Shown here: in pieces, positions 1 through 64,000 of the stretch | Numbering within the stretch: position 1 is the first letter of the stretch | Layout: every line of letters begins with the position of its first letter | Source of the DNA: Escherichia phage FL38 | Strand: one strand, 5' to 3' | Sequence record: PP400784 | DNA: 64,000 nt | The notes under the pieces: model-generated | What the model was told of the DNA's origin: nothing | Database searches by the model: none | The model's input: the letters and a program-made list of their open reading frames with translations, nothing else | Translations under genes and position numbers: made by a program

Positions 1-1604
1 AGAATGCACAGCGTTTGAAAGTAGATCCGACTCAGGGGCTTAACCTTACTGGTGATTTGTGGCAAGGTATCATGATCAGCGGTCTGGATGCAACCGAAGA
101 CACAAAAGGTGTCGCTAAAGTTGCTACTACTCAGCTTACTGACGCTGGTCAAGATGATACTACAATCATCACGCCTAAAAAGCTGCAAGGCAAAAAGGCC
201 ACCGAAGGTAAAGAAGGCATTATCCGAGTTGGTACTCAAGCCGAAACCGTGGCTGGTATTATGGACAATGTAGCAATTTCTCCGAAGAACTTCAAATATG
301 TTGTTCAGACAGAGGATACATGGAAAGCAACCGAAGCGCGTCGTGGCTTCTTGAAAGTTGCTACTCAGGAAAACTGTTTTGTTGGTGATAATCTGCAAGG
401 TTCTACTCAAGAACTAGGAAACTACCAGCATGACGGAATTGCTGTTACTCCGAAAGGATTAAACTACGCACTTGCTAATTTCTTACCTAAGATGGCAACC
501 GCTCAGAATAGTTTGAAATTGGGTAACGTAGAGGCCGCTAAATGGGCGCGTAGAGACATTGACCAGACCATAGAGAGCAATTACACGTTTAATAAAAAAG
601 TTAACGTGAAGGGCGATTTAGAGTGCTTAAAATCAGGTTCCTTTGAAACTCTGTCTGTGACTAAGAACTCGACCGATGTTCCGAGTAATGGTCATCTGGT
701 GTTGGGTGAGCGTGGAGTTGACGGTCACACCGGAATTACTCTGCATGGCACAACCGCATCGGAAGGCATGAAAAACTCTTGGTCTATTATCGTTGGTGGT
801 ACTGGAACAGCGCAAGTTGTTGATAGTGATGCTATCGCTTTCGGTAAAATCAATGATGGTGGAGTCGTTGAGCATTACGCCTTTGCTATGAAACACAATG
901 GCGACGCGACAGCATATCGAGACTTTATTGCAGGTCGTAACCTGTATGCGAAACAAGGCGGTTTATACATTGTTGACCAGTCTAATCCGGCAATGACTCG
1001 TTCCCCAGATGGTATGCTGAATATCGGTCACGGTGGAAGTGTTAACATCAAGGCAGGGCATCAAACGTTAACTACAGAGATCGCCGGACAGAAGTATCAG
1101 ATCGTACATGCAGGAAACGCTGACGAAGTTCTTAACCGTCAGTTTGTTAAGAATGCTGGCGATACAATGGTCGGTAAGCTGACTATGGATAATGCGCCTA
1201 TTGTTTCTGTTAAGCATGAAGCTAGCGCGGCAACCGCTCCGGCAATCGGTAACATCGGTTTCTGGAATATGCGAGTTACTACCCAGAACATCAAAGAAAC
1301 TTATCCAGAGAAGAAAAACGGTACTCTGATGCAATGGGGTACTGACGCGGACGGGCTTACCCAGCTTTGGTCCCCTGATGGTACTCATAAACATTATATC
1401 CGTTCCGGTACTGGTGGTCAATGGACCGCATGGGGTGAAATTTACACCAAACAGAACAAGCCTACCGCTCAGGAAATTGGGGCAGTGGTTGCCGAAGGTG
1501 GTTTGATGAACTCTATGACGGTTCGTGATTGGATCAAAGTTGGTAATGTTAAAATCATCGCCAATAATCTGACTCGTACCGTAGACTTTATCTGGGAAGA
1601 CTAA
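1..1604 (+). CDS. 34: long tail fiber proximal subunit (gp34-like), C-terminal part; 5' end lies outside the window
   Basis: Frame open from window start to TAA at 1602-1604; first codon in track is TTG, not a real start. Position immediately upstream of 35-36-37-t. Carries the tail-fibre motif YTKQNKPTAQEIG near its C-terminus. Confidence 0.55.
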   Translation, partial: NAQRLKVDPTQGLNLTGDLWQGIMISGLDATEDTKGVAKVATTQLTDAGQDDTTIITPKKLQGKKATEGKEGIIRVGTQAETVAGIMDNVAISPKNFKYVVQTEDTWKATEARRGFLKVATQENCFVGDNLQGSTQELGNYQHDGIAVTPKGLNYALANFLPKMATAQNSLKLGNVEAAKWARRDIDQTIESNYTFNKKVNVKGDLECLKSGSFETLSVTKNSTDVPSNGHLVLGERGVDGHTGITLHGTTASEGMKNSWSIIVGGTGTAQVVDSDAIAFGKINDGGVVEHYAFAMKHNGDATAYRDFIAGRNLYAKQGGLYIVDQSNPAMTRSPDGMLNIGHGGSVNIKAGHQTLTTEIAGQKYQIVHAGNADEVLNRQFVKNAGDTMVGKLTMDNAPIVSVKHEASAATAPAIGNIGFWNMRVTTQNIKETYPEKKNGTLMQWGTDADGLTQLWSPDGTHKHYIRSGTGGQWTAWGEIYTKQNKPTAQEIGAVVAEGGLMNSMTVRDWIKVGNVKIIANNLTRTVDFIWED

Positions 1605-1609
1605 TTAAA

Positions 1610-1625
1610 GGGGGCGAAAGCCCCC
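1610..1625 (+). other. GC-rich GAAA-tetraloop hairpin (GGGGGC-GAAA-GCCCCC) between genes 34 and 35, no U-run
   Basis: Perfect 6-bp stem read directly; lies between the gene 34 stop and the gene 35 start; likely an RNA structure rather than a terminator. Confidence 0.4.
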
Positions 1626-1637
1626 TATGGGGTTATT

Positions 1638-2777
1638 ATGACACAAGATATAGAATTACGCAATACTGGAATTAGGTTTGCGCATTTCGACGAAGACTCT
1701 GCGACATTTACCAGCATTTCAGAAAATAACTCTGTGATGTATAAGCTGGAAGTGCGCGGATCTAATGCGGATTCTACCAAACCAGCAAGGATTAGATTTA
1801 ATGGAGTGGAGATCGTTGGCACTGGCTATGAAAATGGCCTAAATTTTAAAGTTCTTACTCCAACTGGACAACTACACGAAGAAAAGGTATTCTATGGTCG
1901 CGGTGCTGTTTTGGCAATGCGTGATTATCTTTCTTTGCTGAAAGGTGACTATATCATTGCGATGGCAACGCATGGAGAATTGTTTGCAGATCCGATCAGT
2001 GATGGTGTATTCTCTAAGCTGGGATCTGTATCATTCCCGAATCACATTTTGCTACAGCAAATGCCTCGTGTATCCTATGCAGCAATTTATTCTACTAAAA
2101 TGGGTAAAATTGTGTGCGAAGGGATGCAAGCAACTCACGGGGAAGGACAAGATTCATCTATACAAATTGAGAAAGTCTATGATACTATAGATGATCTTGC
2201 TATAACAGGAACACCACAACGATTTTTAGATTATCCGGTTGAGTATGTTAGCGAAGATTCCGAACATTTCGAGCTAATACAATGGCCTCGTGATGAGACC
2301 AGCGCCCCACTTGAGGATTTTAACATAAAGGCAGGTGACAAACTATCAATATCCTTTGAATTGTTCCGTGATAGTGCCGCAGCCGCAGCCAACGTAACAG
2401 CGCGTTTCTATCACAACTACTTCACCGATGGACAATATCAAACTGGTGTTCGATACAATGCCAGCAAAAAAGACCAATGGGAAAAGTTTGAAGCCGTCTA
2501 TACCGTACCGGAAGGAGTTGATAGTGTAGTAACTGGTTGTATCAGATATCCAACCAACTCCAATGAAGGTATTGTTAAAATTAGAAACATACTAATAACG
2601 CCGATCAGTGGAGTCGTCAAAACTACTGGTCCTACTTCATTTGGTGTTAATGGTGTTAGAACAACTCATATTCAGGATAACGGTGATTTTACTAACCCTG
2701 TAATGAGTCTTCTTAAACTACCCAGAGATAATAAACACATCACATCCAACAACTTTAAAGAGTTCGATGTTGATTAA
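1638..2777 (+). CDS. 35: long tail fiber hinge connector (gp35-like), 379 aa
   Basis: ATG at 1638; size close to T4 gp35 (372 aa); position between 34 and 36; followed by a terminator. Confidence 0.55.
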   Translation: MTQDIELRNTGIRFAHFDEDSATFTSISENNSVMYKLEVRGSNADSTKPARIRFNGVEIVGTGYENGLNFKVLTPTGQLHEEKVFYGRGAVLAMRDYLSLLKGDYIIAMATHGELFADPISDGVFSKLGSVSFPNHILLQQMPRVSYAAIYSTKMGKIVCEGMQATHGEGQDSSIQIEKVYDTIDDLAITGTPQRFLDYPVEYVSEDSEHFELIQWPRDETSAPLEDFNIKAGDKLSISFELFRDSAAAAANVTARFYHNYFTDGQYQTGVRYNASKKDQWEKFEAVYTVPEGVDSVVTGCIRYPTNSNEGIVKIRNILITPISGVVKTTGPTSFGVNGVRTTHIQDNGDFTNPVMSLLKLPRDNKHITSNNFKEFDVD

Positions 2778-2789
2778 CATTTTTTAACA

Positions 2790-2820
2790 AGCCGATCCAT
2801 GTGGTCGGCTTTATTTTTAT
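2790..2820 (+). terminator. rho-independent terminator after gene 35
   Basis: Hairpin AGCCGA-(9 nt)-TCGGCT followed by TTATTTTTAT. Confidence 0.75.
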
Positions 2821-2940
2821 ACAGTTGGTTAAAATGTAACCAAAACGAAGAAAGATCTTTAGAATAATAGAAAATTTGTTTCGGTTAAAAATTAGTCAGT
2901 GCCTACGGCACGTCGCGAAGCGATATTTTTGTTAACATTC

Positions 2941-2948
2941 TATAAATA
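2941..2948 (+). promoter_or_regulatory. T4-type late promoter -10 box TATAAATA upstream of gene 36
   Basis: Exact TATAAATA ending 35 nt upstream of the gene 36 ATG; a GAGG Shine-Dalgarno lies in between. Confidence 0.6.
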
Positions 2949-2982
2949 CTCGGAACTATAACTAATTTTTTGAGGTTACTTT

Positions 2983-4473
2983 ATGGCAGATTTGAAATAT
3001 GGATCTACTGTAGGTGGATCTCCCATTTGGACGCAAGGAAACTTGACGATCCAGCCAGCGGGGGATCAGCTTTTCTACAAAGGTCATAAAATCTATACCG
3101 CTTTTGATAGACCTTCGGCTACCGATTTTGATGCTGTTAGTGCATCCGAAGGTGGCACATTTCAAAAGCAAGTTCATTTCGAGGAAGGTTTAAGCGTAGG
3201 TAGCGCATCGGCTGGAGAAACCAAAAAGAATGGTATCTTTAAAGGTCAGAGCGACGCTGCTAATTTTGACGGCGTAAGCTGGGGTTTGCATTCATGGAAG
3301 TCAATCGGCTTTGTTAATGCCCGTGATGGCGTTATTATGGCGTATATTGACACCACAACGGGCGAATTTAAGTCTAAAGGGACTATCGAAGGGACAACCA
3401 TTAAAGACACAGGTCAACGCGTCTATAGCCCTGTTAATAAACCAACGAATAATGATTTAGATTTGGTGTCTCGTCGCGGTGATACCCTCACAGGAACATA
3501 TAATTTAAACACTGTCACTGTTAAACTATCGGTTGATTCGAAATTAATTGCAAGGGAACGTGATTTAATTAATTTTGATGCGACTAAGATCTATTATGGT
3601 AACGTTCTTGACACGTTGGTCTTCCGAAGTAAAGATGAGCCTACCATTTTTGTTAATGACAGAGAAGGTCGTTTTTATCACACCAACAATAAACCAACTA
3701 AAGCCGATGTTGGACTAGGCAATGTCACCAATGATGCACAGGTTAAACGTGCTGGTGATATTATGGAAGGTAACTTGCAAGCGCCTAGAATGTTGGCGAC
3801 AAACGATCCTGCTGGTCCTAATGAATTGGTTCGTTTGAGCTACTTTGAGAGAAAATCAATGGTAGCAAATCCAACCATCATTGGAAACGTTGATTGGAAC
3901 ACTCTTATTAATCGCGGTATCTATCGTGTGGAAAATGCTGGATCAGGTACTAATAAACCGTCTGATAGCTATTATAACGGCGTTTTGATGGTATATCGCC
4001 CAGAAGATGCTGTTGGTACTCGTCGAATTGTTCAGGTGTATTATCCTGAATCTATTGACCATCCGATGTGCTGGCGTTCGTGTTCTAATGAATCATGGAC
4101 TGCATGGAACTATGTAGATCACCGTAAATTGGCTGATATTCTCTATGTTAACGTCACTGGCGATACCATGACAGGACCGTTAACTGTTCCGGCTGCAAAC
4201 GGTGTTAGAACAGCTAAAACTAACTATAACGGGGATAACTGTTATGCGGCGTTAAGCGGTGCTGATGGTACTGCTATGATTCACCGCATTAGTGATATTA
4301 AAGGGACCGAAAAGCTGGGGATCACCCACGACTCAAAGGTCGTGTTTTTCCGTTCTCGAAACAATACTCAAACCGTGGACCGCTATCAGCTTTATCATGA
4401 AGGTAATAAACCTACTCCGGCTGATGTTGGAGCGGTTCCACTTAATGCGGTGATTGATTTTGGTACTTTCTAA
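2983..4473 (+). CDS. 36: long tail fiber distal connector subunit (gp36-like), 496 aa
   Basis: ATG at 2983 after the late promoter; synteny; contains two copies of the tail-fibre motif (YHTNNKPTKADVG, YHEGNKPTPADVG) shared with genes 34 and 37. Confidence 0.55.
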   Translation: MADLKYGSTVGGSPIWTQGNLTIQPAGDQLFYKGHKIYTAFDRPSATDFDAVSASEGGTFQKQVHFEEGLSVGSASAGETKKNGIFKGQSDAANFDGVSWGLHSWKSIGFVNARDGVIMAYIDTTTGEFKSKGTIEGTTIKDTGQRVYSPVNKPTNNDLDLVSRRGDTLTGTYNLNTVTVKLSVDSKLIARERDLINFDATKIYYGNVLDTLVFRSKDEPTIFVNDREGRFYHTNNKPTKADVGLGNVTNDAQVKRAGDIMEGNLQAPRMLATNDPAGPNELVRLSYFERKSMVANPTIIGNVDWNTLINRGIYRVENAGSGTNKPSDSYYNGVLMVYRPEDAVGTRRIVQVYYPESIDHPMCWRSCSNESWTAWNYVDHRKLADILYVNVTGDTMTGPLTVPAANGVRTAKTNYNGDNCYAALSGADGTAMIHRISDIKGTEKLGITHDSKVVFFRSRNNTQTVDRYQLYHEGNKPTPADVGAVPLNAVIDFGTF

Positions 4474-4478
4474 TTTTA

Positions 4479-4503
4479 GCGGGGATTATCTCCCCGCTTT
4501 TCT
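4479..4503 (+). terminator. rho-independent terminator after gene 36
   Basis: Hairpin GCGGGGA-ttatc-TCCCCGC followed by TTTTCT. Confidence 0.75.
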
Positions 4504-4509
4504 AAATAA
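4502..4509 (+). promoter_or_regulatory. possible late promoter variant (CTAAATAA) upstream of gene 37
   Basis: One mismatch to TATAAATA; ends 35 nt before the gene 37 ATG, the same spacing as the gene 36 promoter. Confidence 0.35.
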
Positions 4510-4543
4510 TATTATTCTAATAACCGTTTAAGGATTTTATAAA

Positions 4544-7333
4544 ATGGCAGATTTAAGCAGAATCCAATTTAAACGCACTAGCACTAAAGGTCGTAAACCT
4601 GATGCTAGTACGATGAATCCGGGGGAATTGGCAATCAACCTTGCGGATCAATATCTTCTTACTAAAAATGATTCCGGTGCTATTATCAATTTAAGTTGTC
4701 CTCCTGTTTATGACCGCGATGTTACAATGGCGGGTAAGGTTAAAGGTAATAATTATATCTTAAGTAAAACCGCTAACTATCTGGAAGATCAGACCGCACG
4801 AGATCTTAATTACTTTGGTGCTTTCCGAACTAATGGACAAGATGGTCTTTTAGATCTAACTCTTAATGTTCCTCATTCTGCTGGCATTAATCATGGTCGA
4901 GGATTTACTTTCCGTTATGCGACTGGCGGATCTCGTGTTGAAACCTATGGGTATAATGCACAGGGACAAAAAGCATTTAGCTATAAAATGTATCACGAAG
5001 GTGATAAACCAACTCCAGGAGAATTGAACGTCTATAGCAAACAAGAAATTGACCGGATGTTTGTTAAGAACGTTAAAATGGTTGTTCCTTCTGGTGGTAC
5101 AAACCGTGGTTATTTTAAAATTGCATCCGCAATGATCCCGCAGAGTGGTCGGATGGCGTTTCTGCGAATCTATGGTGGTAATGGATATAATGTAAACTCA
5201 TATGACCAAGTTGATTTTCTTGAAATTGTTATTCGTAGTGGTAATAATAACCCTAAAGGCGTTAGTATTGCTGCATATCGTCGAAATTCTTTGAACGTCC
5301 ATGAAGTATTTGCAATTAATACTTCCGGTGATAGCTATGACATTTATGTTAACTATGGTCGTTACACTGATAACGTTATTGTAGAGTTTGGAAAAACTGT
5401 TGACGTCGCATTGACTGTTCATGATGTTCCTGAATTTTCGGCGACTAAACCAGAAACCGGAACTAAATTTGATGCTCGTGTTATTACGATGTTCAACACC
5501 GAAAACAAAGCCGGAACATTGATGTTTGATAATAACAATCAGTTAACCTATGATATTGTTAGCCTTAGCAATGGTCCTGATGATGTTAGAAATTATCTGC
5601 GTAAATTCCGAAGTAAAGCGGGTGAAATGATTTGGCATGAAACCGTTCAGGGTGCTGTATATCGTCTTGCTACTGGAACTACTGATTCTACGGAAGTTCT
5701 TAGAGTTGATTCTAACAGTGCTCTCCCGGGTAGCTATAAAGGATATGTAATTACTGGTAAAATGGAATTGCACGGTAGCGGTAGTGCGATGAATTTACAC
5801 CGCCAGACTGGTCAAGCTGCATATATGGCGTGGTGGGATCGTCGTGATGGTAAAAACCAACGTAGTGGTTATATCGGCCATGCGGATGGTACTACTGATG
5901 GTTTTGTGTGGCGTAATGATGTTGGTGCGAACTCATTTGATTTGGAAAGTAGTGGACAAGTAAATTTGACTACAGGAAAAACAAAAATTGTATATACCAA
6001 CGGACAATATTATTCCGCTAACTCTGATGCATTCCGTATGATTTACGGCAATTATGGCGCATTCTGGCGTAATGACGGCACTAAAGTTTATCTTCTTTCT
6101 ACTGCCGAAAATGATCGTTTTGGTGGATGGAACGGCAACCGACCATTCATTTACGATTTGACTTCCGGTAACGTTCAATTAGGCGGTGACGGTAACGAAG
6201 CTGCATTAACGTTAGAACGTGCAAGCAAAGCCGCTCGTTTTACGGGTGATGTTTATGTAGAAAAAGGTTTCCTTCATTTCTCTAGTGGACGATTAGGATC
6301 TCGTGATTTCTTTAAAATCAACCATTGGGGTGATAGCAATAACGGTCGTGATAACATTTTGCAGTTTGAAGACAATAGCGGTGCACACTTCACAACTGAA
6401 CGTAAAATGGCAACCGGTGAAATTACTGCGCGATTTAAAGGATTTGTGCGTGTAGAATCTGGCGAAATTACATTCCATGCTAACCGTGGTTCTTCTTCGC
6501 AATTTAGTCTCAATACATGGGGTAATGAATCACGAAAACAAGTTTTTGAATGTAAGGATGCAACAAGTTATCATTGGTATACCGAACGTACTGCGGGTGG
6601 AACTGGTCCGGTTAAGTTCTCTGTTGCAGGTTCTTTCTATAGCGGAAGCGATGCTAACGTAGGCGGTAGTCTGAATTTTGGTAATGCTATTCAACGCGGC
6701 GCTAGCGTCATTACTATAGATTCTGGTTCTGCGGGTGCTGGTTCTTTTGCATCTCAACATGATGATAACGTCAAAGCACCTATTTTCCAACGTTTAGACC
6801 GTGGTGATGCGTCTACATATGTTCCTTTGATCAAGCAACGTTATGTTCAAGGTGCAGTAACATTCTCGTTGGGTATGCTTCTTAATGAAGGTTCATGGCG
6901 AGTTCATGTTAAAGGTTCTGGTGTTGAATCTAATACTACCTTCTATAAAAACGGCGATTTCCAAGCTGGACGCAATGGTAACTTTAACGACGTTTACATT
7001 CGCTCTGATGCTCGCCTTAAAATCAACAAGGAAGAGTATAAGGAGAATGCCACTGATAAAGTTAATCGCTTGACGGTATACACCTATGACAAGGTTAAAT
7101 CTTTAACCGACCGTACTGTCATTGCTCATGAAGTTGGTATTATTGCTCAGGATCTTGAAAAAGAATTACCGGAAGCAGTAACAACTTCTAACATCGGCGA
7201 TCCCGATAAGCCAGAAGAGATCTTAACAATTTCTAACTCTGCTGTCAACGCTCTTTTAATTAAGGCGTTTCAGGAAATGAGCGAAGAATTGAATGCCGTT
7301 AAAGCTGAACTAGCGGAACTTAAAAAGAATTAA
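4544..7333 (+). CDS. 37: long tail fiber distal subunit (gp37-like) with a C-terminal intramolecular-chaperone-like domain, 929 aa
   Basis: ATG at 4544; synteny 34-35-36-37-t; motif YHEGDKPTPGEL near the N-terminus; the last ~110 aa begin with SDARLK, which matches the autoproteolytic chaperone domain of T5 pb1 and endosialidase tailspikes. Confidence 0.75.
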   Translation: MADLSRIQFKRTSTKGRKPDASTMNPGELAINLADQYLLTKNDSGAIINLSCPPVYDRDVTMAGKVKGNNYILSKTANYLEDQTARDLNYFGAFRTNGQDGLLDLTLNVPHSAGINHGRGFTFRYATGGSRVETYGYNAQGQKAFSYKMYHEGDKPTPGELNVYSKQEIDRMFVKNVKMVVPSGGTNRGYFKIASAMIPQSGRMAFLRIYGGNGYNVNSYDQVDFLEIVIRSGNNNPKGVSIAAYRRNSLNVHEVFAINTSGDSYDIYVNYGRYTDNVIVEFGKTVDVALTVHDVPEFSATKPETGTKFDARVITMFNTENKAGTLMFDNNNQLTYDIVSLSNGPDDVRNYLRKFRSKAGEMIWHETVQGAVYRLATGTTDSTEVLRVDSNSALPGSYKGYVITGKMELHGSGSAMNLHRQTGQAAYMAWWDRRDGKNQRSGYIGHADGTTDGFVWRNDVGANSFDLESSGQVNLTTGKTKIVYTNGQYYSANSDAFRMIYGNYGAFWRNDGTKVYLLSTAENDRFGGWNGNRPFIYDLTSGNVQLGGDGNEAALTLERASKAARFTGDVYVEKGFLHFSSGRLGSRDFFKINHWGDSNNGRDNILQFEDNSGAHFTTERKMATGEITARFKGFVRVESGEITFHANRGSSSQFSLNTWGNESRKQVFECKDATSYHWYTERTAGGTGPVKFSVAGSFYSGSDANVGGSLNFGNAIQRGASVITIDSGSAGAGSFASQHDDNVKAPIFQRLDRGDASTYVPLIKQRYVQGAVTFSLGMLLNEGSWRVHVKGSGVESNTTFYKNGDFQAGRNGNFNDVYIRSDARLKINKEEYKENATDKVNRLTVYTYDKVKSLTDRTVIAHEVGIIAQDLEKELPEAVTTSNIGDPDKPEEILTISNSAVNALLIKAFQEMSEELNAVKAELAELKKN
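7004..7333 (+). other. predicted intramolecular chaperone (peptidase S74-like) domain at the C-terminus of gp37
   Basis: RSDARLKINKEEYKEN...AELAELKKN; the Ser of SDARLK is codon 821 (7004-7006), in frame with the 4544 start. Confidence 0.6.
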
Positions 7334-7373
7334 GGAAACTCCCAGGGAAGGGAACTACTAAGGAGAAACGGCT

Positions 7374-7613
7374 ATGGTCTATAATATCGTCATTGGTGCT
7401 TTGTCTAATTTCGGAATGAAATTATTGTCAAAGTTAATTAGTGAAAAGATGCTCACTAAAATTTTCTTCTATTGCGCTCGTCGTCTTGCGGATTATACCA
7501 ATACGCCAATTGATGATCGTTTTGTGGAAGAACTTTATAAGGAGTTTAATAAAGATCAGTCAGAAGATAGTAACGAGCAAGATAAACCTAGTGATAGTCA
7601 ACTACCTAAATAA
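7374..7613 (+). CDS. hypothetical protein, 79 aa (hydrophobic N-terminus, acidic C-terminus)
   Basis: ATG at 7374 preceded by AAGGAG; sits where T2/T4-type phages have gene 38. Confidence 0.4.
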   Translation: MVYNIVIGALSNFGMKLLSKLISEKMLTKIFFYCARRLADYTNTPIDDRFVEELYKEFNKDQSEDSNEQDKPSDSQLPK

Positions 7614-7646
7614 GAGTACACTGTCATAGTTATCTTAGGGCATTAT

Positions 7647-8303
7647 ATGCAAGTTTCTGAAAAAGGGAAAGACTTTGCTATCTCAAATGTCCTGCGCGCT
7701 ATTTTCACAACTAAAAGCACGGAGTTGCTCGTACTTCGTGTTTTTGCTGCCGTCGTGTTGTCCATATTAGCATTTGTCGTTTATAGTAAAAACGAGTTAT
7801 TTGCGCTTTATAAAGAGACTCGTTATGAGACTTATGCTCACATTCTCCAGGTAGAGAAAGACCGCAATTTTGATAATGCAGCACAGGAGCAGTTACAGAT
7901 AGTTCATGTGTCGGCTGATGCCGATTTTTCTGCTGTTTTTAGTTTTCGTCCGAAAAACCTAAACTATTTTGTTGATTTGGTGGCATATGAAGGAAAGCTA
8001 CCGCATACAATCGATGAAAAAAATTTAGGTGGATTCCCTATCAATAAAACGAGTGAAGAATATCGTAGGCATCTTTTAGGTAAATCCTATTTTACCGATA
8101 AAGATTTCCAGTATATTCCATCAAGAGAAAAGAAATTAGAGAATATCGATATAGGTTTCATGTATTCTTGTCCTATATTCAATCTCGATAATGTCTATTC
8201 TGGTAGTATCGCCATTTCATGGAAGAATAAACCGGATATTGACATTGAGAATTTAGATACTCTTTGCAATCAATCTGCCAGAATCCTCGGAAGGATTAGA
8301 TAA
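7647..8303 (+). CDS. t: holin T, 218 aa
   Basis: Same length as T4 holin t; N-terminal transmembrane segment; long stretches match remembered T4 T (QLQIVH.S..ADFSAV.SFRPKNLNYFVD..AYEGKLP, MYSCP.FNLDN.Y.G, ARILGR). Confidence 0.9.
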   Translation: MQVSEKGKDFAISNVLRAIFTTKSTELLVLRVFAAVVLSILAFVVYSKNELFALYKETRYETYAHILQVEKDRNFDNAAQEQLQIVHVSADADFSAVFSFRPKNLNYFVDLVAYEGKLPHTIDEKNLGGFPINKTSEEYRRHLLGKSYFTDKDFQYIPSREKKLENIDIGFMYSCPIFNLDNVYSGSIAISWKNKPDIDIENLDTLCNQSARILGRIR

Positions 8304-8308
8304 CTTAA

Positions 8309-8340
8309 AGGGGAAGCCTTTCGGCCTCCCCTTCTTTTTA
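8309..8340. terminator. bidirectional terminator hairpin between t (+) and the first minus-strand gene
   Basis: AGGGGAAGCC-tttc-GGCCTCCCCT followed by TCTTTTTA on the + strand; convergent genes end on both sides. Confidence 0.7.
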
Positions 8341-8586
8341 TTGGCGCATAGACGCGCCTGAATCGCATTTTGACGCTGTATGATGAAAACAGGTAGCGTA
8401 CCAGTCATCGGCTTGTTTGTCTTCGTCAGAAAACGCGTAATTGCGTTGTATGCCGTTTTCTACTTTGACCAGTGCAATAGCTGTTTCTGGAAGATCAATC
8501 AATCGGACAAAATCGCCATCTTCCCATTCTACACGAGCAATATCATAACCCATCTCAAAATAAACAATCACTTGCTCTAATCTCAT
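8338..8586 (-). CDS. hypothetical protein, 82 aa
   Basis: ATG at 8586 overlaps the stop of the upstream gene (ATGA coupling). Confidence 0.35.
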   Translation of the reverse strand: MRLEQVIVYFEMGYDIARVEWEDGDFVRLIDLPETAIALVKVENGIQRNYAFSDEDKQADDWYATCFHHTASKCDSGASMRQ

Positions 8587-8930
8587 TCTGGAAACTTCCC
8601 GTAAACATTCTCTGCCAACTTACGTGCATCGCTAATAATATCTTTCATGTGATGGTCGTATTGCTTTGCCATAATAAGAATACAATCAATGAAGAATGAA
8701 TAACGTCTAGAATTTACTAAAAAGTTTTTACCTAGTGAATCAAACGGATCTGGATCATCAAGTTCGATAGATTCTCTAACTTTAGACAATTCTTTCATTA
8801 CAAGGTTTACATCGTTTATAATATCTTTTGATTTATATGCGCCTTTCTTTAACAATATGGCGGTCAATTCTGACGCAGTTTCTTGAAATTCTTTCTGATA
8901 AGCTGAGTTTACATCATCGATATTAAACAT
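8583..8930 (-). CDS. hypothetical protein, 115 aa; paralog of 8940..9272
   Basis: Both proteins start MFN(I/F)D and share helical pattern and a C-terminal ENxYG; tandem duplicates. Confidence 0.45.
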   Translation of the reverse strand: MFNIDDVNSAYQKEFQETASELTAILLKKGAYKSKDIINDVNLVMKELSKVRESIELDDPDPFDSLGKNFLVNSRRYSFFIDCILIMAKQYDHHMKDIISDARKLAENVYGKFPE

Positions 8931-8939
8931 AATCGCCTC

Positions 8940-9272
8940 TCAAATATTGCCGTAAATGTTTTCAGTCATGGTTCTTGCTTCTTCCAGCATTTTGGTCATG
9001 CTCATGGTGTAGTTGTTATCTCGTACAGACTTAATAACGACAAGCAAGGAATCTAGGAAAACTTTATATACTCTCCATTTTACGCTATTGTTGAATAGTT
9101 TTATATCTTCTACTTTATCGATCAGATAACCTAAAACAGATAGCGCCTCGTTCACTTCTTCCGTTACTTTACTGCCACTAAACCAGATGGGGTAAAGCTG
9201 GATTGACAGCGACCGTGCTGCCTCTTTCAGTTCGGTCGCCTTCCATGATTCATATTGATCAAAGTTAAACAT
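8940..9272 (-). CDS. hypothetical protein, 110 aa; paralog of 8583..8930
   Basis: See 8583..8930. Confidence 0.45.
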   Translation of the reverse strand: MFNFDQYESWKATELKEAARSLSIQLYPIWFSGSKVTEEVNEALSVLGYLIDKVEDIKLFNNSVKWRVYKVFLDSLLVVIKSVRDNNYTMSMTKMLEEARTMTENIYGNI

Positions 9273-9284
9273 TATAGAATACCA

Positions 9285-9617
9285 TTACAGATGAAAACCT
9301 GTTACGATCACCGCATCGATCATACCGCTAGGAATAAACGGTTCGCCCTCTTTTATTTCAACTTTGAATTGATGCCATTTCGCTAATACTTCTTCCGGTA
9401 CACCCAGCGATTTGGCGTCTGCTTTAGTTTCATCCATAATCCAACTAGGCTGCATGAGAGCATAGTTTACATAGTCCATTTCTGGGGTCATGTCATCAAT
9501 GTTAATATATTTGCAGTTGACGCGTTTCAGAATTTCAAATTCTTTATTGTCAACCTGTACCATGTATAATTCAGTAGTTTCTGGAATCAGTTCCCACACA
9601 ACCAGTACATTTTTCAT
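9285..9617 (-). CDS. hypothetical protein, 110 aa
   Basis: Track ORF in the minus-strand gene train; start not individually verified. Confidence 0.4.
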   Translation of the reverse strand: MKNVLVVWELIPETTELYMVQVDNKEFEILKRVNCKYINIDDMTPEMDYVNYALMQPSWIMDETKADAKSLGVPEEVLAKWHQFKVEIKEGEPFIPSGMIDAVIVTGFHL

Positions 9618-9625
9618 AGTTCACC

Positions 9626-9994
9626 TCACTTAACAAAGATTTTCTTTAATGCTTTCAGGATCGTTGCTTCCGGTGCTTCTTCCGGTGGAGGAAGCAATTC
9701 TACCACTTCCTCTTCCAACTCGATATAGTCTACCAGATATTCTACATAGAATGCAAGTGCTTCCATGAAATTAGATGCTACATCCGATTCACCACAAGCG
9801 CCTACATGCATTGTATAAACATCACTGCGATCAAGTTTGTGGATGCTTCCCAGATAGTTTCGGTTATACCAGACTTCCCACACTTTCAGCTTTCCGGTTT
9901 TGGTTGCTGTTTTATAATCGGTTTCGTAATGATGCAATTGACGTTGCAGATCATTGATAATAACACATTTTTCGTAATTGTTTTGAATTTCCAT
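9626..9994 (-). CDS. hypothetical protein, 122 aa
   Basis: Track ORF; AGGA upstream of start. Confidence 0.4.
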   Translation of the reverse strand: MEIQNNYEKCVIINDLQRQLHHYETDYKTATKTGKLKVWEVWYNRNYLGSIHKLDRSDVYTMHVGACGESDVASNFMEALAFYVEYLVDYIELEEEVVELLPPPEEAPEATILKALKKIFVK

Positions 9995-10004
9995 GATGTA
10001 ATCC

Positions 10005-10196
10005 TCACTTATCGTTAAGAAGTTCTAAAACTTTCTGTCGTACTTTGTCAATATTAGTTGATTCAAAAACTGTACGGTATCCCCAGCTTTGACCGTATGA
10101 GCGCGAGCAATCCCCATATCCCCATTGTTCAACCTGATAGTATTCAAGGAATGGGTGCTGCCGAACTATGATACCATCGCGATTAAAAATTACCAT
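10005..10196 (-). CDS. hypothetical protein, 63 aa
   Basis: Track ORF in the gene train. Confidence 0.3.
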   Translation of the reverse strand: MVIFNRDGIIVRQHPFLEYYQVEQWGYGDCSRSYGQSWGYRTVFESTNIDKVRQKVLELLNDK

Positions 10197-10219
10197 AATA
10201 TAATCCTCACGTCAAAAAC

Positions 10220-10507
10220 TTATTTTCGGTTGTGGTCACGATATGTTTTAAAATATCCCTCGTACCACGGTAAAATATCTGGATTTTTACCACTATACAG
10301 ACATTTAACCATCATGTCAATAAGGCCATCTGGTGTTTGATAGTTTCCAGCTTTTATAAGCTCTTTGATTAAAATCTCTCTGTATATGTCTTTCGGATCT
10401 TCGTAATCAACTTGTATTGTGGTTGTGGTCTCATTCAATTTGGTTTCTGGAGTATCTCGCATTGCATCCCACCAATCTTTTGTGACCTTCATGTTATTGA
10501 ATTGCAT
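10220..10507 (-). CDS. hypothetical protein, 95 aa
   Basis: Track ORF in the gene train. Confidence 0.35.
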   Translation of the reverse strand: MQFNNMKVTKDWWDAMRDTPETKLNETTTTIQVDYEDPKDIYREILIKELIKAGNYQTPDGLIDMMVKCLYSGKNPDILPWYEGYFKTYRDHNRK

Positions 10508-10518
10508 AATTTAACCTC

Positions 10519-11277
10519 TTACTTGCAAACGTATTGATCTACATCAATTGCGCCACCGAATGTAGGGTGACGTTTTTCAAATCGAATAGTTCCGTCGTTT
10601 GGTTCGAAAACGGAGTATTCATATAGATCTTTCTTGCCAACATTCTTATAAAACCCGCCTTTAGTCATAACGGTTTCTTGTACGTTTGCTTTGTGTACGT
10701 TGTATTCGTCAATGTATACAAAATCAACCATCTTCCCATTTTTAATGGTTACTTTAAGATCTCCTGGCTGGTTTCCATATTTTGCATACAGTGGAGCTTC
10801 TTTAATTTTGGTGGAAATTCCATCTTTAATACTCCACTCATAACGAACGGTGCATTGATAGGTAAAAGTTTCGACCTTCGGTTCTTCCACCATTTTTTCT
10901 TCCTGTTTCGGTTGTTCTTCTTCAACCTTCGCAGAAGTCTCTGAATCGCTTTCTGACGCGGTTTCTTCTTTAGGTAATACATTCATCAAGTTTTGGATTT
11001 GAGCGTTGTATACAGCCTCCAGTGGCTGAATCTGCCCGATATTGATCATTGTATCACGAACAGTTTTATTCCAGTTGAGTTGCTCTTGTTTAAGAGACGG
11101 ATCAATCTTAACAGCCTTAACATATACTTCATGAAGTTTCGAATCCAGTGCGGAGATTGACTCATTAGCACAAATAAACTTCTCTGATTTGGTAGTGGCT
11201 TTAGCGCAATCAAAGGACGCAGCATTAGCACCGAAAGCAGTAGCGGAAAGAACGATAGCAGCGATAATGTTTTTCAT
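10519..11277 (-). CDS. secreted protein with an LprI/DUF1311-like (lysozyme-inhibitor-like) N-terminal domain, 252 aa
   Basis: ATG at 11277 with GAGGA; signal peptide MKNIIAAIVLSATAFGANA; then FDCAKA..SEKFIC....SALDSKL.EVY, which resembles the DUF1311 two-cysteine signature; acidic linker; own early promoter. Confidence 0.55.
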   Translation of the reverse strand: MKNIIAAIVLSATAFGANAASFDCAKATTKSEKFICANESISALDSKLHEVYVKAVKIDPSLKQEQLNWNKTVRDTMINIGQIQPLEAVYNAQIQNLMNVLPKEETASESDSETSAKVEEEQPKQEEKMVEEPKVETFTYQCTVRYEWSIKDGISTKIKEAPLYAKYGNQPGDLKVTIKNGKMVDFVYIDEYNVHKANVQETVMTKGGFYKNVGKKDLYEYSVFEPNDGTIRFEKRHPTFGGAIDVDQYVCK

Positions 11278-11311
11278 AATATATTCCTCAATGTTTTGTC
11301 TTGATGGGAGT

Positions 11312-11340
11312 ATCTTACTACTCCCTTAATCCGGTGTCAA
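11312..11340 (-). promoter_or_regulatory. early sigma70-type promoter (TTGACA-N17-TAAGAT) with inverted repeat GGGAGTA/TACTCCC over the -10
   Basis: Read on the minus strand; drives 10519..11277. Confidence 0.6.
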
Positions 11341-11346
11341 CTATTT

Positions 11347-11502
11347 TTAAATTTCTTCTACAGTAAAGTCTTCAATGTTATTGTGCTCGGAGAACGTTGC
11401 CAGACCAGCATTCCATGCATCATCCTCAGAGAAGAATACACCGTAACGTTCATATCCTTTAGCGCCTTCAAATTTAACCATTAATTTGTGAGTATGTTTC
11501 AT
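11347..11502 (-). CDS. hypothetical protein, 51 aa
   Basis: ATG at 11502 preceded by AAGGAGAATCAAA; track ORF extends further upstream from a non-ATG codon. Confidence 0.4.
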   Translation of the reverse strand: MKHTHKLMVKFEGAKGYERYGVFFSEDDAWNAGLATFSEHNNIEDFTVEEI

Positions 11503-11533
11503 TTTGATTCTCCTTCGTTGTCTTGATGAGTTC

Positions 11534-11562
11534 ATTGTAGGGGATCGGCGATCCCCTGTCAA
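11534..11562 (-). promoter_or_regulatory. early promoter TTGACA-[GGGGATCGCCGATCCCC]-TACAAT; the 17-nt spacer is a palindrome with two GATC sites
   Basis: Palindrome at 11540-11556; drives 11347..11502. Confidence 0.6.
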
Positions 11563-11572
11563 CAACTATTTT

Positions 11573-11785
11573 TTAATTTTTACCCGCTCGTGCATTAATA
11601 CGCATTTTCTGAATAGCCATGATCTGGCTTACTGCTTCTTCTTTACGTTCTTGCGTGATAACGTGACCAGATTCCGCAAACTCTCCCGCAACTTCTTCTA
11701 CGATCTCGCGAACTTGAGAACGTCCAAAGATGCGGTTTCCTTCGTAGCTCATAAACTCGGTTACTACTTGCTCGATAGATTTCAT
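11573..11785 (-). CDS. hypothetical protein, 70 aa
   Basis: ATG at 11785 with AAGGAGAATCAC upstream. Confidence 0.4.
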   Translation of the reverse strand: MKSIEQVVTEFMSYEGNRIFGRSQVREIVEEVAGEFAESGHVITQERKEEAVSQIMAIQKMRINARAGKN

Positions 11786-11815
11786 GTGATTCTCCTTTCG
11801 TTTCGGTGTGGGAGT

Positions 11816-11844
11816 ATGTTAATACTCCCATTTCTTTACGTCAA
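11816..11844 (-). promoter_or_regulatory. early promoter TTGACG-N17-TAACAT with inverted repeat GGGAGTAT/ATACTCCC
   Basis: Drives 11573..11785. Confidence 0.55.
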
Positions 11845-11851
11845 CCAGTTT

Positions 11852-12094
11852 TTAGAAATTTTTCGCTTCTTCTTCGGTCATCATCACCGCGCATTCGTGC
11901 ATAACTTTGAAAACCGGATCAATCATATCGAATGCTTCGCGGGACAGTTTACGAGAAGCGATTTTGATTGCTTCTACGTCTTCTACTACAGGAACAAAAA
12001 CAGTTTTCAGTTCATCGAGAACGGCAGCTTCTTTTTCATTCAGGAAGATACCAGCGTCATACAGTGCAACTTCGATAACATTAACTTTAACCAT
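11852..12094 (-). CDS. hypothetical protein, 80 aa
   Basis: ATG at 12094 with GGAGGAATTAAA upstream. Confidence 0.4.
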   Translation of the reverse strand: MVKVNVIEVALYDAGIFLNEKEAAVLDELKTVFVPVVEDVEAIKIASRKLSREAFDMIDPVFKVMHECAVMMTEEEAKNF

Positions 12095-12127
12095 TTTAAT
12101 TCCTCCAGTTCGTTTAGGTATGGGAGT

Positions 12128-12156
12128 ATAATACTACCGATGACCTTTGGCGTCAA
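12128..12156 (-). promoter_or_regulatory. early promoter TTGACG-N17-TATTAT
   Basis: Drives 11852..12094. Confidence 0.5.
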
Positions 12157-12358
12157 CTGCTTTTTTATTATTTTCGTGAAAATTTTTCGTCGCCTCATGT
12201 GCTTTTCGCTGGGCTTCTTGTTGTGCTTGCTGGCGTGCTGCCTCTTGTGAAGCCATAACGGAAGCATTTGCAGCAGTTACAGCCGCTACCATCGCTGCGG
12301 TATTAGCATTTACAGTACATGCACTAGCCAGCAAAGCAATTGCAATCATTTTCTTCAT
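12134..12358 (-). CDS. small secreted protein or lipoprotein, 74 aa
   Basis: ATG at 12358; N-terminal signal peptide MKKMIAIALLASACTVNA, then a Q/A-rich helical region. Confidence 0.45.
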   Translation of the reverse strand: MKKMIAIALLASACTVNANTAAMVAAVTAANASVMASQEAARQQAQQEAQRKAHEATKNFHENNKKAVDAKGHR

Positions 12359-12525
12359 AGTTTCCCCTTTAGGTTATCTTCGACCTTCACCCATTCCGCG
12401 TATTCTTGCGCGGCTACTTTCGGATTTAGTCCGTCTTCGTACATTGCTTCAAGTAATGCTTCGTCGGTGGGCTTATACCCTAGATAAGCCTCCACCTGAT
12501 TTTTCCAAATTTTATACCAGTTCAT
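12355..12525 (-). CDS. hypothetical protein, about 56 aa
   Basis: Start moved to the in-frame ATG at 12525 (GGTGA upstream), just after the upstream gene's stop. Confidence 0.3.
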   Translation of the reverse strand: MNWYKIWKNQVEAYLGYKPTDEALLEAMYEDGLNPKVAAQEYAEWVKVEDNLKGKL

Positions 12526-12529
12526 ATTA

Positions 12530-12802
12530 TCACCAGTCAAGAGCGCGTGTCTCTGCGTCTTCCCATGCTTGATCCATAACAGCCTTGAAAACATATTCTA
12601 AAGTATCATCTTTAGAGAATCCGAAGACCTTAGACGGAATATCTTCAATTGCTACTCCCGCGACTTCTGCATTACGCGCTTGGCAATAATGCAACTCTAA
12701 GTTATCGAGATAGCGACCGCCTAATTTCTCCATATCATCCCAGCATTTCCAGTAACCTACTTTATTTGCAATCGCTAACACCTTGCTGTTTTCGTTGTTC
12801 AT
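12530..12802 (-). CDS. hypothetical protein, 90 aa
   Basis: ATG at 12802 preceded by AAGGAGAATCAAAG; own promoter. Confidence 0.4.
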   Translation of the reverse strand: MNNENSKVLAIANKVGYWKCWDDMEKLGGRYLDNLELHYCQARNAEVAGVAIEDIPSKVFGFSKDDTLEYVFKAVMDQAWEDAETRALDW

Positions 12803-12833
12803 CTTTGATTCTCCTTTTGTTTGGTATGTGTGT

Positions 12834-12862
12834 ATTATGCAATGATGGATTTGTGAAGTCAA
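12834..12862 (-). promoter_or_regulatory. early promoter TTGACT-N17-CATAAT
   Basis: Drives 12530..12802. Confidence 0.5.
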
Positions 12863-12870
12863 CAACTTTT

Positions 12871-12902
12871 TAAAATAAAAAAGCCGACCACACGGATCGG
12901 CT
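12871..12902 (-). terminator. rho-independent terminator
   Basis: AGCCGA-(9 nt)-TCGGCT followed on the minus strand by a U-run; same stem sequence as the terminators after gene 35 and after nrdD. Confidence 0.75.
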
Positions 12903-12912
12903 TAATAATCAG

Positions 12913-13308
12913 TTACTTACTAAATTTCTTTTTGGCTTCGTCTACCGCATGAGATGCCAGTACCGCAGCCGCATGTGCACTTTTATCTGTGTTGCAGAGA
13001 ACGCCCAGATAAACATCACGCCAAAGTTTAATCATCTCGTAGATCATATCAATATCATTTTCTTGTTTGTTGGCGATGCTATTCGTCGTTATCTGGTAAG
13101 ATAACGGCTTGATCTGTACTGGTTCCGCCATCGGGCTAATCGGTTTCGGATCAGTCATAATAGGTGCTGTTGTGGGTGGTGTTTTCCATACGTCATTATT
13201 CCACGGTTTAATCGTTGTATCGTAAAGTTTATAAGGATTTTTGTCTGGATTAACCATCCAGGCATGATGAGTACCCAAACCATTTGAAGTGATGCGTCGT
13301 TCAGTCAT
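12913..13308 (-). CDS. hypothetical protein, 131 aa (proline-rich centre)
   Basis: Track ORF; start not verified. Confidence 0.4.
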   Translation of the reverse strand: MTERRITSNGLGTHHAWMVNPDKNPYKLYDTTIKPWNNDVWKTPPTTAPIMTDPKPISPMAEPVQIKPLSYQITTNSIANKQENDIDMIYEMIKLWRDVYLGVLCNTDKSAHAAAVLASHAVDEAKKKFSK

Positions 13309-13510
13309 ACTTTCCCTCCAAAAATTCTTTCATCAAATAGTCTATCGTTGCTCTGTGTTCTGGTGTGTTTGTTATCTCTGCTAACTTATTCAGAGATTCA
13401 ATAGTGATCCGGTTGGATTCTTCCAGTGTTTCAACGACAATTGGAACAATCTTTTTATTGTTGTACACAAATGCAATATAACCGCCTTCTGGATATTCTT
13501 TCATAATCAA
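13301..13510 (-). CDS. hypothetical protein, 69 aa
   Basis: Track ORF directly downstream of gp52. Confidence 0.4.
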   Translation of the reverse strand: MIMKEYPEGGYIAFVYNNKKIVPIVVETLEESNRITIESLNKLAEITNTPEHRATIDYLMKEFLEGKYD

Positions 13511-14853
13511 CCCTTCTTAAGTTCTTTAAGATCTTTCTTATATTCCTTCATTGCGGTCGTCTTTGTCCAATACTCATATTCACTATGATGTTTATCGGCA
13601 TCTTTGACCAGTCGATCATACTCTTCTTGAGTAACGCTATACAATGGCATAGAAACTAGCTTATCGGCGTATGGACGCAGTTTTTCATGTCCATTGATGG
13701 ATTGCATTACCTCGGCCTTTTTCTTGCCCTGTAGCTCGATTTCGCCCTTAATTACGCGGTCGATAAATTCAGCTTTAGCCATTGCATAATTGTATGCTTC
13801 CAGTGTTTCCGCTTGCATCAATTCAATGCGTTTATCGACATACCCTAATCGGATTTCGACGAATCGACGGATCAGATCGCTCGCTTTCTCGAATACTTCT
13901 ACTAAACCACGTTCATTAACCACTACGATATTCTGGGCTACTAACTGTGTTAGTTTAAAATCCTTCATGATTTGCTCATGTCGAGCGGATTCATCTTCGC
14001 TTTTGAAATAATCGCGTTTCAGTGTTACTTCAAATCTGAATCCATCCTTAGAGCAACGGTCATTATATGAGACAATCAGATCTTTTTCTTCCAGTGCATC
14101 CAGTACCGCTACATATTCTTCACGGTCGAACTTATAAGGAACTTCTGATATTGTCAGTTTAGTCTTGCCGTTTAGTTCATATGTACCCTCAAGAATCACA
14201 CCATCGCGATCATCTCGCGGGATAACTTTACCCGTGAATTTCGGGAATTGAACATTAGGTTCTTTATCCAGTTTTCCGGCAAGTGCTAGCTCTGTGCATT
14301 CAATGAGGCTTTCCAGTGAATGCGGTAAAATGTCAGTTTTATACCCTGAAGCAATACCACTAATACCATTAGCCAATACCATTGGCACAACTGGCAAGTA
14401 GAACGCTGGCGGGATGTGTTCCAGATCTTCGTGCTTAGGTGCGCAATTCATATCTTTATAGATTTTAAAGAAGTTTTCATGCACACGAGCAAAGATATAA
14501 CGTGCCGCTCCTGCTTTCTGGACTAAACGCGATCCGAAGTTACCTTGACCGTCAAGCAGTGGAGTATTATTGCTCCATGTATTCGCCATGAGTGATCCGG
14601 CTTCTACGGCATTAGTTTCGCCGTGGTGATACCCCAACTCAGCGACACCAGATCCAATATCTGCCATCTTACGGAATTTCTTACGGTCGCCTTTACTCTT
14701 TTGCAAAGCACATTCCATAACAAAGCGTTGCACTGGTTTAAGCCCATCCACTAATTGAGGAATCCCGCGTTCCTCGGCAGAATAGATCGCATATTCCTTA
14801 GCTTCATTATGTACAATGCTTTCAAGGCTGCGGTAAGTAACTGATTTATTCAT
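13507..14853 (-). CDS. 52: DNA topoisomerase II medium subunit (gp52), GyrA-like
   Basis: Strong match to remembered T4 gp52 (GFKPVQRF, LLDGQGNFGSR, YIFARV, HIPPAFYLP, EYWKTT). Start set to ATG 14853 after GAGGTGAAG; the track start 14868 is GTG. Confidence 0.9.
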   Translation of the reverse strand: MNKSVTYRSLESIVHNEAKEYAIYSAEERGIPQLVDGLKPVQRFVMECALQKSKGDRKKFRKMADIGSGVAELGYHHGETNAVEAGSLMANTWSNNTPLLDGQGNFGSRLVQKAGAARYIFARVHENFFKIYKDMNCAPKHEDLEHIPPAFYLPVVPMVLANGISGIASGYKTDILPHSLESLIECTELALAGKLDKEPNVQFPKFTGKVIPRDDRDGVILEGTYELNGKTKLTISEVPYKFDREEYVAVLDALEEKDLIVSYNDRCSKDGFRFEVTLKRDYFKSEDESARHEQIMKDFKLTQLVAQNIVVVNERGLVEVFEKASDLIRRFVEIRLGYVDKRIELMQAETLEAYNYAMAKAEFIDRVIKGEIELQGKKKAEVMQSINGHEKLRPYADKLVSMPLYSVTQEEYDRLVKDADKHHSEYEYWTKTTAMKEYKKDLKELKKG

Positions 14854-14860
14854 CTTCACC

Positions 14861-15223
14861 TCATACACGCTTACAAATCACATTCTTTACTTTATCAGAT
14901 TTATCAGCCCAATCCAATAGCCATTTTAACGGAAGGATTGACACAATAAACGGGGCAGCAATCAAAGCAAACATGATACACCTGATAATCAGGAAAACGC
15001 AAGTGACAAAACTAGCGATAGTGATCCCGACAAAACAAAATACCATAGAAAACAGAGTAATGATATATAAAGGCCAGAATACCCACTCCCGCATCTTAAC
15101 GCCTTTGTATTCTCTGAATTGCTTAAAATCTACAAACAACTCTCGGATAGACGCGTACAGGACCGAAAAATCATCTTTCATTGCTCTGAATGAGCAATCT
15201 TCTATTTTAGAATGACCTAGCAT
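14861..15223 (-). CDS. small membrane protein, 120 aa
   Basis: Two long hydrophobic segments (WVFWPLYIITLFSMVFCFVGITIASFVTCVFLIIRCIMFALIAAPFIVSILPL). Confidence 0.45.
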   Translation of the reverse strand: MLGHSKIEDCSFRAMKDDFSVLYASIRELFVDFKQFREYKGVKMREWVFWPLYIITLFSMVFCFVGITIASFVTCVFLIIRCIMFALIAAPFIVSILPLKWLLDWADKSDKVKNVICKRV

Positions 15224-15225
15224 TA

Positions 15226-15519
15226 TTAACCGCCTTTAACCATTGATACAGGAATTGTTTTCTGATTTGTGTATAAGTGGCCTACTTCAATTTTTTCTTG
15301 AATCACCACGACGTTACAATATCCACTGTCTTTAAGTTTTCTGATAATGACTCGCTTTTGTTCGTCGGTGATAGGATTGACTGTTCTCACCAATTCACCG
15401 CAAATAATAGCACCATCTTTACAATTACCAGTAACTTTCATGCTACGACCGTGAACAACAACCACGTCACCGTAAATCACATTTTCGTCGTCGTATTTGG
15501 TAATAACCGTGACCGTCAT
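15226..15519 (-). CDS. hypothetical protein, 97 aa
   Basis: Track ORF. Confidence 0.4.
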   Translation of the reverse strand: MTVTVITKYDDENVIYGDVVVVHGRSMKVTGNCKDGAIICGELVRTVNPITDEQKRVIIRKLKDSGYCNVVVIQEKIEVGHLYTNQKTIPVSMVKGG

Positions 15520-15564
15520 AATGTATTCCCTCTAAGAAAGGCCGCGCAAAGCGGCCTATGTTGA

Positions 15565-15891
15565 TTATTGTTCTACAGTATAACCGTTGTTTTCAAGCCA
15601 TGCAATAACAATCTTTTCGCCAATTTCATCGAGCATTTCATCAGCGCCATATTCTTTAATGAAAGTCGATGGATCATTATTGCTTACTACGTGCTGGATC
15701 ACAACATGTTCAGGAATTGCGTCTAGTAGTTCGCTATGATCATACTCATTAACGATATCTTCAACACTAACATTATTAACCAAATCAACATCATCCATAG
15801 TCACAGTAACGCGACCGGACGGACGCAATGAATATTGGCTACTTTCAACTTCAACATGTGCACTTTCGCAAGTAACTTTCATATCAACCAT
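15565..15891 (-). CDS. highly acidic protein, 108 aa
   Basis: ATG at 15891; about 23 D/E against 5 K/R. Confidence 0.4.
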   Translation of the reverse strand: MVDMKVTCESAHVEVESSQYSLRPSGRVTVTMDDVDLVNNVSVEDIVNEYDHSELLDAIPEHVVIQHVVSNNDPSTFIKEYGADEMLDEIGEKIVIAWLENNGYTVEQ

Positions 15892-15905
15892 AATTAATTC
15901 CTCTG

Positions 15906-16907
15906 TTAGTAATGGCTAAAACCTTCGGTTACATCTTCAACCACATAGTAACGATGACAGCGCATTTTGGCATTCGCATAATCTTTCGGGATACTTACAA
16001 CGTGACGCGGATCAACTTTACATTTAATGATTCGGCCTCGTCCACCGCCATAGTGCGGAATATAGTGTTTAGCTGCAACGTGGAGGCCATTAGAGCAAGT
16101 GCGATCATCATCTGGGTCCACGTCTTTACGCTTCATTTTAACCGTGCGACCTGGGCTATTATCAAACGTATGCGTAAAGAAATCTTTATAATCAACATCA
16201 ACACGTTTCCATGCATAGAAACAACCATCTTCCACGATCTCAATGTCGTTGTGCTCTAAGAAGTCAAATAGACGATCTACGGCCTTACGGCTAGGGTTTT
16301 TCTTGCACTTCTCAAAGAAGTTCAGATAGTGCGTATATGGCTTATTCTCTTTAATCGACTCCACAACTCGACGAGTCAGATTATTATCAAGAACAATATT
16401 ATGATAATACACAATACCATTTTCGATACGGAAAGCGCCGTGATAATATACTTCAACCGCTTTCTTAATGTCAATCAGCGTAATAGCTTTGATGAAATCA
16501 TTATGTTTAATCGCTTCCAGTGCTTCATTAAAGTTAACATGCGATGGATCAGCAGTATAAACAATGTCACCACATGTAATAGTAATAAACTTAGTTGAGG
16601 CTATTGCTACGATTTTTGAGGAAGTAGTCACGGGCTTTTTTGCGCGTTCACCGCCTTTTCCTTTACTGGTTTTACGGCGTGCTTTACGTTTTTCTAGTGC
16701 CTTGCGACCTTCCGCTACTGCGTCTTTCTGAATCAGTAATACACGGGAGGCAGTACGACGAGATACCCCAAATGCTGACGCAAGTGCTTCGCGGGTAGTA
16801 AACTTACCTTCGCCCCACTGTTTAGCCAGTTTGATTTGTTTCGCAGAATCCAGGCATTGAACGTTACGGTCAGAGCCGGTGATTTTTGCTTTAGTCATAG
16901 TATTCAT
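15906..16907 (-). CDS. rIIB: rIIB protein
   Basis: C-terminal half closely matches remembered T4 rIIB (AVDRLFDFL, YAWK, FDNSPG, HPRHVVSIP.DY.AKMR, YVVEDVTE); HTH-like N-terminus; position next to rIIA. Confidence 0.85.
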   Translation of the reverse strand: MNTMTKAKITGSDRNVQCLDSAKQIKLAKQWGEGKFTTREALASAFGVSRRTASRVLLIQKDAVAEGRKALEKRKARRKTSKGKGGERAKKPVTTSSKIVAIASTKFITITCGDIVYTADPSHVNFNEALEAIKHNDFIKAITLIDIKKAVEVYYHGAFRIENGIVYYHNIVLDNNLTRRVVESIKENKPYTHYLNFFEKCKKNPSRKAVDRLFDFLEHNDIEIVEDGCFYAWKRVDVDYKDFFTHTFDNSPGRTVKMKRKDVDPDDDRTCSNGLHVAAKHYIPHYGGGRGRIIKCKVDPRHVVSIPKDYANAKMRCHRYYVVEDVTEGFSHY

Positions 16908-16948
16908 TCCTCTATTAGTTGGGCGACTCTCGCCGCCCGATTCACATC

Positions 16949-16977
16949 ATTATACCAGAATTATTTTGCTTCTACAA
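16949..16977 (-). promoter_or_regulatory. promoter-like element TTGTAG-N17-TATAAT upstream of rIIB
   Basis: Lies inside the 3' end of the small HTH ORF; followed by hairpin GGGCG..CGCCC and GAGGA before the rIIB ATG. Confidence 0.45.
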
Positions 16978-17092
16978 CCTTGCGGATTGTGCGGTCTGAT
17001 ACATTATAGATTCGTGCCAGTTCGCCTTTAGTCAAGCCGCGAGCGTATTGTTTACGGATTGTTTCTTTCTGGATAGCGGTCAGTTTAGTCAT
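16961..17092 (-). CDS. small helix-turn-helix protein, 43 aa (not in ORF track)
   Basis: ATG 17092 with AAGAGGTGA upstream, directly after the rIIA stop; hand translation MTKLTAIQKETIRKQYARGLTKGELARIYNVSDRTIRKVVEAK. Confidence 0.45.
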   Translation of the reverse strand: MTKLTAIQKETIRKQYARGLTKGELARIYNVSDRTIRKVVEAK

Positions 17093-17103
17093 AATATCAC
17101 CTC

Positions 17104-19212
17104 TTAAAATTTAACATTCTTAACCAGTTTCATAAAGTCTTGTGCGCGTTTGTCATTATGCAGAATACGATACCAGTTATCTACAATATCATACAGTAAC
17201 GGGCTATTCTCTTTAAACTTCGCACAAACTGCTTTAATTCGTTCGTTTGCTACCGTGAATTTTTCATCACAAATCTTTTTAGTTTCTTCGTCCATAATCC
17301 AACGAGTACGAAGGAGTAACTTGGAAACCTCTTTATTATAATGACGACCGTACAGTCTGTCAATAAATTCTGGAACACAGCGTTCTAGTTCATCGTCATG
17401 AAACAACATAGTGATCACACCCAGATATTCGCCATACCCCAGATGATTGGTCTTAACCTTCTTAGCCAGACCAGCCAGCTTACCGCGAACAAATTCTAGC
17501 GCACATTCCAATTGTTCGTCAACGAGATATTTTTGTGTCTCGTTTCGAGTAATAATATACTTTGTTACCCCGAAGTAGTCAAGCGCCGTGTGTAATGTAT
17601 TTTCACTATGGATCGATTTACGACTACGGCTTTCGAATGAATCACCTACGCGGAACATGTGCAAGCCTGATAACTCGCGAATCTCTGCCGCTTTCATGTG
17701 ATGGCTGGTTTTATTCCAACTGTCACCAATCTTTTCCATGATATACACGTTAGGCAGCTTAGGAGTCGCTTCACGTTGTGTACGCTCGGTCTTCTCCGGT
17801 TTAACTGCTTTAGCACGCAGATCATCGGCCTCAGAAACTTTAATCACGGTCATTTCAGAATCATCATAATACTGTTTGATGTACTCGAAAGTTTCCATAT
17901 GTTTTTCGTTGCGCTGACGGAACACCAATACCTTTTTATTGATTCCGTATTCCTGGACCATGCCGTTAAGAGTCAGTGCACGCAGTTTCGGTTTATCGGT
18001 ATCATCAATAAGACACGTAATATCTTCTTTATGCATCCATACAAAATGCGTAATGTTGTATTGACTGCTAACGAAAGCAGGGCGCAATTTACTGATTGTG
18101 TTACGAGTACGATATAGAGTATACACCTGACCTTCTACGTCATTTGGCGAATCTTTACCCGCATTCACAAACTTATTATAGATTGCTACCGGATCATCCC
18201 ACTGCCCGATCTTACCCATCTTGCTAATAATATTGCGTTGAGTCGATGAATACTCGCTCATAAATTGCGCAAGTTTACGCTCTGTTTTAATGTTGGCGAT
18301 CTTCTCTTTAACCTTTTCCAACATCATTTCATTGATTTCTGCAATACGTTTTTCGATGTTCGCTTTAGTCTCAATTGACAAGTGAACTTCTTCACGCGAT
18401 GGCATCAGGTCCAGATCACCCAACTCAAAATTAATGTAAATGGTCTGGTGCTGGCGGTTTACAGCTTCTAACCATGTTCCGCGAACATATTCATACGGGA
18501 TCGGATACTGGATCTTACCCATGATTGCATATACTACATAGGAATCGTTATCACGCCCATTACAAACATAATAATTATCAAAGCTAGGGAAATAATTAAT
18601 TTCGATTGCATTGATATTAGGTTTGTGTTCCCCAAAATGACGCAGTACAAATTGCGCTTCTCGATGCCATGTCTGAATGTCTTTTTCTTTCACTGGAATA
18701 GTGATTTTCAGACCATTGTCTTCATAGGTCGGTTCGTCGAAAATCTGCACCATTTTCGGCATAGAGTTTTGCACAAATGCCGTAAAGCCATAAGCGCGAC
18801 CATTGTAATAGTTTACGATTGTAAAGGTGTCAGTGTAGCTATAAGCAGATTTCGCACCTAAACCAAAAGACCCGATATAGTCATTAGTCTGGTCTTTTGT
18901 TGATTCAAAGTAAACCGTAAACAGTTGTTCTAATTCTTTCTTAGACGGAATACCAGTACCATAATCACGCACAGAAAAATACGGTTCGATTGCAGTCGGT
19001 AAATGAATATCAAACGGACGATCTAAGGTTCCGGCTTCTTTGTGAGTGTCGGTAGCATTGCACGAATACTCACGGACGCAAGCACGCTCACAATATTGAT
19101 AAGTGTTCTTAGAAAGCACCATAAAAGCCTTGCTACTTGCTTTCAGTGAAAAATCAACCGCACCGCTCAGGTCACTGCCAAATACTTCTTCATTATCAAT
19201 ATGCATTTTCAT
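17104..19212 (-). CDS. rIIA: rIIA protein (GHKL-type ATPase fold)
   Basis: 702 aa; ATP-lid motif GSFGLGAKSAYSYTDTFTI matches remembered T4 rIIA (GGFGLGSKSPFSYTDTFSI); RDYGTGI G1 box; adjacent to rIIB. Confidence 0.85.
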   Translation of the reverse strand: MKMHIDNEEVFGSDLSGAVDFSLKASSKAFMVLSKNTYQYCERACVREYSCNATDTHKEAGTLDRPFDIHLPTAIEPYFSVRDYGTGIPSKKELEQLFTVYFESTKDQTNDYIGSFGLGAKSAYSYTDTFTIVNYYNGRAYGFTAFVQNSMPKMVQIFDEPTYEDNGLKITIPVKEKDIQTWHREAQFVLRHFGEHKPNINAIEINYFPSFDNYYVCNGRDNDSYVVYAIMGKIQYPIPYEYVRGTWLEAVNRQHQTIYINFELGDLDLMPSREEVHLSIETKANIEKRIAEINEMMLEKVKEKIANIKTERKLAQFMSEYSSTQRNIISKMGKIGQWDDPVAIYNKFVNAGKDSPNDVEGQVYTLYRTRNTISKLRPAFVSSQYNITHFVWMHKEDITCLIDDTDKPKLRALTLNGMVQEYGINKKVLVFRQRNEKHMETFEYIKQYYDDSEMTVIKVSEADDLRAKAVKPEKTERTQREATPKLPNVYIMEKIGDSWNKTSHHMKAAEIRELSGLHMFRVGDSFESRSRKSIHSENTLHTALDYFGVTKYIITRNETQKYLVDEQLECALEFVRGKLAGLAKKVKTNHLGYGEYLGVITMLFHDDELERCVPEFIDRLYGRHYNKEVSKLLLRTRWIMDEETKKICDEKFTVANERIKAVCAKFKENSPLLYDIVDNWYRILHNDKRAQDFMKLVKNVKF

Positions 19213-19226
19213 AATATAATCCTCAC

Positions 19227-19484
19227 TTAATTAAAATCTTCTTTGTCCATCTCTGCGTAGATTACATCCCACGCCCATAAATCAATAAACGCATTATATG
19301 TCACGGTGCAATCGTTGTCAATCACTTCTTTCGCATATTTCTTGATGTTTTCGTAGGAAACTTGCGGGTCAATTTTGTGTTTACGAAGGTGCGCATATTC
19401 ATATCTCAGACATTTCATAAACAGGTCCATCGATTTCTTTTCTCGATGACACTTGGCGATCATAAAATCAAAACTTCGACTCAT
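19227..19484 (-). CDS. hypothetical protein, 85 aa
   Basis: ATG at 19484 with AAGGAG upstream. Confidence 0.4.
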   Translation of the reverse strand: MSRSFDFMIAKCHREKKSMDLFMKCLRYEYAHLRKHKIDPQVSYENIKKYAKEVIDNDCTVTYNAFIDLWAWDVIYAEMDKEDFN

Positions 19485-19495
19485 TTTTCTACTCC

Positions 19496-19690
19496 TTATA
19501 CATTTTCAATTACCCATTGCAGATGGGCTTCTGCGTCAACCAGTTCAGCGCGGCTTTTCTCTAAGCACTTGCTGTATTCTTTACGTTCCCACTCGGCAAT
19601 TTCGTTTTTCAGGACTTCTTCATAGTAAGCAATTACGCCTTTCAGGTCTGAAACTTTACGGCTTGCCAATTCGATGTAATGGTTACGCAT
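19496..19690 (-). CDS. hypothetical protein, 64 aa
   Basis: ATG at 19690 with GGAGAATCAAA upstream. Confidence 0.35.
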   Translation of the reverse strand: MRNHYIELASRKVSDLKGVIAYYEEVLKNEIAEWERKEYSKCLEKSRAELVDAEAHLQWVIENV

Positions 19691-19877
19691 TTTGATTCTC
19701 CTTTGTTACTAGATAACGAATTTGGTCTTGCATTGCGATCAGTTCCCAGCGTGCTACTTTCATCATGGAAACTGACTCTTTGAACATAATATTAGCTTTT
19801 TCCTTCTCCCCTGTCAAGTAGATTTCTGCAATTTTTTCACAAAATTTTTGAGTTTCTTCATTCTTAAACGGTTTCAT
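19683..19877 (-). CDS. hypothetical protein, about 64 aa
   Basis: Start moved to ATG 19877 (track start is TTG); own promoter. Confidence 0.35.
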   Translation of the reverse strand: MKPFKNEETQKFCEKIAEIYLTGEKEKANIMFKESVSMMKVARWELIAMQDQIRYLVTKENQNA

Positions 19878-19907
19878 ATAAGTCAACCTTTTGTTTTCGA
19901 TGGGGAC

Positions 19908-19936
19908 ATTATGATATATCCCCGATCCAGTGTCAA
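19908..19936 (-). promoter_or_regulatory. early promoter TTGACA-N17-CATAAT with GGGGA..TCCCC inverted repeat over the -10
   Basis: Drives 19683..19877. Confidence 0.55.
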
Positions 19937-19943
19937 CAGATTT

Positions 19944-20243
19944 TTAATCTTTTTTCAATGCATCCATTACTCGCTCTGCGATCAGTTCTCGTAAGCACTG
20001 ATAACCATGATATTTGATGGCAATGTCACGCAGATCATTAACCAGTTCCCGTACTTCATGGTCTTTCAGATCGTCTCTGTATTTCGATTTAACCGTGTCT
20101 TTAGGTGGATTGTGGATAACCTGAAAACCTTGTTCTGCAATCACTGCGGCTTCTCGCTGGCGTTCATGTTGTACTGTATTTTTGATCAGGTCTACTTCCA
20201 TGAACTTTGTCATGCTCATCATCATGTTATTCTTTTTGCTCAT
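19944..20243 (-). CDS. hypothetical protein, about 99 aa
   Basis: Start set to ATG 20243 (GAGGA upstream), downstream of the promoter; the track ORF runs further upstream through the promoter. Confidence 0.35.
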   Translation of the reverse strand: MSKKNNMMMSMTKFMEVDLIKNTVQHERQREAAVIAEQGFQVIHNPPKDTVKSKYRDDLKDHEVRELVNDLRDIAIKYHGYQCLRELIAERVMDALKKD

Positions 20244-20277
20244 TATTAAATCCTCATAAACGAAAAGGGAGACTCCC

Positions 20278-20305
20278 ATTATAGAGAATCTCCCTTGTAT
20301 GTCAA
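20278..20305 (-). promoter_or_regulatory. early promoter TTGACA-N16-TATAAT followed by palindrome GGGAGTCTCCC
   Basis: Immediately downstream of the gp39 stop; drives 19944..20243. Confidence 0.55.
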
Positions 20306-20308
20306 GTG

Positions 20309-22132
20309 TTATGATTGCATCCAAATTTTGCGGCGGTCTGAATCTTCGCTATAGAGCAAATCGAATAGCTCTTTATAGTTTTCCGGTAACGTGATGATTT
20401 CCATTACAGGATCGTTGATCACGCGATGATAATCTGATTCTGTAAGAGATGCTAACCCTTTGATATATCGAATGCTATAACCTTTGATATTATCTCGGTC
20501 GTTCTCGAAATCTTCTAGGTCATAATACCATCGAACATCATCACCTTTCTTTGGTTCCGCAATGATAATAGGTGTTTTGATAAACCGGATTCGTCCATCT
20601 TCGAACAATTCAGGCCAACGTGCAAAGAAAGAGATCAGACTAGGTTTAATAGACCCGATCCCGTCAGTATCAGCGTCTGTCATAATCGCAATATTTTTGT
20701 ATTGCATAACTTCCAATGCATCAACACCAAATTGCAAACCAGTGATCGCCATGATGTTAAAAATTTCGGCGTTCTTAACGATCTTTGCCTCCGGTTGTTC
20801 CCACGTTGTAAGAGTTTTGCCTCGCAACGGGAAACCTCCATGTAAATCTGGATCACGTACAGAGACCAGATAGTTGATCGCGGAATCACCTTCCGTCAAA
20901 AACAGGGTAGTTTCTGCGTCAGTTCCAATAAGGTTAGCTTTAACGTGTTTTGCTACCTTAGCCCGTTTCGCTGCTTTGGCTGCCTTAGTCGCTGCCGCTT
21001 TATCTGCTGCCTCTTTGCGTGCCAGGACTACAGCAATAATAGGCATGATAATGTTTTCTTTCTTCGCAATGACTTTAGCCAGCTTTTTAAAATCAAGATC
21101 AATATGACGCTTGATATCACCAGTTGGATTAGTCAATCGTTCTTTTGTCTGTGAATCAAAACGAAGGTTAGGCAATTCACGAACAATAAGAATACAGGTC
21201 AATCCAGACTTAACCGCAGCTTTAGTAACATCAACCTTATGTTCTTTCTTGATTCGTTTTACAATCTCTTCACAAAGATCATCTGTCACGTAGTCTACGT
21301 GTGTTCCCCCGTTTTTGGTAAACAGACCATTAGCAAAGGATACTGATTTAAAACCTTCTCCCTCGACCGCAGGAACTAGGGCAAGTGAAAAGTTTTTATC
21401 TTCAATGACAAACGGATCATCATTGTATAGTTTAGCATAATCCTTGAACTTACTAACAATACGTTTACCATTAAACTTAAACGTGATCTTAGGAAAGATT
21501 ACGCTCAATGATTGCAGACGATCATGAACAATATCTAAAACAGAGTTGTCCATCATATAACCTTCGAAGTGGTCGAAGTCTGGACAAAATGTAACCTTCG
21601 TTCCCTTCAATTTTGATGGTTTTGATGACCATGTGATATTTTCAGCCCCGTTTGTGCATTGAACGGTCATTTCTGTTTCACCATCACAGGTCACACCAGT
21701 AAACCAATCGCTAAAGAAATTTGACAACGACGACCCCACACCGTTCATCCCTTGCGTTAATCGATTGGTATCATCAAAGTTAGACCCTGCTTTTGTTCGT
21801 GTCCATGCGGCTACAGGTTGCGGAATCTGCGTACCCTCTGGGGTAGTAACCATATGTTGAGGAATACCGCGACCATTGTCTGTTACCGTAACAATATTGT
21901 TTTGGATATCGACGCTAATCACATTGGCAAATTCAAAGTTAGTGCGGATCGCCTCGTCTACAGAGTTGTCGATGATCTCATCAATGATTTTAACCAGTCC
22001 AGGAACATATGAAATTTTTGTCCACTTACCGAACAGGAAACGTTGATGTTCTTCGTAAGTTGTTGATCCTATATACATTCCTGCACGCTTAAGGACATGT
22101 TCACGATCAGATAAAATGCGAAACTCACTCAT
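20309..22132 (-). CDS. 39: DNA topoisomerase II large subunit, GyrB-like ATPase; genes 39 and 60 as one uninterrupted ORF (607 aa)
   Basis: Long colinear match to remembered T4 gp39 (KRAGMYIGS, VPGLVK.IDEIIDNSVDE, DNGRGIP, GGNF, GMNGVGSSL, DSQTKERLT, LFLTEGDSA); extends through the region that is gene 60 in T4. Confidence 0.95.
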   Translation of the reverse strand: MSEFRILSDREHVLKRAGMYIGSTTYEEHQRFLFGKWTKISYVPGLVKIIDEIIDNSVDEAIRTNFEFANVISVDIQNNIVTVTDNGRGIPQHMVTTPEGTQIPQPVAAWTRTKAGSNFDDTNRLTQGMNGVGSSLSNFFSDWFTGVTCDGETEMTVQCTNGAENITWSSKPSKLKGTKVTFCPDFDHFEGYMMDNSVLDIVHDRLQSLSVIFPKITFKFNGKRIVSKFKDYAKLYNDDPFVIEDKNFSLALVPAVEGEGFKSVSFANGLFTKNGGTHVDYVTDDLCEEIVKRIKKEHKVDVTKAAVKSGLTCILIVRELPNLRFDSQTKERLTNPTGDIKRHIDLDFKKLAKVIAKKENIIMPIIAVVLARKEAADKAAATKAAKAAKRAKVAKHVKANLIGTDAETTLFLTEGDSAINYLVSVRDPDLHGGFPLRGKTLTTWEQPEAKIVKNAEIFNIMAITGLQFGVDALEVMQYKNIAIMTDADTDGIGSIKPSLISFFARWPELFEDGRIRFIKTPIIIAEPKKGDDVRWYYDLEDFENDRDNIKGYSIRYIKGLASLTESDYHRVINDPVMEIITLPENYKELFDLLYSEDSDRRKIWMQS

Positions 22133-22231
22133 TATTAAACCTCTTCATAACATAACCATAACTTACTGCAACCGCCACAAAGACGGCTGCAACAATCATA
22201 TTAAAAATTGAGTGATTGTCAAGTATATGAC

Positions 22232-22405
22232 TCATGACACGCGCACATTTTTATCATAGTACCCGCCATTAATCCCGCGCGGGGCAGTTAATCCCTGTTT
22301 GCATTCTTTACCACATTCAGGGCATTCTGCCTTTTCACGTTCGGAAATTTTGCGGATTTTCTGAAATTGACCGTGTTCTTCACAAGAATAATCATATAAT
22401 GGCAT
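22232..22405 (-). CDS. FmdB-like zinc-ribbon protein, 57 aa
   Basis: Start moved to ATG 22405 (AAGGGG upstream), directly after the dexA stop; MPLYDYSCEEHG...CPECGKEC resembles the FmdB zinc-ribbon family. Confidence 0.4.
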   Translation of the reverse strand: MPLYDYSCEEHGQFQKIRKISEREKAECPECGKECKQGLTAPRGINGGYYDKNVRVS

Positions 22406-22406
22406 A

Positions 22407-23075
22407 TTATCCCCTTTGTTTCTTAACTGAATTTGGATCTGGATTTTCTGGTAGGTCTTCCAGACCCATAGCATAACGTTGTGCATAGATTAGCATAAGA
22501 ATATCGCGAGCGCAATCATGAATTGCATCATGTGCGATAAAACCATCTAGCGTACCCATTGGTAACGGACACTCACACATCCCGCGATGCATCAATGTAC
22601 GCTCAATGGCGGTGCGAACATCTCGGATATTCCAGAATCGCACAGGTTCAAGGCTGAACGTCTCTCGTGTATTGTGTGCACGTCGAATCATATCAACTAG
22701 TAATGGAATATCAAACGCATTACCGCGTGACCACATTACGGATTTAACCGGATCTACCCCTACGGATTCACAGAATGCGTTAAAACGCGCTAAACCTTCT
22801 TTAGTTGATACTTCCGTACCATTTGTGATTAATTGCTTTCTCATGCCTTCTGAGGCGGTATTCTTCCACCATTCAACCACACCATGATCAAACACCCTTA
22901 CACCTTTCTGGGAAGGAATATCAAATTTTACCAGAAAGGAATTGTCAACCAGTTCTTTAAATGTAGGTGGATTGTGCGGATCTTCTTTAAATCCGATTGC
23001 CGCCATATTGATAACCGCCCCATCAGGCGGATAACCTAAACTTTCAAAGTCAATCATTAAATCCACTGGAAGCAT
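22407..23075 (-). CDS. dexA: exonuclease A (DexA), DEDDh-type 3'-5' exonuclease
   Basis: Start set to ATG 23075 (GGAGGA upstream); N-terminal IDFESLG exonuclease motif; size about 222 aa, close to T4 DexA; position between gp39 and dda. Confidence 0.75.
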   Translation of the reverse strand: MLPVDLMIDFESLGYPPDGAVINMAAIGFKEDPHNPPTFKELVDNSFLVKFDIPSQKGVRVFDHGVVEWWKNTASEGMRKQLITNGTEVSTKEGLARFNAFCESVGVDPVKSVMWSRGNAFDIPLLVDMIRRAHNTRETFSLEPVRFWNIRDVRTAIERTLMHRGMCECPLPMGTLDGFIAHDAIHDCARDILMLIYAQRYAMGLEDLPENPDPNSVKKQRG

Positions 23076-23076
23076 G

Positions 23077-23319
23077 TTAAATATCCTCCGCGATGTGCCG
23101 GAACAACTCCAGATCGTTTTTATCCAGAATGAAACCGCTACAATCAATAATCCCGTTACCGTAATTATCGGTTAACAGTCGTTCCGTTGCCATGTATGCG
23201 CGTACTTTGTTGTTAAAATTCATTACATGTTGTGCATAGTCACAATGAATCTTTTGACGGTTCCACGCGACAATTGATTGTAGATGTATTACATTAGCCA
23301 CATTATTAATAACAACCAT
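23077..23319 (-). CDS. hypothetical protein, 80 aa
   Basis: Start moved to ATG 23319; the upstream part of the track ORF belongs to the neighbouring small gene in another frame. Confidence 0.35.
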   Translation of the reverse strand: MVVINNVANVIHLQSIVAWNRQKIHCDYAQHVMNFNNKVRAYMATERLLTDNYGNGIIDCSGFILDKNDLELFRHIAEDI

Positions 23320-23320
23320 A

Positions 23321-23497
23321 TCAAAACCCTCGCTTAGTGGAATGTTCTGGCATTTTATTGATACATTCAGCTTGGTAGTCACGAGATTTTTTTGACGAAT
23401 TAAGAGCTACAGCCAAAAAATCCTGTAACTGTTCGTTTGTCATTTTTGGCTTACACCGCGTATCTAAACCCTTCGTTCTTCTAGCTTCATTAGCCAT
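23321..23497 (-). CDS. hypothetical small protein, 58 aa (not in track); paralog of 23499..23666
   Basis: ATG 23497 with GAGG upstream; ends AECINKMPEHSTKRGF; shares a roughly 52-bp near-identical module with the next gene. Confidence 0.3.
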   Translation of the reverse strand: MANEARRTKGLDTRCKPKMTNEQLQDFLAVALNSSKKSRDYQAECINKMPEHSTKRGF

Positions 23498-23498
23498 A

Positions 23499-23666
23499 TC
23501 AAAAACCTCGCTTAGTGAAATGCTCGATCATTTTATTGATACATGCAGCTTCACTATCGCCGGACACGTTCCAGCCGTATAGACCCCATCTAAAGCACAT
23601 GGTAACAGTTCCATTGTGACGGCTTACCGTCACATCATTAAATTCTGGGATACTTCGCATAATCAT
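23499..23666 (-). CDS. hypothetical small protein, 55 aa (not in track)
   Basis: ATG 23666 preceded by GAGGAAA overlapping the dda stop; ends AACINKMIEHFTKRGF. Confidence 0.3.
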   Translation of the reverse strand: MIMRSIPEFNDVTVSRHNGTVTMCFRWGLYGWNVSGDSEAACINKMIEHFTKRGF

Positions 23667-23676
23667 AATAATTTCC

Positions 23677-25068
23677 TCAAATATAGTCTACTCGATACCT
23701 CGCACGGGTAACACCCACATATAATAACTGCATTGCCAATTCAAAGTCAACATTGTCTGTACACATGCAAGGAGTATACAGGAACACGCGGTCTACGCTG
23801 ATCCCTTGTGACTTATGAATGGTGCAAGCTGGTAATGCTTTTACATTCAAGAACATACGCTTCATCGTCCAGAAGGAATCCCAATCTGGTTTAAATTTTG
23901 GATTCTCTTTCTTCATTTCGCGATATTGTCCGGCGACCGTATTCAGATAGATAGAGAAAATGTTCTTCTGACGTTGTTCTGTCAGAATGTTGATTTCTAC
24001 TAAATCTGGTTTATCTGTAGTGATTCCGACTGCATCTAAACCGACTTTCTGATTTAGGATTTCTTTGTCTTCGTCATCATCGACGCTTTCCACTTTCAGA
24101 GTATATCCTAAAACTGGTTGCGGATCTACCCCCGTGCAACGTAATGTAAATTCACGCGGGATGACCTCTTTAACTCGGATCATCTCACCATTGTTAAAAA
24201 TAACATTGGGAATCTTCTTCCCGCGTTCATCTCGCAGATATTCGATCAATGGTTCCTGAGTAACCAGAATTTCATCTACAATCACTGGTTCATCGGTGTT
24301 ATAAACGCGCTTACGTACAATTTCATTGAGTTTTTCGACGCTCTTGTTAGTGTAGGCCAGAATACGGTTTTCTAGAAGGTCTTCCGGCGTTTTAACGGTT
24401 TCGAAATAATGCTTCATAAACTCCGGCAGAGTTGAGCTATGGAATACACCCTCGTTACCGCACTGCTTTTCGAATACCCATTTACCATTACGGACAGCGG
24501 TCGCCACATCAATTATTGGAGCATTAGATCGTTTAATCTCTGTAAGTTCTACATTCTGAAACCTTTCATCGGTGAAGAAAGGAGAGATCGACGTTGCACC
24601 GCTCGGATCAACTGGTCGTAACTGGTTCAGATCACCCACGGCAATAATAACAATTCGACCGTTGATACTCTTCATGAGAATATCAAATAGTTTCTTATCG
24701 ACCATACTCGCTTCATCAACAATGATGATCTGAACATCATCTAGCTTAGGAGTATCTTTTTGCTCAAATACTTGAGTATCTTCATAGTTGGTCGGGTTTA
24801 GTCGCAGTAGTGCATGTAAAGTAAATGCTTGACGACCTACCGCTTTACTCAAAACTTTTTTAGCCTGGTGGGTAGGCGTTGCCAAAACCACACCAGTTAC
24901 CCCACGACGGACCATTTCCTGAACAATGAATTTCATCATTGCGGTTTTACCAGTACCCGCCGCACCACGGACAGTTGTATGCTTCTTTTGTTCAATACGT
25001 TTCATTAGAACATCAAAAGCATGTTTTTGCCCGTCTGTTAACATATCGAAAGTTAATACTCTGCTCAT
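23677..25068 (-). CDS. dda: Dda DNA helicase (SF1)
   Basis: Colinear match to remembered T4 Dda (GAAGTGKT, ATPTH.AKK.LSK, IIVDE.SM, LTE.KRSNAPIIDVAT.VRNGKW, ALPA.T.HK.QG.SVDR, LLYVGVTR.RY.V). Confidence 0.9.
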   Translation of the reverse strand: MSRVLTFDMLTDGQKHAFDVLMKRIEQKKHTTVRGAAGTGKTAMMKFIVQEMVRRGVTGVVLATPTHQAKKVLSKAVGRQAFTLHALLRLNPTNYEDTQVFEQKDTPKLDDVQIIIVDEASMVDKKLFDILMKSINGRIVIIAVGDLNQLRPVDPSGATSISPFFTDERFQNVELTEIKRSNAPIIDVATAVRNGKWVFEKQCGNEGVFHSSTLPEFMKHYFETVKTPEDLLENRILAYTNKSVEKLNEIVRKRVYNTDEPVIVDEILVTQEPLIEYLRDERGKKIPNVIFNNGEMIRVKEVIPREFTLRCTGVDPQPVLGYTLKVESVDDDEDKEILNQKVGLDAVGITTDKPDLVEINILTEQRQKNIFSIYLNTVAGQYREMKKENPKFKPDWDSFWTMKRMFLNVKALPACTIHKSQGISVDRVFLYTPCMCTDNVDFELAMQLLYVGVTRARYRVDYI

Positions 25069-25382
25069 TATCCTAAAATCCTCACCTTGCGAACACAGAT
25101 AGTATTGAGTTCTCGCCGTACCCGTTCTTTTTCATATTCAGGAATTTTATATTCGATACCATCCCGAACAATTTCAGAAGACCGGATTATGCCAAATTTT
25201 CGTTTAGGTACAACCTTGTATTTCGGTTCACCCGCCAATAGACTCTCACAATAATCTATCTGATCACACATTGACGCTAACGCAGCATCATGTGTTTCGC
25301 AAGTTAGGACGCGACCCTTCGCGTCCACTGAGTATTGAAAGAATCCGTCTTTATCACGATAACATACAGCAAATACATGCAT
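25068..25382 (-). CDS. hypothetical protein, 104 aa (dda.1 position)
   Basis: ATG at 25382; stop overlaps the dda start (TAATG). Confidence 0.4.
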   Translation of the reverse strand: MHVFAVCYRDKDGFFQYSVDAKGRVLTCETHDAALASMCDQIDYCESLLAGEPKYKVVPKRKFGIIRSSEIVRDGIEYKIPEYEKERVRRELNTICVRKVRILG

Positions 25383-26137
25383 TATAAACCTACCTTCGCT
25401 TTCATCAATTCAATCCACGACGCATCAATCGGAAGCCCGTATTTCACGCGTTCTTTTTGTGCTGGCGTTAAGTTCTCATACTTAGAAAGAGATTCAATCA
25501 AAACGCTGGTATATTTTAGCACGATTTCGGTATTGTTTGCAATAGCCTTAAGTTTTTCTTCTTTCTTGTTGATTTCGCTAAGTGCTTGCTTGAGATCTGC
25601 AATTTTCTGATAACGTTCTTCCATACGGAAGAGAGTATTTTTAATCGCTCGCTCGGCTGCCTCTGCTTTCTCCGGTTCGTTGTGCTTTTTATGGCGCTCG
25701 ATTGCTAATTTCTTTTCTTCGATTGCCATTTCCTGATTTTTGATGCGATTCTCGTTAAGTTCGATCCACTCGATGTACTTCGCACGTAGGGCAATTTCAT
25801 CATCAGAAAGTTTACCGTTAGTTCCTAGTTCCTGGATCTCTTTAAGAGATTCGATAGTGTGATTGCCACGGAAAGAATTGTATTTCAGTTTAACCGGAAT
25901 TACATTGCCATCAACATATCCCAGATTGCAATCAATGCGCTCTAAGGAGAGTCCGTCATCACCTTCACCGAAAGCCTCACCTGAATAGGCACAATGAGTC
26001 TGACGGTAAATGTTACGAACAGTGACTAAGCTCATAGAGAAGTCTTTGTTGCGACGTGAAGCACCAGCCATGATAGAGTTCAGCCGGAAAACAACCAGCG
26101 CCAATTCTTCGTTAGATTTAAAAGCAAACAGTTTCAT
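25382..26137 (-). CDS. hypothetical protein with a degenerate HNH-like motif and coiled-coil C-terminus, 251 aa
   Basis: ATG 26137 after AAGGAGAATCAATT; CAYSGEAF...LERID...GNVIPV...NSFRGN resembles an HNH core that has lost its zinc and histidine ligands; syntenic with the srd region of T4. Confidence 0.35.
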   Translation of the reverse strand: MKLFAFKSNEELALVVFRLNSIMAGASRRNKDFSMSLVTVRNIYRQTHCAYSGEAFGEGDDGLSLERIDCNLGYVDGNVIPVKLKYNSFRGNHTIESLKEIQELGTNGKLSDDEIALRAKYIEWIELNENRIKNQEMAIEEKKLAIERHKKHNEPEKAEAAERAIKNTLFRMEERYQKIADLKQALSEINKKEEKLKAIANNTEIVLKYTSVLIESLSKYENLTPAQKERVKYGLPIDASWIELMKAKVGL

Positions 26138-26165
26138 AATTGATTCTCCTTAGTTGGTATGTGTG

Positions 26166-26195
26166 TATTATTGTCTATCTGGTTTGTGCTGTCAA
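26166..26195 (-). promoter_or_regulatory. early promoter TTGACA-N17/18-(A)ATAAT
   Basis: Drives 25382..26137. Confidence 0.5.
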
Positions 26196-26198
26196 CAC

Positions 26199-26702
26199 TT
26201 AAATTAAAGAAAATTTGTAAATCTCTATCCGATCGCCATTACACGCGTAAACTTCCTCGATCTCATCAAGGATCATGGTCGTCCCTGTCTTGTATATGCA
26301 CTCGCGCTCATCTGCCAACATAGCATACAAAGACAGTCGAGTAGTCGGATTGTCATACTCTTTAGACACCACTCGGTCAATAGCATGTTCGTAATAATTC
26401 ATGCAAGGCTTGGTAGGTTTTATTGCAATAATCTTTCCTGTTGCATAAACATCGGTCGCAAAGTCCTCTGCTGTTGATTGCAGTGGCGTAAAGCTCATAG
26501 GACGCTCTACAACGAAAGAATCGCCTACAATTAAGGTATCCAGCTTACGACCTTCTCTTTTGCTCACACCGCGATACAAGGCTTCATGATGCACTAACCG
26601 CTCAGTCTTTTCGATCAATCCATTAAGGATCGACATATCGATATTTTCTTTAGAGTTCATCACTTCATCAATGATGTTAAGTTCTTCTGGTGTAAATTGC
26701 AT
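26199..26702 (-). CDS. mono-ADP-ribosyltransferase, ModA/ModB-like (R-S-E class), 167 aa
   Basis: ART triad in the right order and spacing: R in ALYRGVS, S-x-T in PMSFTP, E-x-E in ADERECIY; T4 modA/modB position between dda and gene 56. Confidence 0.55.
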   Translation of the reverse strand: MQFTPEELNIIDEVMNSKENIDMSILNGLIEKTERLVHHEALYRGVSKREGRKLDTLIVGDSFVVERPMSFTPLQSTAEDFATDVYATGKIIAIKPTKPCMNYYEHAIDRVVSKEYDNPTTRLSLYAMLADERECIYKTGTTMILDEIEEVYACNGDRIEIYKFSLI

Positions 26703-26735
26703 AATAAAAAAGCCTCCAATCTTTCGACGGGAGGC
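26703..26735 (-). terminator. hairpin GCCTCC-(12 nt)-GGAGGC plus U-run immediately upstream of the ART start codon
   Basis: GGAGGC TTTTTTATT ATG: the only Shine-Dalgarno for this gene is the 3' arm of the stem. Confidence 0.55.
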
Positions 26736-26771
26736 ATAATAAAACCATTATAGAGTAGTGTCAACTAATTT

Positions 26772-27296
26772 TTAGTAGCCGCGTTCTTGACGGGCGAAGT
26801 TTTCAGCATTTTTCAGATAGTACAGAATAAAGAGTTCTTGAGCGTCAATACCCAGCGGGATCATCTTTGACAGAATGAAGTGGATCGCGTCCACAAATTC
26901 AAATTTCACTTCAAGCTGATCTTCCGGTGACAGTTCAGAGAATTTACGCGCTCGCGCTTCTCCGTGGTTCTTTTTCCACATTTTCCAGATTGCACTTGCA
27001 TCTTTACCATTGGACATTCCACCCAGCGATGTGTAAAGCTCTCGTGTTTCGTCTGCGATAGCGTCATCCATCCGTTGCATCCAATCCAGCATTTCACCGC
27101 AAGTCTCTAGCTTAGTTGGATTTGGGACCCAATCAAATTTTTCGGATAATGCAACCTGCAAACCAGTTTGCATTTCGAGCATCACCTGAAACGGATCTTT
27201 ACCTTCTGCAATAGCGTGATGATATGCGGCGATAGCCGCGTTAATATCTTTTTCGTTAACCAGACCAGCACAAGAATTAAATTCTGACATATTCAC
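26772..27296 (-). CDS. 56: dCTP pyrophosphatase (gp56, MazG-like)
   Basis: 174 aa; long C-terminal match to remembered T4 gp56 (KDP.QVML.MQ, KLET.G, SPEDQLE.KFE..D..HF.L, LYYLKN.ENFARQ.RGY); adjacent to gene 61. Confidence 0.75.
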   Translation of the reverse strand: MNMSEFNSCAGLVNEKDINAAIAAYHHAIAEGKDPFQVMLEMQTGLQVALSEKFDWVPNPTKLETCGEMLDWMQRMDDAIADETRELYTSLGGMSNGKDASAIWKMWKKNHGEARARKFSELSPEDQLEVKFEFVDAIHFILSKMIPLGIDAQELFILYYLKNAENFARQERGY

Positions 27297-27304
27297 CTCA
27301 TTAA

Positions 27305-28333
27305 TTAAAATTTACAATATTTCATAAACCGCATTTTAGCCATCAGACCTTGTACGGTGTTCTCTTTGATGTATTCCATGATCTGGTCGCGTGTAGCGCC
27401 CTCGTCCTGAATCATGGCGTTAACGTCTTTAGAATGCCACGGGCAACGATCCCACAATACAATCTTTTCCCCTGCATTGATAAACTTTTCCAGTCGGTGC
27501 ATTGTATCGGCAGACCGTGGTTCCGCATCAAGTACAAACACTCGCTGGTCTGGGAAAGGGATTTCATCTAATCCCAAAGTACCGCCAGTAATTGCACACC
27601 CGTTATCAATAAACAATGAATCGATCGGACCTTCTAAGAAATACACTGGTTTACTCGGATCGGCGCGTTCAAGACCATAGACCTTACTCGCTAACTCGTG
27701 AGTTTTAATCGTCATATATTTGGTCTTTCCGTAATCCTTTCTCAATGCTCGCCCCTGAATGGATTCTATCTTGTTCTCGCGGTTAAAGATAGGAATCACT
27801 AAACGCGGTTCAGGTTGTGGATTCTTGAAAGTATCAGCCTTAATGTGATTTGCTACCTTTTGCCATTCTCTCGTGAAATACAGAAGATCCCATTTATCGT
27901 GAGGAATACAGCGATCACTGACATACTTTATTATAGGATGATTAGCCGGAAGAGTATCTAATCTCTCGCAGAAAGGCAATGTTTGCACTTTCTTAATCTC
28001 CGGCTTTTCTACCTTTTTCAGTGGCTTGAACGTGGTGTTCTTGTGGTCGCCTTGTTCCTTCCGTCGTTCCATAAGCCATTCCCTGAATAGGTCCGGCTTA
28101 TACTGTTTGAGAAATTCACCTAACGGCTGATTGTAGTTACAGTTGAAACAGCCGCAACGCAAACTATCCTTATAGGTATAGATACGGAATCGCGCTTGAG
28201 TATGATTTTTCTTTGAGTCACCGCAGATCGGACAACTACAGACCAGCGTAAATGAGCTAGTATGCAACCGTTTAAAATTTCGTTCGCCGTATATGGCTTT
28301 TTCCGCTATTTCATAATCTGCGTAGTAAATCAT
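27305..28333 (-). CDS. 61: DNA primase (gp61)
   Basis: 342 aa, same as T4 gp61; N-terminal Cys4 zinc-binding motif (CSCPICGDS...CGCFNC); between gene 56 and gene 41. Confidence 0.85.
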   Translation of the reverse strand: MIYYADYEIAEKAIYGERNFKRLHTSSFTLVCSCPICGDSKKNHTQARFRIYTYKDSLRCGCFNCNYNQPLGEFLKQYKPDLFREWLMERRKEQGDHKNTTFKPLKKVEKPEIKKVQTLPFCERLDTLPANHPIIKYVSDRCIPHDKWDLLYFTREWQKVANHIKADTFKNPQPEPRLVIPIFNRENKIESIQGRALRKDYGKTKYMTIKTHELASKVYGLERADPSKPVYFLEGPIDSLFIDNGCAITGGTLGLDEIPFPDQRVFVLDAEPRSADTMHRLEKFINAGEKIVLWDRCPWHSKDVNAMIQDEGATRDQIMEYIKENTVQGLMAKMRFMKYCKF

Positions 28334-28342
28334 ATTAACCTC

Positions 28343-28546
28343 TTATAGCTCAAATTTCATGAAAGTTCCTACACTTTCATTTTCATTCTCTCCGTTCTCA
28401 TCTAAGCCAAATTTGTAGACACTACCATCTGGCGATGTGTAAGAGAATACACGAAAACGGCCTACCGGATCAAGTTCTGTAAATTCATATTCTTTTCCGG
28501 CTTCAAAAAGTGCATATGTGCTTTTAAGACATTTCATCGTAATCAT
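28343..28546 (-). CDS. hypothetical protein, 67 aa
   Basis: ATG 28546 overlaps the stop of the small upstream ORF (ATGA). Confidence 0.4.
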   Translation of the reverse strand: MITMKCLKSTYALFEAGKEYEFTELDPVGRFRVFSYTSPDGSVYKFGLDENGENENESVGTFMKFEL

Positions 28547-28686
28547 TTAAGCGCCACCGACAACAGAATGAGAACTACACCAACATACATTGTGATCTCG
28601 GATAACTTTTCTGTTTTTGTTTTGTGTCCAGATAATCCGAAAACAACAACACCGATAATAGCGGACAGCAAGCCAACGATAAACAT
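28543..28686 (-). CDS. small membrane protein, 47 aa (not in track)
   Basis: Hand translation MFIVGLLSAIIGVVVFGLSGHKTKTEKLSEITMYVGVVLILLSVALK: two hydrophobic segments; weak RBS. Confidence 0.3.
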   Translation of the reverse strand: MFIVGLLSAIIGVVVFGLSGHKTKTEKLSEITMYVGVVLILLSVALK

Positions 28687-28693
28687 GATGATA

Positions 28694-28870
28694 CTAAGCA
28701 CCGTCTTTCTCCTTTTTGCGTTTTTCTTTACCCGCTACACTAGGTCCACGATTGGTAATAGATCCGCTCGTTTCACCTGCTGCGATCTTCTCAGGATTGC
28801 CGCCAGCATCGCCAGCGGTCATATCTTCTTTGAGTTTATTTTCTTCAACAAACTGTTTAAAGCCAATCAT
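28694..28870 (-). CDS. hypothetical small protein, 58 aa (not in track)
   Basis: ATG 28870 overlaps the stop of 28867..29244; glycine-rich, lysine-rich C-terminus. Confidence 0.25.
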   Translation of the reverse strand: MIGFKQFVEENKLKEDMTAGDAGGNPEKIAAGETSGSITNRGPSVAGKEKRKKEKDGA

Positions 28871-29244
28871 AGAATAATCTCTTTCAGTAAGTCAACAATC
28901 TGGTCTTTTGTCAGTTTATCCTGATTCTCTACAATCTTGATAACACAAGCGTTAACATCTTTTCTAGTCACGCGGGAGATCGTTTTAATCCGGTTAAATG
29001 GTTCGTAGAAATACACTGCTTCATTATAGAGAGCGGATACTTTACGACGCATTTGATCTTTATCTGACAAGAAAACAAGTGCTGTTTTATGACCTTCTAC
29101 ACCCGCCACGTTATATAGTTCAGCAACACCCCAGCGACCTTCCGGTTCAATCATTCCGGCGTGTTTACCGTCGATAAAAATAAGAATATCTCCGTTGAAT
29201 GCGGTTTTGAATGCTACATCTTCCGGTGCAATCATATTTTTCAT
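28867..29244 (-). CDS. hypothetical protein, 125 aa
   Basis: Track ORF between gene 41 and gene 61. Confidence 0.4.
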   Translation of the reverse strand: MKNMIAPEDVAFKTAFNGDILIFIDGKHAGMIEPEGRWGVAELYNVAGVEGHKTALVFLSDKDQMRRKVSALYNEAVYFYEPFNRIKTISRVTRKDVNACVIKIVENQDKLTKDQIVDLLKEIIL

Positions 29245-29274
29245 AATATAGTCTCCTTAGAGTTTCATTATAGA

Positions 29275-29910
29275 TCAATCGAATGTAGAAAGCAACTGTT
29301 TTGTTTCTTTCAGTTGTCGTTCAAGATTTTTGCGTTTCTCTTTAAGTTGCATTTTAGCATTATTTCGCTCTCTTGTAACCTCTTTATCAATGCTCTTATT
29401 CCAGTTATCAATATCAGAATAAGTTGGCATACCCAATTCTAGACCTAATGCGGTTGGATGCAGGGTAACAGTCCATAAACCGCTAATCTTCTTAAATAGG
29501 TCGGGGTGTAGTGTACTATCTACATCTTCCGGTGTCAACTCTTTTTCTTCTTTCAGTGGTGGGATCTCGTCATATGGTTCCAGTGCATTTACTTTAATAT
29601 CAGATACCTCATCAAAGAATCCGCGTACATCCGCAGGAAATACACAAGCAATTTCCCAACCGTGATCACGCAGAGAAGTAATATTTTTCACTCCCCCACC
29701 ATGTGTGATGATTGATGTGACATTGCCATCAAGGTCCACCGAATTTACGAGAAATGGCTTATCGTCTGTCAGATCATTATAAAACTGTGCTTCGGCTGTA
29801 GTCATCTCCAGAAACAGATCTCGGATCGGACGACCATCAGGTGCGTTACCTTCCTTGAGAGTATAAAAGCGACTTACGATCCATTTTGGCGGTAAAGCAT
29901 TAGCGATCAT
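29275..29910 (-). CDS. hypothetical protein, 211 aa
   Basis: Track ORF; preceded by GC-rich hairpin GCGCCC..GGGCGC and GGAG. Confidence 0.4.
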   Translation of the reverse strand: MIANALPPKWIVSRFYTLKEGNAPDGRPIRDLFLEMTTAEAQFYNDLTDDKPFLVNSVDLDGNVTSIITHGGGVKNITSLRDHGWEIACVFPADVRGFFDEVSDIKVNALEPYDEIPPLKEEKELTPEDVDSTLHPDLFKKISGLWTVTLHPTALGLELGMPTYSDIDNWNKSIDKEVTRERNNAKMQLKEKRKNLERQLKETKQLLSTFD

Positions 29911-29960
29911 GTTATATCTCCTATCAAATCATTCATCAGCGCCCCGCAGGGCGCATTTTA

Positions 29961-31373
29961 TTAGAAAGTCATGTTATTTGCTAGCTCGTCGAGTTTTTCT
30001 CGTTTCTCGGCTTGCTGTGCGCTTTGCGGTTTAACTTGTGCATTCTCCTGATCTGCGATCTGGTTTGGTACTTCATACCAACGCTGATTGCCTTTTTTCA
30101 CACCAACGTTAAACCGTGAATAATAGTTCTTGTCACCGTAACGAGACTTGATCTGCTTCATGAGTTGGACGCCCATTTTAGCCAGGTCTTCGGTTTCGAT
30201 AACACCCAACATAAAGTCGGCAGTAGCCGGAAGACCTGCTGATTCAGCGGTATCACTCATGTTAAGGTCGGAAGCATCCCAACCCGCGCGGGTAGTCTGT
30301 GCCGCAGTCCAACCAACAACATCCCACTTAACAAAAAATCCTCGCAGTTCTTCCGCAATCGCCTTAACTAGTGTGTAACTATTTTCAGAGTATACACGCA
30401 AGCGAGACGATGCGCAAATCCCCAGATAGTCAACAATCACAACATCAGGTTTAAACTGTTTCTTGAGTCGCAATTCATTCATTAACGCCTCAAAGTGATT
30501 GGAGTTCGCGCCACCAGTCGGATACTGCTTGATCATCAATTTTCCAACCGGACGATCTCCGATCTTCTTATTCTTAACACGCTTCATGCGTGCGGAATAT
30601 TCCGCAAAAGAAACATTACCATTATCCAATTCATCTAATGTAATGTCAAGCAAGTTTGCGTCGATACGTTTTGCTACTACATGCTCCGCCATCTCCATTG
30701 AGATATACAATACATCATAACCACATTCCATATAATCCGCAGCAAGAGAACACAATCCAAGCGATTTACCAACATTTACACCAGCAAGCAACACATTTAG
30801 CGTTTTTCTTTCCGCACCTCCTTTCGTGATTTTATTCAACATCGGCAGCTTAAACGGGATCTTATTCGCCTTAGTCTGATATAGCAAGAATCGTTTTTCA
30901 AAGTCATTAAACCAGTCATGACCTACATCAGAATCAAACGTAATGGATAGTGCTTCCTGCATGATCTCAGGAATAGCACCCTCACTCGGCAATTTCTTAT
31001 TCTGTTTCTCTTTTGGTAGTTGTGCGTTCGCCTGAATCTCTAGCGCCCGTGACATTGCATTGTACATAGCACGGTCACGAATAAATTTTTCGGTTTCCTT
31101 CATTAACCAATCAAGGTCTTCCGGTGTATTCTCCAGCGAATCGAGAAGAGTTTTAGCCCCTTCATATGTTGTCTGATTGCCTCTCTCCTTGTCTAAAGCA
31201 ATCTGTAATGCAGTTGGCGTAGGAATATTGGAATATTCGTCTACGTGCTTTTTAATCAGCTTATAAATCAGTTTTTCTTCGTCTTCGGTGAAGTAGTCCG
31301 CTTTAAGGTGAGGCCATACATTCGTAAAGAATGCGCCATTGTAAATCAACTGTGAAAAGATAGTTTTAATCAT
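29961..31373 (-). CDS. 41: replicative DNA helicase (gp41), DnaB family
   Basis: 470 aa; Walker A GVNVGKS; RecA-like DnaB C-terminal domain; between gene 61 and uvsX. Confidence 0.9.
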   Translation of the reverse strand: MIKTIFSQLIYNGAFFTNVWPHLKADYFTEDEEKLIYKLIKKHVDEYSNIPTPTALQIALDKERGNQTTYEGAKTLLDSLENTPEDLDWLMKETEKFIRDRAMYNAMSRALEIQANAQLPKEKQNKKLPSEGAIPEIMQEALSITFDSDVGHDWFNDFEKRFLLYQTKANKIPFKLPMLNKITKGGAERKTLNVLLAGVNVGKSLGLCSLAADYMECGYDVLYISMEMAEHVVAKRIDANLLDITLDELDNGNVSFAEYSARMKRVKNKKIGDRPVGKLMIKQYPTGGANSNHFEALMNELRLKKQFKPDVVIVDYLGICASSRLRVYSENSYTLVKAIAEELRGFFVKWDVVGWTAAQTTRAGWDASDLNMSDTAESAGLPATADFMLGVIETEDLAKMGVQLMKQIKSRYGDKNYYSRFNVGVKKGNQRWYEVPNQIADQENAQVKPQSAQQAEKREKLDELANNMTF

Positions 31374-31687
31374 ACATAGCCCCCAACTACACGCATAACA
31401 AAGGTCTTGAGTTTATACCAGAAAGTTTCTTTTTTCAACTTTTCTTCTGCTTCTTTGATCTGCGCGGTTAACGCCTTAATGACGTGTGGATATACCACAT
31501 CACGATCTGACGGCGTGGAGTAGTCGACCACAATACCTTTAGTGTCTGGATCGTATTCAACATTATGAATATAGACAATATGATGTTCTCCCTCTTCATC
31601 AACAATTATCAGTTCCTGGATAACTGTCTTCATTGCTTCTTGAATCAAGCTGTGTGCTTCTTCTAAACTTGTTGGTTTCTTATCCAT
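31370..31687 (-). CDS. hypothetical protein, 105 aa (gene 40 position)
   Basis: ATG 31687 after GAGAGGATTATATT; assignment by position between 41 and uvsX only. Confidence 0.35.
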   Translation of the reverse strand: MDKKPTSLEEAHSLIQEAMKTVIQELIIVDEEGEHHIVYIHNVEYDPDTKGIVVDYSTPSDRDVVYPHVIKALTAQIKEAEEKLKKETFWYKLKTFVMRVVGGYV

Positions 31688-31704
31688 AATATAATCCTCT
31701 CTAG

Positions 31705-31732
31705 ATATGAAAAAGGGGCACGTAGCCCCTTT
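31705..31732 (-). terminator. rho-independent terminator after uvsX
   Basis: AAAGGGGC-(5 nt)-GCCCCTTT followed by a U-rich stretch. Confidence 0.75.
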
Positions 31733-31742
31733 ACTACCATTG

Positions 31743-32813
31743 TTATGCTAACATATCTTCGATTTCTTTGTCAACTGCTTCGTCGCTGATCACTTGCCCC
31801 AGCTTATAATGATCGTTGATTGCTTCGTTAAACTTATCGTTTGTCAGAAGTGGTTTCCAGAACTCAATGCTATTGGTTTCTTTAGCACGGAACTTGCGTT
31901 CTTCGGTTTCCATCTCTCCGGTCTCGGTATTTAGGATTGAACGGGAATACCAGCCGTTTGACGGTTTCACTACCCAGCCTAACTCTACAGCCAATTCCAG
32001 CAAGCCGGAATAAGGATCGATGCCACCGCTAAATGTTACGCTAATCGGGAACTTCGATTTTTCTTTAACGGTTCGTGATTTTTCCGCATTCAGGATAAAA
32101 TCATAACCAGTAATTTCGGTTCCTTCTTTCTGCTGACGACGACCAATAATGAAAACTTCATTGGCTGAATACATCGCGCCCGTACCGCCGGACATAACGG
32201 TCTTACTAAACATTTCTTGCGTTTCGTAAGTGTGGTTAATAGCGATGCACGGGATATCATTCATAGTCAGATACGGCGTAACCATACGGAACAAGCCTTT
32301 AAGTGCTTTCGCTCGCGTCATATCCTGTGCGGATTTCTCATTAATCGCGTCTTCAACTTCTTTTTTACTTGCTAAGTTACCGATTGAGTCAATAAAGATG
32401 ATCACTTTATCTTCACGGGTAATTTGCTCAAGCTGGTTCATGATTTCAAATTTAAGTTCTTCGATGTTCTTGATTGGAACATGCACCACGCGATCAGGAT
32501 CTACACCCATAGATTCAAGATAAGCGGGTGTAATACCGAACTCAGAATCAAAGAACAAACACGCCGCATCAGGATTCTGTTTCATGTATGCACTAACACA
32601 AGTTAATCCCATGTTTGATTTAAAGTGCTTAGACGGACCAGCAAAGAAAATCAGACCAGATTGAAAGCCTTTTTTAAGATCACCTGAAAACGCAATATTC
32701 AGCATCGGGATCTTAGTGCGAGTATTTGTTTTTTCGTTAAAGAAGCTGGATTTAGACAGTACCGCAGTAGTTTTCAGGGTAGAGTTCTTTTTCAGTTTTT
32801 CCAGTACAGACAT
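31743..32813 (-). CDS. uvsX: UvsX recombinase (RecA/Rad51 family)
   Basis: Long colinear match to remembered T4 UvsX (AGPSK.FKSN.GLT.VS.YM.Q.PDA.CLF.DSEFGITPAYL.SMGVDP.RV.H.P, KSRTVKEKSKF). Confidence 0.9.
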   Translation of the reverse strand: MSVLEKLKKNSTLKTTAVLSKSSFFNEKTNTRTKIPMLNIAFSGDLKKGFQSGLIFFAGPSKHFKSNMGLTCVSAYMKQNPDAACLFFDSEFGITPAYLESMGVDPDRVVHVPIKNIEELKFEIMNQLEQITREDKVIIFIDSIGNLASKKEVEDAINEKSAQDMTRAKALKGLFRMVTPYLTMNDIPCIAINHTYETQEMFSKTVMSGGTGAMYSANEVFIIGRRQQKEGTEITGYDFILNAEKSRTVKEKSKFPISVTFSGGIDPYSGLLELAVELGWVVKPSNGWYSRSILNTETGEMETEERKFRAKETNSIEFWKPLLTNDKFNEAINDHYKLGQVISDEAVDKEIEDMLA

Positions 32814-32824
32814 TATTAATACCT

Positions 32825-33052
32825 CTATTCAGTTAATCCGTAATACTTTAATTGCTTCATTGTTATTCGATCTTTGTAGTGCTCTTGAATTAACTTTTTC
32901 ATCGCATCAACATCGATCGTCACAAATACTTCGTTGCTGTGATTTCCGTGAACTTTCTTGAAATGCTCTATGCCTTCCTCACGTTCACGTTTAATCTTTT
33001 CAATTTCTCTCATAGTATATTTCTCACGTTGGCGGGTATCGTCACCCAACAC
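32825..33052 (-). CDS. hypothetical protein, 75 aa
   Basis: The only ORF between uvsX and gene 43, where T4 carries beta-gt, gene 42 and imm. Confidence 0.35.
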   Translation of the reverse strand: MLGDDTRQREKYTMREIEKIKREREEGIEHFKKVHGNHSNEVFVTIDVDAMKKLIQEHYKDRITMKQLKYYGLTE

Positions 33053-33074
33053 CCGCCATTATACACACTTTATC

Positions 33075-35753
33075 TTAAATGTCAAACAGGTCTGTAAGAG
33101 ATGCCACTTTTTCATATTGCAGCTTTGCAGCCGTGGTAATGTTCTCCAGTGGTTTGACGAAAGTCTTATTAAACAACAAAGGCCAGTCTAACCACTTTAA
33201 CACCTCTGATTCAATTTCTGGAGGAATACGAGTACCGGACAACCAACCAAAACAGATTTCTCCAAACGGATTTCGATCTTTCAGCGGTACAATCATAACC
33301 TTCTCGCCTTCACGAATCGGATCTAGTCCGAATTTTCGAGCATTACGATTATAACACAATACACTCTTAACCGCATACGGACAACCCTTAATCGGATACC
33401 CGTTTGAATCGCTGTATTTCTGTAGGTTGTTTGCAGATGATACCGCAGCAACATCAAGATAGTCAAGTTTTCTAAATTCTTGCTCAAAAATACCGTAGTA
33501 TTCCTGCAATGACTCTTCACCTTCCTGCAACATACGGCGAATACATTCTTTCAGTGATTTCTGACATGCTTTAGGGGTGGAGCTACGTTGCGTTTCCAAG
33601 CCCATGATTTTTAGCTTAGGTTCAGCAAAGCGCGTTCCTTCCATATCCCAAACATTAAGAGCATAACGCTTTTTACCAGTCCAGAATCCACCGATACCCG
33701 CAGATTTCAATGGAGGACCAGCAATTGCCTCACGGTCCATAAACATCAAGTGCTCATAGTTGTTCATGTACTCGCATAACTCGCGATATCCCTTGTCGAT
33801 AATAGGTTCCATTCGATGTTTACCGAAATTATCAAGGAAGTCAACAAGTTTTTCGGTATCGTCGAAACGGTCTTCCCCGCCAACCTTATCAACAACATTG
33901 TTAACCAGCACATAAACGGAGTCAGTATCACAATAACGAACATATGCAAAATCGGTTGTTCCACAAAGCTCGTTTAAGTATTCGTTAATCTTACGCTCAA
34001 TCCACTGAATTGCAAGCTGACCAAACAAGGTGATCGCACTAGCGTTACGGAGATCATAAAAACGGAATTTAGGATTCCCCAACGCACCATAAAGGGAGTT
34101 GATCAAAACTTTACGAGAAAGCTGGTTTGTATTGCACAAGATCGACTCGTCTTTACATTCTTCCAGCAATTTCTCTAAGGCATCTTTACTTAATTCAGAA
34201 AGCATCGATTTAAACGCTTCATCAAAGTCGTGACGCACTTCAACGCTATAGTTAATGGTTCCTCCATAAACATGATTTTCATCGTGTAGAATCGCTTTAC
34301 AGAGTTCAGCATTGCGATCACATGCCAACATCATGTTTTTGTACTGCTTACGCTGATCGAATACCTTTTTAATCTCAATCGGTACGATACCGTGAATATC
34401 TTTTCTATACATCCATCCGTTAGGCGAGCAAGAATACTCATCACTCGGACGTGGTGCAGTTTTATTGATATACTCGTGCATCGGTGCAGCATCAAAAGAT
34501 CCAGCGATTGTTTCAGGCGAAATATTAACCTGTCGAATAATAGATGGGTACAGACTTGTTAAGTCAAAGCTCATCATCCAACGGTAAGCATTCGGCACAG
34601 GTTCTTTTACGAATGCGCCTGGATACGTCTGCTTAGGCTGTATCTTATTTTCCGGTACTACTTTACCCTCAGCTTTCAGAGATCCGAAGATAATAGCATC
34701 CCACACTTTCATCGGGTTATAAACATGGTTAAATTTAATCTTTGCATAGAAACATAGACTATACACCAGATCGATAAATCCACGCTTTTTATCAATCGCC
34801 AGAACACGATCAACGTCGCCGATGTTATAATCGATGTAAAGTTGATGGTTGTCATCACGCAATTTCTTTAACGGACCATCATAATCAACCTTACCGATTC
34901 CTGTCTCATATTCAGCAACATAATCTAATGCATATGTTGGTTGAGTCGTAAAGCTAAATTTCTTGTACAGGTCAATATAATCAAGGCTTTCGATCCCCAT
35001 GATCGTAAATGCTTCACGCTCGTTGCCAAAATCATCCTGTGAGATTCGGGATTTAATCTTACCGCACGGGCTTAGACGGTTAGCGGTTCTACTTCCGAAC
35101 TTATTACTGATACGTTTAATGATATATGGAATATCGAATGTTTCTGTGTTCCAGCCAGTGAAACCAACGGGTCGGTTTTCCTCAAAGAATCGGATGTATT
35201 CTAACAGCAATTCATCTTCTGTGTCATAGACGTTATAAACAACGCGCTCTACAATATCAGGTCGAAGAATAGACTTGCTAGATTCCCAGATTTCACCGTT
35301 TTTTCCTTTCAAATCAAATACAAAGAAACGATCATGTACGGAATCATAATGCGTAATTGCATCGATAGGATATTTCGCTTCTTCTGGTTTAGGAAATTCT
35401 GGGGCAGTGACCTCGATATCAACCCATGCTACACGGATTTTATTTCGGTCATATCGAATCTCTCCTTTATACGTATCAGACAGATAGGAGATGATAAAAT
35501 CATCCATCCCTAGCGCCTCTTGCCCCATTTCTCCCATCTTTTTACGCCATTTGTTGGCCTCGTTCATAGAGGGGAATTTTTTAGCAATGCAAGGCTTGCC
35601 ATAGATATCTTTATAATTCGTAACCATACCAGGCGCGGCATGATGAAATAAAGTTGGCGTATATTCAACGTAACGCTCTTGTTCTTGTCCAGCATCATCA
35701 ATATAACGCTCGTAGATCTTATCACCTACTCGCTCACATGACAGAAAATACAT
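33075..35753 (-). CDS. 43: DNA polymerase (gp43), family B with 3'-5' exonuclease
   Basis: Colinear match to remembered T4/RB69 gp43 (DIE, SFDLTSLYPSIIRQVNISPET, LINSLYGALGN, YCDTDS, KKRYALNV); start set to ATG 35753 after AAGGAG. Confidence 0.95.
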   Translation of the reverse strand: MYFLSCERVGDKIYERYIDDAGQEQERYVEYTPTLFHHAAPGMVTNYKDIYGKPCIAKKFPSMNEANKWRKKMGEMGQEALGMDDFIISYLSDTYKGEIRYDRNKIRVAWVDIEVTAPEFPKPEEAKYPIDAITHYDSVHDRFFVFDLKGKNGEIWESSKSILRPDIVERVVYNVYDTEDELLLEYIRFFEENRPVGFTGWNTETFDIPYIIKRISNKFGSRTANRLSPCGKIKSRISQDDFGNEREAFTIMGIESLDYIDLYKKFSFTTQPTYALDYVAEYETGIGKVDYDGPLKKLRDDNHQLYIDYNIGDVDRVLAIDKKRGFIDLVYSLCFYAKIKFNHVYNPMKVWDAIIFGSLKAEGKVVPENKIQPKQTYPGAFVKEPVPNAYRWMMSFDLTSLYPSIIRQVNISPETIAGSFDAAPMHEYINKTAPRPSDEYSCSPNGWMYRKDIHGIVPIEIKKVFDQRKQYKNMMLACDRNAELCKAILHDENHVYGGTINYSVEVRHDFDEAFKSMLSELSKDALEKLLEECKDESILCNTNQLSRKVLINSLYGALGNPKFRFYDLRNASAITLFGQLAIQWIERKINEYLNELCGTTDFAYVRYCDTDSVYVLVNNVVDKVGGEDRFDDTEKLVDFLDNFGKHRMEPIIDKGYRELCEYMNNYEHLMFMDREAIAGPPLKSAGIGGFWTGKKRYALNVWDMEGTRFAEPKLKIMGLETQRSSTPKACQKSLKECIRRMLQEGEESLQEYYGIFEQEFRKLDYLDVAAVSSANNLQKYSDSNGYPIKGCPYAVKSVLCYNRNARKFGLDPIREGEKVMIVPLKDRNPFGEICFGWLSGTRIPPEIESEVLKWLDWPLLFNKTFVKPLENITTAAKLQYEKVASLTDLFDI

Positions 35754-35785
35754 AATATAAACTCCTTCACTTACGAAAGACACTC

Positions 35786-35814
35786 ATTATAGGGGAATCG
35801 ACTTAGTTTGTCAA
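35786..35814 (-). promoter_or_regulatory. sigma70-type promoter TTGACA-N17-TATAAT upstream of gene 43, flanked by inverted repeat ATAGGGG/CCCCTAT
   Basis: Perfect consensus hexamers read on the minus strand. Confidence 0.65.
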
Positions 35815-35835
35815 TACCCCTATCCCATCAGTATC

Positions 35836-36198
35836 TTATCGCCCGATCTGATATTTCTCGATCAGCGTCCACTCTTCTTTCTGTTTGAAAGACAATACAC
35901 GGAAATTATTAACTTCGGTAGTTTCAAAATCACTATCAATCAGGGTACACAGATTCCACTGCGCCAGAAGTTTTGCAATGTTATTACGGCGTAATTCATC
36001 TTCCCACGTCATTTTAACACTACGACCATCTAATTTCAACAACTCCTTGAAATGAACGATGTAATAGCGCCCTTTCTTCTGGAGAATATGACAAGACTGA
36101 TACAGTGTCTTGTCTCGATTGTTGGCAATGCCGCAGCGGGTTAAAGTTTCCTTAATTTTAAGGAAGTTTTCAGGACTAATCAAATTAATTTCAATCAT
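35836..36198 (-). CDS. regA: translational repressor RegA
   Basis: 120 aa; strong match to remembered T4 RegA (LTR.GIANN.DK.LYQSCHILQKKG.YYIVHFKE, NNFRV.SFKQK.EW). Confidence 0.9.
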   Translation of the reverse strand: MIEINLISPENFLKIKETLTRCGIANNRDKTLYQSCHILQKKGRYYIVHFKELLKLDGRSVKMTWEDELRRNNIAKLLAQWNLCTLIDSDFETTEVNNFRVLSFKQKEEWTLIEKYQIGR

Positions 36199-36199
36199 T

Positions 36200-36778
36200 T
36201 TACCACCTTTCTATAATCTTTTTAAGTCGTTTCCTTTCTGTCTGATTCTTAGTAACACCCGCCAAAAGTTCATCGGTCGCATACGGTTTAATGTGCTTCA
36301 ATAACTTGTCCATATATCCCTTTTCATTAGCCAAATCGAGATAAAACCGGGCGTCATCCATATTTACACAATATGCTTTCGCCACTGCCATTAAAACCAA
36401 TTTTTGGTCCAATTCTTCTGTTAGTTTAGCCCATTTACCGTATCGTTTCCCCTTAGAAATACTCTGTAAGAGATAATCAAAATGCATTTGATCTGGGAGG
36501 CCATGACCGATTAAATTCATCACATACGCGCTATATAGGCAATCTGCGTGCTGGGAAAGAGCGGTGTTAATCCATCTCTGGTTATATGCAGAATTGTTTC
36601 CCACATTAACGCGCTGTTTATCTAAGGTGATATGATCCATCAGAGCAAATAATGCATTGTCGGTTTTCTCGGTGAATGTATCCGCTAATTCAGACACCTT
36701 TTCCCAATCACGAGAGCGCCATGCAATTTCATGCTCGTTTAATTGTGTATCATCTTCACCGAAAAATTGACCTAACAT
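36200..36778 (-). CDS. 62: clamp-loader small subunit (gp62)
   Basis: 192 aa; match to remembered T4 gp62 (QLNEH..AW.S.DW, KRYGKWAKL); between regA and gene 44. Confidence 0.8.
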   Translation of the reverse strand: MLGQFFGEDDTQLNEHEIAWRSRDWEKVSELADTFTEKTDNALFALMDHITLDKQRVNVGNNSAYNQRWINTALSQHADCLYSAYVMNLIGHGLPDQMHFDYLLQSISKGKRYGKWAKLTEELDQKLVLMAVAKAYCVNMDDARFYLDLANEKGYMDKLLKHIKPYATDELLAGVTKNQTERKRLKKIIERW

Positions 36779-37752
36779 TATACGAACTCCAATTCAACCA
36801 TTAATTGCATTAACAAAAAGACAATGTGAATCTCTTTATCAGCCGCGTGCGCAAACATCTGATTATTTTCACCGATAATCTCAGTGAGACGAATAATAGA
36901 AGCTGGCTTAACTTGAGTATACAACTCATTATAAAGTTTCTTGACAAATTGAGCGTATGTATTGGTATATCGCGGCGCAAGTTTACGCACATTAGCAAAC
37001 TGTTTAGTTTTAAGTGCTTCCACCACATCGGTTACTTCGGTATTGCTACTTTCGATAACCATGCTCAATACGCCAGCATCAATTTTACCATGTTTAGCGT
37101 AGCGGTCCAAAAGTTTCATTACGCGTCGGAAGTCTGGGAAGTTCTGTTTAACCAGTTCCGCTAATACGCGCATTTCTTCTACTGGCACACCTTCTTTATC
37201 AAGAATTGCTTTACACCGGACGATCATTTCTTTCATCATGCGAAGCTGATCATCTTTAGTCGGAGATCCAAACGTTATGGGGTCAAATCGAGATCGTAAC
37301 GCTGGGATAATACCTTCTAGATCGTTTGCTGTGATAATGAATGTCACATTGTTTGAGTATGCCTCAGAGAAACTACGCAAGTGTCTTTGAGCGTCAGCCA
37401 ACCCCGCTCGGTCATACTCATCGATAATAACAACTTTGCCTTTTTCTCTTTTTTCTTCATCGAGTGATACACTCTGCGCAAAGCGTGTAATCTCATCGCG
37501 GATAAAATCAATCTTACAATCTGCGCCGTTAACAAACAGATAATCAACACCCACATCTTCGCAAAGCGCCTTAGCAACGGTTGTTTTACCAGTACCCGGC
37601 GATGGGCTATGCAGGATCATAGAAGGGATTCGGCCTTGCTTAACAATCTGCGCGAAGATCTTTTTATCTGCTTCCGGCAGAATACATTCAGAAATTGATT
37701 TCGGACGGTATTTCTGTTCCCACTGAAACTCATTTTCATTAACACTCAGCAT
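36778..37752 (-). CDS. 44: clamp-loader large subunit (gp44), AAA+ ATPase
   Basis: Strong match to remembered T4 gp44 (EQKYRP, ILHSPSPGTGKTTVAKALC, VNG.DCKIDF, Q.SR, NFPDFR); start set to ATG 37752 after GAGAGGTGA. Confidence 0.9.
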   Translation of the reverse strand: MLSVNENEFQWEQKYRPKSISECILPEADKKIFAQIVKQGRIPSMILHSPSPGTGKTTVAKALCEDVGVDYLFVNGADCKIDFIRDEITRFAQSVSLDEEKREKGKVVIIDEYDRAGLADAQRHLRSFSEAYSNNVTFIITANDLEGIIPALRSRFDPITFGSPTKDDQLRMMKEMIVRCKAILDKEGVPVEEMRVLAELVKQNFPDFRRVMKLLDRYAKHGKIDAGVLSMVIESSNTEVTDVVEALKTKQFANVRKLAPRYTNTYAQFVKKLYNELYTQVKPASIIRLTEIIGENNQMFAHAADKEIHIVFLLMQLMVELEFV

Positions 37753-37818
37753 ATAATCACCTCTCACAAATTACATCATTAAAACGGGGAGTATTTTATA
37801 CTCCCCACAAACATTATA

Positions 37819-38508
37819 TTAGTCGGTGTAGCTGGAGTCAAGGTCACACGCGATCATATAAGATACGGTTTCACTTGCCAGCCATACAGCCTTACGGCGA
37901 GTGAAGCTCAGTTTGTAATCGCCGAAGTCAGTAGCAACCAGTTTCATGTTATCTTTACGAATAAAGAAATGGAAGTCTGCGGTTCCGGTATATTCGCCCA
38001 TATCAAGACAAAACATCTCATTAGGATTATTTTTGTCAATCTCTTCCCAACCTTTGATCATCAGACGACCATCAATCGGAAGAAATTCAAGGCGATCCAC
38101 TTTAAGCTGATTGCTCATTTTCATAAGCTGTTTCAGATCGTCATTGCTCAGTTCGTAATCTACATCGCTTGCAGGTGGAGTAACTCGGCCTTTCGGTGAT
38201 ACGATAGCAGCAGCACTAGCACCAGGGTAATTAATTTTCAGACGATCATTAGACACACGAATGTTACCAGTGCGGTCATCAACCGTAATATCTGCTTCAT
38301 CGCCTACCAGATTCAGAATACCCAAGAAAGAGTTAAGATCATAGATCCCAATTTCGTGTTCCAGTTCTTGATTCAGAGTCGCTTCACCATATACAACGTT
38401 TGTCATGTTTTTGGTGATCAGGACGTTTCCTTTTTTCAGGATGATACCTGGGTTAATAGCGGAAAAGTTTTTCAGGGTAGCAATGGTTTCTTTAGTCAGT
38501 TTCATCAA
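37819..38508 (-). CDS. 45: sliding clamp (gp45)
   Basis: 229 aa (T4 gp45 is 228); N-terminus LTKETIATLKNF..INPGI resembles T4 gp45; between 44 and rpbA. Confidence 0.85.
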   Translation of the reverse strand: MMKLTKETIATLKNFSAINPGIILKKGNVLITKNMTNVVYGEATLNQELEHEIGIYDLNSFLGILNLVGDEADITVDDRTGNIRVSNDRLKINYPGASAAAIVSPKGRVTPPASDVDYELSNDDLKQLMKMSNQLKVDRLEFLPIDGRLMIKGWEEIDKNNPNEMFCLDMGEYTGTADFHFFIRKDNMKLVATDFGDYKLSFTRRKAVWLASETVSYMIACDLDSSYTD

Positions 38509-38535
38509 ATCACCTTTATCATGTTAATCAATTAA

Positions 38536-38934
38536 TTACGGGTTTACTGCGTGTTCGTTACGAATCTTGAGCATTTTGTTTTGGAAGTTTTCCGCAGCTT
38601 GCTCATCAATAGCATGAGTATACTTAAATCCAATGTATGCTGTCAAGTATTGTTGCAGAGCATAGACAGTAACAGGATTCTTTGCGGTCTTCTTGCCTTC
38701 GAGATATATCAGATCACCACGAACATCAAACGCAAGTTTACGACGAATCACATTATCAACAAACTCATCAACAACAAAATGCCAAATGTTGCTATCGGTT
38801 CCAATATCAAAATTAATCACACAGCCTTGTTTGACATAATCAAACGGTATCGGGAATAGTTTATAGTCAAGTTCGATAAACATTAATTGTTCTTTTAAGC
38901 TCATACGTTTCATTCTATCACTTCCCATCAGCAA
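38536..38934 (-). CDS. hypothetical protein, 132 aa (rpbA position)
   Basis: Position between gene 45 and gene 46 and similar size to T4 RpbA; no sequence confirmation. Confidence 0.35.
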   Translation of the reverse strand: MLMGSDRMKRMSLKEQLMFIELDYKLFPIPFDYVKQGCVINFDIGTDSNIWHFVVDEFVDNVIRRKLAFDVRGDLIYLEGKKTAKNPVTVYALQQYLTAYIGFKYTHAIDEQAAENFQNKMLKIRNEHAVNP

Positions 38935-39310
38935 TTGCGATTAGACGAGTTACTACTACGCTAGCGGCTTCAATCAGCAGTTCATCAGTATCAATCTGAT
39001 AACCCTTTTCGAGAATATCTTTACCTCGAATAGTTTTAGCGCCTTTAGCAATTGAATCATCGTAATACTTGCGCATTGCCGCGATCCATTCTTTTTGCAC
39101 CATATCATCAATATGCGCGTACAGTTCAAAGCGTGCTTGCTGCGGGATAACCTTCATTTTAGCTTTCTCGCTTTCCGGCATTTGTAGTACCCACGCTTTA
39201 CGGATCTTGTTCATTGCTCGGTCAAATTCGAGACTGGTTTTCTTGTTCTGAATGTCTGCTACAGTAATTTTAGCCAGGTTTGCGGAAGTAGTCATAATAT
39301 TAATCTCCAA
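38918..39310 (-). CDS. hypothetical protein, 130 aa
   Basis: Track ORF. Confidence 0.35.
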   Translation of the reverse strand: MEINIMTTSANLAKITVADIQNKKTSLEFDRAMNKIRKAWVLQMPESEKAKMKVIPQQARFELYAHIDDMVQKEWIAAMRKYYDDSIAKGAKTIRGKDILEKGYQIDTDELLIEAASVVVTRLIAIADGK

Positions 39311-39325
39311 AATAAAATCAGTATA

Positions 39326-39556
39326 TCACGTTCTAAAGTTTGTTGCAACCCCAGCATCAGGGTAATCAAGTTTATCAAAGTTTGGGACCAGCATAAACTC
39401 ATGATGACGACAAGACAACATTTTTGTTATGTCTTCATCGCTGTATATGCTGTTTTTCATATCCCCCATACTAACTACATATTCTTCACCGGAATATAGA
39501 TTGATTAAGGTATACAATTCTAACTCCGGCTGCGTTACTCTGTCAAATGTTAACAT
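39326..39556 (-). CDS. hypothetical protein, 76 aa
   Basis: Track ORF; overlaps the gene 46 stop. Confidence 0.3.
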   Translation of the reverse strand: MLTFDRVTQPELELYTLINLYSGEEYVVSMGDMKNSIYSDEDITKMLSCRHHEFMLVPNFDKLDYPDAGVATNFRT

Positions 39557-41225
39557 TCATTTCAGTGAATCGCCCACGTTTAACCATCTTGAGATGACGG
39601 CTAAAATCATCAGGGTTATGGTCACGATGGCTGATAATATACACGTTATCATCTAACTTGTCAATGATGGAATCAAGTGCTTTTACGCCTTGAACGTCCG
39701 TAGCCCCATCATAAATTTCGTCGAGTACCAACAAAGAAATGTTAGTACCAGATACTTTACCAGCAACATCACGCCATGTAAAGAGCATCGCAAGGTCAAT
39801 ACGTGCTTTTTCGCCTTGACTGAACGATGTATACGAAAACGATTCACGCCCCCGTGATTTGATTGTTTCGTTAAACTCTTCATCTAGCGTAAAGATATAA
39901 TCCGCTTCCATGATATCAAGATAATACGCAATCCGATCATTGAAATATGGAATATATTTCTTGACGATAGACGCCTTAACACCGGAATCCTTCAACATTT
40001 CTGTTACAAATCCACGGTGATATTTTTCAAGAACTAGCTTTGATTTTTCATTAGTAATCTCTACCAGTTCGTGTTCCAGTTTAGCAAGTTCTTCGGAATT
40101 GTCAACCCTTTCTTTTTGTAATTCCTGAATTGCTTTCTGGATCTGTTTAGCCCGACCTACAGATGCCGTTAAATTCGCTCTCTGTGACTCTATAGCGCGT
40201 TTAATTTCCAAGACCTTAGTTTGTGCTGTCTGGAAAGAATTGGCTTTCTCTGCGTATTCTACGCGTTTCTCGTCAATAAGAGACAGTTTATGTTCGGCTT
40301 GTGCTTTTTGTTCGCGTACAGCCTGATCATTACCCTGAATGATCGGTTGTGTGCACGTAGGACAGATCCCGCCTTTCTCGTGCATATGGATAACACGGTC
40401 AAAGTTCTGGATCTGCGCACCAATCTGTGCGATAGCAGTATTAATTTTAGCCAATGCTGCGCTAGGATCTTCCGGCATAACAACAGACAATAGCTCATCG
40501 GTCAAGCGCGTTTCTTCGGCTTTAAACGCTTTAGCTGATTCTACTTCTTTCTCGTACATATTCTGCAAACGCTGTAGATTCTCGGCACTCGCCTTGCTAG
40601 CGTCTTCTATGTACTTTTTATGAGTGTTGATTTGTTGCTGAACGTGATTAGCTTTCATTTCCTGCATTTGGATATTCTGGGTTATCTCGCGCACATACGC
40701 TTTATTCAGTTTATCCATTTCACCTAGCGTAGCAATATCTAACAGGTCTTCTACCAGTTTACGGCGACCCGCTGCCGGAAGACTCATAAACGGAACATAA
40801 CCAGCAGTGCCTAAAACAACGATCTGTTTGAAGCTGGCTAGGTTCATTCCTATGATACCTTCAAAATATTCCTGAAAGTCTTTGGTGCTTGCGCTCTCGT
40901 CGATCTTTTGACCGTCGCGATGCACTTCGAATACTTCCGGTTTTTGACCACGTTTGATATAAAACTCTTTCCCGTCCAGTTCAAACCAGACTTCGACTAA
41001 CAGTTTCTTTTTGTTGACGCTGTTAATCAATTGGCCTTTCTTGATACTACGAAACGGTTTACCGAACAACACAAAGCAAAGCGCCTCGATCATTGTTGAT
41101 TTACCAGCACCGTTAACACCAGTGATTAGTGTCTTTTTGAATCCGTCTAGCTGAATCTCTACAGGTTCAGCACCCACGCTCATTATATTTTGATAGCGCA
41201 AGGTTTTAAAATTTAACTTTGCCAT
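39543..41225 (-). CDS. 46: recombination endonuclease subunit gp46 (SbcC/Rad50-like ATPase)
   Basis: Colinear match to remembered T4 gp46 (YQNIMSVG, KTLITG.NG.GKSTM.EA, IKRGQKP, QIVVLGTAGY.PFM, EKYHRG, MEADY.FTLDEEFNETIKSRGRE.FSY.SFSQGEKARID); start set to ATG 41225. Confidence 0.9.
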   Translation of the reverse strand: MAKLNFKTLRYQNIMSVGAEPVEIQLDGFKKTLITGVNGAGKSTMIEALCFVLFGKPFRSIKKGQLINSVNKKKLLVEVWFELDGKEFYIKRGQKPEVFEVHRDGQKIDESASTKDFQEYFEGIIGMNLASFKQIVVLGTAGYVPFMSLPAAGRRKLVEDLLDIATLGEMDKLNKAYVREITQNIQMQEMKANHVQQQINTHKKYIEDASKASAENLQRLQNMYEKEVESAKAFKAEETRLTDELLSVVMPEDPSAALAKINTAIAQIGAQIQNFDRVIHMHEKGGICPTCTQPIIQGNDQAVREQKAQAEHKLSLIDEKRVEYAEKANSFQTAQTKVLEIKRAIESQRANLTASVGRAKQIQKAIQELQKERVDNSEELAKLEHELVEITNEKSKLVLEKYHRGFVTEMLKDSGVKASIVKKYIPYFNDRIAYYLDIMEADYIFTLDEEFNETIKSRGRESFSYTSFSQGEKARIDLAMLFTWRDVAGKVSGTNISLLVLDEIYDGATDVQGVKALDSIIDKLDDNVYIISHRDHNPDDFSRHLKMVKRGRFTEMNVNI

Positions 41226-41469
41226 TAATCCACTCCGCAATCACACATTCCATAATATTAAATGCTAACACATCTTCATCAATGTTGTAAACACTTGCCG
41301 CCTTCACTTTAACTAATGTGTCTCTGCGATCTGGCAACATGATCACATAATCCAGTGTCGCAGGATCATATGTCATAAAGGGATCAACATAAATCCCTTT
41401 ATTCAATGCCAGATATTCGCGAAGACCTTCTATAACCCTGTGTCTAAGGTAGGTCATCGATAGAATCAT
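41206..41469 (-). CDS. hypothetical protein, 87 aa
   Basis: Track ORF. Confidence 0.35.
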   Translation of the reverse strand: MILSMTYLRHRVIEGLREYLALNKGIYVDPFMTYDPATLDYVIMLPDRRDTLVKVKAASVYNIDEDVLAFNIMECVIAEWINGKVKF

Positions 41470-42062
41470 TTTAGTTTATGTTCCTCTAAAAATTCTTCAA
41501 TTTCACCTTGCAGGTCTTCCGCTTGCTGTTCCAGAATATCGCGAAATTCACCTACAGTCAAGCGGTAATCACATTTCACCAGTCGATGCGGGAGAATATA
41601 CCCTTTATACATTGTCTCTGACGCTTCCAGGAATACCCCACTATGCATGACAGAGATCCAACCTGTTAACGTCAATGGAGTATTCGGAAAATAATACTTG
41701 CTGGATTGTTTCCACTGTACGAAAGCACCATATACAATCGGATTATATTCACCAACCACACTCTTAATAATGGATTCTACTTTGTCTTTTACAAAGTCGC
41801 CAATGTCCATAGTTACCATCAAATCCTGTGGATGAATCACTTTAAGGTAACGACGATAACCGTCATCATACCACATCTTAACCACTGGCGGACCCCACAT
41901 TTTAGCAATACTCGCTTTCAGATAGCCATAGATCGGATTCTTGCAATGTGATTGTTTTAGTGTGTATGTGTGCACCAATTTAATAAAATGTTCCATTACC
42001 AACAAATCAGAATCAGCCGCGACCATAGTCGTATTCATAATATGTTCCTCGTTCAATCTCAT
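41466..42062 (-). CDS. hypothetical protein, 198 aa
   Basis: Track ORF. Confidence 0.35.
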   Translation of the reverse strand: MRLNEEHIMNTTMVAADSDLLVMEHFIKLVHTYTLKQSHCKNPIYGYLKASIAKMWGPPVVKMWYDDGYRRYLKVIHPQDLMVTMDIGDFVKDKVESIIKSVVGEYNPIVYGAFVQWKQSSKYYFPNTPLTLTGWISVMHSGVFLEASETMYKGYILPHRLVKCDYRLTVGEFRDILEQQAEDLQGEIEEFLEEHKLK

Positions 42063-42330
42063 ATTGTTTCAGGTCTTCTAAAAGTTCATCCACTGCTTGT
42101 TTCAGTACATGACGCAGCGTAAAGTAATAGCTTTCATCAAATTCTATTTCCGCGCGAGGAATAGAGCGAAACTTACACTTAACGGTAGTATCAGTGAGTC
42201 GCTTTTCGACCATCATCCGAACTTCTTCATGCTCTTTGGAATACCATACATCAACGGAGATCCCCTTACGTCGAGCAAACATAGGCAATGCCTCATTAAA
42301 TTCCATTACCTTTTGTGCAAGTGTTTTCAT
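42013..42330 (-). CDS. hypothetical protein, 105 aa
   Basis: Track ORF; overlaps 41466..42062 by about 50 nt, so the true start may be internal. Confidence 0.3.
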   Translation of the reverse strand: MKTLAQKVMEFNEALPMFARRKGISVDVWYSKEHEEVRMMVEKRLTDTTVKCKFRSIPRAEIEFDESYYFTLRHVLKQAVDELLEDLKQYEIERGTYYEYDYGRG

Positions 42331-42578
42331 CGTACAGACCCCATAGATCCACGCGCAATAACATTCTGGGTAATATCAGCAACCTTACGGGATACGATGT
42401 TTGTTAGCCCCTCTTTGGTGATATTTTCACGATCAAATGGGATTTCGTCATGAGTCCACAAACCATAGTTAGATCGAAATGATAGCATATACTGACCATC
42501 TCGCACAACCTCAAATACATGGATCTTAGTGAATTTCGATAAACCTTCGTTGATTTCTTTCAATGCATTAGTAATCAT
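42327..42578 (-). CDS. hypothetical protein, about 83 aa
   Basis: Start moved to ATG 42578 (GGAGG upstream); own promoter. Confidence 0.3.
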   Translation of the reverse strand: MITNALKEINEGLSKFTKIHVFEVVRDGQYMLSFRSNYGLWTHDEIPFDRENITKEGLTNIVSRKVADITQNVIARGSMGSVR

Positions 42579-42603
42579 AACAACCTCCAATCAATTTTTA
42601 GAG

Positions 42604-42632
42604 AGTATAACGGGGATTTCTCCCCGCGTCAA
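42604..42632 (-). promoter_or_regulatory. early promoter TTGACG-[CGGGGA-gaaa-TCCCCG]-TATACT, palindromic spacer
   Basis: Starts directly after the gp47 stop; drives 42327..42578. Confidence 0.55.
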
Positions 42633-43658
42633 CTAACTTTTTGCGCTATTTACCTCGGCTAAAAGTTCATCAGAAATACGCTTGACCGCCGCAAGTTCTT
42701 CCGGTTCTAGGTTTTGTTCTTCCAGATATTCATATACCATCTGAATAGTGCTTTTAACTTCAATAACACCTGTTTCCTGTGATGCGCTACTCTCCAGTTT
42801 ATGGACCACTTTTAGCTTGTGTACAACGGCCTCTAACGCGCTTTCTAACTTAGTTAACCCATTATCAGCAACCGTTGCAATAAGACGCACACTAAGCCCC
42901 TTAAAGCGTTCTACATCGATTTTATCATCTGACGGGTAAGTGATACGCACATGATAAGTTTTGTCATTCTGGATAAACTCTTTTTTGTGTGTATCGGTAT
43001 CGAATACCCAAAACCCACGCGGATCGTTTTCGTCACCCGCCGTTAGTGTGTATGGTGTACCGATATACGTTACATTACCGCCATCGCTGATAGTATGAAA
43101 ATGACCGGAAAACACTTCACGGTATTTCTTGAGGAAGTCCGCGCTATAACCTTCGGATTTTAGCCCTTTATAGAAATAGTAACCGGACAATTCCCAATGG
43201 CCTACACAATATTCGCTGAATGAGTTTTGAATAAACTCTAAAATCTCTGATTTATTGTCATCACAAAACCACGGGAACAGATCAAATGATACACCATCAA
43301 AGGTAACTGTTTCCGGTTTATCGATAACCTTAATGCAATCATACTGGCTTAACACTTCACGCGGTGCGTTAGGCTGGATCTTGTTTCGTTTAAACATATC
43401 ATGGTTCCCGACCGTGATATAACAAGTAATTCCAGCCTCTTCCAGTAATGGGATGACCTTAGTACGGTTAAATTTCATGGTTTCATGGGTAATTGCTTTT
43501 CGGCAATCAAACCAATCCCCTGTTTGAATCCATGTCTTAATATTATGCTCTTTGGAGTATTCAACCGCCTTCTTGATGGTATCAAGAATATACTCATGCA
43601 CCCACGGATCATCGCCACCGATACCAGTATGCAGATCACCTAAAAGCAAAATTTTCAT
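42633..43658 (-). CDS. 47: recombination endonuclease subunit gp47 (SbcD/Mre11-like phosphoesterase)
   Basis: 341 aa; MKILLLGDLH metallophosphoesterase N-terminus, GNHD motif; adjacent to gene 46. Confidence 0.85.
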   Translation of the reverse strand: MKILLLGDLHTGIGGDDPWVHEYILDTIKKAVEYSKEHNIKTWIQTGDWFDCRKAITHETMKFNRTKVIPLLEEAGITCYITVGNHDMFKRNKIQPNAPREVLSQYDCIKVIDKPETVTFDGVSFDLFPWFCDDNKSEILEFIQNSFSEYCVGHWELSGYYFYKGLKSEGYSADFLKKYREVFSGHFHTISDGGNVTYIGTPYTLTAGDENDPRGFWVFDTDTHKKEFIQNDKTYHVRITYPSDDKIDVERFKGLSVRLIATVADNGLTKLESALEAVVHKLKVVHKLESSASQETGVIEVKSTIQMVYEYLEEQNLEPEELAAVKRISDELLAEVNSAKS

Positions 43659-43748
43659 AGTCTCTTCCTCTCTTCGTTTTCGATGCTCTCACTATATCAC
43701 AGAAAAATAAAAAGGGAAACCCCTTTCAGAGTCTCCCTTATAAAGCCA

Positions 43749-44036
43749 TTACAGCATACTTAATACCGTTTGCCGTGTACTAATCCACATAGCAGAAAGC
43801 AGTTCTGGCGTGTGTGGCTGTTTGTAGATATCACGTAACTTTCCGATAGCGTAGATATACGCATCACGGTTATCATCGATGATAGCTTGTTCAGCCCACC
43901 GCTTAAGGCGTGCAATCTCTCGCGAGTTCTTACGCAAGATCTTTTCCGCTTTCTTAGCGGCTTTAGCCTCTAGTTCTGCTTGTACTTTGTCTACTTCATT
44001 CACTGCAATCTGGTCATGCTGTTCATTGCAAGTCAT
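43749..44036 (-). CDS. hypothetical protein, 95 aa
   Basis: Track ORF in the region where T4 has alpha-gt. Confidence 0.3.
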   Translation of the reverse strand: MTCNEQHDQIAVNEVDKVQAELEAKAAKKAEKILRKNSREIARLKRWAEQAIIDDNRDAYIYAIGKLRDIYKQPHTPELLSAMWISTRQTVLSML

Positions 44037-44037
44037 A

Positions 44038-44271
44038 TTATTTTACCTCTGGGATATAATCAATTATTAAAGAAAATTCATCTTCTGATACATTATAGCT
44101 ATGTGAGATTGTACCCGTAAAGACCTCAAGATCCGGTGATTTGATATTGCACGGATCGATAATCACCGGAACGCCGCAATCTCTCAAAAATAATTTGGCG
44201 AAATACGGCACAAGGTCAGTTTCAAACTCTGCTTCTTCCAGCAAACGGGAAATGTTAATTTTCAATCTCAT
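44038..44271 (-). CDS. hypothetical protein, 77 aa
   Basis: Track ORF. Confidence 0.3.
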
Positions 44272-44788
44272 AAAATTGGTCCAAGCTAGGCAATTCCTCG
44301 GTCAATACATCTTCAACCTTTGGCGCTTTCGGTTTATTGACCGATTCCTCGTAGTTGTTGATTTTATCGTAAATGTCCTGTATGAATGCCTCATCAGCAA
44401 TCTGGCACATATCAGCGTCGCGTTCGTCATATACATGATGCACAAAATATTTGTATTTTGCGGCTGTCGCTGTTCTCTCTTTTTTAATGCGCTGTACAAA
44501 AGCATTAAAGCACGCTTGCGTGATGTAAGCATGAGGATTTTTATACTTTGTCTCGTCAAAATTAATCAAACCCTTGACCGCCGCTTCGATTCCGTCGTCG
44601 ATCATTTCTTCGCGCCACGTTTGACTATAACCAGAAAAGTTAAAACGACGTGATAGATTTTTAGAGATTTGCATAATTGCTAGGCCGATTTGATCGCTCA
44701 TTGGAACTTGCCGACCTTCTGCTGCAATTTGTTGTTTCCAACGGCAAATTTCTTCGTAAAGCTCTTTATTGTTTACATAATCAGACAC
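44255..44788 (-). CDS. 55: late-transcription sigma factor gp55
   Basis: 177 aa; match to remembered T4 gp55 (YVNNKEL...I..W near the N-terminus); position after gene 47. Confidence 0.85.
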
Positions 44789-44828
44789 TTCGCACCCTCG
44801 CTATTATTTAGGAAATAACCCTTTCGGG

Positions 44829-46298
44829 CTATTCCCCATTACCATTATACTTTCTTTGCTTAGTTATCCACACTCTAACCATCTCTACAGATTCGCCGTC
44901 AGACGGATCAAGAGTTTTTCCTTTTTTCTTCATGCGGTACTTAAATCCGTTAAATCTTGCATTCTCTTGCTCGTTAAAGTCGAACATCTTTTTAAATGAT
45001 TTTCGCCCTTTACGTTCACCACATTCTAGCGGAATCATTCGATCTGTTATTACATTGGCATTAGGCAGAAACGTTTTTAGATAATCCACCAACGCCCAAT
45101 CAGGAACATATAGATTAACATTCTCCTTGCTCTCGTTGTCTCTCAGGTTACAACGCAAACATAATTGAAATGCTGGTTCCAGATAATCAGACACATGACG
45201 CGCTTTCAAAAACTCGTTTGTCGGGAGATCACAACTATTAGCAAGACCTTTTAAAATATCAATCTCCCATCGTTGAGGGTTAAAGCTGAACATCACAGCA
45301 ACATTTTTATGATGAATGTAAGAGTTAAGACCATAAGACCCGTAAGGTATCCGCTCACCAATACCATTTGTACACGCTTCACGGTCCCGATTCACGGTAT
45401 AAATGAAGTCATCGCCACATTCATTTTTAACCATATCAACAAGACGTTCAAAGGTATTGTTTGTTTCTGACTGGTGACGCGACCATCGTTCAGAGTCCGT
45501 CATAAGGATGATATTAACTCTATCTGTATTTTTATACTCTTTGAAATATAGTCTGGATTCTAGCGCACTCGGAACAAAATCGCAATTTGCATAGTATCGT
45601 AGATACTTCCCACTATATGTATCAAAGAGATTTGCACATGCTATCGTAACCTTTTTAAAGTCTCCCCACGTACCGTGTTTGTTATCGTTCAAGAAAACAA
45701 TTTTCGACCCATTCTTCCGGTGTCCTTCGTTATGTTTTACCATAACGTTGATTTTCTTCTCTAATAACGCCTCATAAAGCCCTCTAAGAGAAGAATCGAT
45801 CATATCAGTACCATCCTTCGCACTTTCTATCTTTTCTTTGATAGCGGCCTTCTCAGAGTCTTTTAGAACTAAGTTCTGTAGGCATTCCGATTCGTCGGCG
45901 ATTGGTTCGCAATGCTTCGTGATAAGTTCAAGATTAGACTTAAACGGATACTCATTAAATTCAACCAGTTGAGGAACTTCATCAATGTAAAGAGCATAAT
46001 CACCAAACATTTTTGAACGTTCCATATTAGATAACGCTGTATGTGTAATGAATATCACATCAGCACCATCTTTAACTGATTGCATTATCGACGCTTGCAC
46101 TGTCTTAAGGCTTCTTAGTCTTGTGCTATCAATCAAGACAGCACGACCGCCCATTCTTTTAAACTTATTGTAAGATTGTTCACTTAAAACACGAGATGGC
46201 GAAGCAATAACCGCTTTTTCTTTTGTCTCTAGGACGTGGGAAAGTATAGCATCAGTTTTCCCCGCCGCTGGCAATGCGATTAATGTTTCAATCTTCAT
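44829..46298 (-). CDS. P-loop NTPase of unknown function, 489 aa
   Basis: ATG 46298 with AAGGG upstream; Walker A LPAAGKTD at residues 9-16, motif-Ia-like SPSRVL, Walker B/DExx YIDEVP about 95 aa later; no canonical helicase motifs beyond that. Confidence 0.5.
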   Translation of the reverse strand: MKIETLIALPAAGKTDAILSHVLETKEKAVIASPSRVLSEQSYNKFKRMGGRAVLIDSTRLRSLKTVQASIMQSVKDGADVIFITHTALSNMERSKMFGDYALYIDEVPQLVEFNEYPFKSNLELITKHCEPIADESECLQNLVLKDSEKAAIKEKIESAKDGTDMIDSSLRGLYEALLEKKINVMVKHNEGHRKNGSKIVFLNDNKHGTWGDFKKVTIACANLFDTYSGKYLRYYANCDFVPSALESRLYFKEYKNTDRVNIILMTDSERWSRHQSETNNTFERLVDMVKNECGDDFIYTVNRDREACTNGIGERIPYGSYGLNSYIHHKNVAVMFSFNPQRWEIDILKGLANSCDLPTNEFLKARHVSDYLEPAFQLCLRCNLRDNESKENVNLYVPDWALVDYLKTFLPNANVITDRMIPLECGERKGRKSFKKMFDFNEQENARFNGFKYRMKKKGKTLDPSDGESVEMVRVWITKQRKYNGNGE

Positions 46299-46585
46299 TA
46301 GAAACCCTTACGTCGTGCTTTCTGGCATTTCTTGATCATTTTATCAGAAATTTCGCGCTTAGGTGCAATCTCTTTCACACCGAAAGCACTAATGCCAAAT
46401 TCAGAGAGAATATATTCAACCAACAATTCACGCACACGCGCTTTACCGATATTCACGCCGTTATTTTTCAGATATGTCTGGCCTTCGACTTGCATCAGAT
46501 CTAAATCTGCGTCGGTAATATTGATTTCTTCCATGCGCCCAAATCGAGAATAAACCATGTGTGCGATTGCATTGTGTACTAACAT
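46298..46585 (-). CDS. hypothetical protein, about 95 aa
   Basis: Start moved to ATG 46585 (GAGGA upstream); track start is TTG. Confidence 0.35.
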   Translation of the reverse strand: MLVHNAIAHMVYSRFGRMEEINITDADLDLMQVEGQTYLKNNGVNIGKARVRELLVEYILSEFGISAFGVKEIAPKREISDKMIKKCQKARRKGF

Positions 46586-46606
46586 AATATATTCCTCACT
46601 CAAGAA

Positions 46607-46765
46607 TTACTTAATGATACTTACTTTACCAGATCCATGACAATGAGCGCAACACCCATCACCACGCAATCCTGTTCCGTTACAGTGTTTACACTTCTTC
46701 AACGGTAAAGCCATTATAGCAAATAAAGCAATAATGAATACCGAAACTAAATTCTCAATAATCAT
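46607..46765 (-). CDS. small membrane-anchored zinc-finger protein, 52 aa (not in track)
   Basis: ATG 46765 with GAGGG upstream; hydrophobic N-terminus then CKHCNGTG...CCAHCHGSG, two CxxCxGxG repeats as in DnaJ zinc fingers. Confidence 0.3.
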   Translation of the reverse strand: MIIENLVSVFIIALFAIMALPLKKCKHCNGTGLRGDGCCAHCHGSGKVSIIK

Positions 46766-47024
46766 AAATCGCCCTCAGTTCTTTATAGCCTCCAATGTGC
46801 TCGTTGTCAATGAATATCTGGGGGTATACAAATCGGAGGCTCTTTGAGTTCATCCTCCCCGCCAGTTCTTCAATCATATCACGGTCGGGAATAATGTCAA
46901 CCCCGACCTGCTTGAATACTGGTTTAAGTGTATACGGAATACCCAGATCATCCAGTAGCTTCATTGCACTAATACAACCATAACAATGATAAGCCTCTTT
47001 CGGTATACCGTATATCTCGATCAT
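46755..47024 (-). CDS. glutaredoxin-like protein (NrdH-like), 89 aa
   Basis: CYGC redox motif near the N-terminus; upstream of the nrdG/nrdD cluster. Confidence 0.55.
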   Translation of the reverse strand: MIEIYGIPKEAYHCYGCISAMKLLDDLGIPYTLKPVFKQVGVDIIPDRDMIEELAGRMNSKSLRFVYPQIFIDNEHIGGYKELRAIYDY

Positions 47025-47497
47025 TTCTCAGCCTTTAATCTTTCTAGTTCTTCTTCCAGTTCCTTGATCCGTTGGTCACGTTCAAAGTCACGCTGCAACT
47101 TAGTGGCGAATACTCGTTTAAACTGATTGTAATCATCGATTTTAAACACTTCTTCTTCGCCATAGCGACGCACAGAAACTTCGTAGTTATTGAAGAATTG
47201 TTGCATCATTGCTTCGGATGATAGCTCTGCTGATACCACTTTAAAATATTGATCTTCTGTAGGCGAAAACCAATTACAAGCATAAAGATAAACCTTTTCA
47301 TTGTCTGGACACTGGTAAGCCTTACCATCGATTTCAATCACAGAAACATATTCAGGTATACTAGATGAATCAATAGCTAAGACTTTAAACGCACGGTCCC
47401 CGATAAACTCGGAGATCACACGATTCGCATCACTGGTTGCAAATGCTTTACGCGCTTGTTCGTTTTTCCACTGATAGGTCATGCCAACAACAAACAT
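47021..47497 (-). CDS. member of the nrdGD-flanking paralog family (N-terminal beta domain plus C-terminal coiled coil)
   Basis: Start set to ATG 47497 (GAGG upstream); motifs GMTYQWK, IEIDG and a C-terminal charged heptad region. Confidence 0.45.
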   Translation of the reverse strand: MFVVGMTYQWKNEQARKAFATSDANRVISEFIGDRAFKVLAIDSSSIPEYVSVIEIDGKAYQCPDNEKVYLYACNWFSPTEDQYFKVVSAELSSEAMMQQFFNNYEVSVRRYGEEEVFKIDDYNQFKRVFATKLQRDFERDQRIKELEEELERLKAEK

Positions 47498-47498
47498 A

Positions 47499-48323
47499 TT
47501 ACCAACCTCGCTCTTTACCAATCAAAAATTCAACTTCACGACGTTTAATGTCTTCTTGAAGGTCTTTAATCTTCTGGCGATCTTGCATGATTTCATCCAT
47601 CTTGTCAAGTGCCGCAATGAAATCATCGAAACGTTCAAAGGTTTTACCTTCATTTGCTTCGCCAAATTTAACCATTGTCAGGCCGTAACGACTACTAAAC
47701 AGACGTTTCAACTGTCCAACGATCTTAGAATCAGTGGTTATAACTTCCAATTCTTCTACTTCACGAAAGAATTTTCTATCAGAATCAATAAACCAGCTAG
47801 TTCCTTTATGGTCTCTATCTTCGGTTGCGCTCATTAGAGTATGGTCTTTACCATCAATTTCAATTACATCAATTTGCCCACATGGACGAACATTTTTAAC
47901 AGTAAAAGGTCTATAATTTATTGCTCGTGCAATAACATAATTAAGATTAGATACGTTTTCAGCATAATGACAGAAGTCGGTCATAGCATTCGCATCTTTC
48001 CAAGTATAAGTTTTACCAACTTCCCATTTCTGGGGAACTTCTTCAACTTCACGAAAGAATTTTCGATCGAATGGACTAAAGAAATATGTTGCAGTCCAAA
48101 TGTCTTTTCCTGTAGCAGTTTTCGCCGTATGATAAACACCGTCTAGCTCTATTGCATCAATCCAACCGTTACCATCGATCTCGATGATGGTAAATGGCTT
48201 GTCACCAATAGCTGCACTAATATCGCTGTTAAGTGGAGAAAGAACACCTTCTCCGTTAGTAATAAACTCAGTTTTAGCGTTTTCATCTTTCCAGGTGTAG
48301 GTTTTACCAATTTCCCATTTCAT
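47499..48323 (-). CDS. paralog family member with duplicated N-terminal domain, 274 aa
   Basis: KWE(I/V)GKTYTWKD...IEIDG...RKFFREVEE occurs twice, followed by a coiled-coil tail. Confidence 0.5.
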   Translation of the reverse strand: MKWEIGKTYTWKDENAKTEFITNGEGVLSPLNSDISAAIGDKPFTIIEIDGNGWIDAIELDGVYHTAKTATGKDIWTATYFFSPFDRKFFREVEEVPQKWEVGKTYTWKDANAMTDFCHYAENVSNLNYVIARAINYRPFTVKNVRPCGQIDVIEIDGKDHTLMSATEDRDHKGTSWFIDSDRKFFREVEELEVITTDSKIVGQLKRLFSSRYGLTMVKFGEANEGKTFERFDDFIAALDKMDEIMQDRQKIKDLQEDIKRREVEFLIGKERGW

Positions 48324-48335
48324 AATATATTCCCC

Positions 48336-48821
48336 TTAACCGATTTTATCAAGTTCGTTTAATGCTTTCTCTGCTTCCTGTATAGCTTGCACCCTTTCCG
48401 GCATTTTGTCAAGAAAATCTTTCAACTCTTCAAAACTGGAGATATGACGCAATGCGTTAGCACCGATAGCCGCATGTGATTTGCATTCAAAGCGGATTTT
48501 ATAATTATCCATCGCCAATTTGAGAAGGTCTATTAGATCATATTCATGACCAGGCAATAAAACTTCTTTGAAGCACGCTCGGTCGCCATCGGAAAACCAT
48601 ATATTATCACCAACATCGATAGAACTAATATAATCCCCTTCGTGATTATAGATTGAACGTACATTACCCCAACGGTCTACCGTAGCGACAGTAAATGGTT
48701 TATCTAGATATGTAAACACACCATCAATATTAGGTTTTTGTTCGTAACGCCAACAATCACGCAAAATGCGCTTTTCGTCCTCACCAACCAACTTATATGT
48801 CTTCCCTTCTTCCCATTTCAT
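48336..48821 (-). CDS. paralog family member, about 161 aa
   Basis: Starts MKWEEGKTYKL at ATG 48821; coiled-coil C-terminus. Confidence 0.45.
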   Translation of the reverse strand: MKWEEGKTYKLVGEDEKRILRDCWRYEQKPNIDGVFTYLDKPFTVATVDRWGNVRSIYNHEGDYISSIDVGDNIWFSDGDRACFKEVLLPGHEYDLIDLLKLAMDNYKIRFECKSHAAIGANALRHISSFEELKDFLDKMPERVQAIQEAEKALNELDKIG

Positions 48822-48825
48822 AATA

Positions 48826-49353
48826 TCATCTCTCATTTTTGATACGTGATTCTAATTGGATCATACGGTCGCGCGTTTGTTTGTATTCTCGGATAGCACC
48901 GATCCGGCTAGGCATACCATCCAGTACGCTCTTAATACCTTCTAGGGTAGTGATTTTAGCAATGCTATTATGCAACCCCATCTTATCGATCAACTGAATG
49001 TCGTAGGCTTCCATAAGCAGACCCAGACGTTCTAAAGTTAGGTCTTCTTCTTTTTCTTCAGAATCTGGAATCTTAGGTTCAATAATAACTTCGGTAAAGA
49101 AACGACGCTCACCCGACCAAAACCACACACCGGAACAGCCAATAGGGGATTCTTTTAACGTCATAGAGTCGAAATCACTACCGATAATAGTAATTTCTCT
49201 AACATCACCATCATCGTCAATGTCTTCTACCCTAAACGGGCGACCAGCCAACAAGTCAACAATACATCTGTTAATAGACGACGAAAATTTAGTCAGTTCG
49301 GCTTTCGACGCTTCGCATTCAATCTTGTAAGTTTTACCAACTTCCCATTCCAT
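48826..49353 (-). CDS. paralog family member, about 175 aa
   Basis: Starts MEWEVGKTYKI at ATG 49353 (GAGGTGA upstream); coiled-coil C-terminus. Confidence 0.45.
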   Translation of the reverse strand: MEWEVGKTYKIECEASKAELTKFSSSINRCIVDLLAGRPFRVEDIDDDGDVREITIIGSDFDSMTLKESPIGCSGVWFWSGERRFFTEVIIEPKIPDSEEKEEDLTLERLGLLMEAYDIQLIDKMGLHNSIAKITTLEGIKSVLDGMPSRIGAIREYKQTRDRMIQLESRIKNER

Positions 49354-49363
49354 AATAATCACC

Positions 49364-49873
49364 TCAAATAATTTTCACTGGAATACTATTAACAATCTTG
49401 TATTGTACTTGATTGTCAGATCCCCGCCACGGCTTCTTCGTTGGCATATCTTTAATATAACGCCCATCGATGAACATGTCAACTGATTCTACAATTTTTC
49501 TTTGCTCATCATTCAATTGGTCAAGGGTATAACCGGACCATAGCCAAATATCTTTATTTGGCATCCATGATTTTACTTCATCGATGATCCGCTGTACACC
49601 CTTTAAATTGCGTTTATACAGTGGATCGCCACCTAAGAATGTTAGCCCCTGAATAAAATCAGGTCTAAGCAGATCCAGAATCAATCCCATTGTATCATCG
49701 GTGAATGGTTCCCCGTTCTTAGGATTGAGTAGGCTAGCATTAAAGCAACCATCACATGCATGTGAACATCCGGTAACGTAAAGGGAGACTCTCACTCCCT
49801 CACCGTTAACCATATCACAATCTTTAATATCGGCATAGCGTAGTTTGCCGTATGTATCAGAACTCATATTCAA
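49364..49873 (-). CDS. nrdG: anaerobic ribonucleotide reductase activating protein NrdG (radical SAM)
   Basis: CxxxCxxC cluster (GCSHACDGC); 169 aa; close to nrdD. Confidence 0.85.
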   Translation of the reverse strand: MNMSSDTYGKLRYADIKDCDMVNGEGVRVSLYVTGCSHACDGCFNASLLNPKNGEPFTDDTMGLILDLLRPDFIQGLTFLGGDPLYKRNLKGVQRIIDEVKSWMPNKDIWLWSGYTLDQLNDEQRKIVESVDMFIDGRYIKDMPTKKPWRGSDNQVQYKIVNSIPVKII

Positions 49874-50009
49874 TTACCCCGAACTCGTTTACAATCTGCG
49901 CTTTATAGTAACCACCGCGAGATGCTAATAGATAAGCTGGGCTTAGGTATTCGTATTCACGGATTTCTACTTGTGCGTTTTCAGTTTCCCAAATCAGTAA
50001 AGTCCACAT
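49857..50009 (-). CDS. hypothetical small protein, about 50 aa
   Basis: Start moved to ATG 50009 after AGGAGAATCAAAT; overlaps the nrdG start by 17 nt. Confidence 0.3.
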   Translation of the reverse strand: MWTLLIWETENAQVEIREYEYLSPAYLLASRGGYYKAQIVNEFGVIEYEF

Positions 50010-50051
50010 ATTTGATTCTCCTGTAAAGTTGTATCTCGTCTTGATGAATAT

Positions 50052-50080
50052 AGTATAGGGGATCTCGCGATCCCCGTCAA
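50052..50080 (-). promoter_or_regulatory. early promoter TTGAC-[GGGGATC-TCGC-GATCCCC]-TATACT, palindromic spacer with two GATC sites
   Basis: Palindrome at 50058-50075; drives 49857..50009 and nrdG. Confidence 0.55.
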
Positions 50081-50084
50081 GCAT

Positions 50085-50612
50085 TTATTTTAAATTTTTT
50101 CGAATGTAGTCAGACCATTCCTTCCCTGTCAGTTCGGTCCCATTCTGGAAACTGAAATATTCATACGGCATCGAGTCAAGATAAAACAGGATCATACATC
50201 GCGCCATATAATACCAATCACGATTAAAGTAAACTACGTTATCACCAGTACCATCAACCCCTTTATCATAACCATCGCGGGTACGGGCGACCCATTGAAT
50301 AGTATCATTTTTCTCGCGGATCGTAACAGGTTCCCAATATCCAGCACATCCAGCATGACCACACGAACAAGTCAGGAAATATTGACCTTTTGCTTTGTTG
50401 TCATCCCATTCACGATGGATTGGTTCGATCTCGTGAAACAGTGCTAAGCAATCATGATTATGCAACACTGGCTTACCATCAATCAATGCATGGAATGTAT
50501 ACAAACGACCAGTAGACAAATAGCTATCCTCACGCTCAACCAGTTCAATAGCAATCTTTTTAGCTCGTTCTTTGTGTCGTTGTGCTTTACGCTTACGGTT
50601 TAATGATTTCAT
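50085..50612 (-). CDS. hypothetical protein, about 175 aa (Cys/His-rich centre)
   Basis: Start moved to ATG 50612 (GAGGTGA upstream). Confidence 0.4.
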   Translation of the reverse strand: MKSLNRKRKAQRHKERAKKIAIELVEREDSYLSTGRLYTFHALIDGKPVLHNHDCLALFHEIEPIHREWDDNKAKGQYFLTCSCGHAGCAGYWEPVTIREKNDTIQWVARTRDGYDKGVDGTGDNVVYFNRDWYYMARCMILFYLDSMPYEYFSFQNGTELTGKEWSDYIRKNLK

Positions 50613-50629
50613 ATTCACCTCACACATTA

Positions 50630-51169
50630 TCAAAGGTCGCGATATAGTACATTATGAAAATGAGAACTTGCATTACCAATATTGTAGATAATAAATTCTT
50701 CATCCGGCGCTTGCGCTACAAATTGAGTATGAGCAACCGCCACAACCTTAAAAATACGATCCGTGATCTTGTGTTTAATTTCTGCCCCTACTTCCATAGG
50801 AACATATTCATTTGTTTCTGTTTCAGTCGCAAAACAGCCATCTTCTTCATAAGCACGAACAAATCGATCGCAATCAGTACGCTTAACAAATTCAAGAGTA
50901 TACAATTCTCGTGAATTGTCGGTATAGACCAATACAGAATTATTATGATAGCGAATCACATACAGGTTATTATCATCGTCAATTACGCAAAAGCTACGGA
51001 TTCCTTCGCCTTGACTCCAGCAGATATTAACCACCGTTCCTCTAATAAAAAAACTTTCCTTTAAATTAAAACTAGTCAATGTGCTAGCGTGCATTTTAAC
51101 AACAACACCATCGCCAATTTCCAGTTTACGAAGTTTAACTTCTTTGTTCAGTACACAAAACATCATCAT
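50630..51169 (-). CDS. hypothetical protein, 179 aa
   Basis: Triple ATG at 51161-51169 preceded by GAGAGGA. Confidence 0.4.
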   Translation of the reverse strand: MMMFCVLNKEVKLRKLEIGDGVVVKMHASTLTSFNLKESFFIRGTVVNICWSQGEGIRSFCVIDDDNNLYVIRYHNNSVLVYTDNSRELYTLEFVKRTDCDRFVRAYEEDGCFATETETNEYVPMEVGAEIKHKITDRIFKVVAVAHTQFVAQAPDEEFIIYNIGNASSHFHNVLYRDL

Positions 51170-51198
51170 GTTGTCCTCTCGTTGTTTTCGATGTGAGC

Positions 51199-51226
51199 AT
51201 TATACATTAGCTAATCATGTTGTCAA
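51199..51226 (-). promoter_or_regulatory. early promoter TTGACA-N16-TATAAT
   Basis: Drives 50630..51169. Confidence 0.6.
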
Positions 51227-51232
51227 CACCCC

Positions 51233-51264
51233 AAAACGAAAAAGCCGACCCTTTCGGATCGGCT
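51233..51264 (-). terminator. rho-independent terminator after nrdD
   Basis: AGCCGA-(10 nt)-TCGGCT followed by a U-run. Confidence 0.75.
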
Positions 51265-51269
51265 GAAAA

Positions 51270-53132
51270 TTACATGTGCTTAACGCGGTTTACCATCTCG
51301 GAGTGTTTCCCGTGGTTAAATGGACGCAGATCAACAGATCCAAGATATCCACTAACGCGACGGATAACATTCATCTTTTCCAGATTGTCATTGCCGCAAT
51401 CAGGGCAAACAAAACCAGACTCGGTCGCTCTCATTTCCTTATTAGATCCGCATACATGACATACATCAGAAGGAGTATTAACACCGAAGTAGTGCAATTT
51501 ATCCATTGCATAGTCTACTACAGTTTCAAGACCTTTCAGGTTGTTTTTCATGTCTGGGAACTCAACATAAGAGATCATGCCACCGGACGCCAGCCAGTGA
51601 TAATCTTTCTCAAAGTCGATTTTCTCAAATGGTGTGACTTTCCGGTCTACGTCAAGGTGGAATGAGTTGGTGTACCAGTCTTTATCGGTAGCACCCTTAA
51701 CAATACCAAATTTCTCTCTGTCCAGTCGATTAAATCGATAGCAAAGACTCTCGGCTGGCGTACCGTAAAGACTAAACCCAAGTCCGGTTTCGTCCTTCCA
51801 TTTTTCAGTATAATGACGCAAGATCTTAAGAATATGTTTACCGTATCGCTGCGCATCTTCCGAATCAAACGGATGAACACCAAACAGGACGCTCAATACC
51901 TCATGTAAACCAATATATCCAAGAGAGATACTAGCGCGACCATCTTTCAGCACTTCCAAAATTTCATCGTTTTGATGAATACGGAAAAATGCACCTTCGG
52001 TATACAGTACAGGAGCAACATTGGCTTTAGCCCCTTTTAAAGCGTCTACGCGACTCATAAGCGCATCAAAACAAATAGGCAGACGATTCGCTAGCTCTTG
52101 TTCGAATAGCTCAATTCTGCGCATTACAGACGCTTTACCAGCACGACGCGCGGCAATAAGGGCAATACGCGGAAGATTCAGAGTCACAACACCTAAGTTA
52201 TTACGTCCGTCTAATACTTCTTCGCCTTTCTCATTATGCCACACACCCAGGAAGCTACGACAACCCATCGGGCTAACCGGAACACTAGATCCAGTGATGC
52301 TACGGTTATTCTTCGCAGAGATATAATCAGGGTAAAGACGCTTACTCGAACATTCCAATGCAAGTTGCTTAATGTCGTAGTTCGGATCTTCCGGTTTAAG
52401 GTTTAATCCTTCTTCTAAGAACATCACCAGCTTAGGAAACACCGGAGTTATACCGTCTTTACCTAAACCTTTAGTTCGAACTTTCAGGATCGCTTTCTGA
52501 ATCAGTTTTTCTTCCCAGCTAGTACCCATACCAAAGGTTAAAGTCACAAAAGGCGTTTGACCGTTGGTGGAGAACAAAGTGTTGATTTCATATTCCAACG
52601 CTTGATACCCGTCTAAAGTTTCTTTTTCTGTCTTCTCTTGTGCATAGAGAGTATCAGCTTTGATTCCGTAGGTTTCGGCATCAGCAAGGTGTTTATGATA
52701 TGTTTTCTCAACGTATGGCGCTAAAACCTGATCGATGTTTGCAATTGTGGTCCCGCCATATTGATGACTTGCCACCTGTGCGATAATTTGAGCGGTTACA
52801 GCACAAGCAACGCCGATTGATTTCGGACTTTCGATTTGTGCGCTACCCAATTTAAAACCATTCTCTAACATGTCTTTGAGATTAACAAGACAGCAGTTAG
52901 TAAACGGCATAGCTGGTGCATAATCCATATCATGATAATGAATATCACCGTCTACATGCGCTTTATAGATGTGCTCAGGTAACACGGTTTTAGCAATCTG
53001 TTTAGACACAGCGCCAGCAATCAGATCTCGACGTGTCGGGAATGTTCGCGCGTCTTTGTTCGCGTTCTCTTTGCTTACTTCGTTTTCTTTACCCGTTGCG
53101 ATCTCTGTAATGTCTTTGATTAGTTTTTCCAT
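51270..53132 (-). CDS. nrdD: anaerobic ribonucleoside-triphosphate reductase NrdD (glycyl radical enzyme)
   Basis: 620 aa; C-terminal glycyl-radical motif RVSGYLGS; four-Cys zinc motif before it; uninterrupted ORF. Confidence 0.95.
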   Translation of the reverse strand: MEKLIKDITEIATGKENEVSKENANKDARTFPTRRDLIAGAVSKQIAKTVLPEHIYKAHVDGDIHYHDMDYAPAMPFTNCCLVNLKDMLENGFKLGSAQIESPKSIGVACAVTAQIIAQVASHQYGGTTIANIDQVLAPYVEKTYHKHLADAETYGIKADTLYAQEKTEKETLDGYQALEYEINTLFSTNGQTPFVTLTFGMGTSWEEKLIQKAILKVRTKGLGKDGITPVFPKLVMFLEEGLNLKPEDPNYDIKQLALECSSKRLYPDYISAKNNRSITGSSVPVSPMGCRSFLGVWHNEKGEEVLDGRNNLGVVTLNLPRIALIAARRAGKASVMRRIELFEQELANRLPICFDALMSRVDALKGAKANVAPVLYTEGAFFRIHQNDEILEVLKDGRASISLGYIGLHEVLSVLFGVHPFDSEDAQRYGKHILKILRHYTEKWKDETGLGFSLYGTPAESLCYRFNRLDREKFGIVKGATDKDWYTNSFHLDVDRKVTPFEKIDFEKDYHWLASGGMISYVEFPDMKNNLKGLETVVDYAMDKLHYFGVNTPSDVCHVCGSNKEMRATESGFVCPDCGNDNLEKMNVIRRVSGYLGSVDLRPFNHGKHSEMVNRVKHM

Positions 53133-53142
53133 TGTATCACCT

Positions 53143-53166
53143 ATGAAAAAGCGGGATTTCTCCCGC
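53143..53166 (-). terminator. terminator-like hairpin just upstream of the nrdD ribosome-binding site
   Basis: GCGGGA-gaaa-TCCCGC then UUUUUC, then AGGTGA and the ATG. Confidence 0.6.
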
Positions 53167-53176
53167 TCGTTGATAG

Positions 53177-53671
53177 TTATTTTACCAGTTCTGCTAATTC
53201 TTTTTCTTTAGCTTCTAGTTCAGCTTTAAGCTGTTTAATCTCTTGTCGCTTCTTATTAGCGGCTTCTTGCTTACTATTTCGGATAACCTGATCTAGATAC
53301 AACTCCCAATCCTGAATATTTTTGATAATGTAACCGTCAACATTAATTGGTCGGAGATTCAGTACAGCTTCCAGTTTAGTCGCAAAAACTTTAATTGCTG
53401 GTGTGAAGTATTCATATTCGTTATCTTCAAACCAATAACCTAGACTTGCATTATCAATACGAAGACGAAGTTCAAGATCAAGGTCTTTATCTTCGGTGTA
53501 AAGATCTTTCACCTGACCCAGCGAACTAACAACAACTTTAAAACGAATTTTATCTACACCACCAAACACATCAGTAAGGATACCAGCAATTGAGCTATTA
53601 GCGCAAGATTGGTCGCTGAATGCGTCAAGGTTTTCTTTAGTTACAGTATACCAAACATCTTGTACCCACAT
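53177..53671 (-). CDS. paralog family member (coiled-coil C-terminus), 164 aa
   Basis: ATG 53671 after GAGAGGATTATATT; C-terminal QEIKQLKAELEAKEKELAEL. Confidence 0.45.
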   Translation of the reverse strand: MWVQDVWYTVTKENLDAFSDQSCANSSIAGILTDVFGGVDKIRFKVVVSSLGQVKDLYTEDKDLDLELRLRIDNASLGYWFEDNEYEYFTPAIKVFATKLEAVLNLRPINVDGYIIKNIQDWELYLDQVIRNSKQEAANKKRQEIKQLKAELEAKEKELAELVK

Positions 53672-53701
53672 AATATAATCCTCTCGTTGTTAAGTGGGAG
53701 T

Positions 53702-53729
53702 ATTATAGCATACTCCCTTCGCATGTCAA
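53702..53729 (-). promoter_or_regulatory. early promoter TTGACA-N16-TATAAT with inverted repeat GGGAGTA/TACTCCC around the -10
   Basis: The -35 overlaps the stop of the upstream gene; drives 53177..53671. Confidence 0.6.
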
Positions 53730-54904
53730 GCACTAACTTTTTTCTTTACTGCTTTCACCTTCTGGCGAATTGCTCGAATCTCTTCGATCTCTTTTTCAGT
53801 CTCTTTAACAATTTCTTTGCGATTCTGAATATCTGTATCTAGATTATCATCAAGTTTAGGCAGCATGTCAATCAAGAACTTTTTAAAGTCTTTCAGGTTT
53901 CGGATAACAGCACCTTCACCCATTACCGCCACGCCTACACCATCCGGCAGATCACCAAACAGCTTAACCAGTTCAGACAGATGATCATGATCTTCTAGTG
54001 CTTCTTCCGGTTCAGATGGCAGTTCAACAAAGTTATAACGTTCATCATTGCTGATCAGGTGATACCAGCAAAGCCCAAAAGATTTAGGAGTATATTCTAC
54101 ACCACCAACTTCAACTGCGTCAACACTTCCGAAAGAATCTACTTTAGTTACCTTAAATCCATGTTCCAGCGTTTTAATAATTTCAATAACATGACTGGAT
54201 ACGGTTTCAGTATTAAACCAATGAGGCAAATTATGTGGATTTGGCTTGTATCGTTCGCCTACTTTAAATCTCTGACCACGCTCTTGCATACGGACATATT
54301 CAACTCGCGTGATTTCCGCGAAGTATTCAAATTCGCTACCGTCAAACAAGCAATTCCATTGATCACAAAAACGGTCCGCCTTGACGGTTTCACCTTTCGC
54401 GGTGATCATGGTAGCTGATCCGTGCAATTCTTCTTCAACTAAAAAGCCATATTCGACAAAATCAACAAGTTTCATGGCTTCTTTGTGCTCTGGGTCATGC
54501 TCTCCCCAGAATCGCTTAAATTCTTGCAAACCTTCTGGGGTAAACGAATAACATTTACCTTTTTCAAAGTAAGTCGGCATTGCATCCTCTTTCTTGTTCA
54601 TCGCTTCGTATGCCTCTTTTGAGATACGTTTAAAGTATTTGCGCTCATTGTGCATAATCATAGTAGACCAATAATAAACGATATCCTCAGCGGAATAAAC
54701 TACATCTCCAGCTTCAATAGTAATAACATGACCGTGGTCATCTTTTTCTAATACTTTAAAGCCCTTTTCTACGATTTCAGCAACCCGAATATGACCACGG
54801 CGCGAAGCATCGGTCAGAATAATTGAATAGCGAGAAAAGTCTAGAAACTCATCTTTACCGCCTTCACGGAATGCATAGTAATGACCTTCAAAGAATTTAG
54901 CCAT
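53726..54904 (-). CDS. paralog family member with repeated N-terminal domains, 392 aa
   Basis: Several internal repeats of the beta-domain motif (ERKYFKRI, HGFKV..V) and a coiled-coil tail. Confidence 0.5.
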   Translation of the reverse strand: MAKFFEGHYYAFREGGKDEFLDFSRYSIILTDASRRGHIRVAEIVEKGFKVLEKDDHGHVITIEAGDVVYSAEDIVYYWSTMIMHNERKYFKRISKEAYEAMNKKEDAMPTYFEKGKCYSFTPEGLQEFKRFWGEHDPEHKEAMKLVDFVEYGFLVEEELHGSATMITAKGETVKADRFCDQWNCLFDGSEFEYFAEITRVEYVRMQERGQRFKVGERYKPNPHNLPHWFNTETVSSHVIEIIKTLEHGFKVTKVDSFGSVDAVEVGGVEYTPKSFGLCWYHLISNDERYNFVELPSEPEEALEDHDHLSELVKLFGDLPDGVGVAVMGEGAVIRNLKDFKKFLIDMLPKLDDNLDTDIQNRKEIVKETEKEIEEIRAIRQKVKAVKKKVSA

Positions 54905-54935
54905 AATATAATCCTCTCGTTGTTTAGATGGGAGT

Positions 54936-54964
54936 ATCTTACTACTCCCGTTTCATCATGTCAA
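54936..54964 (-). promoter_or_regulatory. early promoter TTGACA-N17-TAAGAT with inverted repeat GGGAGTA/TACTCCC
   Basis: Nearly identical cassette to those at 11306-11340 and 55840-55874. Confidence 0.6.
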
Positions 54965-55527
54965 GCGTTAAATGACTTTTGGATCTCTTTCAGTTCAGCT
55001 ACTTTATCTGCGCTGAATTTAGCGTAGGTATCATGTCGAATAATTTCACTTTCAAGAAAGGTTTCCAGTCGAGATCTATTTTCAATAAGGAACTCTTTCA
55101 GGTCTTCCGCGTTCTTGACAAAGATTTTATTGTCGGTAATGTCATCTTCAATCGCAAAGGAGATAGAGCGAACTTTACCAAACAAGTTAATCAGATCTTC
55201 CAGAGATTCTTCTTTCTTAACTGGTTTCATTTCTTCAAACTGCTTTTTAGTGATGCGTTTAAAGTATTTGCGCTCGCTTGCATCAATCATGATTGACGCA
55301 CCCTCATAATCATGAGTTTCTACCAAATACACTTTACCCATAACATTAACCGTAAGAACTTTAAAGCCCCTGTGAAGCACACCATACAGGAACTTGTTAT
55401 GTTGTGGGTAGCGTTTAACAAATTCCTCTGCGGACTCAGCATTACGGAAAGTGTAATAACGACCTCGTTCAAAAACAGCATCATTTGAAGACTTAGCCGG
55501 ATACAATTTATACGTTTTCTGTACCAT
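54961..55527 (-). CDS. paralog family member, about 188 aa
   Basis: Start set to ATG 55527 (GAGGATTATATT upstream); motifs RGFKVL, ERKYFKRI. Confidence 0.45.
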   Translation of the reverse strand: MVQKTYKLYPAKSSNDAVFERGRYYTFRNAESAEEFVKRYPQHNKFLYGVLHRGFKVLTVNVMGKVYLVETHDYEGASIMIDASERKYFKRITKKQFEEMKPVKKEESLEDLINLFGKVRSISFAIEDDITDNKIFVKNAEDLKEFLIENRSRLETFLESEIIRHDTYAKFSADKVAELKEIQKSFNA

Positions 55528-55541
55528 AATATAATCCTCTA

Positions 55542-55814
55542 TCATTTCACTAATTGAACAGCACGGAACAGAATGCGCTCACACGGAAGCAGCATAAATT
55601 CCCAACGCGGATCAAAGTCTTTAGCGGTGTATGTTTTCCCATCAACCGAGATTTCACTTACATAACCAACAGGTGACACTTTAAGAACAGTAAACCCATT
55701 CTTGATGACTTCGTAGGTATATTTCACCCCTTCGTATTCATCATCTAAGAAGTCTTTATGTGCTTGCTCAGATTTAAAAACATAGGCAACACCGGATTTA
55801 AACATCTTACGCAT
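55542..55814 (-). CDS. paralog family member (N-terminal domain only), 90 aa
   Basis: Start set to ATG 55814 after AAGGAGAATCAACA; NGFTVLKV...DGKTYTAKDF. Confidence 0.45.
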   Translation of the reverse strand: MRKMFKSGVAYVFKSEQAHKDFLDDEYEGVKYTYEVIKNGFTVLKVSPVGYVSEISVDGKTYTAKDFDPRWEFMLLPCERILFRAVQLVK

Positions 55815-55845
55815 TGTTGATTCTCCTTCTTGATTAGATGGGAGT

Positions 55846-55874
55846 ATTTTACTACTCCCATTTCTTATTGTCAA
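55846..55874 (-). promoter_or_regulatory. early promoter TTGACA-N17-TAAAAT with inverted repeat GGGAGTA/TACTCCC
   Basis: Immediately downstream of the gp49 stop. Confidence 0.6.
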
Positions 55875-55877
55875 CTA

Positions 55878-56351
55878 CTATCTTAATCTTTGTATGAATT
55901 GTTTCTTATACTTCTTCGTGATTTCTTCTCGTGTATCAGCGTCGCAGTAATCGAAACCTTCTGCGTCCATAATATCAACCATCTCCGCGCGTGTCAAGCG
56001 TGAAAATCGTTTTACTTTATCAACAGCATATTGAGGATGTAAATGATTGTTGGTGTAGTCTCCTTTGATGTAATTAACATAGTTTGTAGCCCAAACAACG
56101 AAATCAGCACCTAAAGCACCAACACCAAACCGTTTAAAGTCTCCGGTCAACGATCCTTCTAGGCGGTTGCAACACGAATGAAGCAATCCCCTTACGCGGC
56201 CTTGCCCTTTCCCATCTAGATCGTGGTCGTGGTCAAGATGGTTTTTGCTCATATCCTCAAAAAGTGGCAATTGACAAAGGGGGCAAATGCCCCCCTGTTT
56301 TTCGAATAGTTCTTGTTTGTACTCTTTAGCACTCTTAGCAGTCAGTAACAT
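55878..56351 (-). CDS. 49: endonuclease VII (gp49), Holliday-junction resolvase
   Basis: Match to remembered T4 endo VII (C.LCQ, NHLDHDH.L.G...G.VRGLL, Y...N..HP, TR.EM); start set to ATG 56351 after GGAGGGTGA. Confidence 0.85.
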   Translation of the reverse strand: MLLTAKSAKEYKQELFEKQGGICPLCQLPLFEDMSKNHLDHDHDLDGKGQGRVRGLLHSCCNRLEGSLTGDFKRFGVGALGADFVVWATNYVNYIKGDYTNNHLHPQYAVDKVKRFSRLTRAEMVDIMDAEGFDYCDADTREEITKKYKKQFIQRLR

Positions 56352-56375
56352 AAATTCACCCTCCAAAGAAGGTAT

Positions 56376-56657
56376 TTAACCATTAATCTTGTTTTTGACT
56401 ACAAAGGATCGGAACTCATCAAAGCCACCGATATAATCACCATCATAGAAAATCTGCGGCATGGTGGCAATAACTTCTACCCCTGCGCGATCCTGAATAT
56501 CGGCAATGATAGAATCAATCTTTACCGGACGACCGTTTTCGTCCACACCATCATTAACCGGAATGTAGATGTAAGGGATCTTACGCGATTCACAAAGGCG
56601 CTTTGCATTCTGGCAATACTTACAGTTGTAACCTTCAAAACCAAAAATTTCTACCAT
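56376..56657 (-). CDS. nrdC: thioredoxin/glutaredoxin NrdC
   Basis: CKYC redox motif near the N-terminus (T4 NrdC has CVYC); about 93 aa; start set to ATG 56657 after GAGGT. Confidence 0.65.
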   Translation of the reverse strand: MVEIFGFEGYNCKYCQNAKRLCESRKIPYIYIPVNDGVDENGRPVKIDSIIADIQDRAGVEVIATMPQIFYDGDYIGGFDEFRSFVVKNKING

Positions 56658-56665
56658 GTTATACC

Positions 56666-57478
56666 TCAATCTACGTTAGTTACATAAACTTCTTGTGTAT
56701 CAGAAGACTTGCCACCTGAACGATCTAGGCAATAGGTCTTATTCAACAGGACGCAGTTTAAATCATTCCGCTTGATAAAGTCAAGAAGATGATCATTTAC
56801 CTTTCCCTTATGATGTGTGACATTACTGATACCAAACTGAAAACCACGCGCCATAATAGATTCTACCCACTGATAGAATTTAATCTCTTCCTCGTCACTC
56901 CAGAACTTATTATATTCCGCAGAAGTGATAAGGTACGGCGGGTCCAAATAAACGAAATCACCCGGCAAGATCTCGATCTCGTCATAACGACCAGACGTAA
57001 AACTGATTCGACCGTCTTTGTTTTCTTCCTTAAAATTCAGGACACGCTCTACCGCGTTTTCGTTAAAAGTCCGGCGACCAAAATTAGCATTAAATTCGCC
57101 CTTCCGGTTATGACGGTTAATGTTGCTAAAACTATGCTGAATCAACACAAACAGCGATAGCGGATCTGGATTCTCGTTATACTTCTTGCGGAATGCCATA
57201 TAAGAATCTTTATCATCACGAGACAAACCATTTTCGGCAATAATCCTCTTGATCATAAAAACCGGATCAGGACACTCATCAATGGCCTTGTAAGCGTCAA
57301 TTAAGCGGTGATCATAGTCATTAGCCAGCACATCCCCTTCGACGTACAGAGACACGCTCAAGCCACCACAAAAGGCATCGACAAAGCGGTTATAGTGCTT
57401 AGGGAAATACTTACTAACACCAGGCAATAACTTTTCCTTATTGCCCGTATAGGGAATTAAACCTAATGCTTTCTTCAT
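56666..57478 (-). CDS. dam: DNA adenine methyltransferase (Dam, GATC-specific N6-adenine MTase)
   Basis: 270 aa; SAM motif DAFCGGLS and catalytic DPPY (YLDPPYL) in Dam order; T4 Dam is of similar size. Confidence 0.8.
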   Translation of the reverse strand: MKKALGLIPYTGNKEKLLPGVSKYFPKHYNRFVDAFCGGLSVSLYVEGDVLANDYDHRLIDAYKAIDECPDPVFMIKRIIAENGLSRDDKDSYMAFRKKYNENPDPLSLFVLIQHSFSNINRHNRKGEFNANFGRRTFNENAVERVLNFKEENKDGRISFTSGRYDEIEILPGDFVYLDPPYLITSAEYNKFWSDEEEIKFYQWVESIMARGFQFGISNVTHHKGKVNDHLLDFIKRNDLNCVLLNKTYCLDRSGGKSSDTQEVYVTNVD

Positions 57479-57912
57479 TATCCCTTCCTCAAATAAGTTC
57501 TTTCAATTTCTACCAGTTCGAAAAATTCTTCCCAATCACACGGAAAATTGCAGTTTCCAAAATGGTCTTCATTGTAAAGTTCTTTACCGGATGGCAACTT
57601 AATATCTGTTACAGTATACCAACCGCAACAATCGCAATCACCCTCAGCAACAGAAACTTTCGTAGGAATTTGCATCATTGCAAGATACAAAGGCACGTCG
57701 GACTGTTCAAAGATCATGTAACCTTCATGGTCAAACGAAACAAAATTATCATCACCCAAAAAAGGGATATAGTGGTCATAGTCAGTAACAGGTTGACCGT
57801 GTAATTCCCATTCTACAATATTAATCTTACCGCTAAAAGTGATACCCATCATATCAACCATAAAATGGGTATCATCGATGTAAATCTTACTAGGAGTTGG
57901 ATAAACCATCAT
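57478..57912 (-). CDS. cysteine-rich hypothetical protein, 144 aa
   Basis: CDCCGW...CNFPCDW cluster suggests metal binding. Confidence 0.35.
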   Translation of the reverse strand: MMVYPTPSKIYIDDTHFMVDMMGITFSGKINIVEWELHGQPVTDYDHYIPFLGDDNFVSFDHEGYMIFEQSDVPLYLAMMQIPTKVSVAEGDCDCCGWYTVTDIKLPSGKELYNEDHFGNCNFPCDWEEFFELVEIERTYLRKG

Positions 57913-57919
57913 ATAATCC

Positions 57920-58216
57920 TCATATCTCAGAGAATAGAATCTCTGTTAATCGTACTGACTGCTCTCTGAATGTTAGCGTATACTCGAAAGGAAAGTCAAC
58001 ACCTAATTTCATAAGAGAATAGCCTACCGCCTCTTTATGCTTGTCTGTTAGGGCAATCCTAACCAATTCCCGTTGAATCTCTTTAGGCGGTGAATGGATA
58101 GTAACACGGGTATCGTGCAATGTCCAGTCACCATTACGAATCAAGATTAACGGTTTATCGTCATTGAAGATCACCGACCCCTTTCCGGTCGGTGAGTGTT
58201 TTATACTAATCATCAA
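57920..58216 (-). CDS. hypothetical protein, 98 aa
   Basis: Track ORF. Confidence 0.35.
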   Translation of the reverse strand: MMISIKHSPTGKGSVIFNDDKPLILIRNGDWTLHDTRVTIHSPPKEIQRELVRIALTDKHKEAVGYSLMKLGVDFPFEYTLTFREQSVRLTEILFSEI

Positions 58217-58427
58217 ACTCTAAGAAATATTCTGGAACGATATACCCGTTAAAGTCATTGCACTTATAAAAGTGTGGTGCATTTAATGCTGGATGAGCAT
58301 TAGTAAAGAGTTTACCCTCTAGAAACAGAATGTAATTAATAGGTCTAATACCTACAGAATCAGGGTCTAAACCTTTTTCTTTCAGTTCAGCCAGCGTTAA
58401 AACTCGTCCAGATCGTAACTTAGCCAT
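58206..58427 (-). CDS. hypothetical protein, 73 aa
   Basis: Track ORF. Confidence 0.3.
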   Translation of the reverse strand: MAKLRSGRVLTLAELKEKGLDPDSVGIRPINYILFLEGKLFTNAHPALNAPHFYKCNDFNGYIVPEYFLEFDD

Positions 58428-58713
58428 GATTTACCCCTAATTCATCAAGATTATGTCTCAGCATTTCAGAGTATTTTTCTACTTCCTTGATCTTAGTGTG
58501 GATCTCCACGATCTCATCTTCACTATCAGATAGTTTAATGGCAATAGCGAGCGTGCTTTTACCAGCTTTCATAGTCTCTTTCCGTTCAACCAATAGATCC
58601 GCGTGTTTCAATAGCAATTCTTCACGTCGAACATAAGCGACGGTCAAAGCCTCATCAGCGATTTCTAAAGCATTTTCAGCGACACCAACAACCATTTTAC
58701 GAGTAGACAGCAT
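58420..58713 (-). CDS. hypothetical protein, 97 aa
   Basis: Track ORF. Confidence 0.35.
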   Translation of the reverse strand: MLSTRKMVVGVAENALEIADEALTVAYVRREELLLKHADLLVERKETMKAGKSTLAIAIKLSDSEDEIVEIHTKIKEVEKYSEMLRHNLDELGVNHG

Positions 58714-58727
58714 AAATTCACCTCACA

Positions 58728-59036
58728 TTATTTCACGTTAACGCCGTTATCAATCCAGCCGACGCTATTTGGTTTAACAGTTTTACCATAGGATGCATAC
58801 TTAATCAAGCATGGTTTAACATCATTATCAAATCTTCCTAAACGTACTCCCAAATCAGGAATATCCATGTATGCGGCTTTATATCCCCATGTACCGTATT
58901 CAGAATCAATCTCAACCGGACGGCCTTTAAAAGCATACACTACACCGTGACGGTCAACGATAACATAGCGATAGCCAGCCGGAAGATACACAGTTTCGCC
59001 GTAAACTTTAACTGGAGTAGCAGAAGAGATAAACAT
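58728..59036 (-). CDS. hypothetical protein, 102 aa
   Basis: ATG 59036 after GAGGATTATATT; own promoter. Confidence 0.4.
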   Translation of the reverse strand: MFISSATPVKVYGETVYLPAGYRYVIVDRHGVVYAFKGRPVEIDSEYGTWGYKAAYMDIPDLGVRLGRFDNDVKPCLIKYASYGKTVKPNSVGWIDNGVNVK

Positions 59037-59070
59037 AATATAATCCTCACATCGTTCATTTGATGCGGTT

Positions 59071-59099
59071 ATTATATGATAACCGCATTTTCATGTCAA
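59071..59099 (-). promoter_or_regulatory. early promoter TTGACA-N17-TATAAT with inverted repeat GCGGTTAT/ATAACCGC around the -10
   Basis: Drives 58728..59036. Confidence 0.6.
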
Positions 59100-59105
59100 C
59101 AGTTT

Positions 59106-59480
59106 TTAAAAATCTTCTTCCGGTTTATATCGACCGTCGTCTTCTTGTTTTGGAGTAAATCCTTTATGCGTGCGCGGCTTCGCTTCCGGTTTACCCGCGA
59201 TCGATAGTCCAAGCCATTTAAGAAGTTTGTATGAGTAAGCGATGATCACAACTACCCACGTTAAAGGCCATACAATAGAACAAATGGCATATGCTCCAGT
59301 ATCGACCGCTTTGGTGTCCTTGTCGAATCTGGCGTATAAGCAAATTATAAGATAGGTGATCATTGCACCAGTAGGCCAGATATAAAGCACATTAACAATA
59401 TCTTGTGTTGTCAAATTGTCCTCCTTACATGTCTTGCAGTGCATAAAAGCATTTTTCTTCGTAGTCATAGAAAATGTCAA
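59106..59480 (-). CDS. small membrane protein, up to 124 aa
   Basis: Long hydrophobic segments; true start probably internal because the 5' part overlaps the upstream gene. Confidence 0.35.
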   Translation of the reverse strand: MTFSMTTKKNAFMHCKTCKEDNLTTQDIVNVLYIWPTGAMITYLIICLYARFDKDTKAVDTGAYAICSIVWPLTWVVVIIAYSYKLLKWLGLSIAGKPEAKPRTHKGFTPKQEDDGRYKPEEDF

Positions 59481-59703
59481 AGTATGCTTTTTCTACATAC
59501 TCGCCATTGATCCAAGCGGCAGTAACAATCAGAGTGGTCCAGGTAGATCCGCTCTCAACGGTAAAGGTTTTAATACCCAGCTTCGCTGCCAAGTCGAACG
59601 CAAACCGGACGCAACCACGACAGGAAGTGATGTTGGAAGTTTTGATTTTAAAGCCACCGCGAGTTTTAGAAATTTCTACTTTAGCGAAAGACAGGTTGCT
59701 CAT
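59425..59703 (-). CDS. hypothetical protein, 92 aa
   Basis: Start set to ATG 59703 after AAGGAGAATCAAA; the track ORF begins at GTG inside the promoter. Confidence 0.4.
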   Translation of the reverse strand: MSNLSFAKVEISKTRGGFKIKTSNITSCRGCVRFAFDLAAKLGIKTFTVESGSTWTTLIVTAAWINGEYVEKAYFDIFYDYEEKCFYALQDM

Positions 59704-59745
59704 TTTGATTCTCCTTAAGAAAGTGTGTTTCGTTTTGATGTGTGT

Positions 59746-59774
59746 AGTATAGGGGATCACCGATCCCCTGTCAA
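59746..59774 (-). promoter_or_regulatory. early promoter TTGACA-[GGGGATC-ACC-GATCCCC]-TATACT, palindromic spacer with two GATC sites
   Basis: Palindrome at 59752-59768; near-identical to the cassette at 11534-11562. Confidence 0.6.
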
Positions 59775-59790
59775 CAACTTTTTTATGATT

Positions 59791-60045
59791 TTAGTGAATT
59801 AACTCTACACCAAAATGAGGCACAGAGAACGCCTTACAAAACACATATTCATCATGTTTAGGAATCGCCCCTAACCGCTCTATTTCGCTCGCTAACACTA
59901 TAAACTGTTTATCTGGTGCATATGCCTTGCGTGCTTCAACAACGCACGGAAAACGCGTTTTAGAGAGTTCTGGATAGTTTTCCGAATCCAGCAGGACAAT
60001 GAATACCCTGTTACATTGATTGTAGAATCCTGTTTTTGATTTCAT
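59791..60045 (-). CDS. hypothetical protein, about 84 aa
   Basis: Start moved to ATG 60045 (GAGAGGAAA upstream). Confidence 0.35.
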   Translation of the reverse strand: MKSKTGFYNQCNRVFIVLLDSENYPELSKTRFPCVVEARKAYAPDKQFIVLASEIERLGAIPKHDEYVFCKAFSVPHFGVELIH

Positions 60046-60349
60046 CAAGTTTTCCTCTCAGTACAATTCGTGAAATCTTCCCTTCATGATTTCGTTGGTT
60101 CTTGTCTTCACAGTTTACCCATTCAACAAGGTCTTTACCTAACTCGAAAGCCCATTCTCGGTCCTGCTTTACGTTTTGTAGGTATGGACTTTCTGACACT
60201 CTACGAAGTGATGTTGTCGTAACAAGAATGATCCCAGGAATGGTCGGATGTTCCTTGCCATATACAATAGGACGCGAGTCACTATCAATACCTTGTAAGA
60301 AGGTGTATCCTGAATCACTTAGAATCATATACTTTTTCATTTCACACAT
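60011..60349 (-). CDS. hypothetical protein, about 112 aa
   Basis: Start moved to ATG 60349 (GAGGAAA upstream), overlapping the upstream stop. Confidence 0.35.
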   Translation of the reverse strand: MCEMKKYMILSDSGYTFLQGIDSDSRPIVYGKEHPTIPGIILVTTTSLRRVSESPYLQNVKQDREWAFELGKDLVEWVNCEDKNQRNHEGKISRIVLRGKLDEIKNRILQSM

Positions 60350-60606
60350 CACAGTTTCCTCAACCAGTTATTCAAGCGAGTAAACCATGATGCTTTTCGT
60401 GCTTCTTTTACTTTATGTGCACGTAAACCACTGAAACACCATTCATAATCATCACTGAAACATGATTCAACAGGAACACCCGCATTTCGTAGTTCTCTGG
60501 TCTTTATCATGAATCCTTGACATAAGGGGCGACCTTCAACAATGATAGGAAGTTTAACTTTTTCCATGAAAGTATACCCAGCACGGTCAATAATTTCAAT
60601 TTTCAT
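60349..60606 (-). CDS. hypothetical protein, 85 aa
   Basis: Track ORF. Confidence 0.35.
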   Translation of the reverse strand: MKIEIIDRAGYTFMEKVKLPIIVEGRPLCQGFMIKTRELRNAGVPVESCFSDDYEWCFSGLRAHKVKEARKASWFTRLNNWLRKL

Positions 60607-60850
60607 TTACATTATCTCCATAGATCTTTCCAGCAATATCAATTTCACCAGCGCGAACATCTAGGATAAGATGCGGTAGGTGTATGCAGTTTTCCCACCC
60701 CACTCGCTTCATTTCTTCTACGGTAATATAAGCCCACCCGTTCGCTGTAATAAAGTCTACTTCAACCTTGAGAGGAAAGCAAGACTTTTCTATGTCTTCG
60801 AATCCGATAATGTGTTTTGTCGTTGAATATGGAATATATCCGGTGATCAT
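60596..60850 (-). CDS. hypothetical protein, 84 aa
   Basis: Track ORF. Confidence 0.35.
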   Translation of the reverse strand: MITGYIPYSTTKHIIGFEDIEKSCFPLKVEVDFITANGWAYITVEEMKRVGWENCIHLPHLILDVRAGEIDIAGKIYGDNVNEN

Positions 60851-61308
60851 TTTGTGATCTCCTTATACTCAACACACCATAAGCGGGTAGCCCATGATAA
60901 ACGCTCATAACGCTGGCAGAAATCGGACCATAGATATTGTGCACCGTTCGGCATAGTTGAAATATGCGTTTTCTCTCCAACTTTCACGAAAGAAGTATTC
61001 GATTTTGTGATCTCGACCGGAGTATATCCGAAAGCGGGTTCCAAGCCAACATCTGAACTAAATGCCAATTTAACAGAATTTGTTTTTCTGACCGCTGTCC
61101 GGTTTCCTTCTGGGTATAGCACAGCAGGTTTAGCGCCTAAGCGGATAAACTCAGTGTTTTTAATAAACAGAATATCATGATAACCGTCATATTCCGACAC
61201 TTCCATAGTAACAGGAAAATCGACATGTGCTAAACCTGGTAGATCTCGCATATCATGAAAGGTCGCCATCAACTTTTTCATTCTATATTCCTCACTCTTC
61301 TGTTTCAT
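60847..61308 (-). CDS. hypothetical protein, 153 aa
   Basis: Track ORF. Confidence 0.35.
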   Translation of the reverse strand: MKQKSEEYRMKKLMATFHDMRDLPGLAHVDFPVTMEVSEYDGYHDILFIKNTEFIRLGAKPAVLYPEGNRTAVRKTNSVKLAFSSDVGLEPAFGYTPVEITKSNTSFVKVGEKTHISTMPNGAQYLWSDFCQRYERLSWATRLWCVEYKEITK

Positions 61309-61528
61309 TTCTTTTATATGGTACTATAACCGGATTAATACAGCAAGCACCAATTACGTTATGAGCACCACAATTTAAGCATTTATAATCATGGAACTTA
61401 TTAAGGAATCGCCCGAACTCATAACCGACTAGCGCCGCATGTACTTGAGTCTCGATCTCATCCATATCAGCCAATGTTTTAACCTTCATAATATAATCCT
61501 CAAATTGTAGTTTTGCGAAGATGGTCAT
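61292..61528 (-). CDS. hypothetical Cys-containing protein, up to 78 aa
   Basis: CLNCGAHNVIGACC; start may be an internal ATG. Confidence 0.3.
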   Translation of the reverse strand: MTIFAKLQFEDYIMKVKTLADMDEIETQVHAALVGYEFGRFLNKFHDYKCLNCGAHNVIGACCINPVIVPYKRNETEE

Positions 61529-61790
61529 TACATGCTTTTAATGCATCGGTCGCGGTGTCATAGCGAGTATTATCATAGCACCAATAACCATCTGTCAACT
61601 GATAAATTAATCCATCCTTTTTAGCTTCGATGAAAGATAACTCTTTGAAAGTTTCTACTTTCTTTGCTGATAATCCACGGTCACGGCGCTTATAGAGTTT
61701 AGCCAAAATGCGTTCAGCTTGTTCCTCTTTATCACCAGACAGATCCCAGATGATGTTTCGGATATGCTTGATTAATTGTTCAGTGGTCAT
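61500..61790 (-). CDS. hypothetical protein, 96 aa
   Basis: ATG 61790 after AAGGAGAATCAAAG; own promoter. Confidence 0.4.
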   Translation of the reverse strand: MTTEQLIKHIRNIIWDLSGDKEEQAERILAKLYKRRDRGLSAKKVETFKELSFIEAKKDGLIYQLTDGYWCYDNTRYDTATDALKACNDHLRKTTI

Positions 61791-61819
61791 CTTTGATTCT
61801 CCTTAGTTGGTATGCGTGC

Positions 61820-61847
61820 ATTATAGCATTGTGATTATCTTTGTCAA
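61820..61847 (-). promoter_or_regulatory. early promoter TTGACA-N16-TATAAT
   Basis: Drives 61500..61790. Confidence 0.6.
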
Positions 61848-61852
61848 CACCC

Positions 61853-61884
61853 AAAAACAAAAAAGGCTACCCCGAAGGATAGCC
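61853..61884 (-). terminator. strong rho-independent terminator after the gp38-like gene
   Basis: 8-bp stem GGCUAUCC/GGGUAGCC with UUCG tetraloop followed by UUUUUUGUUUUU. Confidence 0.85.
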
Positions 61885-61891
61885 CATAAAA

Positions 61892-62677
61892 TTACACGCG
61901 AGCACCGTAGATCGTGCCTACTTTATCCCAGCGAGGGGCATTACCAGTAACAGCTTTACCCGCAGCACCACCCGAGTGAACAGTTCCACCAGTACCACCT
62001 TTAATATATGAAGATTTGCCAGCAGCTCCCAAATCTCCACCATCTCCTCCATAATGAACCCCAGAAACAGTGCCTTTACCTGGGGCAGAAATTGTACCAG
62101 CAGATGCTGCCGCTGCGCCGCCTCCTGCCGCACCCGCAGCACCAAATGGACGGCCTCCACCGCCGCCAAATTTCATATCCATTTGAGGGAAAGGATTGTA
62201 TCTAGCACCAGCACCGCCACCACCGCCACCACCAATAATACCATTATTGTTTATTCTTAAACGAGTTCCAATTCCGTTATTTATTGCATTTCCTCCTGCT
62301 CCACCAGCAGAGTTACTTCCGCCATTTCCTCCACGACCTAATACATGAACACCAGAGTTAATAATGAGTGTTACATATTCGTTTGTCAGTGAGTTAGGGA
62401 AATCAAGACAAGGAACGCCAGTAGATTGGGAAACAATATTACCCGTGATAGTAATTACTACCGGAGTAGATCCTTGTGCTTTCATCCAGTTAATAAGAGT
62501 GTCTTTATTGTAAGAGTTACTAGCACCAATGCTATAATGAATCTCTTTAGAGCGTCCGACCATTGCCGACATATACGCCGGACGACCTAAGCGAACAGCT
62601 TGCATTGCGGCGCTCATCCACCGTTGACCAGTCTCGGACACAGCAGATGATCCTACCCATCCAGAAGATATTGCCAT
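61892..62677 (-). CDS. gp38-type glycine-rich adhesin-like protein (T2/S16-type receptor-recognising protein architecture), 261 aa
   Basis: ATG 62677 with GAGG upstream; N-terminus MAISSGWVGSSAVSETGQRWMS closely matches the remembered gp38 adhesin N-terminal domain (GWIGSSAVNETGQRWMS); C-terminal half is a series of poly-Gly motifs (GRGGNGGSNS, GGGGGGGAGA, GGGGGRPFG, GGDGGDLGAAG) between short variable segments. Confidence 0.65.
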   Translation of the reverse strand: MAISSGWVGSSAVSETGQRWMSAAMQAVRLGRPAYMSAMVGRSKEIHYSIGASNSYNKDTLINWMKAQGSTPVVITITGNIVSQSTGVPCLDFPNSLTNEYVTLIINSGVHVLGRGGNGGSNSAGGAGGNAINNGIGTRLRINNNGIIGGGGGGGAGARYNPFPQMDMKFGGGGGRPFGAAGAAGGGAAAASAGTISAPGKGTVSGVHYGGDGGDLGAAGKSSYIKGGTGGTVHSGGAAGKAVTGNAPRWDKVGTIYGARV

Positions 62678-62690
62678 AAAATTTCCTCAC

Positions 62691-62713
62691 AAGAAAAGCC
62701 CCAATTAAGGGGC
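62691..62713 (-). terminator. terminator-like hairpin upstream of the gp38-like gene
   Basis: GCCCC-uuaauu-GGGGC followed by UUUUCUU, 14 nt before the RBS. Confidence 0.6.
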
Positions 62714-62731
62714 ATTGATTGATAATATTAC

Positions 62732-62953
62732 TTAGATGACCTCTGCTTCACCATTCAGGAAGAAAGACCATGTTTTGTTAGGATAGCGAAGCGCCCATGA
62801 TTCAGCGGTTTTAACACCAGCTTCGAACAATTGACGGCTGGTTACTTTAGCCATACCATCTTCGATGGCAACGTTTTCAATAATCATCGGGTACTTAGCG
62901 CCACGCATGAAACCGAAGCCAGCGGAAGATTTGATAATTTTAACCGTTGCCAT
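62732..62953 (-). CDS. hypothetical protein, 73 aa
   Basis: ATG 62953 after AGGAGAATCAAAA; own promoter. Confidence 0.4.
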   Translation of the reverse strand: MATVKIIKSSAGFGFMRGAKYPMIIENVAIEDGMAKVTSRQLFEAGVKTAESWALRYPNKTWSFFLNGEAEVI

Positions 62954-62994
62954 TTTTGATTCTCCTAGAAAGTGTATCTCGTTTCGATGTGTGT

Positions 62995-63023
62995 ATTATG
63001 CAATAACACAGGATCGCTGTCAA
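62995..63023 (-). promoter_or_regulatory. early promoter TTGACA-N17-CATAAT
   Basis: Drives 62732..62953 and, by read-through, the gp38-like gene. Confidence 0.55.
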
Positions 63024-63041
63024 CACTTTCTAAGAAAAATT

Positions 63042-63326
63042 TTAAATTAATCGAATATAGCCCAGAATTTCAGCACTTTTAGCCAGATCTAAAACTTCCC
63101 AGTCAAGGTCGCCGTAGTCATAATTTGCAACCATCAACTGACCATTTTTCATGCAGCAATCATGGGAGAAAATTTGCCCCGCATAAACTACGATAGTGAT
63201 AAACTTTCCTGATTCTGGCGGTGTGGAAGACAAAGCGACCATATGACCATTCAGCTTAGTCACCAGTGATGGAACAATAAAATTCGGGCTTACCTTAATA
63301 CCGTTAACTTCGTTTGTGTCTTTCAT
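63042..63326 (-). CDS. hypothetical protein, 94 aa
   Basis: Track ORF. Confidence 0.35.
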   Translation of the reverse strand: MKDTNEVNGIKVSPNFIVPSLVTKLNGHMVALSSTPPESGKFITIVVYAGQIFSHDCCMKNGQLMVANYDYGDLDWEVLDLAKSAEILGYIRLI

Positions 63327-63673
63327 GCCAGACCTCGCAAAACACTAATAGCATAATCATGCTGGTTATTCATAATATCGATTGCATTGTGATAGCGAGC
63401 TAAACCATCAAGGATAAATTCTTGTTTATCCTGTTTCAGTTTGGTATCACGCGCAGCCATAAGAGCATCAAGAACAGGTCCAAAGTGATTATCTAATTCA
63501 TCTTCGGTTGCAATGTTTCCTATCGCCTCGTCGATCCGTGATTCTAATGCTTGCTTTTCGTTGATCACTTGCTGGGTATATTCCAACACATCAAGAATAT
63601 CGCGGGTAACGTCGCCATGATAAGGTATTCCCGCATGAAGGTGATCAATTAGTCGTTGAATGTCAATGTTCAT
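63323..63673 (-). CDS. hypothetical protein, 116 aa
   Basis: Track ORF. Confidence 0.35.
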   Translation of the reverse strand: MNIDIQRLIDHLHAGIPYHGDVTRDILDVLEYTQQVINEKQALESRIDEAIGNIATEDELDNHFGPVLDALMAARDTKLKQDKQEFILDGLARYHNAIDIMNNQHDYAISVLRGLA

Positions 63674-64000
63674 TTGTAACCCTCCTCTGAAAGCACATCC
63701 CAGATCGTTGAGTCAAGGTGCATTAAATTCCACATAATAGAGTCATAACTACCGAAGCCAGAAGTAAAAATTACATCACACTGGCGATAGGTCTTATGAA
63801 AATCGGTGGCTGTCTCTGCATCAATAGGCATATCGTCACCGGAAAGCACCAGACATTTAAGAATCATAACTCTGTTAGCCGTTGGCGCTTGCTTAGTCTT
63901 TTCAGCATATTTTTCGATGATCCGTTTTGCCTTTTCTTCTTTGATACGTCCAGACCAAATCCGGTTTCGGTATTGATTCATAATAATTTCAATCACATCA
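63670..64000 (-). CDS. hypothetical protein; 5' end may lie beyond the window edge
   Basis: The track start is a GTG 4 nt from the window end and the frame is still open there; an in-frame ATG lies at about 63981. Confidence 0.3.
   Translation of the reverse strand, partial: DVIEIIMNQYRNRIWSGRIKEEKAKRIIEKYAEKTKQAPTANRVMILKCLVLSGDDMPIDAETATDFHKTYRQCDVIFTSGFGSYDSIMWNLMHLDSTIWDVLSEEGYK

Follow-up and report, generated by a model that had tools for sequence, protein, structure and literature searches.

Why does the adhesin gene of a T4-type phage lie among early genes, far from the gene of its fibre partner? The question is raised by an ORF near one end of the window, by which we mean the whole 64-kb stretch of Escherichia phage FL38 DNA that was analysed. 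The first-pass annotation, made from the letters alone, described a stranded gp38-type gene and proposed that it could be a relocated or co-opted receptor-binding module, or a part of an alternative fibre system. The features discussed are listed in Table 1.

Table 1. Positions of the features discussed, given in the window unless another record is named.
Feature	Position	Strand	Remarks
g34, C-terminal part	15-1604		
g35	1638-2777		
TATAAATA late-promoter motif	2941..2948	plus	35 nt before g36; only exact copy in the window
g36	2983-4473		
gene 37 (g37), distal long-tail-fibre subunit, gp38 partner	4544..7333	plus	Pfam Gp34_trimer, Peptidase_S74
orf79 (Dc5 in RB49), 79 aa	7374..7613	plus	PHROG 402 (unknown function); where T-evens have g38
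holin t	7647..8303		after orf79
early promoter TTGACA-16-TATAAT, extended -10 TG	61820..61847	minus	drives orf96; with the terminator, a PeSL-type element
strong intrinsic terminator, 9-bp stem, UUCG loop, T6	61864..61885	minus	-14.7 kcal/mol, z -4.5; directly after g38; conserved
gene 38 (g38), long-tail-fibre tip adhesin	61892..62677	minus	ATG-start ORF, 261 aa
AATAAATA inside g38, late-promoter-like	62278..62285	minus	codons A-I-N-N; judged incidental
Shine-Dalgarno GAGG	62685..62688	minus	7 nt before g38 ATG; kept in RB49, GEC-3S, W115
weak stem-loop GCCCC-TTAATT-GGGGC, then TTTTCTT	62698..62713	minus	5 GC pairs, -11.2 kcal/mol; between orf73 and g38
orf73, small early ORF	62732..62953	minus	first gene after the early promoter; PHROG 7345 (unknown function)
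sigma-70 early-type promoter TTGACA-17-CATAAT	62995..63023	minus	closest promoter before g38; GEC-3S has a promoter annotated at this site
three-paralogue module	G37-3 MK327941.1, 157810-158716		593-1499 of the extracted segment

The ORF is a full-length gp38 adhesin gene of the T2/S16 type that has moved away from g37. Its translation starts MAISSGWVGSSAVSETGQRWMS, and the HMM search suggested as a check in the first-pass annotation matched both relevant Pfam models above their curated thresholds, namely Gp38_N (PF21721; residues 1-40, 3.9e-18, 65.6 bits, cut-off 25) and GP38 (PF05268; residues 45-261, 4.4e-70, 236 bits, cut-off 25). The product also matched PHROG 2056, 'tail fiber protein; host specificity' (5.6e-99), and the crystal chain 6F45_D of Salmonella phage S16 gp38 (1e-48), with residues 1-259 aligned to 1-247. 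These matches bear out the two-part architecture that had been read from the translation. The solved S16 homologue is composed of an attachment domain, a beta-helix and a polyglycine-II sandwich, and the alignment shows that the homology of the window gp38 extends over its full length. The C-terminal half holds five glycine-rich motifs (GRGGNGG..GGAGG, GGGGGGGAG, GGGGGRPFGAAGAAGGG, GGDGGDLGAAG and GGTGG..GGAAG), and allele variation is concentrated in the four variable segments between them. Of the span first assigned to the gene, 61892-62713, the lower limit is indeed the ORF edge, but the ORF extends only to 62677, and 62713 belongs to the upstream hairpin, of which it is the 5' edge. No second gp38 homologue was found when the 64-kb window was searched.

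At the opposite end of the window, g37 is followed by orf79 and then by t, in the order noted at first and at the coordinates of Table 1. The distance from g38 to g37 is 54.6 kb and their strands are opposite, in agreement with the initial estimate of about 54 kb; the proximity to dam also holds, this gene lying ~4.7 kb downstream of g38 according to the W115 annotation. The late motif at 2941 probably drives g36-g37-orf79-t. The Peptidase_S74 match covers residues 821-880 of gp37, which ends in a self-cleaving intramolecular chaperone and not in a T4-type needle. Among the gp37 proteins of the phage collection, that of kaaroe comes closest to the FL38 gp37, with 87.6% identity; those of other Krischviruses share 72-82% with it. 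As for orf79, it is also found downstream of g38 in the Krischviruses that keep g38 beside g37; its presence in both arrangements means that it does not take the place of g38.

Comparison with related genomes shows that the position of g38 is ordinary. The window belongs to a Krischvirus, an RB49-like phage of the T4 type: over 2 kb around g38 it shares 99% identity with Escherichia phages W115 and kaaroe and 89-99% with about forty further genomes of Krischvirus, GEC-3S and ECD7 among them. The gp38 itself shares 99.6% of its residues with those of W115, kaaroe, MIZ2/3/6 and FL37, the last phage being 98.4% identical at the g38 locus. In RB49 the orthologue RB49p079 (NP_891650; 45367..46143, minus strand) has the same neighbours and is annotated 'g38; similar to T2 and RB69 gp38 adhesin'. 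When the window, RB49, GEC-3S and W115 are compared, the spacers on either side of g38 (54 nt upstream, 101 nt downstream) hardly change, whereas the specificity region of the gene does.

To survey this site, the contiguous orf73-orf96 junction of phage G37-3 was used as an empty-site probe, which matched 58 Krischvirus records. The displaced g38 cassette splits the site in 43 of them, and the site is empty in 14 (13 contiguous junctions plus FL04, whose record is cut there), with a single ambiguous case. Ten of the empty-site genomes (MIZ4, MIZ5, kvi, G2494, G5211, FL20, LF73P4, KMB43, FL04 and FL15) carry g38 straight after g37, before orf79 and t. None of the genomes examined had g38 at both the displaced and the g37-adjacent position. 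Krischvirus is thus polymorphic for the position of g38, which is reported here for the first time. A 2025 paper described FL37 and FL38, with g38 away from the holin, as Krischvirus exceptions (PMC12032242); in our survey, on the contrary, the displaced arrangement is the majority (43/58) and the holin-adjacent one a minority (10). The gene is neither stranded nor unexpected for a phage of this kind: its position is the normal one in 43 of 58 records and has been published for RB49, in a passage of Trojet 2011 that cites Desplats 2002 (PMC3157838).

The displaced arrangement is therefore already known and the norm for the genus, and the function of the gene is established. Golomidova 2022 (PMC9569957) treated gp38 as the RB49 long-tail-fibre adhesin, a monomer that attaches once the chaperone domain has been cleaved off, and isolated RB49 host-range mutants with E230K, or E230K with Y231S, in gp38. 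Because these mutations map to it, the displaced gene is a working adhesin gene. By extension, the gp38 of the window would be a monomeric adhesin capping each long tail fibre: its N-terminal domain would dock on the tip of the gp37 trimer once the S74 domain of gp37 has cleaved itself off, and the loops between the glycine-rich motifs would contact the host receptor.

An early-type regulatory context and neighbouring ORFs of unknown function could instead speak for a co-opted or redundant copy that is no fibre adhesin, for instance an early receptor-binding protein for superinfection exclusion or a component of a second fibre system. We consider this very improbable. The window contains a sole gp38 homologue and each related genome has the gene in one place only; the genomes with g38 beside g37 have lost the displaced copy. 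Each related genome has a single g37, so that the second gp37-like gene proposed as a check was not encountered; the N-terminal gp37-attachment domain is intact and, in RB49, the host-range mutants map to the displaced gene itself. Furthermore, the flanks are invariant and the specificity segments vary, as they do in adhesins. Hence, of the readings offered at first, that of a relocated receptor-binding module was right, though already known, and those of a co-opted module or an alternative fibre system were not upheld. We are highly confident that the window gene is the functional g38 of a Krischvirus.

The window allele differs from that of RB49 in its specificity region, which matches a type of allele known from another genus. 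Between codon 5 and a point 4 nt beyond the stop, the window g38 is 84% identical at the nucleotide level and ~90% at the amino acid level to the g38 of the Tequatroviruses RB18, AV115, UFV13, Shfl2 and Kha5h, and this similarity ends at the ORF borders. Similarly, the variable segments of RB49 g38 recur in the g38 of kvi, and those of GEC-3S in the g38 of Paracelsus, both at the canonical locus. As judged from these alignments, exchange between the displaced g38 and Tequatrovirus gene 38 is continuing, and it involves specificity segments and sometimes the entire coding sequence. Such exchange fits the motif-mediated swapping described by Trojet 2011 (PMC3157838) and Tetart 1998. One g38 allele (99.6% identical) is paired with gp37 proteins that are only 72-88% identical, in kaaroe, MIZ6, W115, FL37 and Delraymugoa; this mismatch is expected because the two genes are unlinked. 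The window carries a new mosaic allele of g37, whose evolution is independent of that of g38.

Exchange also concerns the minority arrangement. The distal g37 plus g38 of FL04 is 93.7% identical in nucleotides to phage Paracelsus over 1.7 kb, and that of G2494 is 88% identical to Tequatrovirus over 1.4 kb. For kvi, the same segment shows 81% identity overall, rising to 96% with other Tequatroviruses across the g37/g38 junction. Compared with the g37 of the window, the distal g37 segment of the canonical-order genomes shows only ~72-74% identity, over the chaperone domain. From their sequences, the g37-adjacent g38 modules look like imported Tequatrovirus-like tip modules.

A different arrangement was observed in three further empty-site genomes, G37-3, G2248 and UPWr_E1, where g37 is followed by a hairpin and three tandem paralogous ORFs of ~100 aa, g38 being absent at both positions. 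The motif FDIPNGW is common to these ORFs, whose N-termini, of the form M-x-x-W-(V/I), recall the GWVGSS start of gp38. Neither Pfam nor PHROG has a match for them, and of 50,697 phage records only 3 contain them. A tblastn search of the complete G37-3 genome, in which three diverse gp38 proteins served as queries and hits up to E = 1 were considered, detected no gp38 homologue. The three-paralogue module may be a third, new kind of fibre tip. In KFS-EC, a decayed hybrid of the three-paralogue ORFs (remnant at 1201-1524 of the extracted segment) accompanies a displaced g38. Comparison of window positions 7333-7373 with the equivalents in kvi, G2494, FL04, FL15, KFS-EC and G37-3 showed that every variant downstream of g37, whether without insert, with g38 or with the three paralogues, ends at AAAAAGAATTAAGGAAA(A)CTCCC just before orf79. 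In the window, g37 takes its stop and its final three codons from this sequence, which has the appearance of a fixed recombination boundary.

Comparison with the empty site also delimits the displaced cassette. In the empty-site genomes, the orf73 stop is followed by a promoter with a stem-loop between its -35 and -10 boxes (TTGACA-cggggagaaatccccg-TATAAT), the same leader and orf96; the insert extends accordingly from the orf73 stop codon, its left edge, to the orf96 promoter, its right edge. Its 3' end carries a stem-loop and a promoter (61885-61820) and its 5' end a stem-loop only (62713-62698). In this genus, the g38 gene normally resides in the hyperplastic early region between tk/rI and dam/nrdC, and not after gene 37, as a compact cassette of hairpin, ribosome-binding site, g38, terminator and early promoter set between orf73 and the orf96 promoter. 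Such promoter/stem-loop (PeSL) elements have been proposed as recombination anchors (Arbiol 2010, PMC2839356). The articles PMC2839356 and PMC4122927 do not mention g38 in connection with PeSL elements.

These boundaries bear on the polarity of the change. The canonical g37-g38 order could be ancestral, the displaced cassette resulting from a later PeSL transposition that spread through the greater part of the genus; the opposite view takes the canonical-order genomes for secondary imports. In favour of an ancestral canonical order, the insert has a right edge of the PeSL type and a different PeSL occupies the same point in the empty site, PeSL-mediated shuffling is documented for phi1 and RB49 (PMC2839356), and g38 follows g37 in all other Straboviridae with gp38. 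On the other hand, the left edge is a bare hairpin without promoter, and the canonical-order copies, 81-94% identical in nucleotides to Tequatrovirus over 1.4-1.7 kb of distal g37 and g38 and 96% at the g37/g38 junction, look like recent imports because the rest of their genomes is not that similar to Tequatrovirus. The polarity marker proposed first also failed. This was 'AAAAAGAATTAA', found after g38 in canonical-order genomes and taken for a relic of a window-type g37 end; the paralogue module of KFS-EC abuts it and G37-3 has a diverged form, so that, being a shared right-hand boundary, it gives no polarity. We therefore hold an ancestral canonical order to be a possible history, with less than an even chance of being the true one.

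The regulatory layout around g38 was then compared with what had been noted at first. The gene is bracketed by two hairpins, as claimed (62713-62698 and 61885-61864), and the upstream one is nearly invariant in RB49, GEC-3S and W115; it is probably an attenuator through which g38 transcription must pass. The lack of a late promoter near g38 was confirmed and can be extended, since neither TATAAATA nor ATAAATA occurs upstream of the gene as far as the end of the window. Over the 64-kb window, ATAAATA was found twice on both strands together, against 22 +/- 4 expected from shuffles, and TATAAATA once, against 5.4 expected. The two ATAAATA copies lie before g36 and inside g38. This scarcity of motifs points to a strong avoidance of spurious late promoters in the window.

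For the sequence past the end of the window, the near-identical phage W115 was used. Reading towards g38, it presents TATAAATA, rI, rI.-1, an 11-bp terminator, an early promoter TTGACA-17-CATAAT and four small ORFs, followed by the 63023 promoter. The early promoter at 62995-63023 had been taken for the only route to g38, but a second early promoter and the rI late promoter lie further upstream. The nearest same-strand late promoter is the one before rI, 2.6 kb upstream of g38 and behind the strong 11-bp-stem terminator, with T-run, that follows rI.-1. In W115 it occupies 8858-8865 of the extracted segment, ~1.26 kb past the window end. In RB49, GEC-3S and W115 alike, the tk terminator hairpin (CCCCAGATT...AATCTGGGG) carries the conserved TATAAATA of this promoter in its loop. 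For RB49, an entry in the supplement of Nolan 2006 predicts a late promoter before rI, Pl:48756. At short range, the promoters feeding g38 are only of the sigma-70 early type, and g38 is the last gene of a sigma-70 early-type unit, behind a weak hairpin. The early control proposed at first is a reasonable reading of this sequence.

Three other regulatory candidates were discarded. The internal AATAAATA (62285-62278), considered as a late promoter for a shorter product, is absent from the g38 of RB49 and GEC-3S and present at the same place in Tequatrovirus RB18 g38; it therefore came with the allele. An escape from RegB through GAGG in place of GGAG is unremarkable, GGAG being present in only 14 of 31 neighbouring genes. 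Finally, a ribosome-binding site hidden by structure in the read-through RNA, in the manner of T4 gene e, was not supported, the fold being no better than that of shuffles (z -0.51).

How could g38 be expressed, given that it lacks its own late promoter? The simplest and most likely route would be attenuated read-through of the weak hairpin, from the sigma-70 promoter at 63023-62995 and from one unit further upstream; judging from the layout, we give it a slightly better than even chance. It would supply the small amount of gp38 required, six copies per virion. In T4, AsiA takes only minutes to silence the sigma-70 early promoters. Should this also apply to RB49-like phages, a gp38 made early only would have to be synthesized many minutes before the fibres assemble, which weighs against the early route, as does the possibility that the upstream hairpin and its U-tract terminate efficiently. 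As the main alternative, g38 could be expressed late, on gp55-dependent transcripts that start at the rI promoter, ~2.6 kb upstream, and pass both the rI.-1 terminator and the weak hairpin. The conservation of the same-strand TATAAATA before rI in RB49, GEC-3S and W115, together with the Nolan 2006 entry, favours this route; long late units also seem to exist in this genome, where the single motif at 2941 serves g36-g37-orf79-t, and the avoidance of ATAAATA suggests that the late polymerase scans this DNA. However, the 11-bp-stem terminator with its T-run stands between rI.-1 and the next early promoter, ahead of the weak hairpin, and late transcription would incidentally express five early ORFs a second time. 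Late expression of g38 by this route appears rather unlikely to us. Early read-through and late transcription are not exclusive, and transcripts from the rI promoter may add to g38 expression. A literature search for Krischvirus transcriptomes, or for transcript or protein timing data, found none.

Of the picture drawn here, the displaced g38 layout and the function of gp38 as an adhesin were already known; the polymorphism of the Krischvirus g38 site, the Tequatrovirus-like modules up to 94-96% identical in nucleotides, the three ~100-aa paralogous ORFs that replace g38 in three genomes and the regulatory layout of the window g38 are new. For annotation and host-range prediction, the adhesin of an RB49-like therapeutic phage is to be sought in the tk-nrdC region and not after gene 37. 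Furthermore, since g38 is unlinked from g37, host-range engineering can swap the small g38 cassette alone. The timing of a structural gene that lacks a late promoter, such as g38, is a question of modest interest. More speculatively, and with the balance somewhat against it, the tip adhesin of most Krischviruses could be a virion protein made by sigma-70 early read-through, uncoupled from the gp55 late programme, in a genus with at least three interchangeable tips: the displaced g38 cassette, the imported Tequatrovirus g37-tip plus g38 module, and the three tandem ~100-aa paralogues without gp38.

Among known systems, the T2/T6/S16-type gp38 of Tevenvirinae has the same two-part architecture as the window protein, with the attachment domain and five glycine-rich motifs, and its partner gp37 likewise carries an S74 chaperone domain. 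The T-even g38 also has a hairpin directly upstream of its ribosome-binding site. In those phages, however, g38 comes directly after g37 and shares its late strand and its transcript, whereas the window g38 is 54.6 kb off, on the other strand, inside an early unit and without late promoter. The nearest relatives are RB49 g38 and its orthologues in Phi1, JSE, GEC-3S, ECD7, W115, kaaroe and FL37, which share the locus, the strand, orf73 upstream and orf96 downstream, as well as the 54-nt and 101-nt spacers with the same hairpins and promoter. Only the specificity region sets the window gene apart from that of RB49 (73% aa identity overall), the window matching the Tequatrovirus RB18-type allele; nothing else differs.

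The cassette also resembles the PeSL cassettes of phi1 and RB49 (Arbiol 2010, PMC2839356; Comeau 2014, PMC4122927) in that its 3' boundary consists of a stem-loop and then an early promoter, that a PeSL, its stem-loop set between -35 and -10, occupies this point in the empty allele, and that the locus lies in a hyperplastic region. It differs from them by its 5' boundary, a stem-loop without promoter, and by its cargo, which is an essential virion gene and not an ORFan. The last parallel is with the T4 genes e and soc, whose arrangement is similar, a gene of late function lying downstream of early promoters with a hairpin adjoining the ribosome-binding site. McPheeters and colleagues reportedly observed in 1986 that these late genes are also transcribed early. 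In T4, the hairpin contains the late promoter, and the early transcript is not translated; the window g38, by contrast, is without late promoter and has no significant structure over its ribosome-binding site.
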